Under the pieces are notes generated by a model that worked only from the letters and a program-made list of their open reading frames with translations, had not been told where the DNA came from and made no database searches. Shown piece after piece: positions 1 through 37,699 of a stretch of 37,699 nt of DNA. The number at the start of each line of letters is the position of its first letter. Positions within the stretch are counted from its first letter, which is position 1. This stretch comes from an uncultured Bacilli bacterium (GTDB lineage Bacteria; Bacillota_I; Bacilli_A; RF39; UBA660). The position numbers were made by a program, and so were the translations under genes. The stretch spans positions 1 to 37,699 of the forward strand of contig CASRZA010000003.1 in the NCBI GenBank assembly GCA_949439935.1, in the 5' to 3' direction.

Positions 1-4
1 TTTT

Positions 5-1045
5 GTGACAAAATTTACTATAGAAGAAAGTACAAAGAAACTAACTACAGAGGAGAAGTTAGCAAATCTTGGAATTAAAATTCAAGAGAGAACTCCAAAC
101 TTTGCAAATCCAGCTACAACAGACGAGACTGCAGATGGCTTGTTCAGTATGGAAGACGACTATGGAGTGAGTTACTATTATAGAGGAACGGCACCGGATA
201 ACTACATCAAATTCGGAAAAAATGCGAGTGGTCAAGATATGTGGTGGAGAATAATCAGATTCAATGGAGATGGAAGTATCAGAATGCAATACGACGGATC
301 AGGTGCATCTGGGTCTAATACATACACGAGAGGTTTTGCTCTGACGAGTCAAGTATGGAATACTAACTATAACGATGCCAAATATGTAGGTTGGATGTTC
401 GGAGGAGCGCAAGGAACAGCAAGTACGAGTAAAGCCCAAGCACAGACGAACGAGACTAACTCAGAGATCAAGATGGCAGTAGACAACTGGTATAAGAGTA
501 ACATAGTAGATACAGGATATAGTAATTATGTCCACGATGCAATCTTCTGTAATGACAGAAGCATACCAGGAAAGAGTCAAACAGGGTGGACAGATGACAC
601 AGGATTAGGATATGGAAAGAATGCAACAGGATATGGAGCGTATGCCAGAAGTGGAGTAGAATCAGTAAACTACAATAACGTAAGACCTCAATTCACATGT
701 CCACAAGACAACGACAAATTCACAGTAAGTGCAGAAAACGGAGGAAATGGAAACTCAACATATCCAGTAGGATTGATCACAGCAGATGAGATAGTGGCAG
801 CAGGAAGTGGAAAATACGGAACGATAAACCAAAGTTATTACTTAGCCAAAGGAAGTTGGTACTGGTCGTTCTCGCCTTACTATACACCTTACGCTGGCGT
901 GTTCAATGTCTACTCTACCGGTGTCTTGAGCCACTACAATGTGTACAACAGCGGTGCGGTCGCTCCAGTAATCAATCTGGGTGCCGAATACTTGAATCAG
1001 TTGAGAGGAACAGGAACTGCAAGTGATCCATTCCGAATAGGATAA
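5..1045 (+). CDS. 5'-truncated surface protein with C-terminal C-type-lectin-like (DUF6273-like) domain; probable DGR target
   Basis: Frame is open from the window edge. Motifs YYYRG..NYIKFG, WRIIRFNGDGSIR, FCNDRS, YPVGLITADE and YWSFSP...GAVAPVINL; Asn/Gly/Thr/Tyr rich. Confidence 0.75.
   Translation: MTKFTIEESTKKLTTEEKLANLGIKIQERTPNFANPATTDETADGLFSMEDDYGVSYYYRGTAPDNYIKFGKNASGQDMWWRIIRFNGDGSIRMQYDGSGASGSNTYTRGFALTSQVWNTNYNDAKYVGWMFGGAQGTASTSKAQAQTNETNSEIKMAVDNWYKSNIVDTGYSNYVHDAIFCNDRSIPGKSQTGWTDDTGLGYGKNATGYGAYARSGVESVNYNNVRPQFTCPQDNDKFTVSAENGGNGNSTYPVGLITADEIVAAGSGKYGTINQSYYLAKGSWYWSFSPYYTPYAGVFNVYSTGVLSHYNVYNSGAVAPVINLGAEYLNQLRGTGTASDPFRIG
857..976 (+). other. Putative DGR variable region (VR)
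   Basis: 1 of 36 codons in 857-964 ends in A versus 20 of 36 in 749-856. Scaffold residues use adenine-free codons; intervening codons are NNY. Confidence 0.7.
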
Positions 1046-1058
1046 TCGAAGATTGTCC
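1040..1058 (+). other. Hairpin with GAA triloop over the stop codon (candidate DGR homing hairpin)
   Basis: GGATAATC-GAA-GATTGTCC: 8-bp stem with one T.G pair. Confidence 0.5.
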
Positions 1059-1132
1059 CGAGAAATGAAAAATTTTTAGTACAATCCACGAATATGTTTT
1101 CTTATTTCATGGCAAGAAAATATTCATCCGAT

Positions 1133-1160
1133 AAGATCTCGTCTAGGGATCTTTTCTTAT
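1133..1160 (+). terminator. Intrinsic terminator between convergent genes
   Basis: AAGATCTC-GTCTA-GGGATCTT followed by TTCTTAT. Confidence 0.55.
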
Positions 1161-1184
1161 GTAAAACAAAAACCCTTAAAAGGG

Positions 1185-2825
1185 TTATTTGACTAAGACG
1201 GCATGGACTACTAATCTGTTTTTCCCGTTACTTTGACAGGTCGACAGAGTAAGGATTTTATCGTTCTCTTTAATCTCTGCCCCGAAGTCGTAGATCGATC
1301 TCGATCTAAGCTTATCTACAAATGTTAAAAAATCTGTCTGAGTATCAAAATTATTATAAAGATAATCGTTAGTCGCCGCGATCGTATAGATAGAGAAAAT
1401 TCTCCACTGCATATCGCCTTTTTCAGTATTAAAAGTGATATATTGGTTCTCTGCTTTCGTATGCCAACTAGATTTTAAAGTTGCCGAAAGATTCCCGAAC
1501 ATCAACTTAGCTTTCGCAATATTGTGTCCATAAATAACCGTGTTCTGGTCCATATCATAAGCGTTGTTTCGATAGTCCATAAAGACCCAACCTAAAGAAT
1601 TCGAGTTCTTATTAAAGTCGTGATTCAAATAATAACTGTTGTTATTTCCCTGGACGACAGGGTAGTTGACAGTAGTATTATTTACAGTAAGCCATCCCAC
1701 AGTATCTGGATTCGTCTGTTTTAAAACCGAGATGACCTTCGCATAGTTCTTATAATAAGGGCTTACATAATTGTTTTTAGGTTTAGTCGTCGTAGGTGCA
1801 GTAGGTTCAGGAGACTGAGTAGTAGGAGTAGTCGTCGGCTCAGTCGGAGGGGTGGGATCCAAATATTCAAATTCCTCCAATAGATCCGATATGTCGTCGT
1901 TGATAGAATCGATCTCCGTAGAACTCATATAGATGTCATACTCGTTCAATCCATAGCCGATTATACAAGAGAATATGATGACGACGAGCATATACTTCAA
2001 AGTTGTAAAATTCAAAAGTTTCATAAAATTTTCAAATTTATATTCCTTAGTATAATCGATCTTAAACTTGATCTTATTTTGCTTTATATATTTACTCTTT
2101 TTAGCAAATTCCTCGAGGGCTAAAAAATAACTCAAATTATTTTCAGTACCCTTAATCGTAAGAGTTATACTCTTTTTCTTCGCTTCTTTTAAGTGCCTGA
2201 CTATACTTTTAATAAAGTCCATATCTATATATTCAAAATATATCGTCTTTAAATAGTTATTGATCGATAAAAACTGATCGAAATCCTTATAATCGAGATC
2301 TTTAAACTCATAATCTATGACGATCTTTCTTTTATAAAATACGTCCGAATAACTAGTAAGTTTGTTCACTCTCAAGAAATTACTGATATAGAAGACCTCG
2401 ACGCGAGTTTCTATTTTCACACCCTTAGTCGTATCTATTCTTTCCAAAAGATATGTTGGAATGGCATAAAGGTTGATATATCTTAAAGTATCGTTTTTCA
2501 AAATCGCCAAGTGCATCTCATAATCTATGCTGATGTCCGGTTTGATGATTAAATCGGTAATCGTGGGTATGTAATTCAAAAGTTCCAGTGAAGTAATTAT
2601 CAATTCCTCTTGATCGACGATCGCTTTGGTTATATTGTCATTTTTGACCATGACGTTCAAAAAACCAGCGACGAGCTTCAGATTATTCTTGAAATACTTC
2701 GTATCGAAAATCAGATCATCTTTAGATATGATATTTGTATTATTTAAGTTCTTAAACGCGTTGTTTTCGATCTTATAGCCTATAGTCAACGTATTGTCGT
2801 TTATTAAAAATTGGATCTTTTTCAT
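1185..2825 (-). CDS. srtB: Class B sortase with long N-terminal cytoplasmic domain
   Basis: C-terminal domain with NPDTVGWL, NYPVVQ, YYLNHDF, NTVIYGHN, LTLSTC, RLVVHA (His/Cys/Arg triad). Single TM at about aa 277-293, then a Pro/Thr linker. Confidence 0.9.
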   Translation of the reverse strand: MKKIQFLINDNTLTIGYKIENNAFKNLNNTNIISKDDLIFDTKYFKNNLKLVAGFLNVMVKNDNITKAIVDQEELIITSLELLNYIPTITDLIIKPDISIDYEMHLAILKNDTLRYINLYAIPTYLLERIDTTKGVKIETRVEVFYISNFLRVNKLTSYSDVFYKRKIVIDYEFKDLDYKDFDQFLSINNYLKTIYFEYIDMDFIKSIVRHLKEAKKKSITLTIKGTENNLSYFLALEEFAKKSKYIKQNKIKFKIDYTKEYKFENFMKLLNFTTLKYMLVVIIFSCIIGYGLNEYDIYMSSTEIDSINDDISDLLEEFEYLDPTPPTEPTTTPTTQSPEPTAPTTTKPKNNYVSPYYKNYAKVISVLKQTNPDTVGWLTVNNTTVNYPVVQGNNNSYYLNHDFNKNSNSLGWVFMDYRNNAYDMDQNTVIYGHNIAKAKLMFGNLSATLKSSWHTKAENQYITFNTEKGDMQWRIFSIYTIAATNDYLYNNFDTQTDFLTFVDKLRSRSIYDFGAEIKENDKILTLSTCQSNGKNRLVVHAVLVK

Positions 2826-2889
2826 CTAGTTATCACGTCCCTTATTATATTATCATAAATTTGTTGCTTTTTGTGTAAATATTGCAAAA

Positions 2890-2930
2890 AACACTATATT
2901 TTTTTGTCGAATAGTGTTATATTAGTGTTA
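2890..2930. promoter_or_regulatory. Divergent control region with Spo0A-box match and TAGTGTT repeats
   Basis: TGTCGAA at 2905-2911; AACACTA at 2890-2896; TAGTGTTA at 2912-2919 and 2923-2930. Confidence 0.45.
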
Positions 2931-3008
2931 ATCATAGGGAGTGATATATGAAATCTGCGTATATTTTGCTTAAAGAAACGAATAATAAAAGAGAAAGAGG
3001 AAAGTATT

Positions 3009-4385
3009 ATGAATAAAATTTTAAAAGGACTAAGTGCTTTCGCAATTGCATCTGCGATTGGACTTAATACGTTGACAGTTAATGCTGCAACCACCTGTGA
3101 ACCTGGTGAAACTGAATACACAAACTATTATATGTTCCTAAACGAAGACACAGTCGATTACTTGACAAAAGGTGTAAATGAAGCACCAGCAGGTACGATA
3201 TTCGCCCTATATAATGGTGCTGATAAATATAACGACGTTCCGAACGGTAAAAAGTTAGACGATGGATACGTAAGAATTAAAAGTGGAAACAAAAGTACTA
3301 CTAATTCTAATACGAGCATCGAATGGACAGTAGCAGAATTCTGGCAGAAATACCATAAAGGATTCAATAACATGCGCAGTGACGGTTACGTCTATGAAGA
3401 CACAGTAAACCACGAATCTTACGTTTTCCATAACGAATGGTGGAAATTCGCCGATGAGACGTTTACAAACGGAACTCCGAGAGAACACGTGACTGATGCT
3501 ACGACTAAAGCCTTGCTAAACTATTTGGATAGCAACATCTCGAGCATCGCATCGTCTCCACTTGCAACGAGAGGTACAAACGTTCCAGAAACGTTTATCA
3601 CGATGCCTAACAACATCGGAAGTACCACTTCGAGTCCACTTAGATGGAACGTTGCGAGAAAAATAACGTCATCTGATCTATTAGAAGGTGTACAGATCGG
3701 TACAGGATCTAAGAAAATATGGTCTCCAGCTGCTTACTTCGTCAAATACTGTAAGGCAGATGGTGGAACGACACCTGAAAAAGAAAGAAAGATCACCTAT
3801 GATCCAAACACAACTTCTCAAGTAGCAGGAATGCCAGATCCTAATCCGTTCGTATTTAAAGATGCTTGTACAAACATCTCGACAAATACTCCTACGAGAA
3901 CAGATGGATATACATTCTTAGGATGGAGCAAAACTAAAACAGATACAAAAGGTGACCCAAAATACGCACCTAATGCACAGTACTGTGAGACTGAAGAAAA
4001 CATAACTCTTTACGCTATTTGGAAAGAAGTGGAAAAGAACGAAGATGGTTCGTATACGGTGACATACGATGCAAACGGAGGTAAAAATGCACCTTCTGCA
4101 CAAACTACACCTGACGGATCTTGTATGAACATTTCTTCTGGAAAGCCTACCTTGGCGAACAACAACTTCCTCGGATGGAGTAGAGATCCTAAGGCAAAAG
4201 AACCAGATCCAAGATATGCAGCAGGTGCAGAATACTGTGGTGCAGATGGAAACATCACTCTATACGCAGTATGGCAAGTACAATCTGGTATAAGTGCTCA
4301 CTTTATAGCATTTAGTTTGGTTGCTATAGCTGCCGCAGGAGCCCTAGTAGTTGCCCAAAGAAAAGACTTATTTAAGCAAATATAG
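3009..4385 (+). CDS. Cell-wall surface protein with two InlB B-like (Listeria-Bacteroides) repeats
   Basis: Signal peptide ending VNA; repeats ITYDPN..GYTFLGWS..ITLYAIW and VTYDANGG..FLGWS..ITLYAVW; C-terminal VQSG + hydrophobic stretch + basic tail. Confidence 0.85.
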   Translation: MNKILKGLSAFAIASAIGLNTLTVNAATTCEPGETEYTNYYMFLNEDTVDYLTKGVNEAPAGTIFALYNGADKYNDVPNGKKLDDGYVRIKSGNKSTTNSNTSIEWTVAEFWQKYHKGFNNMRSDGYVYEDTVNHESYVFHNEWWKFADETFTNGTPREHVTDATTKALLNYLDSNISSIASSPLATRGTNVPETFITMPNNIGSTTSSPLRWNVARKITSSDLLEGVQIGTGSKKIWSPAAYFVKYCKADGGTTPEKERKITYDPNTTSQVAGMPDPNPFVFKDACTNISTNTPTRTDGYTFLGWSKTKTDTKGDPKYAPNAQYCETEENITLYAIWKEVEKNEDGSYTVTYDANGGKNAPSAQTTPDGSCMNISSGKPTLANNNFLGWSRDPKAKEPDPRYAAGAEYCGADGNITLYAVWQVQSGISAHFIAFSLVAIAAAGALVVAQRKDLFKQI

Positions 4386-4414
4386 TAGATTTTTAAAAAA
4401 GTGATATTTAGGTA

Positions 4415-4443
4415 TTGCTTTTTTTTTGTTTTTGGTATAGAAT
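4415..4443 (+). promoter_or_regulatory. Sigma-A-type promoter with T9 tract
   Basis: TTGCTT-17 bp-TAGAAT; T run at 4419-4427. Confidence 0.5.
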
Positions 4444-4485
4444 AACTACTTGAAAAAGGGAAAGGAATTTTATTAGGGTGGTTAA

Positions 4486-5844
4486 ATGAAAAATTATTTA
4501 AAGTCACTAGCAGTTGGAGCTTTAGCTTTGACGATCGGATTAGGAACAGTGGAGGCAGCGACAGCAACGCAAAAAATAAATACAAATGCATGTGAAACTG
4601 TCTATACAAATTACTATTTCTTCTTAGATGCAAACACAGAAAGCTTTTTTAACAAAAGCGAATTATCACAAATTACACACAATACAGTAGCAGAATACAA
4701 AAATAACTCTTATCAAATAAGAAATTTTGATGCTTATAACATCGGATATGGAGAAGTCGATGTAGCGAGAACTACTACAACTTCTAAAGATGGTATAACT
4801 TCTATGTCTTTGAGCGATTTCTACGACATCGCTTTGAGAGCTTCTAGAACGAGTGGAGGATCATTCACACAAGGTGCGAACAACTATATCTTCGCTCACG
4901 ATTGGTATAGTGTCAACTCAAACGGAACAGCAAACAAAGAACCTGGTTCTCTAAATATTTCGAGCTTGACAAGAAATCAACTTATGAACGCAACAGTAGA
5001 TGCGATTACTACTATGACTAGAGAGTCTAGTGTAAATCCAAGTGCACCAAATCCATTTATCATAAAAGTTTTTAGAAACTATTATGGATATTTGACTGGA
5101 AAGCCAGCTAAAGTAGGTAACTACAATTGGTATTTCCATCCAGCAGTATATTACATACAATATTGTTCTACAAAACAAGATGAACCTGAACAAAAAGAAT
5201 ACAGAATCAATTATCATGAAAACGGTTCAAACGTAACTAATATGCCAAAGAACGAATGGGCTTATGAAGGAGAATGTTTGACTATTTCAAGTAAAGTACC
5301 AAAAAGACCTGGTTATAAATTCTTAGGTTGGTCTGAATCTTCTAAAAAGTTGGAAGATCCTTGGTATAAAGGCGATAGATACTGCGGTAAATATGGAGAC
5401 TTAGACCTATACGCTATATGGGAAAGAGAATCTTATCCAGTAAATCCTTCTATAGAGTATTACAACGTCTACTACAAGCCAAATACGACAGATGTCGTCA
5501 CAGGAATGCCTTCAGATAATAAAGACATACCTAACGATAGAGATGTTTACATCGCATCCAACGTTCCAGTTAGAGCAGGATTCACATTTGTAGGATGGGG
5601 ATTGACTAAAGATACTACTATTCCAGACTACAAAGGTAACGATCTTTACTCAGATAGAAAAGATTTAACTCTATATGCTATATGGGAAAAGAATCCCGAT
5701 CCAATAAAACCTGATCCAAAACCAGAACCTCCAGATAATCCTCAAACTGGTATAGAAGACTTCTTCGTACCTCTAGGTGGAGTAGCTTTGGTTGCAGGAC
5801 TTGGACTAAAATACATGAAAAAACGAATTTATGACAACTTATAA
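4486..5844 (+). CDS. Sortase-anchored surface protein with two InlB B-like repeats and NPQTG sorting signal
   Basis: Signal peptide ending VEA; GYKFLGWS..LDLYAIW and GFTFVGWG..LTLYAIW repeats; Pro-rich stalk; NPQTG + TM + KKR tail; paralogous to 3009..4385. Confidence 0.88.
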   Translation: MKNYLKSLAVGALALTIGLGTVEAATATQKINTNACETVYTNYYFFLDANTESFFNKSELSQITHNTVAEYKNNSYQIRNFDAYNIGYGEVDVARTTTTSKDGITSMSLSDFYDIALRASRTSGGSFTQGANNYIFAHDWYSVNSNGTANKEPGSLNISSLTRNQLMNATVDAITTMTRESSVNPSAPNPFIIKVFRNYYGYLTGKPAKVGNYNWYFHPAVYYIQYCSTKQDEPEQKEYRINYHENGSNVTNMPKNEWAYEGECLTISSKVPKRPGYKFLGWSESSKKLEDPWYKGDRYCGKYGDLDLYAIWERESYPVNPSIEYYNVYYKPNTTDVVTGMPSDNKDIPNDRDVYIASNVPVRAGFTFVGWGLTKDTTIPDYKGNDLYSDRKDLTLYAIWEKNPDPIKPDPKPEPPDNPQTGIEDFFVPLGGVALVAGLGLKYMKKRIYDNL

Positions 5845-5855
5845 TAAATTCTTAC

Positions 5856-5881
5856 GATAACTGGTGACAGTTATCTTTTTT
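5856..5881 (+). terminator. Intrinsic terminator
   Basis: GATAACTG-GTGA-CAGTTATC followed by T6. Confidence 0.8.
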
Positions 5882-6001
5882 CAAAATAAATATATGTAGA
5901 TCAAATTATAAAATATTGATAGAAAGGGCCGAGACTTAAGTAAGCAACCTACATTAATTAAATTATATGATTTACAAGAGTGCTGAGATTCCCTTATGAC
6001 G

Positions 6002-6028
6002 GAAATAAGAATTTTTCTTATTTCTTTT
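6002..6028 (+). terminator. Second terminator-like hairpin with no upstream CDS
   Basis: GAAATAAGAA-TTT-TTCTTATTTC followed by TTTT. Confidence 0.55.
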
Positions 6029-6052
6029 CTTCTAATAAACTATACAAAAAAT

Positions 6053-6081
6053 TTGACAAAGACTATAGTTGATGATAAACT
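6053..6081 (+). promoter_or_regulatory. Sigma-A promoter of ABC transporter
   Basis: TTGACA-17 bp-TAAACT with extended -10 TG. Confidence 0.7.
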
Positions 6082-6171
6082 GTAAATCGCTAGAAAGAAG
6101 TAAATCCCCATGATTTATCTAACAACTAGAAAAAGAGTTTTTTAATATAAAATATAAAAATGGAGGACATT

Positions 6172-7920
6172 ATGAAAAAACGGCAAAAAGAGAACAAATT
6201 AAAGAATTTTAAACTTATCTGGCAATATTTAAAAGGAGATAAAATAAAACTTATAATTTATATCTTTCTCACTATCGCGATGATTACTCCGGCAGTATTA
6301 GGGCCAATATTGTGGGGTAATGGACTAGAAGCTTTAACTAAAAATGATGCAAAAAGTTTCTTTACGATCTTAATTTTATACACAGGTATGTATATTCTAT
6401 TCTATACTTTGTGTATGGTACCACACGATAAACTCCACAATCATCTCGAAGTTAAGTTTATCAAAAGTGTGAGCAAAGACATGTATAAAAAGATCGACGA
6501 TCTTCCTGCAAGAGCTTTCGAAGAAATTGGAGTGGGTGAATTTATCAATCGTCTTTCCAGCGATACAGACAGAATTATAGAACTTTTATCTAAATTGATC
6601 AGGATGACTATCAAAGCATGCGTCATCATATTCGTCTTTATCGCGTGTATCAATGTATCTTGGATTCTAGGACTCGAAATCCTTATATTTGGTCTCATCA
6701 TGGGCTTTATCTCATATAAGTTCTTCCCTAAGATTAAGAAAAGCCAAGAGAAAGTAAAAGAAGAATCGGACAAATATGTAAAACAGGCGACTGAAAACAT
6801 CTCAGGCATCCGCGAGATAAAATCTTTAGGTATCAAAAGAAAAATCGAAAAAAACATTTCAAACATTCTCGACGAACTCTATAAAAATTCGATCAAAATA
6901 AGAAATTATGAAATCACTTATTACAGCTTAAACAATTTAACTTACTTCATTTTACAGTTTATAATTCTCGCGACGAGTGGCTATTTACTATTGCAAGGGG
7001 AACTCTCTTATAGCATGTTTATCATAATCGAATCGTACATCTGGCGAATCGACGACGTCGTCGAATCCATAAGCGACTTCGGTGTAAACTTCAACAAAGT
7101 AGCCGTATCTTTGAAGAGAATCGACGAAATATTGAACAATAGGTTGTACGAAAGCGAAAAGTTCGGGGAAGTCGAACTAAAAGACATCAAAGGTACGATC
7201 GAATTTAAAAATGTATCTTTTAAATACACCGAAGATGAAGAAAACACCCTAAACGATCTTTCACTAAAGATCGTTCCACATAAAAAAATCGCTATCGTAG
7301 GGCGAAGCGGGAACGGAAAGTCGACGATTTTCAATCTGCTCTTAAGATATTTCGATGCGACAGAAGGACAGATTCTAATAGACGGTGTCGACATTAAAGA
7401 ACTCAAAGAAACGTCACTTAGAAAAAACATTTCTATAATAAGACAAAGTCCGTTCTTATTTAACATGTCGATATTCGATAATTTTAAAATGGTAAAGGAA
7501 GACATAACTTTAGAAGAATTAAGGGAAGTCTGTAAGAAAGCTTACATCGACGAATATGTCATGAGTCTTCCAAACAAATATGACACCATAATAGGAGAGG
7601 GTGGAGTCAACTTGTCGGGAGGGCAAAAACAGCGGCTTGCAATTGCTAGAACGCTCCTTTTGGATACAAATATCATCCTCTTCGACGAAGCGACATCCGC
7701 TTTAGATAACGAATCTCAAATGTATATCAAAAAGACGATCGACGACCTGGTAAAGACACACACAATCATAATCGTCGCACACAGACTTTCTACCATCAAA
7801 GATGCCGACGTCATCAACATCATCGACAAAGGACGATTAGCTGGTTCAGGAACGCACAAAGAGCTTTTAAAGACGAACGAAGTCTATAAAAAACTATACA
7901 ATTCTGAAATCGAAGAATAA
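6172..7920 (+). CDS. ABC exporter, fused permease/ATP-binding protein
   Basis: N-terminal TM helices; Walker A GRSGNGKS, signature LSGGQKQR, Walker B ILFDEATSALD, H-loop VAHRLST. GGAGG at 6162-6166 favours ATG 6172. Confidence 0.95.
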   Translation: MKKRQKENKLKNFKLIWQYLKGDKIKLIIYIFLTIAMITPAVLGPILWGNGLEALTKNDAKSFFTILILYTGMYILFYTLCMVPHDKLHNHLEVKFIKSVSKDMYKKIDDLPARAFEEIGVGEFINRLSSDTDRIIELLSKLIRMTIKACVIIFVFIACINVSWILGLEILIFGLIMGFISYKFFPKIKKSQEKVKEESDKYVKQATENISGIREIKSLGIKRKIEKNISNILDELYKNSIKIRNYEITYYSLNNLTYFILQFIILATSGYLLLQGELSYSMFIIIESYIWRIDDVVESISDFGVNFNKVAVSLKRIDEILNNRLYESEKFGEVELKDIKGTIEFKNVSFKYTEDEENTLNDLSLKIVPHKKIAIVGRSGNGKSTIFNLLLRYFDATEGQILIDGVDIKELKETSLRKNISIIRQSPFLFNMSIFDNFKMVKEDITLEELREVCKKAYIDEYVMSLPNKYDTIIGEGGVNLSGGQKQRLAIARTLLLDTNIILFDEATSALDNESQMYIKKTIDDLVKTHTIIIVAHRLSTIKDADVINIIDKGRLAGSGTHKELLKTNEVYKKLYNSEIEE

Positions 7921-7921
7921 T

Positions 7922-7954
7922 AAAACACCACAGAATCCTCTCTATGGTGTTTTT
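7922..7954. terminator. Bidirectional terminator
   Basis: AAAACACCA...TGGTGTTTT inverted repeat between convergent genes. Confidence 0.7.
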
Positions 7955-7958
7955 AGTA

Positions 7959-8171
7959 TCAACAATTGACAGATGAAATTTCAGTCACATTGTGAGCTTG
8001 TAAACCTTTTGAAGTTTGAACGAGGTCGAATCTCACGCGTTCTCCTTCCTTCAAGGTCTTATATCCATCCATATTTATCTCAGTATAGTGAACGAAGATA
8101 TCTTCTTCGTTGCCATTGTCTATAAAGCCATAACCTTTCTCATTGTTAAACCACTTAATTGTACTTTCCAT
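7959..8171 (-). CDS. Cold-shock domain protein (Csp family)
   Basis: KWFNNEKGYGFI (RNP1), DIFVHY (RNP2), GLQAHNV; 70 aa from ATG 8171. Confidence 0.95.
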   Translation of the reverse strand: MESTIKWFNNEKGYGFIDNGNEEDIFVHYTEINMDGYKTLKEGERVRFDLVQTSKGLQAHNVTEISSVNC

Positions 8172-8320
8172 AAATCTTTTAAATCTTCCTTCCTTTTTAC
8201 TTTTTAGTGCTTGTGAATTCACAAAAACTACCTTGTTTAAACACTAAAAATATAACAGAAAAAAGATGTCTCAGTTAATTATAAATATCGAAATTAAATT
8301 TTCATAGGATTTTCGAGATA

Positions 8321-8608
8321 CTATTGAAAAAAAATAGGTCCATTGTTAGAATACCCCTGTGATGATGAGACTGAATCGTTAAAAGACTTTGCCAATTCTA
8401 ATCCAGTATTTTTCATATCGTAAGTAGTATTTTTTATAGAACTCAGTTTTTGGAAAAAGGCAGGGGCCTTCGATAAGAGAGGTTTAATCTCCCTATATAT
8501 AGGAGCGATTTGCTTAACTATTCCCATAGTTCGCGACAAGCTTCCTAGAATCCTGACCAAAGATAATCCAGAAGTTCCACCCGCGAGAGTATTTAGTCCT
8601 AAATTCAT
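8321..8608 (-). CDS. VrrA/YqfQ-like small protein
   Basis: LGSLSRTMGIVKQIAPIYREIKPLL resembles the YqfQ-like core; SD AGGTGA. Confidence 0.55.
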   Translation of the reverse strand: MNLGLNTLAGGTSGLSLVRILGSLSRTMGIVKQIAPIYREIKPLLSKAPAFFQKLSSIKNTTYDMKNTGLELAKSFNDSVSSSQGYSNNGPIFFQ

Positions 8609-8770
8609 ATGTGTTCACCTAATTAATTATATGTAAAAGACATATACTAATTTCCTATAAAAAGAATATATTATATTAGATTTGACATATCTAGACACGA
8701 TATCGATACTAGTTTTTGCAATTTCTTCAAAACTGTGATATAATCTAGATAATCACGAGGTGAAAAAAAG

Positions 8771-9292
8771 ATGACTCTAGAAGAGATCTTTAACGATAAA
8801 GAATTTATGGATACTATTGAACCTTTTCTGAAAGAAGAAAAGATCCAATCGTTAAAAAATATACCCCATCATGATTCAAACAGACTAGAACACAGTCTTA
8901 AAGTGTCGTACAGTTCTTATAAGTGGTGCAAGAAGATGAAGTTGAATTTCCAAAGCGCTGCCAAAGCGGGGCTTTTACACGACCTTTACTATAATAGAAT
9001 CGAAGAATGCACGACTGTGAAAGATAAATTTTTCTTGTTTACTAACGAGCACCCTGAAGATGCTGTAAAAAACGCCAGTGAGATCTTCCACTTGACTTCA
9101 CTCGAGAAAGACATCATAGTGTCTCACATGTGGCCAGCATCTAAACATATGCCAAAAAGAAAAGAATCTTTCGTCGTAAGCCTTGCCGATAAGTATTATA
9201 GTTTCTTTGAAGTAGGACTCAAATGGAACTATAATCTCTCTTTCATGACAGGCGTATTCTTTATATTTATAATGTATTCAATATTCAATTAG
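8771..9292 (+). CDS. HD-domain phosphohydrolase with C-terminal hydrophobic helix
   Basis: HH..NRLEHS, GLLHD, HP, SHMWP, ADK motifs; SD GAGGTG. Confidence 0.85.
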   Translation: MTLEEIFNDKEFMDTIEPFLKEEKIQSLKNIPHHDSNRLEHSLKVSYSSYKWCKKMKLNFQSAAKAGLLHDLYYNRIEECTTVKDKFFLFTNEHPEDAVKNASEIFHLTSLEKDIIVSHMWPASKHMPKRKESFVVSLADKYYSFFEVGLKWNYNLSFMTGVFFIFIMYSIFN

Positions 9293-9364
9293 ATCGAAAA
9301 GATCTTTTTTTTATAACTCGATATGTTATAATATGTTTATTAGAGAAGAAGGAGAATAACTAAA

Positions 9365-10144
9365 ATGAATGAAACAGAATTAAAATATCCGATCAAATAT
9401 GCGATCATGCCAGTCGAAGAACAGACTGGTTGGAGGAAAGATATACATGACTTGACTCCTATTTTCACAGTCGTTGCTCACATGGCAGTCAAATGTTACG
9501 TAGTAAATGAAAAAGTAAGTTATCGTAGTGATGGAAATAGTCGCAGTACCTACGACGTAGTTTTCCTATATGATAAACCTGATTGTGTGAGTAAGTTTGC
9601 TCCAGCTCAACCTGAGTTTAGCATTTCTGACAGCTGTACGAACTCAGTTGCAGTAGATACAGTTTTCGATAGTTTTTCGGATGCACAAACGGCCGCGCGA
9701 AAAAAGGACGAAGAAATGTTTGAGCAAGTAAAGCGAATGAACTTGCCACAAAATTATATGGAAGCATTGCCAGTAGATTTGAACAGTTGGTTTAAAGATA
9801 CTTTCGAAGAATATAGAGAAACTGAGGCAATTCTTGAAGAGTTGTCCAAAGGCATAGAGATTACTAAATCATATGGAGAAATTTTGGAAGATCTCATCGA
9901 CAGAATACTTTCTAATTCTAAAGATTTTTATGTTCAGCTCGCGAAATCGCTACCTCTTCAGGAGAGAGTTCTGTTAAGAAGAGCCCTCGATAAAAGGACA
10001 TGTGACAATTGTCAAATAAGAAACTGTCACGTGGACGCAAGCGATAGGGCTGAACTTGTCGAGTGTCTACATTGTGATAATGACGAATTGATAGGTCGTC
10101 AGTTTATTTTAGGGCAAAAAAAAGGGCCACACTCTCATAGCTAA
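9365..10144 (+). CDS. Hypothetical protein, paralog of 10183..10845, Cys-rich C-terminus
   Basis: SD AAGGAG; YPIKYAIMPVEE N-terminus; CDNC..C..CLHC; ends GRQFILGQKK.. Confidence 0.8.
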   Translation: MNETELKYPIKYAIMPVEEQTGWRKDIHDLTPIFTVVAHMAVKCYVVNEKVSYRSDGNSRSTYDVVFLYDKPDCVSKFAPAQPEFSISDSCTNSVAVDTVFDSFSDAQTAARKKDEEMFEQVKRMNLPQNYMEALPVDLNSWFKDTFEEYRETEAILEELSKGIEITKSYGEILEDLIDRILSNSKDFYVQLAKSLPLQERVLLRRALDKRTCDNCQIRNCHVDASDRAELVECLHCDNDELIGRQFILGQKKGPHSHS

Positions 10145-10182
10145 GTGAAAGTCCCTTTTAGATTAGAATAGGAGATATAGTT

Positions 10183-10845
10183 ATGGAAAAAGACTTTAAA
10201 TTAAATTACCCCATCAAATATGCGATCATGCCGGTCGAAGAACATACTGGTTGGGCCTATGGAATACATGAGTTGGTAAGAGATTACAGCGTTGTGGCTT
10301 ATATAGCCATGAAGTGTCGTATCGTTAAGGAAGTTAAAAAATACTTCCAGGACGGTTCCTTTAAAACTACATATGAAGTCGTATTTTTATACGACAGAAA
10401 AACACTAAACAGCTGTTTCGAGCCTAATAAACCACATTTCAACTTTGACGGCGATTGTACAGATACAGTTGTCGTAGATGCCATATTCGACGACTTTGCA
10501 ACCGCGAAGGACGCATGCATTCCAAAGAACAAAAAAATATTATCTACCGCGATGATGGGTTTATCTCTAGGAGAAGATTTGGAAAGAGAATACAGAGAAT
10601 TACTAGATCATCACGATAAAACTCTCGCTAAATATGGTGCGATCGAAAGTTCTGTCGAGGAAGCGACAAAAGATGAAATCATTTCAAAAGATGAAACGTG
10701 CCAGATCGATCAAAGCGAAGAAGTTGGAGTTGACGAGAGTGGAAAAGAACAAGGATCCGATTGTATAAGTTGGGAAAATCATGAACCAGTCGGCAGACAA
10801 TTCGTTCTAGGACCAAAAAAAGCAAACGATGTTTCTCACAATTAG
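10183..10845 (+). CDS. Hypothetical protein, paralog of 9365..10144
   Basis: SD AGGAG; YPIKYAIMPVEE N-terminus; ends GRQFVLGPKK.. Confidence 0.8.
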   Translation: MEKDFKLNYPIKYAIMPVEEHTGWAYGIHELVRDYSVVAYIAMKCRIVKEVKKYFQDGSFKTTYEVVFLYDRKTLNSCFEPNKPHFNFDGDCTDTVVVDAIFDDFATAKDACIPKNKKILSTAMMGLSLGEDLEREYRELLDHHDKTLAKYGAIESSVEEATKDEIISKDETCQIDQSEEVGVDESGKEQGSDCISWENHEPVGRQFVLGPKKANDVSHN

Positions 10846-10867
10846 GTGAGGATTTTTTCGTTTTTTC

Positions 10868-10895
10868 TTGTCAATTTTCTCCTTTATGCTATAAT
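10868..10895 (+). promoter_or_regulatory. Sigma-A promoter of tRNA
   Basis: TTGTCA-16 bp-TATAAT with TG extension. Confidence 0.7.
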
Positions 10896-10908
10896 TATAA
10901 CTAGAGAT

Positions 10909-10985
10909 GTTCTCGTAGCTCAGCTGGATAGAGCACCGCCCTCCTAAGGCGGGTGTCGGGCGTTCAAATCGCCCCGGGGACACCA
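10909..10985 (+). tRNA. tRNA-Arg(CCT)
   Basis: Acceptor GTTCTCG/CGGGGAC-A-CCA; D arm GCTC..GAGC; anticodon arm CCGCC-CTCCTAA-GGCGG; T loop TTCAAAT; 77 nt. Confidence 0.97.
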
Positions 10986-11032
10986 TATTAAAAATTAATC
11001 TTTTTAAGATTTTTATAATGGAAGGTGATAAT

Positions 11033-11665
11033 ATGGAATTGTTGGACATTTACGATGAGAATGAAAATCACATAGGAACAGAAGAGCGTAGTATCGTGCA
11101 TAGAGATGCGCTTTGGCACAAGACAGTCCATTGTTGGCTTTATGATAAAGAAGGGAATATATACTTCCAAATAAGAAAAGACAAAGGAAAACTCTATACT
11201 ACTGCATCTGGTCACATAAAAGCTGGCGAGTCAGTCAAAGAAGGTTTTGGTCGCGAGATAGAAGAAGAGATAGGAATAAAAGTCGATTATGAACAAGCTC
11301 GTTTAGTGGACGTCGTAAGATTCATAATGGATAGAGAAGAACCTGATGGCAGAGTATTTAGAGACAGAGCTTTTGCAAACGTCTATGTTCTAGACTTTGA
11401 AAGTCCTATCGAAGAATTTAACTTCGACGAAGAAGAGATCTTAGGCTTAGTAAAAATAGATGCTGTAGAAACTCTAGAATTATTAAAAAGAGAGAACGGC
11501 TCGATAGAAGGAACACTCATCGTTAAAGAAAATGGTAAGAACGTAGCCAAAAAAGAAGAGATACCTTTCGAAAAGTTCCTAGTAAATCCAGGCGAGACAG
11601 CCCTAGGAAAGTATGGAGACGTCTTAAATAAAGTGATCTCGTTGACAGAACAAGAAACTGCATAA
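11033..11665 (+). CDS. NUDIX hydrolase (IPP-isomerase-like subgroup)
   Basis: Nudix box GHIKAGESVKEGFGREIEEEIGI; WHKTVHCW; SD AAGGTGA. Confidence 0.88.
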   Translation: MELLDIYDENENHIGTEERSIVHRDALWHKTVHCWLYDKEGNIYFQIRKDKGKLYTTASGHIKAGESVKEGFGREIEEEIGIKVDYEQARLVDVVRFIMDREEPDGRVFRDRAFANVYVLDFESPIEEFNFDEEEILGLVKIDAVETLELLKRENGSIEGTLIVKENGKNVAKKEEIPFEKFLVNPGETALGKYGDVLNKVISLTEQETA

Positions 11666-11681
11666 GTTTCTTGTTTTTTTT
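11651..11681 (+). terminator. Intrinsic terminator
   Basis: CAAGAAACT-GCATA-AGTTTCTTG followed by T run. Confidence 0.75.
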
Positions 11682-11740
11682 CAAAAAGGGTTTTGCTTGC
11701 CAAATAAATATGTTATAATTACATAGAATAGAAAAGGTGT

Positions 11741-13222
11741 GTGAACGAAATGAATCCATCTGGCGAAAAAAAAGATGACTCTTTAATAATAGAAACCAAT
11801 TTTGATGGTCAAGAGAAAACTAATTCTAAATCAAAAAATCCTGAAGATGTTCTTGCACAACTTCAAGCAAACAATACTAAAGTGAGTAAAAAAGCGCAAA
11901 AGACAAAAAAGATTCCTGCAAGACAATTACAAAGATTAGAAAACTTAAGAAAAGAGCTCTTACAATCTATAAACAGTGGATCGGATGAAAGATACGATAC
12001 TCCTCAGACGTTTCAATATAGATCGATGAATCCTGAGGGACGTCTAGAGACTGGCACTTTTATCGGCGTTTCAAAACTAGATATATACACTTTCCTAACA
12101 GGAGAAGGATATACGATATATAGTTTACAGACATCTAAACTTATCAATTTCGTATATGGACAAGCTGGAGGAAAATACAGCAGAATGTCCGTCAAAGACC
12201 TGATCTTCTTCATATCACAGCTAGAGACTTACATTAAATCGGGAATAACTCTTACTGAAGCGATGAGAATTTTAAGTAAGCAGCTGAAAAAAAACAAAAA
12301 ACAACACGCGATAACACAATCGATCGTCTACTATCTTACCATGGGTGAAGCTTTCAGCAGTGCTCTAGAAAAGCAAGTTGGAGCATTCCCACCACTAGTC
12401 ATCAACATGGTAAAAGCTGCCGAGGCTGCTGGTAACTTAGACGAGACTCTCGAAGATCTAAGTCACTACTACGAAGAGATAAACGCTACACAAAAACAGA
12501 TGATAAGCGCGATGACTTATCCTGCAGTAGTAGGTATATTCTCTTTGATAATTATAGCCTTTATTATGATCTCCATCGTTCCTCAATTCGTCGGAATATA
12601 TGCCTCAGCAGGAGCGGAGTTAAATCCACTTACGATATTCGTAATCAATTCGAGTAATTTCTTACAAAAATATATTTGGTACATAGTCGCCGGTATATTT
12701 GGAACTATAGGGTTGCTAGTTTTAGTTTATAAAGGATCTAAAGTGTTTAAGAAGCAGATGCAAACACTTATGATGCACATCCCGATACTGGGACAGATCA
12801 TCATATACAACGAACTTACTATATTTACTAAGACCTTCGCATCGCTTTTGAGAAACGACGTCTTTATAACCGACAGTATTGAGATCCTTTCCAAGATAAC
12901 GAATAACGAAGTCTATAGAGAAATCATGTTCGATACGATGAACAACATAACGCGAGGAGAAAAGATAAGTGAGTCTTTTAAAGACCATTGGGCCGTTCCA
13001 GACATCGCCTATTACATGTTAGTAACGGGAGAGAATACAGGTCAACTTCCTGCGATGATGTCTAAGGTAAGTTCCTATTATCAAGAACAACATAGGGCGA
13101 TCGTCAACTCCTTAAAAGCACTCATCGAGCCCATCTTGATAATCTTCTTAGCGGTCGTCGTCGGAGGAGTTTTGATCGCCGTAGTTTATCCGATGTTCGA
13201 ACTATACGGAAATATCATGTAG
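11741..13222 (+). CDS. pilC: Type IV pilus / T2SS F-family platform protein
   Basis: Two T2SSF domains (AAEAAGNL; TGENTGQL), AMTYPAVV, LIEPILI, YPMFELY; GTG start with SD AAGG. Confidence 0.92.
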   Translation: MNEMNPSGEKKDDSLIIETNFDGQEKTNSKSKNPEDVLAQLQANNTKVSKKAQKTKKIPARQLQRLENLRKELLQSINSGSDERYDTPQTFQYRSMNPEGRLETGTFIGVSKLDIYTFLTGEGYTIYSLQTSKLINFVYGQAGGKYSRMSVKDLIFFISQLETYIKSGITLTEAMRILSKQLKKNKKQHAITQSIVYYLTMGEAFSSALEKQVGAFPPLVINMVKAAEAAGNLDETLEDLSHYYEEINATQKQMISAMTYPAVVGIFSLIIIAFIMISIVPQFVGIYASAGAELNPLTIFVINSSNFLQKYIWYIVAGIFGTIGLLVLVYKGSKVFKKQMQTLMMHIPILGQIIIYNELTIFTKTFASLLRNDVFITDSIEILSKITNNEVYREIMFDTMNNITRGEKISESFKDHWAVPDIAYYMLVTGENTGQLPAMMSKVSSYYQEQHRAIVNSLKALIEPILIIFLAVVVGGVLIAVVYPMFELYGNIM

Positions 13223-13232
13223 AAGGTACATC

Positions 13233-13994
13233 ATGATCCAATATATATTTATATTTGTACTAGGTTCAGTTCTCGCATCGTTCATGCACGTATACGTCAC
13301 CAGACTCCTAGCCGAACAGTCGATCGTCAAACCACGTAGCCATTGCACGACATGTGGACACACTCTTAGTTGGTATGAACTGATACCGATCGTCTCATAT
13401 GCGATCCAAAAAGGTAGATGTCGAAATTGCAAGGCGAAAATAGGAATCGACTCACTGTTGATAGAAATAATCACAGGTTTACTGTTCGTGGTGACGTTCG
13501 CTATATTCGGTTATACGTTTAAAACGCTTTTAGGATTCGTCATAGTTTTAATAATGATCTCCGTATTTCTAAGCGATTTTAAAGAGATGATAATCTTAGA
13601 TAGCACATTAATAGTAGGAATGATATTGATATATCTTTTGATCTATCTAGATTTAGGACTTTGGAAAGGAATTTACAAGAGCTTCCTCTACGGAGTGTTC
13701 GCCTTTGTACTCATGATAGTGGTCAAAGTTCTAGGAGATGCCGCCTTCAAACGAGATTCACTAGGAGGAGGGGATATAAAACTCGCTTTCCTGATGGGTT
13801 CGATACTTCCATACAATCTATTTCTCATATCGATCGTCATAGGATCTACCTGTGCGCTTCCATATGCTTTATATATATCTATTACCAAAAAGACGAACGA
13901 ACTGGCCTTCGGTCCATTTCTAGTCTTAGGGTTATACTTGACATTCATATTACAAAATCATATTTTAGAATTTTTAAATTTACTCATTAACTAG
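13233..13994 (+). CDS. pilD: Prepilin peptidase (A24)
   Basis: PRSHCTTC, ELIPIVSY, GRCRNC, GGGDIKL, FGPFL. Confidence 0.95.
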   Translation: MIQYIFIFVLGSVLASFMHVYVTRLLAEQSIVKPRSHCTTCGHTLSWYELIPIVSYAIQKGRCRNCKAKIGIDSLLIEIITGLLFVVTFAIFGYTFKTLLGFVIVLIMISVFLSDFKEMIILDSTLIVGMILIYLLIYLDLGLWKGIYKSFLYGVFAFVLMIVVKVLGDAAFKRDSLGGGDIKLAFLMGSILPYNLFLISIVIGSTCALPYALYISITKKTNELAFGPFLVLGLYLTFILQNHILEFLNLLIN

Positions 13995-14009
13995 AAAGGT
14001 TTTTTACTT

Positions 14010-14624
14010 ATGAAAAAGAATAAAAATATACCGATGATAATCTTTGCAATGATAATCGTAGTACTTATGGCGATCTCCATCACAGGAGTGATCGACGAAC
14101 AAATAGGAATGTGCATATCGCTATTTTTAGTGATAATATTCACACTTTTAATCGCTGGAACAGCACATAAAAGCGGACTATTAGCTATAGAGATACTGAT
14201 GTTCATATTTATGATCGTAGGAGTTGCGCTTTTCGGCCTAAACGTCTATAACCTTGTCAAAGGTGAAAAAGAATATGAATTTCAGGTAACAGTCACTCCA
14301 AACGAAAGTGTCAAACAAAAATTCTTAACTTTTGATGGATACGACTACTACACCTACAATTTAAAAGATGTAAAAGTTACCATGTCCCAAGACGACAAAA
14401 CATACTCGTTAGAACAGGCTTTTCAAGAAGGTAAGTTAACCCTAGATAAAATCAAATCTCTTATGGTTCCGAATGAAGGAACTGTAGGATACAAAATTTA
14501 CTACGATGGAGGACAGTCGAAATATGAAAATTCGCAATATTCTTTAGTAGTATGCGAAAACAAAAAAGAAGCCATATTTACGACTTACGATTATGTCTAT
14601 ACTGAAGATATGTGTCAAAACTAA
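14010..14624 (+). CDS. Hypothetical membrane protein (3 N-terminal TM + soluble domain)
   Basis: SD GAAAGG; hydrophobic N-terminal 80 aa; directly after pilD. Confidence 0.75.
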   Translation: MKKNKNIPMIIFAMIIVVLMAISITGVIDEQIGMCISLFLVIIFTLLIAGTAHKSGLLAIEILMFIFMIVGVALFGLNVYNLVKGEKEYEFQVTVTPNESVKQKFLTFDGYDYYTYNLKDVKVTMSQDDKTYSLEQAFQEGKLTLDKIKSLMVPNEGTVGYKIYYDGGQSKYENSQYSLVVCENKKEAIFTTYDYVYTEDMCQN

Positions 14625-14980
14625 CGTTTCAAATTTATACCGATCATACTGCCGATCGTTGTAGATGCAATGATGACGAGATAATAAAGTAGTATGTATA
14701 AACTGAAAGATCTATATAATATGAGATTTAATAAAAATAAAATGCTTATTACGATCCCACCGATCTTTAATCCTTCCAAGTAGCCTTTCTTGGAAGTTTT
14801 TTTCCCTTCGATAACTCCTAAAATTAAAGTTATGATGGAGATAACTACAAAGTTGATTTTCACTATCGAATTCAATTTGATCACACCAGTATAGTTAACA
14901 ACTAATAAAATGACTAAGTAGAGTATAAAAGTTCCGAGAAACCATAAAGTCGGCTTTAAATATTTTTTAAGTTTTTCCAT
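14621..14980 (-). CDS. TIGR04086/YrzE-like 4-TM membrane protein
   Basis: GKKTSKKGYLEGLKIG and C-terminal IGSMIGIN motifs; SD GGTGA before ATG 14980. Confidence 0.75.
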   Translation of the reverse strand: MEKLKKYLKPTLWFLGTFILYLVILLVVNYTGVIKLNSIVKINFVVISIITLILGVIEGKKTSKKGYLEGLKIGGIVISILFLLNLILYRSFSLYILLYYLVIIASTTIGSMIGINLKR

Positions 14981-15063
14981 ATAATTATTCACCACAATAA
15001 ATTATAGAGTAAAGCGCTGTAAAATATGATATACTTTTACTTTTTTATATGTTATACTTAAGT

Positions 15064-15219
15064 TATCCAAAGGGTTACATAAAACCGACTAAGTGATGAT
15101 TGGGGATCTAATTGATCTGTGGTGTTGAATACTTGAGTCATCGACTCTTGGCTCCTAAAGCAGATCATGTGATGACCCACCTGGCGCGAGCGCGGGCTTT
15201 TATCACACCCCTTTGGATA
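15064..15219 (+). ncRNA. ssrS: 6S RNA
   Basis: Closing stem TATCCAAAGGG/CCCTTTGGATA followed by T run; internal TGATCTG/CAGATCA; Firmicute-type ACCCACCTG..GAGCGCGGG hairpin; TGnTATACT at 15050-15058; upstream of tcdA as for B. subtilis bsrA-yrvM. Confidence 0.85.
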
Positions 15220-15242
15220 TTTTTTATAGGAAGTGTTTTTTT

Positions 15243-15914
15243 ATGTTTGATAGATTGATCACCTTAATAGGGGAAGAGAAACTGAAGAAAATTAAAAGTA
15301 AAAAAGTTCTCGTTCTAGGTTGTGGGGGAGTAGGCGGATATGTGATCGAAGCCCTAGTGAGAAGTGGTATTGAAAACATCACGATCGTAGACAAAGACAC
15401 AGTGGATGTCACTAACAAAAATCGACAGATAATAGCTTTAAATTCTACGATAGGTTTGTATAAAGTCGATGCCATGAAACTCCGTCTAGAGGATATTTCT
15501 GAATCGGTTGAGGTTGATACGATCAAAGATTACATAAAAGAAGATTCTATAAACTCTTTAAACCTCGAGGCATATGATTACATCGTAGACTGCATAGATG
15601 ATACCCCAGTGAAAGTAGCACTTGCAAAATACGCCTTAAAAAACGATTTAAAATTGATCATATCGACAGGCACGGCAAAGAAGTTACACCCAGAACTTTT
15701 AAAGATGACTACTCTAGACAAGACTTCATACGATCCACTTGCCAAGAGAATGAGACAACTTCTTAAAGGCGAGAAGACAAACAGACTGACAGTTTTATCG
15801 AGTGAGGAAGAACCCATTAAAACGGAAGATAACGTTCTTGGAAGCACAGCATTTGTCCCCTCCGTTGGAGGTCTACTCATCGCGAGTTATATAATAAACG
15901 ACATCATAAAATAA
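15243..15914 (+). CDS. tcdA: tRNA threonylcarbamoyladenosine dehydratase (ThiF family)
   Basis: GCGGVGG, EALVRSG, NKNRQIIAL, DCID, DPLAKRMR, FVPSVGG; SD AGGAAG favours ATG 15243. Confidence 0.9.
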   Translation: MFDRLITLIGEEKLKKIKSKKVLVLGCGGVGGYVIEALVRSGIENITIVDKDTVDVTNKNRQIIALNSTIGLYKVDAMKLRLEDISESVEVDTIKDYIKEDSINSLNLEAYDYIVDCIDDTPVKVALAKYALKNDLKLIISTGTAKKLHPELLKMTTLDKTSYDPLAKRMRQLLKGEKTNRLTVLSSEEEPIKTEDNVLGSTAFVPSVGGLLIASYIINDIIK

Positions 15915-16050
15915 TAGTTGTCGTTTTTAAGTTTCACAAAATTTTATAAATCGATCACCTAATGTTTGATATATATATTAACATGTATATTAATATATAA
16001 TCATCGACTGGAGGAATGTCTATGATCAAAAAAAGCTTCACGGAGGATAT

Positions 16051-16383
16051 ATGTGCATCATTAGAAATGGCTTTAAAAACGAAGAAAAAAAGTAAAAAAA
16101 CAATCACAAAGAAAGAGAAATGCTCGACAAGATAATTTGCATTTTTAAGGAGGGCCTAACTTTTGATGACTTATGTAATAACCCTTTTTATTACCTTTAT
16201 CGCTTTGAGAAACTAAAACACGAAATGAAAGGTTACTATTCTTGTTATCTCTCAAAAAGCGGTGGAGTTATTAGATTGATCTTCAAAATAGATAAAGTTA
16301 CTAACGAAATCGGGCTTATATTTATAACGATGAACCACTATGAGGATTTTAAAAGAAAATTAAAGGAAGGAGTCCTAGTATGA
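16051..16383 (+). pseudogene. RelE/HigB-like toxin interrupted by in-frame TAA (16093-16095)
   Basis: GGAGG then ATG 16051, in frame with ORF 16120: MCIIRNGFKNEEKK*KNNHKEREMLDK; FEKLKHEMKGYYSCYL..RLIF..HY motif; overlaps the HTH gene by ATGA. Confidence 0.7.
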
Positions 16384-17414
16384 ATAAAATAAGATTTAAA
16401 GATTACTTAAAAGATTATCTAGAACTTAACAATATAACTAATAAAGATTTTGCTGTGAGACTAGGCCTGACCCAAAAACATTTGATCGACATCCTATCTG
16501 GCAAGGAAGATTTATCTTCGAATACGATATCTAAAATATCCATGATAACAGACATTCCCGAATCGTTTATCTATGAAATAGAATCGAATTATAAAATGGA
16601 ATGTGATATAGAAGACTATTTGGATACTCACAAATTGACTATCAGTACTTTATTAAATAAATTCAACTACAAATTTCTGATAAAAAGCGAGTTTTTACCA
16701 TTTACAGATGAAGAGGATAAAACCGAAGTGATGAAAGACATACTGAAATATTTGAGAGTACCTAAGATCGAAAAGATATACGAGATCGACAATGGAATAC
16801 TATATAAAAGTTAAAACGACAAACCAGAACTCTTAGCTTTATGGTTAGAGAAATGCTACAAAAAAACTTTAAAACAAACTATCGGAAAGTATGCAAAAGA
16901 GAATATAGATATATTGATAGGCAAGATAAGAAATTATGCTTCAAAAAGTAAGTTTGCAGAAAAAGATCTAGTGCGAGACTTTAACGAAGCGGGAATATAT
17001 TTAGTGATAGAAGAAGACATTCCGGGAAGTAAGATAAGAGGAGCTTTTAAAGTTCACAAAGATAAACCGACGATATATTTGACGAAGAAACATAGACGCA
17101 TCGCGGATATTTACTTCGCCTTATTACACGAACTCGTCCACTGTAAAAGCGATTTTAACAGAGCAAAAGCATCTAGTTTTATGTCGTTTGAAAACGAAAA
17201 AAATGATCTCGATACAAAAGCAGATCAAAAAGCTTTTGAATGGATGGTAGATGACGATTATTATTCTAGTGTCGTCTTAAAACCTGGATACAATGTATAT
17301 GCTGAAACTGAGTATCCTAAGAGTTTTGTCGTTTACAGGCTAGCAAATGACGGTAAGATAAAGTACAAAAGTGACGAATATCAATTGTTTAACACGACGA
17401 TAGAAAAAAATTAA
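16380..17414 (+). pseudogene. HigA-like XRE HTH + ImmA/IrrE metallopeptidase-domain protein split by in-frame TAA (16812-16814)
   Basis: ORFs 16380..16814 and 16914..17414 share a frame; readthrough gives ILYKS*NDKPELLALWLEKCY; HTH FAVRLGLTQKHLIDILSG; HELVH motif. Confidence 0.85.
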
Positions 17415-17511
17415 AAAGTCTAATAGGAACTCTATAAGCTTTTTTTATTTTAGATAGGATCGTTTTTTTCTTCGATCGAATACTTTAGACTGTAAAGAAA
17501 TAGCGATGTGC

Positions 17512-17540
17512 TTGCGTTTACAACCATTTCAGTATATACT
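17512..17540 (+). promoter_or_regulatory. Sigma-A promoter
   Basis: TTGCGT-17 bp-TATACT. Confidence 0.55.
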
Positions 17541-17633
17541 TTTAATATAGGATGAACTCATAAAATAAGTATCATCAAATGTATTAAATCAGATGATGAA
17601 AGACAAAATAATACAAGATGAAAGGAACTTAAC

Positions 17634-19241
17634 ATGGATAATAAAAACAAGAAAACACTATTGGCAATATTAATTTCGATCATAGTAATATCACTAGCCA
17701 TATCGACAGCATATCTGATGACAGACATACTACCTAGTTTAAATGATCCCTTAAATATAGGAGCAAATACAGATAATCTAACTTTAATATATGCAGACTG
17801 TGCAGATGATAATCCATTTCATTGTGAAAACATCAACAAAGATTTATCTCTAGGAGAAAGTGTAGAGAAGACATTTCAAATAAAGAACGAATCTAATAGG
17901 GAACTAAGCTATACTCTTTATTTCAAGCACTTACAAAATACTTTTAAAAACGATGAGTTGGTTTACAAAATAGAAAACATCGACACAGGAGAAGTTCTCA
18001 TAGATACGACACCAGTTCCATATAGAGAAGTTAAAACTGCGAATGTAACGATAAAAAATAGCATAGAGATAGAAGGTAATACTACTCAAAACTATAAAAT
18101 GACAGTAATTTTCTTGAATAAAGGTTACAACCAAAACGAGAATTTAAATGCAAAGTACTCCATAAAACTGTCTATAGTACCAAGCGACACAGTACTATCT
18201 GAATCCATTTCGAATGAACTGATGGCAACACAGTTCAGATATGATTCTGAAGCTGGTGAAAATGTATTTAAAGAGGGTATATGGCAACATAATAAAGAGA
18301 TAAAAAAAATAATCTTTGAAGATACATTAAATCCAAAAGAAAATGCAAGTTATGTATACGACATATCTAGTGTCCAGAATGAAAGTGTAATGGCCTATCT
18401 AGTACCAGATGCAGAAGATAATACAAAATATATCACATATATCCAATCGGATGGAGAAGTTATAGCAAATAGGGATAGTTCAGGTTTATTTTCTGGCTTC
18501 ACGAATTTAGAGAACATAGACAATTTAACAAACTTAAATACAACTAATGTGCTCCTCATGTCTGAAATGTTTTCTGGCTGTAGCTCTTTAAAAACGCTTG
18601 ATTTAAGTCGTCTTGATACAAGCAAAGTTATTGATATGTCTGGGATGTTTGCTGAGTGCAGAAGTTTAACAACGTTGAATCTAGGTAACTTCGACACAAG
18701 CAAATTAATAAACATAGAAAGTATGTTTGCTAATTGTCGAAATTTAATATCATTAAATATAGATAATTTAAATACTAGCAAAGTAACGAATATGAGGAAT
18801 ATTTTTAGTGGCTGTCAAAGCTTGGCAACATTAGACCTAAGTAATTTTAACACAAATAACGTCACTGATATGTCAGGAATGTTTAGTTATTGTAATAGCT
18901 TAATGATATTGAATTTAAAGAACTTTGATACTAGCAAGGTTACAGATATGTCTGGAATGTTTTATGACTGTAGTAGTTTAACAAAATTAAATATAGACAA
19001 CTTCGATACAAGTCAAGTTATAAGTATGAACAATATGTTTGAAGGATGCCGCAATCTAACAACGACGATCACTATAAGAGGAACAAAGTGTACCAATTAT
19101 AGTAAAATGTTTGAAAATGGACCTGGTGTACCTCCTGCAACTATAACTGTAAATTACACGGAAGAAGCCTCTAGCTTAGTAGATAACATGATAGCTACTA
19201 ACACTCAAGGTTATGTAAAAAAAGGTATCAAAGTTTCATAA
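17634..19241 (+). CDS. BspA-like/DUF285 leucine-rich-repeat surface protein with N-terminal TasA/camelysin-like domain
   Basis: About seven 26-aa repeats (FDTSKVTDMSGMFYDCSSLTKLNIDN); signal peptide ending STAYL; GESVEKTFQIKN..LVY..NQNEN beta domain. Confidence 0.85.
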   Translation: MDNKNKKTLLAILISIIVISLAISTAYLMTDILPSLNDPLNIGANTDNLTLIYADCADDNPFHCENINKDLSLGESVEKTFQIKNESNRELSYTLYFKHLQNTFKNDELVYKIENIDTGEVLIDTTPVPYREVKTANVTIKNSIEIEGNTTQNYKMTVIFLNKGYNQNENLNAKYSIKLSIVPSDTVLSESISNELMATQFRYDSEAGENVFKEGIWQHNKEIKKIIFEDTLNPKENASYVYDISSVQNESVMAYLVPDAEDNTKYITYIQSDGEVIANRDSSGLFSGFTNLENIDNLTNLNTTNVLLMSEMFSGCSSLKTLDLSRLDTSKVIDMSGMFAECRSLTTLNLGNFDTSKLINIESMFANCRNLISLNIDNLNTSKVTNMRNIFSGCQSLATLDLSNFNTNNVTDMSGMFSYCNSLMILNLKNFDTSKVTDMSGMFYDCSSLTKLNIDNFDTSQVISMNNMFEGCRNLTTTITIRGTKCTNYSKMFENGPGVPPATITVNYTEEASSLVDNMIATNTQGYVKKGIKVS

Positions 19242-19260
19242 ATCGCCAAGGCGATTTTTT
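19240..19260 (+). terminator. Intrinsic terminator
   Basis: AAATCGC-CAAG-GCGATTT followed by T run. Confidence 0.7.
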
Positions 19261-19313
19261 ATATCTTTTTATAAATACTCATTGTAGGATTTAACTAGAA
19301 AGAAGTGATTCCC

Positions 19314-19685
19314 ATGAAAAAGTCGTCTTATGGAATAATAAATTATAAAGAGTTAATGACAGAAGGATTTGAATACATAGATAAGACTAAGTATTTGAGT
19401 AAGTTAGACAATATAAAAAAACTCTAATTTACTTAAGACCTGGAAGATTCGGAAAGAGTCTATTCACGAGCATGATGTTCTACTATTATGATGTCAATAG
19501 CAAAGATGAGTTCGATACATTGTTTAGTGAAACATATGTCGGAAAGAAAAGTCGAGAACGACGTCAAAAAACTAGTCGAAGATAAGAGACTTGAAGGAAT
19601 AGAACAGCTGGATAGATATAGCCTAGATAAGGAAAATTTAAAGAAATACTTGAGAGATGTCGAATTGCTAGAAAGCTTGGATTAA
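19314..19685 (+). pseudogene. Remnant of AAA-ATPase-like / PD-(D/E)XK-associated protein (frameshifted, internally deleted)
   Basis: MKKSSYGIINYKELMTEGFEYIDKTKY, frameshift at A7 (19415-19421), then LIYLRPGRFGKSLFTSMMFYYYD (Walker A), then in another frame EDKRLEGIEQLDRY..LKKY. Confidence 0.8.
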
Positions 19686-19720
19686 TTCCGAGTTTTTAAT
19701 ACAAAAAAAGCGAGACATTC

Positions 19721-22669
19721 TCACTTTTCGATTCCTTCCAATTTGACACTTACGAGTTTAGAGACACCAGACTCTTGCATCGTAATGCCGTATAGAGTAT
19801 TTGCATATTCCATAGTTTTTTTCTTGTGTGTTATCACGATGAATTGAGTTTTATGTTCATACTCCTTCAAATACGTTCCAAACGTGTCGACGTTCGCTTC
19901 GTCTAATGCAGCCTCGACCTCATCTAAAATACAGAAAGGAACCACCTTGACGTTCAAAATCGCAAAGAGTAGGGCGATTGCTGTTAAAGTTTTCTCACCA
20001 CCACTTAGAAGAGTGATGTTCTTAAGTTTCTTGCCTGGAGGTTCTGCTATGATATCGACTCCGGTTTCGAGCAGATTCAAAGGATCAGTTAGTACGAGTT
20101 CTCCGTGTCCACCCTTGAATAGGCGACTGTATACACTCTGAAACTCGACGTTAACCTTGTCGAAAGTATCTTTAAATTCCTGCTCCATAGTCGCATCCAT
20201 CTCGCTGATAATGCCTAAGATATTCTCGATAGACTCCTTTAGATCCTTTCGCTGATCGTCCAAAAATTCATACCTAGTATTTATTCTTTCGAATTCGCTT
20301 ATGGCACCCAGATTTACTTCTCCGAGATCTTTTATGTTCTTCCTTAGAACCTGAACTCTGTTTCTAGTGCCTTCTATATCTTCAGGAACTTCGACTGTAG
20401 CCTTCGCGCGTTCATAAGTGATATTATATTCTTCACTTAGACGCAGAAGTAAATTATCTAATTTAATGTCCATCTTGCCAAGTTTAACTTCGATATCTTT
20501 CAAATCGTTAACTTTGCGATTATATTCAGAGTTCTGTTTCTTGTTGGCAAGTTCTATCTCCGAAAGTTCTGCATTTAAATCAGACTTTCTCTCTTTTAAT
20601 TTATCCAAGGTTGAGACGATTTCATTCTTGATATTCTCTTTTGCATAATATTGTTCTATCGTTTCGTCGAGTTCTTTATCCAACGAACTTGAACGGATAC
20701 CCTCCGTACCTTTGAGCTCATTAGTCTTTGCAGTTATGCTCGAACTCGCAGCTTCGCGATAAGTATTTTTATTCCGTTTAGCTTCATCCAAGGCTACTAT
20801 TTCTTTATCCACTTCGTTGATTCTAGCCATGACGAGCTGTTCTTCTTCGAGAGTAGAATCTAATCTACTATTACAATTGTCTAAGTCCTTAGAAATCCTT
20901 TCGAGATCTGCCGTTAGACTCTTCACATTATTTTTCTCGACCAAAGTATTTTTATTTGCTTTCACCGAACCACCAGTCAAAGATCCACCCGTATGGAGTA
21001 TCTCTCCATCTAAAGACACGACTCTATAAGAATAATTGATCATCTTACCGATTCGATTGAGGGCATCGATGTTTTCTGCAACTACGACATTTCCTAACTG
21101 ATTTAAAATTACAGACTTATACTTTATATCGAAAGATACTAGATCACTAGCGATACCGACGAAGCCAGAATCACCTTTTATTCTCGTCAAAGTAGAATCG
21201 TCTAAATATCTAGGTTTGATGACGTTCAAAGGAAAGAACGTCGCACGACCTTGTTTATTATCTTTGAGGTAACTTATGGCTTTTTTGGCTGCCTGCTCGT
21301 CGTCACAAACTACGACGTTTTGCATAGCACCTAAGACGATATCTATCGCTGTCACATACTTTTCATCTATCTCTAAAAGACTTCCTAAAGTACCATGTAA
21401 CCCAGTTAAACGAGGATTAGTCAATACAGATTTAACAGAGAAGGGGAGTAGACTGTCATTCTCTAAGTTGGCGTTCATTATATCTATCTTATTCTTAGTT
21501 TCGCCCAATACTCGCGTCTTGAGTGCTATCTCGCTCATGAGACTTCCCTTTGTCGCTTCTAGCTTCCTCATGTCGATGTCCAGAGTAGACTTTCTCTCTC
21601 GTGCCTTTTGAATCCGATCATCCAAATCTTTGATCTCTCCATCGAGGGAAGCTAAATTAGACTCCAAAGACTTGATCTCTTCCTTCAAATTTAAGATGTT
21701 ACTCTCTAATTTCACGTCGTCGACTTCATATTTCTTTCTCTCGATCATCAGTTGCTTATTAGCTTCTAATGCCGATAACTCTTCAGTAACTTTAAGCAGA
21801 TTTTGACTCTCTCTATTTATATCAGCTTCTAACTTCAATAATTCGAGTTTCATTTTTTCCTGACTCGCGTCATCCTTAGAATTTGATGCTTCTATCGAAG
21901 ATATCGACGACCTAAGTTCCTCTGCGTTACTCTTCAAACCTTCATATTCTCCGTTTATGTTAGTTATATCGTTGATGAGCAAAGCGATTTCGATACTTTC
22001 CAATTCTTCTTTAAACGATTCATATTTTTTTGCCTTTTCACTCTGTTCGCGAAGGGGTTCTAAATTCACAGAGAGTTCTCCGATGACTAGATCGACTTTC
22101 GATAGATTGTCATTCGTCTTATCTAGACGTTTCAAACTCTCGACTTTTCTTTTCTTATATTTGAGGACTCCTGCTGCTTCCTCGATTATTGCACGTCGTT
22201 CCTCTGGTTTACTATTGAGGATCTCTCCGATTTTACCCTGCGAAATGATGCTGAAAGCTTCTTTTCCAGCACCCGAATCTAAAAACAGGTCGGTTATATC
22301 TTTCAATCTAACTTTTGAATTGTTCAACAGATATTCATTTTCTCCAGAAGTATAGACGATTCTTTTTATCTCTATCTCTTTAAAATCACTGTTCAAATAG
22401 TGATCGCTGTTGTCGAAAGTAAGCGTGACACTCGCGCGAGTCAAAGGTTTTCGCGAAATACTTCCTTGAAATATGACGTCGCTCATCTCCTTAGAACCTC
22501 TGAGCGCTTTCACAGATTGTTCACCTAAAACCCACTTTACAGCATCGACGATGTTGGATTTACCGCTTCCGTTTGGACCGACGATTCCCGTTATACCATC
22601 TTTGATGTCTATCTCAATTTTGTCGGCAAACGATTTAAATCCGCTTGCTTTAATACTTTTAAGTTGCAT
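19721..22669 (-). CDS. smc: Chromosome segregation protein SMC (short-arm, 982 aa)
   Basis: GFKSF, GPNGSGKSN, hinge GRATFFPLN and GGSLTGG, LSGGEK, LDEVEAALD, ITH. Confidence 0.97.
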   Translation of the reverse strand: MQLKSIKASGFKSFADKIEIDIKDGITGIVGPNGSGKSNIVDAVKWVLGEQSVKALRGSKEMSDVIFQGSISRKPLTRASVTLTFDNSDHYLNSDFKEIEIKRIVYTSGENEYLLNNSKVRLKDITDLFLDSGAGKEAFSIISQGKIGEILNSKPEERRAIIEEAAGVLKYKKRKVESLKRLDKTNDNLSKVDLVIGELSVNLEPLREQSEKAKKYESFKEELESIEIALLINDITNINGEYEGLKSNAEELRSSISSIEASNSKDDASQEKMKLELLKLEADINRESQNLLKVTEELSALEANKQLMIERKKYEVDDVKLESNILNLKEEIKSLESNLASLDGEIKDLDDRIQKARERKSTLDIDMRKLEATKGSLMSEIALKTRVLGETKNKIDIMNANLENDSLLPFSVKSVLTNPRLTGLHGTLGSLLEIDEKYVTAIDIVLGAMQNVVVCDDEQAAKKAISYLKDNKQGRATFFPLNVIKPRYLDDSTLTRIKGDSGFVGIASDLVSFDIKYKSVILNQLGNVVVAENIDALNRIGKMINYSYRVVSLDGEILHTGGSLTGGSVKANKNTLVEKNNVKSLTADLERISKDLDNCNSRLDSTLEEEQLVMARINEVDKEIVALDEAKRNKNTYREAASSSITAKTNELKGTEGIRSSSLDKELDETIEQYYAKENIKNEIVSTLDKLKERKSDLNAELSEIELANKKQNSEYNRKVNDLKDIEVKLGKMDIKLDNLLLRLSEEYNITYERAKATVEVPEDIEGTRNRVQVLRKNIKDLGEVNLGAISEFERINTRYEFLDDQRKDLKESIENILGIISEMDATMEQEFKDTFDKVNVEFQSVYSRLFKGGHGELVLTDPLNLLETGVDIIAEPPGKKLKNITLLSGGEKTLTAIALLFAILNVKVVPFCILDEVEAALDEANVDTFGTYLKEYEHKTQFIVITHKKKTMEYANTLYGITMQESGVSKLVSVKLEGIEK

Positions 22670-22690
22670 GTTCTAATTCCTCTCATCTAA

Positions 22691-23341
22691 TTACTTCTTT
22701 ACAGCCTTATCGTAGGCATCCTTCGCAGCGTTCTGTTCTGCTTCCTTCTTGCTTTTTCCAGATCCACGACCATATACTATGCCGTCGACTACGACATCGA
22801 AAATATAAGTTTTATCGTGGGCAGGCCCATCTTCACTCAGAAGTTTATATTCTAAAGTCTTTTTCGATGTCTGCATCATCTCTTGAAGTAGAGACTTATA
22901 GTCCGAGTAAAAGACGCGATTTTCCTTTATAAAAGGAGTGATAACTTCTAAGACATAGTTCTTAGAGACTTCATACCCACATTCTAAAAAGATGACTCCT
23001 AAAATTGCTTCGAACACATCTGCAACGATCGTCTCGTTCAAATTATGTATCTGACCATTTCCCAATCTGATATAGGGAATAAAACCTACTACTTTGGCAT
23101 ATTCGTAGTTGGCATGTTCACATACATAACGGGCACGCAACTTTGTCATTGCTCCTTCCTTAGAATCAGTATTTAAGTAAAAGTACTCACTCGTGATCAA
23201 CTCCAAAACTGCATCTCCTAAATACTCGAGCCTCTCATACGACTCGCAATTATGTTCATTCGAATAAGAAGTATGCGTAAGTGCTGTCAACAACATCTCT
23301 TCGTTTTTAATTTTGATACCATATTTTTCTAAAAAATTCAT
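22691..23341 (-). CDS. rnc: Ribonuclease III
   Basis: ALTHTSY, ERLEYLGDAVL, ADVFEA, dsRBD DYKSLLQE..GPAH..SKKEAEQNAA. Confidence 0.97.
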   Translation of the reverse strand: MNFLEKYGIKIKNEEMLLTALTHTSYSNEHNCESYERLEYLGDAVLELITSEYFYLNTDSKEGAMTKLRARYVCEHANYEYAKVVGFIPYIRLGNGQIHNLNETIVADVFEAILGVIFLECGYEVSKNYVLEVITPFIKENRVFYSDYKSLLQEMMQTSKKTLEYKLLSEDGPAHDKTYIFDVVVDGIVYGRGSGKSKKEAEQNAAKDAYDKAVKK

Positions 23342-23475
23342 GATTGATTTCACACCTTTCTTTATAATAGTATATTCTCATTATACAACAACAATGGAGA
23401 CTTTTACTAGTTTTATTTTACAAAAAGACGGTTTTATAGTAAAATGTATCTAGTTAGAAGATGGGAATGATTTAA

Positions 23476-24351
23476 TTGAAAAATATATTAAAAAAATTAT
23501 TGTGTCTAAGTTTTGTACTACTTATGATGACCAGTTGTTTTAAAAGAGATGACTTGGAAGGCGTAGATATATTCACGACAGTCTATCCAGTCCAATTCGT
23601 CACAGACTATTTGTATGGATATAATTCTAATGTAAAGTCGATCTATCCAGCTGAAACTGATCTCGGATCATATAAATTGACAGATAAACAGATTGAAGAA
23701 TATTCGAAAGGATCCATATTTGTCTATAATGGACTTTCAGAAGAAAAAGGTATTGCTCGCGACTTGTTAAATAAAAATAAAAATTTAAAAATTATCGACG
23801 TGAGCCAAGGCTTAGATTACAATAGTTCTATCGAAGAACTATGGCTCAACCCGAGCGACTTTCTCATGCTAGCGCACAACATTAAAAACGGATTCGAAGA
23901 ATACATCAATAACAAATATATCATCGAAGAGATAAATAAAAATTACGAGAGTTTAAAGGTTTTGATAAGTTCTTATGATGCTGAATTCCAAATGGTTCCA
24001 GAGAATGCTAAAAATACGACTATTTTGATCGCGAGTGACGCCTTGAGTTTTCTATCAAAATATGGCTTTGATGTGATCAACATAGATGAGTCTCTTGGAG
24101 AAGTGACAAGTACTACAAAAAATAAAGCTAAAAAAGCTATCAAAGATGGGCATGTAAAATATGTTTACATGCTAGACAATCAAGTTGAGACAGAACTCAT
24201 TAAATCTTTCATACAAGAGGGTGCTCAAAAAAATGTCATAAAAAGTATGACTATATTGTCTGAAGATGATGTCAAAAATGGACACAATTATAAAACGATG
24301 ATGCGTGACAACATCGAAGAAATAAAGAGAGAAGTGTACGAAACGAACTAG
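23476..24351 (+). CDS. ZnuA/TroA-fold solute-binding lipoprotein lacking canonical His ligands
   Basis: Lipobox MTSC; TVYP, FVYNG, WLNP motifs; TTG start; no adjacent permease or ATPase. Confidence 0.8.
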   Translation: MKNILKKLLCLSFVLLMMTSCFKRDDLEGVDIFTTVYPVQFVTDYLYGYNSNVKSIYPAETDLGSYKLTDKQIEEYSKGSIFVYNGLSEEKGIARDLLNKNKNLKIIDVSQGLDYNSSIEELWLNPSDFLMLAHNIKNGFEEYINNKYIIEEINKNYESLKVLISSYDAEFQMVPENAKNTTILIASDALSFLSKYGFDVINIDESLGEVTSTTKNKAKKAIKDGHVKYVYMLDNQVETELIKSFIQEGAQKNVIKSMTILSEDDVKNGHNYKTMMRDNIEEIKREVYETN

Positions 24352-24413
24352 ATTAATAAACAAAAATAATCGCTGTAAACGATGTGCAGATATAGAAAGT
24401 GGGGCCTTTTTGC

Positions 24414-24565
24414 ACGAAGAAATCTAATAAAAAAATATTTTTGGCGGTTCTGGTATCAATCATAGTAATATCACTAGCTATATCGACGGCATATTTGATG
24501 ACAGACGTGACACCTAGTTTAAACGATCCTAAGGTTATGTTAAAAAAGGTTTCAAAGTTTCATAG
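24414..24565 (+). pseudogene. Internally deleted paralog of the 17634..19241 surface-protein gene
   Basis: 24414-24530 aligns with 17634-17750 (ATG replaced by ACG); 24531-24565 aligns with 19207-19241. Confidence 0.85.
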
Positions 24566-24590
24566 AACACTTAGGTTGAGAGAAATATGA

Positions 24591-24941
24591 TCATAATATA
24601 TCGGGTTCGTCGTATCCGATCCACTCTAAATACAAGAGGATTCCACCTCCAACTAGAAACAGAGTCGTCGCAACTACAGTCATGTAGTTTTTTTTATCTC
24701 TGCTTTTAGAAAATTTATTCGATGCGTTTACGAAAAAATAGATGTATACTAAAAAACTTATAGTTAAAAGAATAATGTTTAAATTGTGAAATTCTCTATA
24801 CTTTTTTTGGTCGTGAGTATAGACATAATCTTTTTCTATTTGATTAGATATGATGGCAAAAATGGCGACAAATATATAAGTCGCCCATATGATATCTTCG
24901 CGACCGATTTCGCTCAACTGTTCACTTAAAGGACCTGTCAT
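24591..24941 (-). CDS. Hypothetical 3-TM membrane protein
   Basis: 116 aa with three hydrophobic segments; no SD; TATAAT 6 nt before the ATG. Confidence 0.7.
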   Translation of the reverse strand: MTGPLSEQLSEIGREDIIWATYIFVAIFAIISNQIEKDYVYTHDQKKYREFHNLNIILLTISFLVYIYFFVNASNKFSKSRDKKNYMTVVATTLFLVGGGILLYLEWIGYDEPDIL

Positions 24942-25010
24942 ACTAAAATTATATGAAAAAAAAGTCAGTAAATGTCAAATGTTTGAGAATATCAAAAGAT
25001 ACTCTTTCAC

Positions 25011-25039
25011 TTGCATTTAAGTACTTATAAGTTTATAAT
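25011..25039 (+). promoter_or_regulatory. Sigma-A promoter of PFOR
   Basis: TTGCAT-17 bp-TATAAT. Confidence 0.7.
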
Positions 25040-25069
25040 TTAACTAATGATAGAGAGGACGAAGATACT

Positions 25070-28000
25070 ATGAAAAAAGTTATGGACGGATGCACAGCTG
25101 CATCTACGATTGCCTATAAATTCAGCGAGGTTGCTAGCATTTATCCGATTACTCCTTCTAGCCCGATGGCTTCGAACATGGATAAATTAAGTTCTGTAGG
25201 AGTTAAAAATCTTTTTGGAGATACAGTAAACGTCATCGAAATGCAATCGGAAGCAGGAGCAGCAGGAACCTTACATGGAGCTTTACTATCGGGAACTCTT
25301 GCTAGTACATTTACTGCCAGTCAGGGACTTCTTTTGATGATTCCTAATATGTACAAGATTGCGGGCGAAGAACTTCCGGCAGTCATGCACGTCGCATCGA
25401 GGACACTTGCAACTCACGCATTGTCAATATTTGGAGACCATAGTGACATATACGCTGTAAGACAGACAGGTTTTTGCATGCTTGCTTCTTCGAGTGTTCA
25501 AGAAGCTCATGATTTGGCAGCAGTCGCACACCTTTCGGCGATCAAAACTTCCCTCCCGTTTCTTCATTTTATGGACGGATTTAGAACTAGTCACGAAATA
25601 AATAAGATACAACTGCTCGAAGACGGCAATCTATTAAAGTTGATCGATCGTGATGCTGTAAGGACATTTAGAGATAAGACACTAAATATAAATAGACCGC
25701 ATTCTAGAGGGATGGCTGAAAATGAAGACGTCTATTTTCAAAGCGTCGAAGCCCGAAATAGAGATTACGAGATCGTACCTAAAACAGTCGAATATTATAT
25801 GGACAAGATAAACGAAATTCAAAATGCCGACTACAAGCCTTTCAACTATTATGGAAGCGATAAAGCTAAATATGTCATCGTAGCGATGGGAAGTGTAACT
25901 AGCACTATAAAAAAGACTATCGAAGCCTTGCATACTATGGGACAAAATGTGGGACTGATCGCCGTTCATCTATATAGACCGTTCAGTCGAGAATATCTTA
26001 TAAGTGTGTTGCCAAAATCGGTTAAAAGAATCGCCGTTTTAGATAGGACCAAAGAACCAGGAAGCATCGGTGAACCGCTGTATCTAGACGTAGTATCTGC
26101 TTTAAAAGATTGCAACATAGAGATATATGGCGGGCGCTACGGCTTATCGTCTAAAAATACGACTCCAAGCGACATATACGCAGTATACGACATGCTAGAA
26201 AATGCCCCTAAAGATAACTTTACTATAGGTATACAGGACGACATTACCAATTTAAGTTTAGAAAAGAAAAACCTCGATATCAAAGACCATACTAAAGAAT
26301 TATTAATATATGGATATGGTTCTGATGGCATGGTAAGTGCTTCGAAAGATCTTTTAAAAATAATAGGCAATCACTCCGAACAATATGTACAAGGCTATTT
26401 CGAATACGATTCTAAAAAGAGTGGAGGTGTGACGATTTCACATCTCAGATTCGACAGTGAACGAATCGATGCACCTTACTATCCAGAACATCCGAATATC
26501 TTAGTCGTGACGAAAGAAAGTTATTTAAATAAATTCGAACTCACAGACGATCTGGCAAACAATGGAGTTTTAATCGTAAATTCTAAGAAACGTTTTGAAG
26601 AAATTCCGATGCTTTTAAAAATTCAAAAGGATATAGTCGAAAAAAATATCACAGTATTTACGATCGATGCAGGAAAAATTGCTGAGAGAAACGATCTAAA
26701 AGGAAAGATCAGTCTCATATTCGAGACGATTCTTCTGAAGCTTTTAGGATTTGATAACTATGAAGAAATTCTTACTAAGAGCATCCAAGAACGATTTAAG
26801 ACAAAAGGCGAGAAAATCGTAAATGCGAATATTAAGTGTGTCAAGGAAGCGATAGTAGGCCTAGTGCCATTTAAGGCTAAGCTCACTCAGGATGGAACAA
26901 CTTTAGATTCGACCGATGTCGTCGATATGATCAACTCTAGAAAAGGAAACGAATTAAAAGTCGGAGATCTGATGAGCTTTAGAACAGGAGAATTTCCAGA
27001 AGGATTAAGCAAGCTTGAAAAACGAACAACAACAGACACAGTTCCTAGCTGGAAAAGCGAAAATTGTATCGAATGTGGCATGTGCTCCATCGTCTGTCCA
27101 CATGCAGTAATAAGGCCATTCGTCGTCGAAAAAGACAGCGACTATGCTGAACACGGGATAAATTTAATAGGAGATAAAGACGATAAATACAGATTCATCA
27201 TAAGTGTCAGTGAAGCGGATTGTACAGGATGCGGCTTATGTATCGATGTATGTCCAGGCAAAAAAGGAGAAAAAGCTTTAGAATTCGGACGTCCCGATTT
27301 AAAGAAACAAAGACTTGCAAACACGCTTTTCAACTTTTACAAAAACCCAACTATGTTCGATAAATTTACTATAAAGGGCTCTCAATTACAAAAACCAAAA
27401 TTTGAATTTTCGGGAGCTTGTGCAGGATGTGGAGAGACGCCATATATCAAACTGTTAACGCAACTCTATGGCGATCGCTTGATGATCGCAAATGCGACAG
27501 GGTGTTCTAGCATCTATGGAGGAAGCGTTCCATCCACTCCCTATAGTATTCCTTGGGCAAATAGCCTCTTTGAGGATAATGCCGAATTCGGCTATGGACT
27601 TCTCAAAGGTACGGAAACTATTCGCAACAGAATAAAAGATATTATGGTCGAATCGCAAGAAAGCGTCGACGAAGTGATGAGAGAACTTTTTAAAGAATGG
27701 ATAGAAAACATGGACAACTACGAGATAACAAAGAAGATAAAGGAAGAATTAAGACTTTGTGACATACCTAATGAGATCGATGAATTGTTAGACTATATAG
27801 AAAAACCGAGTATATGGGCGATAGGCGGAGATGGTTGGGCATACGATATAGGTTTCAGTGGAATAGATCACGTCCTATCTTCGAACGAAAATATCAACAT
27901 CCTCGTCCTCGACACAGAAGTTTATTCTAATACGGGAGGACAAGCTTCTAAATCTAGCCACTTTGGCCAAGTTGCCGAATTTACTGATAATGGCAAAAAG

Positions 28001-28435
28001 ACAGATAAAAAAGATTTATTCAAAATAGCGATGGCTTATCCTAACGTCTATGTTGCAAGCGCATCTTTAGGTGCGAATATGTTCCAGACGATCAAAGCTT
28101 TTAAAGAAGCTGAAGAGCATGAAGGGCCTTCGATAATAATAGCTTATTCTCCATGTATAGAACAAGGTATCAAAAAAGGTATGAACTGCTCTATAGAAGA
28201 AGAACGCCTAGCCGTAGAATGCGGTTACACGATACTTATGAGATACGATGGGGAAACACTCACCATAGATTCTAAAGAACCAGACTTCGATAAATACGAT
28301 AGTTTCTTAGATAGAGAAGTCAGATATAACTCGCTTAAAATTAAAGACGAATCCCTAGCAGAAGAACTTTTGTCGCTTAATAAAAAAGCTGCATCTAAAA
28401 GATACGAATACTATAAAAATTTGCAATCAAAATGA
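25070..28435 (+). CDS. nifJ: Pyruvate:ferredoxin (flavodoxin) oxidoreductase
   Basis: YPITPSS, EMQSEAGAAG, TASQGLLLM, two CxxCxxCxxxCP, GACAGCGE, GGDGWAYDIG, YSNTGGQ. Confidence 0.98.
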   Translation: MKKVMDGCTAASTIAYKFSEVASIYPITPSSPMASNMDKLSSVGVKNLFGDTVNVIEMQSEAGAAGTLHGALLSGTLASTFTASQGLLLMIPNMYKIAGEELPAVMHVASRTLATHALSIFGDHSDIYAVRQTGFCMLASSSVQEAHDLAAVAHLSAIKTSLPFLHFMDGFRTSHEINKIQLLEDGNLLKLIDRDAVRTFRDKTLNINRPHSRGMAENEDVYFQSVEARNRDYEIVPKTVEYYMDKINEIQNADYKPFNYYGSDKAKYVIVAMGSVTSTIKKTIEALHTMGQNVGLIAVHLYRPFSREYLISVLPKSVKRIAVLDRTKEPGSIGEPLYLDVVSALKDCNIEIYGGRYGLSSKNTTPSDIYAVYDMLENAPKDNFTIGIQDDITNLSLEKKNLDIKDHTKELLIYGYGSDGMVSASKDLLKIIGNHSEQYVQGYFEYDSKKSGGVTISHLRFDSERIDAPYYPEHPNILVVTKESYLNKFELTDDLANNGVLIVNSKKRFEEIPMLLKIQKDIVEKNITVFTIDAGKIAERNDLKGKISLIFETILLKLLGFDNYEEILTKSIQERFKTKGEKIVNANIKCVKEAIVGLVPFKAKLTQDGTTLDSTDVVDMINSRKGNELKVGDLMSFRTGEFPEGLSKLEKRTTTDTVPSWKSENCIECGMCSIVCPHAVIRPFVVEKDSDYAEHGINLIGDKDDKYRFIISVSEADCTGCGLCIDVCPGKKGEKALEFGRPDLKKQRLANTLFNFYKNPTMFDKFTIKGSQLQKPKFEFSGACAGCGETPYIKLLTQLYGDRLMIANATGCSSIYGGSVPSTPYSIPWANSLFEDNAEFGYGLLKGTETIRNRIKDIMVESQESVDEVMRELFKEWIENMDNYEITKKIKEELRLCDIPNEIDELLDYIEKPSIWAIGGDGWAYDIGFSGIDHVLSSNENINILVLDTEVYSNTGGQASKSSHFGQVAEFTDNGKKTDKKDLFKIAMAYPNVYVASASLGANMFQTIKAFKEAEEHEGPSIIIAYSPCIEQGIKKGMNCSIEEERLAVECGYTILMRYDGETLTIDSKEPDFDKYDSFLDREVRYNSLKIKDESLAEELLSLNKKAASKRYEYYKNLQSK

Positions 28436-28529
28436 CGATGAGATGTTACAAGCAGTAGCCGAGCATCCATCGCATTCCAAATAAGCGTGTATATGAACAA
28501 AAATATGTGGTTTAGGCTTACAAAAAATA

Positions 28530-28558
28530 TTGACTTTTAAAAAAGCCACTAGTATAAT
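28530..28558 (+). promoter_or_regulatory. Sigma-A promoter of pilin gene
   Basis: TTGACT-17 bp-TATAAT. Confidence 0.75.
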
Positions 28559-28584
28559 GAAAACAGAAAGTAGGGAAAATGTTC

Positions 28585-29127
28585 ATGAAGAATAGAAAAA
28601 AGGCAAATAAGAAAGGTTTCACATTAATAGAATTGTTAGCCGTAATCGTAGTGTTAGCTATTATCATGATTTTAGCCGTTCCTAACATCATCGAATCTAT
28701 GAACAAAGCAAAAAAGAAATCGTTCCAAATGTATGGTGAGAAAATGTTTAATTCTGCTTTACAAGAATATGAATCTAGAAAGATGCTCAATGAAGCGATA
28801 AGTCCACACGTTTTTGAATATGATAGTTCTGGAAATAGAGAATATTGCTATACTTTTGAAGACATTGGTATAAATAGTCCAGGAAACTACAAAGGCTTCG
28901 TTCGTGTCAATCATAGGACGACGACGACAGGCGGCAAATCCGATACGACTTACCAAATCTACTTGACAGACGATGCATATCTTTATAATGGTACATTCTC
29001 AAACGACGTACAAAACAAGATAGATTCTATCTTAAATATCGATTGTGATAAATCTTCAAATGAAGCATGCTTATCGTTGAGTGAAGCTACAGAATTGATG
29101 AAAAAATGTACTGAGGGAACAAAGTAA
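28585..29127 (+). CDS. Type IV pilin (prepilin-type N-terminal cleavage/methylation)
   Basis: KKG|FTLIELLAVIVVLAIIMILAVP with E5; start 28579 or 28585. Confidence 0.92.
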   Translation: MKNRKKANKKGFTLIELLAVIVVLAIIMILAVPNIIESMNKAKKKSFQMYGEKMFNSALQEYESRKMLNEAISPHVFEYDSSGNREYCYTFEDIGINSPGNYKGFVRVNHRTTTTGGKSDTTYQIYLTDDAYLYNGTFSNDVQNKIDSILNIDCDKSSNEACLSLSEATELMKKCTEGTK

Positions 29128-29158
29128 ACGAACAAAGACAAGTTCTTTACTTTTTTTC
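29121..29158 (+). terminator. Intrinsic terminator
   Basis: AAAGTAAA(C)GAAC...GTTCTTTACTTT followed by T run. Confidence 0.65.
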
Positions 29159-29203
29159 TTTTACAATTTATAATAATGATAGAAGAGTATCGGAGGTAGT
29201 TTC

Positions 29204-30115
29204 ATGTTAACTATAGGATGTCATGTAAATTTTGGCCAAAAACAGTTGAAGGGATGTGTAGAACAAGCACTTTCCTATGGGGCAAATGCTTTCATGTTTT
29301 ATACTGGTGCCCCACAAAATACAGCTAGAAGTCCGATCGACGACTTTCTATCTATCGAGGCTTTAAATATGATAAAAGAAAACGAGATAAAGCTCGAAAA
29401 TGTCATTTGTCATGCTCCATACATCATAAATCTTGCTAATAATAAAGACTTAGAGAAGTATCGTTTTAGTATAAACTTTTTGATAAACGAACTCGAAAGA
29501 TGCGATCTGTTGGGAATCAAATATATCGTACTGCATCCGGGAAGTGCCGTCGGTTTAGAAAGAGACGATGCGATAAAAAATATCATATATGCCTTAAACA
29601 TCGTATTGGATACGACAGACTCAACGATAATTTGCTTAGAAACTATGGCTGGGAAAGGAACCGAAATTGGCACTACTACAAAAGAAATCAAAACGATAAT
29701 AGATGGTATCATAAAAAAAGAGCGCATCGGAGTATGTTTAGATACTTGCCATTTAAACGATGCTGGAGAAGATATAAGTGCATTTGATTCCTATTTAAAT
29801 GAGTTCGATAAGACGATCGGCATCGATAAGATAAAAGCCATCCATATAAACGATTCTAAAAACCCCAGAGGCTCTCATAAAGACAGGCACGAATGTATAG
29901 GATATGGAACTATAGGGTTTGAAAATCTTTTAAACGTAATTTATAATCCGCGGCTAGAAGACATACCGAAAATACTAGAGACACCATATATTGGTAACGA
30001 TGAAGATTCTAAAGAGCGATTATATCCTCCATATAAGTTTGAAATCGAGATGATCAAGAACAAAACTTTTAATCCAAATCTTATGGAAGATATAAGAGCA
30101 TTTTACAAAAAATAG
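29204..30115 (+). CDS. nfo: Endonuclease IV
   Basis: HAPYIINLAN, LHPGS, LETMAGKG, CLDTCH, HINDSK, DRHE, LETP. Confidence 0.97.
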   Translation: MLTIGCHVNFGQKQLKGCVEQALSYGANAFMFYTGAPQNTARSPIDDFLSIEALNMIKENEIKLENVICHAPYIINLANNKDLEKYRFSINFLINELERCDLLGIKYIVLHPGSAVGLERDDAIKNIIYALNIVLDTTDSTIICLETMAGKGTEIGTTTKEIKTIIDGIIKKERIGVCLDTCHLNDAGEDISAFDSYLNEFDKTIGIDKIKAIHINDSKNPRGSHKDRHECIGYGTIGFENLLNVIYNPRLEDIPKILETPYIGNDEDSKERLYPPYKFEIEMIKNKTFNPNLMEDIRAFYKK

Positions 30116-30146
30116 GATAAATACAAGAAGAAGTAGAGACATTTTT

Positions 30147-30722
30147 ATGAAAAAATTTAAGAAAAACTTCACTATGGTCGGTCTTATAATAATGATTGTA
30201 GGTGTAATGCTTTTTATATCGAATAAAACAGTGATAAGCCAAGAGTCCGAACTGTCTAAAAACTCTTTAATATCGATGTATGTTCAGGATATACATGAAG
30301 AATATCAGATAAACGATTCAAAAGAATTCCCGAGAAAAGGATATAATCTAAATTTAGAACGAAGCAAATGCTCCAATGGTGGAATTCTATCTCAAGATCC
30401 TGAAACATTAACTATAAATATGACATCAGAGAATTCTGAAAGATGTACACTATATTTCGATATGACAATTTATCGCGTCACAATAATGGTTGACGATCTC
30501 GTAATTCTCAGGGGTAATTTTCAACAAGGTGAAACTCTATCATCAATATTGTCAGATATATCAGATCCTTCGAAAGAAGGTTATGTATTCGAAGGATGGA
30601 CCATAGATGGAGTACTGGTCGACCTAGATAAGGAATTAACTGGCGATGTTACGATTACACCCCGATGGAAACCTATAGATCCTGCCGAGCCAGAGATTCC
30701 TATAGATCCTGACTTTGAATAA
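30147..30722 (+). CDS. Exported/membrane-anchored protein with two-Cys domain and one InlB B-like repeat
   Basis: N-terminal hydrophobic helix; FP..GY.LN..SKCSNG..CTLYFD; PSKEGYVFEGW..VTITPRW. Confidence 0.75.
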   Translation: MKKFKKNFTMVGLIIMIVGVMLFISNKTVISQESELSKNSLISMYVQDIHEEYQINDSKEFPRKGYNLNLERSKCSNGGILSQDPETLTINMTSENSERCTLYFDMTIYRVTIMVDDLVILRGNFQQGETLSSILSDISDPSKEGYVFEGWTIDGVLVDLDKELTGDVTITPRWKPIDPAEPEIPIDPDFE

Positions 30723-30764
30723 TCCGTTTAATAAACGATCTCTTAAATAAAACCTTTTTAAACT

Positions 30765-30793
30765 GCATAAAACTCAGCTATCTTGCCATAATA
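30765..30793 (+). promoter_or_regulatory. Sigma-G-type (forespore) promoter
   Basis: GCATA-17 bp-CATAATA. Confidence 0.6.
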
Positions 30794-30809
30794 TAAATGG
30801 TGAAAATAA

Positions 30810-30992
30810 ATGATTAAAAACATGAGCAAAAAGACAAAATGTGCTTCCATATCTTCGAGTGACGACTATAGAGTTCTTACTGATAACCTTACAAATCCTT
30901 ATTGCTACAATTTTGGTAGAGTATTAAAGAAAAGCAATTCTAATACTTTTCAAAAACTTCATAACAAAATTAATACCGAATTTCTAAAATGA
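30810..30992 (+). CDS. Small hypothetical protein (60 aa), possibly spore-associated
   Basis: SD GGTGA, sigma-G-type promoter, and AAAATGAC/GTCATTTT terminator. Confidence 0.6.
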   Translation: MIKNMSKKTKCASISSSDDYRVLTDNLTNPYCYNFGRVLKKSNSNTFQKLHNKINTEFLK

Positions 30993-31109
30993 CGATTTTT
31001 AAATTTGTCATTTTTATTTTTTGGCAAAATTTTATAAAGTTTTGTAAACTTTCTCTCTATATTAAAAAAATAAAATAAGTTATAATGTATTATACAGGGA
31101 GGTAATATT

Positions 31110-31391
31110 ATGTTAAACGATCAAAAATTGAAAGAATTGATGAAGGAAAAGAATATAAAGAGCAAACTACAACTTGCAAAATTGTCGAAGATTCCTTATT
31201 CGACGCTGATCTACATGTTTCAAGGACACGACATGCAAGTAAGTACACTCGTAGAGCTTTCAAAATTCTTCGGTGTTCCGATCGATCATTTAATAAGTAA
31301 AAATTATGGCGTGATCAATATTACTGAAAAAGGGAACAACTACATCGATACGAGCAGTATAATCGAAGCAACTGTGTCAACCATGATGTAA
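31110..31391 (+). CDS. XRE/Cro-C1 family HTH regulator
   Basis: LKELMKEKNI..LAKLSKIPYSTL..LSKFFGVPIDHL; SD GGAGGT. Confidence 0.88.
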   Translation: MLNDQKLKELMKEKNIKSKLQLAKLSKIPYSTLIYMFQGHDMQVSTLVELSKFFGVPIDHLISKNYGVINITEKGNNYIDTSSIIEATVSTMM

Positions 31392-31474
31392 TATGATTGC
31401 AAAGTATGTGTCGAGTGTGCTATAATACTTTCCATAAGGGAGCACATCCCTGTGAAGTATAAGGAAGAGGTACT

Positions 31475-32011
31475 ATGGAAAGAATAGTTTTAACTATCGG
31501 GGGATTATTTAGTTCTTTTGGTTGGGGCGACTTATTTTTCTTCGTCGTAACTTTACTGCTATTGTTGCTTTTAGTTTACATAGTCTATCTAATAAAAGTC
31601 GACGATGATGAGGAAGAGGGCGATTTGAGTCAGATGCTGTCCGTAGCAGACGACAAGATAAGCCTGCCGAAACCGAGCGTCAACCAAAAACCGCTAAGCA
31701 AAATAGTCGACGAACTAGAAACGGATTACAGTCCTAAACCTATCGATCTCAGCGAGTATGAAAAAGAGATGGAAGATACTGCAATCATAAGTTACGACGA
31801 ACTTGTTCAAAGAGCATCTACAGCGACAAACATTTATTACGATGACAACTATGAAAGCGGTTTCGATGACATCGTAGTTCAAAAAGTTGACAACAAAGAA
31901 AGCAAGACACAAGAACTCGTCAATCTTCCTAAAGCGATCATGATGAGTTATGAAAACGAAGAAGCTTTCTTATCGGCACTAAAAGTACTACAAAAAAACT
32001 TAGTTAGATAG
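31475..32011 (+). CDS. Hypothetical single-pass membrane protein with acidic tail
   Basis: One TM (about aa 20-41); SD AAGAGGT. Confidence 0.8.
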   Translation: MERIVLTIGGLFSSFGWGDLFFFVVTLLLLLLLVYIVYLIKVDDDEEEGDLSQMLSVADDKISLPKPSVNQKPLSKIVDELETDYSPKPIDLSEYEKEMEDTAIISYDELVQRASTATNIYYDDNYESGFDDIVVQKVDNKESKTQELVNLPKAIMMSYENEEAFLSALKVLQKNLVR

Positions 32012-32043
32012 ATTCTAACTATTTTTTCTAGGGAGGTTTTACT

Positions 32044-33333
32044 ATGAAATTTTCGATTATTACGCTAGGATGCAAAGTAAATAGCTATGAGAGTGATTAT
32101 GTTAAAGAGAAGTTTAACGAAGCTGGTTACAGTGAAGTCAAATTACAAGAAGAGCCGGATGTAGTAGTCATCAACACGTGTTCTGTTACGAATCAAAGCG
32201 ACGCAAAAAGCAGGCATATGATAAGACTTGCAAAAAGAGAGTCAGAAAATGCCATAATCGTCGTATGCGGCTGCAGTGCAGAAAATCACAGAGAAGAACT
32301 CCTATCTTTAGGAATAGACATTTTGATAGGAAATAAAGACAAGTCTAAGATAGTCACCTTAGTAGAAGAATTTAAACAATCTAAAAAAACGATCTCTAAA
32401 TTTTACGATATGTCGAAAGTTCCTTTTGAAGATATGATGTTGAAGAACGAAAGCGACAAAACCCGAGCGTTCGTTAAAATCCAAGACGGCTGTGACAACT
32501 TTTGTGCCTACTGCATAATACCTTACATGAGAGGAAATTTGAGAAGTAAGGATATCGACGTAGCAACTAAAGAGATAGAAGAACTCGTAAAAATGGGACA
32601 CAGTGAGATCGTCCTCACGGGCATCCACACAGGTTCATATGGTCGAGGACAAGACTATGATTTGGTCGACCTGATTAGAAGGATTAGCCAAATCGAAGAT
32701 TTGAAACGAATAAGGATCTCTTCTATCGAAGTTACTGAGCTCGACGACAAATTTTTAAACGAGCTTGCACAGAATCCTAAAATATGTGACCACCTTCACA
32801 TTCCCCTCCAAACGGGAAGTGACGAGATTTTAAAACACATGAATCGTAAATACGATACAGAGTATTTTTACAACAAGATCCAAACGATAAGAAGCATAAG
32901 GCCGAATATAAGCATAACTACTGATTTGATCGTCGGTTTTCCATACGAGTTAGAGGAAAACTTCGAAGAAACAGTACGTTTTATCGAAAAAGTCAGATTT
33001 ACTAAAATTCATACATTTCCATTTTCCTTAAGAAGTGGCACTAAAGCTGAAGAAATGAAAGATCACTTCGTCGACGAAGCGACAAAAAAACGAAGAGTAC
33101 ATACGATTTTAGAATTATCGACTAAATTGGAAAAAGAATACTATTCACAGTTTATCGGTAAAACCTTAGATGTCATCGTAGAAACAGGTGAGGAGTCGAA
33201 CCTTAAAGGCCATACTTCAAACTATATTCTCGTACATTTTAAAGGCCGTATTAAGCCTGGCAAAACGGTGCTGGTAAAAATCGATTCTCTTGACGGTTTA
33301 ATTGTAAATGGAGAGATAGAAAAAGTTGAATAA
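32044..33333 (+). CDS. mtaB: tRNA t6A37 methylthiotransferase
   Basis: TLGCKVN, NTCSVT, radical SAM CDNFCAYC, LTGIH, RISSIE, C-terminal TRAM domain. Confidence 0.95.
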   Translation: MKFSIITLGCKVNSYESDYVKEKFNEAGYSEVKLQEEPDVVVINTCSVTNQSDAKSRHMIRLAKRESENAIIVVCGCSAENHREELLSLGIDILIGNKDKSKIVTLVEEFKQSKKTISKFYDMSKVPFEDMMLKNESDKTRAFVKIQDGCDNFCAYCIIPYMRGNLRSKDIDVATKEIEELVKMGHSEIVLTGIHTGSYGRGQDYDLVDLIRRISQIEDLKRIRISSIEVTELDDKFLNELAQNPKICDHLHIPLQTGSDEILKHMNRKYDTEYFYNKIQTIRSIRPNISITTDLIVGFPYELEENFEETVRFIEKVRFTKIHTFPFSLRSGTKAEEMKDHFVDEATKKRRVHTILELSTKLEKEYYSQFIGKTLDVIVETGEESNLKGHTSNYILVHFKGRIKPGKTVLVKIDSLDGLIVNGEIEKVE

Positions 33334-33371
33334 TTCTGTCAAAAAAATTATACTAATAATAGGTGATTTTG

Positions 33372-34040
33372 ATGGGTAACAGATTAACTAGGACATTTGA
33401 TGCAACTTATACATCCAGAGACAAAAAAAAGCACAAATTAACCGTGCGAATCTACCATCGCCTCGGTTCGTTCGGTCTATCGATAGGGCTCATCAGAAAT
33501 AACAAGATCTATTCGCTCTGCACTGGTGAAAACGCTCACAAAAAAACTAACAAATTAGATGGTCAAGATCTAACCAAAGATCTCGAATTGATAGAAAAAA
33601 TAATCGAAAAAAATGACGAAATCGTACAGAGCCTAAACTCCAAAGACAACAGAATTGTCGAATTAGAAAGTTACTTTTACGACTATCTCATAAATTCAAC
33701 CGCGGCGAGCATAGCTAAAAAACCTAATAAATCTAATAAAGAGCAAAGCCTTTTTTATAAAAAAGTACTATTTGGAAATCCAAAAAGTACTAAAGAGACA
33801 GATGAGAACAGCATCTATGGAGCATATATAGAAGCATATTTAAAGTTTCACGAAAAAAGCGATCCTTCCGACGAAGAGAAAGAAGCTTACCTAAAAGATC
33901 TTCTATCTTTAGAGGAAAAAACGAATGTCGAACTGAACCTAGGCGGCTCGATTCACGTCGTGGTACCTTATTCAGATTATAGGACATATTTGGAACAAAA
34001 AACTACGATGGCCGAAGGCAGAAAAGAGAACTTTATTTGA
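33372..34040 (+). CDS. Hypothetical protein
   Basis: Long ORF with SD AGGTGA before ATG 33372; no recognised motif. Confidence 0.75.
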   Translation: MGNRLTRTFDATYTSRDKKKHKLTVRIYHRLGSFGLSIGLIRNNKIYSLCTGENAHKKTNKLDGQDLTKDLELIEKIIEKNDEIVQSLNSKDNRIVELESYFYDYLINSTAASIAKKPNKSNKEQSLFYKKVLFGNPKSTKETDENSIYGAYIEAYLKFHEKSDPSDEEKEAYLKDLLSLEEKTNVELNLGGSIHVVVPYSDYRTYLEQKTTMAEGRKENFI

Positions 34041-34171
34041 AGTTTTTTTCTTTGCAAAACGTTTTAATTCATCTACGAGTTTGTACTATAGGCTAGATCT
34101 CTAAAATAGAGTACCCACTTGAGCTTTAGTCTTTCTTCTGTTAAAATGTTCCTAGAAGGGAGTATCTACTA

Positions 34172-36358
34172 ATGGAATACATCAAAGGAAAATTTAAAAA
34201 AACTATATACGAATCTACTGATGGAAATGGCTATAAAATAGGTCTTTTCAGAGTAAAGGAAGCAAGCGACAAACTCCAAGAAGAACTTGCGAACCACACA
34301 GTTACATTCACCGGATACTTCTACGAGTTAACCGTCGACGAAAACTACATTTTTTATGGAAACTATGTCGAAAACGGAAAATACGGCTTTCAATTCCAAG
34401 TATCTTCTTATGAGCACATCAAACCGGAAGGCAAAGATGCCGTCGTCGACTTTTTATCTTCCAGTTTAGTCAAAGGATGTGGCGAAAAAACCGCTGAGCA
34501 AATTGTAGAACTTCTAGGAGATAAAGCTTTGGAGAAGATCAAAGAAGACAAAAGTTGTCTACTTTTAATTCCTAAAATGACGGAGAAAAAAGCTGATAGC
34601 ATATACAATTCGATAATAAAATACCAAAACAGTGACGAAGTGATAATATACCTAACTAAATTAGGATTTACTATGAAAAACGCCATGAATCTTTTAAACG
34701 TCTATGGTATGAGCATCAAAAGCGTTCTCGAGGAAAACGTATACTCGCTGATAAACGAAATCGAGTTTAAAACTTTGGACAAAGTATACTTTAATTTAAA
34801 AAACGAAACCGATGAAAACAGAATAGAGGCTTGCATAATCGAATCGCTGAAAGAACTATCGTTCGAAACGGGAGATACATACTCATATAAAGAAGAGATA
34901 CGAACGAGACTGGCTAATTTTGACATCGTATTAACGGAAGAAGAGTTCGACGAATACATAGATAGGCTAAAAAATCGCCGAGAGATAAAGATACTCGACG
35001 ACCGATATTTTCTATACGGATATTACAAGATGGAAAACAACATAGCAGAATCGTTGCACGAAATTAACGACAATAAACCGAAGAAGATCTCTAAGCTCGA
35101 CGAGAGGATCGAAGCGTTCAGTCAAGCTAATGGAGTCGTCTATAATGGCGACCAAAAACGGGCGATCAAGATGGCCTTAAGCGAAAACATCACTATAATA
35201 ACTGGAGGTCCAGGAACAGGTAAGACGACTATTGTAAAAGCCATCGCAGGACTCTACATAGACACGCACGAATTCAGCGAAAAGATCGCTCTAGAAGAAC
35301 TAGCATTACTAGCCCCGACAGGGCGAGCTGCTAAAAGACTAAGCGATTTGACAGGCTTACCTTCGATGACCATCCACAGATATTTAAAATGGGATAAAAA
35401 TACCGGAAAATTCGAATATAACGAATATAATAAACGGATGGAAAAACTCATCATAATTGATGAAACTAGCATGATAGACACCGAACTGTTCGACGCTCTG
35501 TTAAAGGGGATAAATCATTCGTCTAGGTTGGTAATAGTTGGAGATGACAACCAACTACCAAGTGTAGGACCTGGACTCATATTGACAGATCTAATAACGA
35601 GTGAACTGTTTAACCATGTACCATTAAAAGAGATCTATAGACAAAGTTCAGGGTCTTCCATACCATATCTATGTTTAAACATTAAAAACCACGATCTAGA
35701 AGAAGAATCCATATCGAAAAAGGAAGATTTTTCCTTTCTAAACGTAGACGTTCACATGGTAAAAGATACCATCAAAGAAATTTGTAAAGTTTCGATAAAA
35801 AAGGGGATCGACGTCAACAATATCCAAATTTTGGCACCTATGTATAAAGGAGAAAATGGCATAGATAATCTAAACGTCATCCTACAGGGACTTTTTAACC
35901 CCGCATGTAAAGAAAAAAGCGAGATAAGGATAGGAGAAACTTTATTTCGCGTGGGGGATAAAGTCTTACAGTTAGTAAATGACCCGGATAACAACATTTA
36001 CAACGGAGATATCGGATACGTCATAGAAACAAATGCAGGTTCAAAAGATAAACTCCTCGTCGTCAATTTTTATGGAAATGCCGTCTTTTATAAGCGAGAA
36101 GACCTCATAAATTTAAAGCATGCTTATGCGATTACTATCCATAAAAGCCAAGGAAGCGAATTCGATCATGTCATCATGCCGATCACGATGAACTATGGTC
36201 GTATGCTATACAACAAACTACTTTACACTGGCATTTCTCGTGCAAAAAAAAGTCTCACTCTGCTCGGAAGTCCGCAGGCTTTCTATATGGGTACAAATAA
36301 CGACTACAGTTTAAATCGAAAAACCAATTTAGTCGAAACTTTGATGAATAAACTATAA
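34172..36358 (+). CDS. recD2: RecD2-like ATP-dependent DNA helicase
   Basis: N-terminal OB/HhH region, GGPGTGKTT, APTGRAAKR, DETSM, GDDNQLPSV, HKSQGSE. Confidence 0.95.
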   Translation: MEYIKGKFKKTIYESTDGNGYKIGLFRVKEASDKLQEELANHTVTFTGYFYELTVDENYIFYGNYVENGKYGFQFQVSSYEHIKPEGKDAVVDFLSSSLVKGCGEKTAEQIVELLGDKALEKIKEDKSCLLLIPKMTEKKADSIYNSIIKYQNSDEVIIYLTKLGFTMKNAMNLLNVYGMSIKSVLEENVYSLINEIEFKTLDKVYFNLKNETDENRIEACIIESLKELSFETGDTYSYKEEIRTRLANFDIVLTEEEFDEYIDRLKNRREIKILDDRYFLYGYYKMENNIAESLHEINDNKPKKISKLDERIEAFSQANGVVYNGDQKRAIKMALSENITIITGGPGTGKTTIVKAIAGLYIDTHEFSEKIALEELALLAPTGRAAKRLSDLTGLPSMTIHRYLKWDKNTGKFEYNEYNKRMEKLIIIDETSMIDTELFDALLKGINHSSRLVIVGDDNQLPSVGPGLILTDLITSELFNHVPLKEIYRQSSGSSIPYLCLNIKNHDLEEESISKKEDFSFLNVDVHMVKDTIKEICKVSIKKGIDVNNIQILAPMYKGENGIDNLNVILQGLFNPACKEKSEIRIGETLFRVGDKVLQLVNDPDNNIYNGDIGYVIETNAGSKDKLLVVNFYGNAVFYKREDLINLKHAYAITIHKSQGSEFDHVIMPITMNYGRMLYNKLLYTGISRAKKSLTLLGSPQAFYMGTNNDYSLNRKTNLVETLMNKL

Positions 36359-36374
36359 GATTTTGCCCATACTA
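36346..36374 (+). promoter_or_regulatory. Sigma-G-type (forespore) promoter
   Basis: GAATA-17 bp-CATACTA. Confidence 0.65.
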
Positions 36375-36396
36375 ATAGTAAGTAAGGAGAGATTTT

Positions 36397-36543
36397 ATGA
36401 AAAAGAAAATGAACATGCTTGTCCCAATCGCTTGTCTATCTGTCGGTGTGGGTTCACTTATGTACTCATATATGAAAATGCACCCAGTAAAAACGGCGAT
36501 GGTAAAAGCTGACGTTAAAAACATGATGAAGGACTTGAAGTAA
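36397..36543 (+). CDS. 48-aa small protein absent from the ORF track (possibly YrzQ-like)
   Basis: SD TAAGGAG; MKKKMNMLVPIACLSVGVGSLMYSYMKMHPVKTAMVKADVKNMMKDLK; hairpin AAGGACTT/AAGTCCTT at 36529-36550. Confidence 0.75.
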   Translation: MKKKMNMLVPIACLSVGVGSLMYSYMKMHPVKTAMVKADVKNMMKDLK

Positions 36544-36557
36544 AGTCCTTTTAAGCT

Positions 36558-37553
36558 ATGCCGAAAAAATTACTCGATAATTTATACTATCTCTCCTGGC
36601 TTATTATCGCTCTCTTGGCAATTTTTCTATTTAGACTGATAAAAATATATGACATTTTCTGTACGTTTTTTAAAATAGTCTTTCCGGTCATTTTTGGTTA
36701 TATCTTCGCTTGGATACTAAAACCGCTGATGACTAAACTAGAACGAAAACTTAATCGAAAAATATCGATCGTCTTAATCGTTTTGACGTTTATAGTTTTT
36801 TATTTTTTGATAATATGGAAACTTATTCCGATTTTCCTAGAAAATGCTTCAAGCTTATTGAGCATGATCGAAGAATATCAAACTAAACTCTCAGAGTATC
36901 CATTTTTAGAAGGACTCAAGGACGTTAAAACCATCGATATCAATACACTTTTAAGCTCGTGTGGAAACTTGATCTCTTGGCTAATCGAATTCGTTTTGAT
37001 CCATATATTCGGATTCTACATGCTCTATACTTACGATTCTATAAATTCATTTCTTCGAAGTTTAATACCACAAAAATACAAAAGAATAGTCTTAGAATAT
37101 GTAAGAAAAATGTCTATTAACATGAGAATCTACATCAAAGGAACCTTATTAGATACTTTAATATTGTTCATAATTTCGAGTATCCTTTATCTCATAATAG
37201 GGTTAGATTATGCGATCATACTGGCAGGTTTCTCGGCAATTACAAATGTCATTCCATTCGTCGGTCCTTACATCGGAGGAATACCTGCTGTCTTAGTCGG
37301 GTTAGGCACAAGTGTCGATCTAGGTTTAGTGACATTGGGTGTCATAATCTTCGCACAGACGATAGAATCTAACATCATCAATCCGATGATCATGAGTAAA
37401 TGTATCAAAGTTAATCCGATATTGATCATCATTTCTCTTTCCATAATGGGTAAATTTGCCGGTTTATTAGGTATGATCTTCGCAGTGCCTATCATAATCA
37501 TATTTAAACTGACTTATGAATTCACAAAGAAATATAAAAAATTGGCGAATTAG
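36558..37553 (+). CDS. AI-2E family transporter (YrrI-like)
   Basis: Multi-TM; NVIPFVGPYIG, QTIESNIINP, GLLGMIFAVP. Confidence 0.92.
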   Translation: MPKKLLDNLYYLSWLIIALLAIFLFRLIKIYDIFCTFFKIVFPVIFGYIFAWILKPLMTKLERKLNRKISIVLIVLTFIVFYFLIIWKLIPIFLENASSLLSMIEEYQTKLSEYPFLEGLKDVKTIDINTLLSSCGNLISWLIEFVLIHIFGFYMLYTYDSINSFLRSLIPQKYKRIVLEYVRKMSINMRIYIKGTLLDTLILFIISSILYLIIGLDYAIILAGFSAITNVIPFVGPYIGGIPAVLVGLGTSVDLGLVTLGVIIFAQTIESNIINPMIMSKCIKVNPILIIISLSIMGKFAGLLGMIFAVPIIIIFKLTYEFTKKYKKLAN

Positions 37554-37629
37554 CATTACAAAAATTACTTTCTAGTGATTTTTTTCTTTTGACAAAAATG
37601 CAAAACCATATGAAAAAGTGGCAAAAACA

Positions 37630-37641
37630 GAACATCTGTTC
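37630..37641. promoter_or_regulatory. Candidate LexA (Cheo) box
   Basis: GAAC-ATCT-GTTC in intergenic DNA downstream of TTGACA (37589-37594). Confidence 0.5.
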
Positions 37642-37699
37642 AATATTTCGACATTTTTTCATAAAAAAATGAGAAAAATGAAAGTTTTCCGGAATAATA

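Follow-up and report, generated by a model that had tools for sequence, protein, structure and literature searches.

The window analysed here, a 37,699-nucleotide stretch of DNA from an uncultured Bacilli bacterium, opens on the 3' part of a gene (positions 2..1045, plus strand; 347 codons in the ORF listing) that is truncated on its 5' side by the start of the contig. Codon usage changes abruptly late in this gene. The original prediction placed the change at position 857, and its figures are exact: 20 of 36 codons end in A across 749-856, and 1 of 36 across 857-964. When the whole ORF was scanned in sliding 36-codon windows, the minimum of A-ending codons fell at codon 284 (around position 854), and the maximum elsewhere was 22. 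The codons past the flip are of the two kinds that had been listed, an A-free scaffold (TGG TCG TTC TCG CCT, GTG TTC, GGT, TTG, GTG, GGT GCG GTC GCT) and, read from the codon table, NNY codons between its members (TAC, TAT, GGC, AAT, ACC, AGC, CAC, AAC); ACA at 884 is the sole exception in the tract. This part of the gene contains a putative variable region (VR) of 106 nt at 863..968 on the plus strand, defined by ungapped alignment to a template, TR4. Within it, the tract with adenine-derived substitutions runs from the first to the last TR4 mismatch (878..944, plus strand). An IMH-like 3' boundary follows at 950..973 on the same strand, made up of the GC-rich block AGCGGTGCGGTCGCTCCAG, which is common to all four templates (TRs) of the genome, and TAATC, where the TRs have CTACC. 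As had been claimed, the window itself holds neither a reverse transcriptase (RT) nor a template: none of its ORFs matches RVT_1, and the sole TR match on its contig, C3, is the VR itself.

The RT/TR cassette, predicted to lie upstream of the window or elsewhere, was found elsewhere, on contig C68 of the same genome. The whole-genome search for a non-coding copy recovered TR4 (C68:3041-3154, minus strand), which lies downstream of an RT and differs from window positions 863-968 at 12 positions, all of them template adenines. No mismatch falls on any other base, and with adenines making up 31 of the 106 TR4 positions, the hypergeometric probability of 12 of 12 mismatches on adenines is 6.4e-8. 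The scaffold positions of the VR are 100% identical to TR4, whereas the surrounding gene sequence is only 78% identical in the nearest paralog. Both template fragments forecast from the VR agree with TR4 letter for letter up to CCAG, beyond which the TR reads CTACC and the VR TAATC. A DGR target was thus spotted from codon composition alone, with RT and template out of view, and the form of its template was foreseen almost exactly. The codon flip is not a product of chance: a non-coding template at another place in the genome is nearly identical to the tract. About 16 AAY-templated residues would be free to change against a constant background of A-free scaffold codons, which would account for the abruptness of the change. 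The expected excess of variation at adenine-templated codons was borne out across 51 homologs, in which the protein columns matching 878-944 are the most variable ones; codons with a template adenine at position 1 or 2 have a mean entropy of 2.99 bits, compared with 1.09 bits in the remainder of the protein (Mann-Whitney p 7e-11).

On C68, a sister target gene, a MutS-like gene, an Avd-like gene, the RT and four tandem TR modules follow one another on one strand. The 380-aa DGR-type RT (C68:4492-5631) scores 65 bits against RVT_1 and contains IGSLTSQ and YMDD, motifs that mark DGR RTs. Its nearest solved relative is the 328-aa "Reverse transcriptase" 8ub7_A (E 4e-28), presumably the Bordetella bRT; a group II maturase matches at 3e-10. 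The only other RT in the genome, on C4, is retron-type. The MSL type protein (121 aa) carries MutS domain I (MutS_I, 28.3 bits; cut-off 20.6). Between it and the RT lies the 124-aa Avd-like protein, which scores under the cut-off against both bAvd (29.8 bits, E 9e-7; cut-off 40) and DivGenRetAVD (22.4 bits, E 1e-4; cut-off 80) and has no sequence match in the PDB. Of 10 relatives' RT loci examined, 7 have a conserved Avd next to the RT and 4 a conserved MSL.

The four modules after the RT measure about 400 nt each and consist of a TR (TR1-4, 114 or 123 nt) and a structured RNA of about 130 nt. The TRs differ in length and have one IMH and one 5' homology block in common. The spacer RNA after each TR is conserved: in 16 modules taken from 6 genomes, pairing holds in 97.5% of cells, and compensatory changes are seen at 11 of the 32 pairs, a number reached by none of 500 shuffles. 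Its covariation score is 0.264, compared with at most 0.086 when partners are slid. By analogy, this RNA may take the role of the Sp region (PMC6182149). A search of Rfam up to E 0.1 gave no match to the TR-spacer modules and found only an L10 leader on C68. A promoter scan placed TTGAAA-17-TATCAT sites upstream of modules 1 and 3, but its total of 22 falls inside the range that shuffles give (17.5 +/- 4.5) and therefore provides no evidence for separate transcription of modules. TR4 and the VR lie on different contigs of an assembly that comprises 109 contigs and is 91% complete, so their physical linkage depends on binning.

The DGR-target interpretation is supported by the non-coding copy TR4, the RT and the Avd-like gene, and we consider it very probable that window 863-968 is the VR of a chromosomal DGR target served in trans by the C68 cassette. 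Following the Bordetella phage paradigm, the TR4-spacer RNA would be bound by RT-Avd, and cDNA synthesis would be self-primed from the spacer, starting in the GC-rich IMH* block, with adenines copied unfaithfully into the cDNA. The cDNA would then replace the VR, with the IMH (950-968 plus TAATC) as its anchor and homology at TGGTCGTTCTCGCC for resolution.

The nature of the diversified protein was explored with an AF2 model (pLDDT 84.6, pTM 0.88). Its closest structure in VIA-align is 9qa6_A (Z 12.1, rmsd 3.6 A, 190 residues aligned at 17% identity, chain residues 37-303), with further matches to the Lcl C-terminal domain (8q4e_A, Z 5.9), to TvpA (2y3c_A, Z 4.9) and to more than 30 C-type lectins at Z 3.4-4.4, in agreement with the C-type-lectin fold that had been expected. 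The model thus indicates an enlarged C-type-lectin-like domain with the VR at its C-terminal end, as in known DGR targets. [quoted passage not shown] The 9qa6 structure is the N-terminal domain of the Thomasclavelia ramosa IgA peptidase, an enlarged C-type-lectin-like domain resembling Lcl (PMC12237041). This best structural match comes without detectable sequence homology, and that domain precedes a metallopeptidase, whereas the family of the window protein lacks any peptidase domain. In the literature consulted, the T. ramosa domain is not described as DGR-diversified. Full-length homologs of the window protein, whose own N-terminus is cut by the contig start, are about 525 aa long and have a camelysin/TasA-type leader; in P0002, P0090 and P0093, the match covers positions 6-86 of Peptidase_M73 and scores 23-26 bits (cut-off 22.5), and no such match is seen in the 444-aa forms P0006 and P0019. 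We regard the protein as a predicted secreted or surface lectin-like binder, which may act as an adhesin, the term used in the original prediction.

The window gene is one of many. The genome holds 34 loci of this family, and 16 of the paralogous genes have an IMH. The 18-nt IMH block (at most 3 substitutions) occurs at these 16 target genes and in the four TRs; the GC-rich block GCGGTGCGGTCGCTCCAG common to VRs and TRs is followed by TAATC, with minor variants, in 16/16 VRs and by CTACC in 4/4 TRs. An IMH-like site on C42 was left out of the target count, as it has at least 27 non-adenine mismatches to every TR. Clean adenine-only divergence is seen in at least 11 VRs, and 8 of the 15 other IMH-bearing genes fit one TR, from which they differ at 12-18 adenines and at no more than 4 further positions. 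Three VRs are mosaics of two templates, all with adenine-type mismatches: on C60 the 5' half is of TR2 and the 3' half of TR3, on C70 a TR1-like 5' half is joined to a TR3 3' half, and on C37 TR3 is found in the 3' half only. A spacer DNA search and covariance model R1 detected no fifth TR module in the genome as assembled, which leaves the mosaic VRs without a cognate template there. TR type agrees with that of the nearest 3'-flank neighbour in only 4 of the 16 genes, and even the closest flank pairs differ in TR type (C47/C68 at 96%, C19/C70 at 92%).

These relationships may point to one RT that draws on a library of four template-plus-spacer RNA modules, arranged in tandem and interchangeable with one another. 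Since one IMH and one 5' homology block are common to all 16 targets, any template could be written into any of them. We judge this reading to be evenly poised, as paralog recombination or TRs absent from the assembly could yield the same picture of mosaics and TR types. If templates are indeed interchangeable, changes of loop length (22 or 25 codons) and of scaffold would come on top of point diversity, mosaic VRs would arise from cDNA partly integrated at the conserved central GTGTTC block, and the system would amount to a naturally multiplexed version of the programmable DGR mutagenesis that is now being engineered (bioRxiv 10.64898/2026.07.21.739853).

A DGR target need not be an active one, and the VR could be a frozen footprint, written by the DGR in the past at a locus, or by a whole element, that no longer diversifies. 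Several paralogs look decayed (7-14 non-adenine mismatches on C6, C84 and C79), and several of the 8 VR-equivalent regions unflagged by the strict IMH pattern are still poor in A-ending codons, although these 8 include C101, which is really IMH-bearing. Population data, taken as assembled Logan contigs from 4 mouse-gut runs of four studies, are also compatible with inactivity. In each of the four runs, one contig spans 1025-2000 with 2-6 differences and ends at about 1025, the edge of paralog-shared sequence. TR4-state contigs occur in all four independent runs in which the window's unique flank is also present, a constancy of the template that favours the DGR reading. Inside the VR we found only TR4-state contigs and one contig, in run X3, with the differences expected of the sister TR4-type allele on C101; its occurrence in another study's run is a hint of possible stability of VR alleles between studies. 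The window's own VR allele was not seen in the contigs of the 4 runs, which neither show nor exclude hypervariation. Against a fossil, however, the window VR has accumulated no non-adenine mismatch over 106 nt despite the quick divergence of its gene family, the IMH and the RT, Avd-like and MSL ORFs are intact, and the pairing of the four spacer RNAs has been kept by compensatory changes. We therefore consider a fossil target unlikely. The gene neighbouring the VR gene, a sortase fusion, has orthologs in 18/18 genomes of the genus, and no VR-type gene stands beside the ortholog at the 9 relatives' loci compared.

The original prediction also drew attention to a hairpin over the stop codon and proposed that it aids target recognition. 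The hairpin exists: at 1040..1058 on the plus strand, 8 pairs, one of them G-T, enclose a GAA loop and overlap the TAA stop at 1043-1045. Bordetella and Legionella DGRs require an inverted repeat after the IMH, which speaks for the proposal; such GC-rich repeats are not obligatory, being present in 127 of 372 DGRs (34%) (PMC5758913). Folding, shuffles and paralog comparison gave no sign that this hairpin belongs to the DGR. It is no more stable than expected by chance (-3.8 kcal/mol, z -1.21, with 25 of 200 shuffles folding equally well or better) and starts 72 nt beyond the VR end. Among the 15 other IMH-bearing paralogs, it recurs in just two (C47 and C68), in weaker form, and is missing from the remaining 13, IMH-bearing targets with adenine-specific divergence. 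Nor was a conserved inverted repeat after the IMH found in the 130 nt past the VR across the 16 targets. That the hairpin is the target-recognition cruciform of the DGR is accordingly highly improbable.

The least probable reading dispenses with a retroelement altogether and sees a conserved C-terminal motif of odd codon usage, homogenised by gene conversion in a paralog family whose 34 loci show evident recombination or mosaicism, but it leaves unexplained a non-coding donor with adenine at every variable site, the 12 of 12 mismatches at adenines and the position of the donors next to an RT and an Avd-like gene, and the TR matches and adenine-only mismatches effectively refute it.

The mechanism of DGRs is itself known, and it is the multi-template, multi-target layout that is unusual. 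The Bordetella phage BPP-1 DGR (bRT-Avd-TR-Sp RNA) likewise shows adenine-specific transfer from TR to VR and a GC-rich IMH/IMH* boundary. It also has a structured RNA directly 3' of the TR, which there binds Avd and primes cDNA synthesis (PMC6182149). That DGR is phage-borne, whereas the one described here is chromosomal, acts in trans on remote targets and has its RT before the TR. Another parallel is the Legionella pneumophila DGR (target LdtA; Architecture D / CLec2 of Wu et al.), which has MSL and avd as well (PMC5758913). Its VR lies at the C-terminus of the DUF1566/Lcl-type C-type-lectin-like domain of a surface protein, alike in fold to the domain modelled here. In contrast, our domain is about twice the typical size and has no DUF1566 match, and our system has four TRs, 16 IMH-bearing targets and no conserved inverted repeat after the IMH.

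In the number of its targets, the system recalls Treponema denticola, where one RT serves TvpA plus seven remote targets that are also scattered paralogous surface proteins of C-type-lectin fold (PMC5758913). The T. denticola DGR is of the HRDC and FGE-sulfatase type CLec1, whereas ours has MSL. For Treponema in oral metagenomes, the available text of PMC4891356 reports several TRs per individual and does not describe several TRs beside one RT. More than one TR for several VRs is known from the MetaCSST survey, as in Stenotrophomonas sp. SKA14 with two TRs, six VRs and DUF1566 targets; among the 948 DGRs surveyed there, 271 possess multiple VRs, 216 of these with just one TR (PMC6642488). Here, unlike in those cases, four complete TR-plus-spacer-RNA modules stand head to tail after the RT, and some VRs are mosaic. 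The literature we found on multi-template DGRs contains multi-TR reports (PMC6642488) and, in its accessible text, no tandem TR-spacer arrays or template swapping; the supplementary tables of PMC5758913 and PMC6642488 may list cases.

This mouse-gut bacterium of about 1.4-1.6 Mb devotes 34 loci to one lectin-like surface family, with at least 16 under a single RT with four templates, more than the eight-target maximum given in the 2018 survey (PMC5758913). Sister species of the genus have 4-5 TR-spacer modules scattered over different contigs, in line with the reading of interchangeable templates, and in these genomes modules lie on other contigs than the RT or 183 kb away from it. Systems of this kind would be under-counted by pipelines that seek one TR adjoining the RT. 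Of 80 RT-related loci from other genomes, only 2 have at least two spacer motifs inside 6 kb.

The assembly comprises 1.43 Mb in 109 contigs and is 91% complete; the window covers contig C3 from its first base to position 37,699. Its first ORF is open at the contig start and ends at 1045. The flip in codon usage described at 857 was reproduced exactly, with A-ending codons dropping from 20/36 (749-856) to 1/36 (857-964), the lowest count of all 36-codon windows along the ORF, and the adenine-free scaffold with NNY codons interspersed is visible in the codon table. The original prediction took this pattern for the variable region (VR) of a DGR target whose template lies elsewhere. Combining a whole-genome BLASTN search (word size 7, positions 800-1060) with an RVT_1 search identified contig C68 (6,838 bp), which carries a template repeat, TR4, to which positions 863-968 of the window align without gaps. 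All 12 mismatches fall at TR4 adenines, which make up 31 of the 106 aligned positions (hypergeometric P = 6.4e-8), and the template that had been forecast agrees with TR4 as far as the 3' IMH boundary. Immediately 5' of the repeat, an additional difference, TTC in all TRs versus TAC or TAT in nearly all VRs, marks the boundary. At the 3' edge, VRs and TRs have a GC-rich block in common but diverge after it, the VRs reading TAATC and the TRs CTACC; these constitute an IMH/IMH* pair. The hairpin proposed over the stop codon does exist (1040-1058, 72 nt past the repeat), but it folds no better than chance (z -1.21; 25 of 200 shuffles fold equally well or better) and recurs, in a weaker form, in only 2 of 15 other IMH-bearing paralogs (C47 and C68).

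Read along its minus strand, contig C68 first has the 3' end of a sister target gene, truncated where the contig ends (6610-6837). There follow a 121-aa ORF containing MutS domain I (28.3 bits, cut-off 20.6), then an Avd-like ORF of 124 aa (bAvd E 9e-7 and DivGenRetAVD E 1e-4, neither of which reaches its curated cut-off), then a 380-aa reverse transcriptase (RT) with IGSLTSQ and YMDD motifs. The closest solved relative of this RT is the 328-aa RT of 8ub7 (E 4e-28), which we take to be the Bordetella phage bRT; the top group II maturase reached E 3e-10. The genome has only one other RT, of retron type, on contig C4 (C4:7377-8399; 1405-2427 of sub-region L001). It lies directly 3' of a DnaB_C-like helicase gene, scores 338 bits against Retron_TIR_antiphage and 325 bits against retron Ec67, both below cut-off, and is probably a defence retron with no relation to the DGR. 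A MutS-like accessory (MSL) with avd constitutes "Architecture D" of Wu et al., an arrangement seen in 16 of their 372 DGRs, among them that of Legionella (PMC5758913).

Four non-coding repeat modules, each of ~400 nt and with an AAY-rich template, occupy the stretch from the RT to the ribosomal protein genes: TR1 (C68 4283-4405, 123 nt), TR2 (3881-3994, 114 nt), TR3 (3448-3570, 123 nt) and TR4 (3041-3154, 114 nt). Just downstream of the array is the leader of ribosomal protein L10 (Rfam RF00557, 76.5 bits; minus strand of sub-region L003, 1093-1207), so the cassette adjoins the rplK-rplA-rplJ-rplL region. The ~190 nt 3' of each TR are conserved across the four modules, and homologous modules lie 3' of AAY-rich TRs in sister genomes. 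In a consensus structure built on 16 modules from 6 genomes, 97.5% of cells are paired and 11 of 32 pairs show compensatory changes, which none of 500 shuffles equaled; the covariation score was 0.264 versus at most 0.086 with partners slid. An Rfam search of the TR-spacer modules returned no matching family. In the Bordetella phage system, Avd binds the non-coding region downstream of the TR, and that region also provides the 2'-OH for priming (PMC6182149). Judged by this precedent, each of the four modules resembles a complete DGR RNA.

Searching the genome for the 18-nt IMH with up to 3 substitutions gave 21 sites, comprising the 4 TRs, 16 genes of the same family and one site on C42, which was dropped as a target because no TR fits it. 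Mismatches (adenine/non-adenine) were counted over the TR-homologous block only. TR4 matches the VRs of the window (12/0) and C101 (12/2); TR1 those of C17 (13/0) and C79 (12/7); TR2 those of C19 (18/1), C47 (15/1), C32 (14/3), C51 (12/3) and C59 (18/4); and TR3 those of C68 (13/0), C14 (20/5), C6 (17/12) and C84 (17/14), the last two of which look decayed. Three VRs are mosaic: C60 joins a 5' half from TR2 (3/0) to a 3' half from TR3 (6/2), C70 a TR1-like 5' half (3/2) to a TR3 half (10/0), and C37 a 5' half without a matching template to a TR3 half (13/1). TR type agrees with that of the nearest 3'-flank neighbor in only 4 of 16 genes, and this incongruence and the mosaics suggest that templates have been swapped between targets. 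By tblastn the family has 34 loci in the genome, and 15 of the 16 IMH-bearing genes are truncated at contig ends, which means that the assembly breaks on the target family. Paralogs without the IMH (C9, C24, C28, C36, C82, C94, C102 and C108) have ordinary AT-rich or intermediate codons in the VR-equivalent stretch; some have few A-ending codons there (1-3/36), as if they were former VRs in decay, and others ordinary codons (C9, 9/36).

The VR in the window very likely arose, in our view, by mutagenic retrohoming in trans, with the TR4 module as the source. The adenine-specific relation of TR to VR and the components of the cassette are observed. Following the Bordetella paradigm, the TR4 module would be transcribed, cDNA synthesis would be self-primed, adenines would be copied with infidelity, and the VR would be replaced with the IMH as the 3' anchor and homology driving resolution at the 5' side (PMC5758913). 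A frozen footprint, in which the VR may no longer diversify, seems unlikely. Contigs assembled from mouse-gut runs end at ~1025 in 4 of 4 runs. A contig with the differences expected of the TR4-type C101 VR recurs in another study's mouse-gut metagenome (run X3, 134 nt over window 851-984), which would fit such a footprint and suggests that the C101 allele, at least, is stable across samples.

The family of the window protein has 3,574 database relatives at E <=1e-5, and the names listed are only "hypothetical protein [Bacilli bacterium]". Full-length relatives occur as a long form of ~525 aa whose N-terminal region is of camelysin/TasA type (23-26 bits, cut-off 22.5) and a short form of 444 aa with another, signal-like N terminus; the window copy aligns to the long form, starting at residue 172 of homolog P0002. 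One VR of C37 type (WYRSFSP...) is found on both 524-aa and 447-aa proteins with different N termini (P0002 and P0010), and P0002 is identical to the window protein in its first part but ends as C37 does, which would reflect either paralog recombination or chimeric assemblies. An AF2 model (347 residues, 51 sequences; pLDDT 84.6, pTM 0.88) had a single clear Foldseek match, 9qa6 (E 1e-6). VIA-align placed the N-terminal domain of 9qa6_A first (Z 12.1, 190 residues aligned), followed by Bacteroides fimbrial protein 4eps (6.3), the Legionella Lcl C-terminal domain (5.9), Treponema TvpA (4.9) and, below these, dozens of C-type lectins. The authors of this IgAse structure describe its N-terminal domain as an enlarged C-type-lectin-like domain (PMC12237041). 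Among 51 homologs, mean entropy was 2.99 bits at the 16 VR codons with a template adenine at position 1 or 2, versus 1.13 bits at the other 20 VR codons and 1.09 bits in the other 311 columns (p 7e-11).

The unique flank of the window was found in 17 runs from 11 studies, from mouse-gut or mouse metagenomes and related records. Relatives of the C68 RT come from uncultured gut Bacilli or "Tenericutes" MAGs, Candidatus Onthousia and Firmicutes bacterium CAG:822, hosts that presumably belong to the RF39 group. Of 17 other genomes of the genus, 9 encode the RT; identities are 40-68%, save for one partial match at 39%. Spacer DNA occurs in four tandem copies here and, in other genomes of the genus, in four copies on four contigs in G012 (C4, C13, C27 and C14), five in G011 (sub-region L017 657-938 and 2686-2952; C14, C7 and C46), two in G005 and one in G014. 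The G011 and G012 modules (4-5 per genome) differ in TR sequence and in contig, and two in G011, 2 kb apart and upstream of the RT, share 94% identity over 284 nt. The G014 module (C2:219271-219417) shares its contig with the RT (C2:35612-36721) but lies ~183 kb away from it, a layout that standard near-RT TR searches would miss. Of 121 genomes sampled across the family, 5 had modules recognized by covariance model R1, with more than one copy only in the present genome and G012, the two searched genomes of this genus. Among 80 RT-related loci in other genomes, only 2 had at least two spacer motifs within 6 kb. Earlier work has described DGRs, remote targets and MSL accessories (PMC5758913; PMC10907252) and has tallied elements with multiple TRs (PMC6642488). 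In the literature searched we found neither complete TR-spacer modules arrayed in tandem behind a single RT, nor a single IMH common to 16 targets, nor mosaic VRs with flank/template incongruence; supplementary tables of the surveys may bear on each.

Elsewhere in the window, 1185-2825 on the minus strand encodes a 546-aa protein whose sortase domain is confined to residues 379-545, after a long N-terminal extension and a proline/threonine-rich linker. Orthologs occur in 18 of 18 genomes of the genus; the gene is convergent with the DGR target in the window, but in none of 9 relatives checked. A putative surface-protein cluster (3009-5844, 17634-19241 and 30147-30722) includes two ~455-aa proteins that combine Listeria-Bacteroides repeats with a membrane anchor at the C terminus; its other members are a DUF285 (Mycoplasma-type) protein and a small Flg_new-like protein. 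Components resembling those of type IV pili or competence systems are encoded at 11741-13994 and 28579-29127, namely a T2SSF platform protein, a prepilin peptidase (A24) and a pilin that bears an N-terminal methylation motif.
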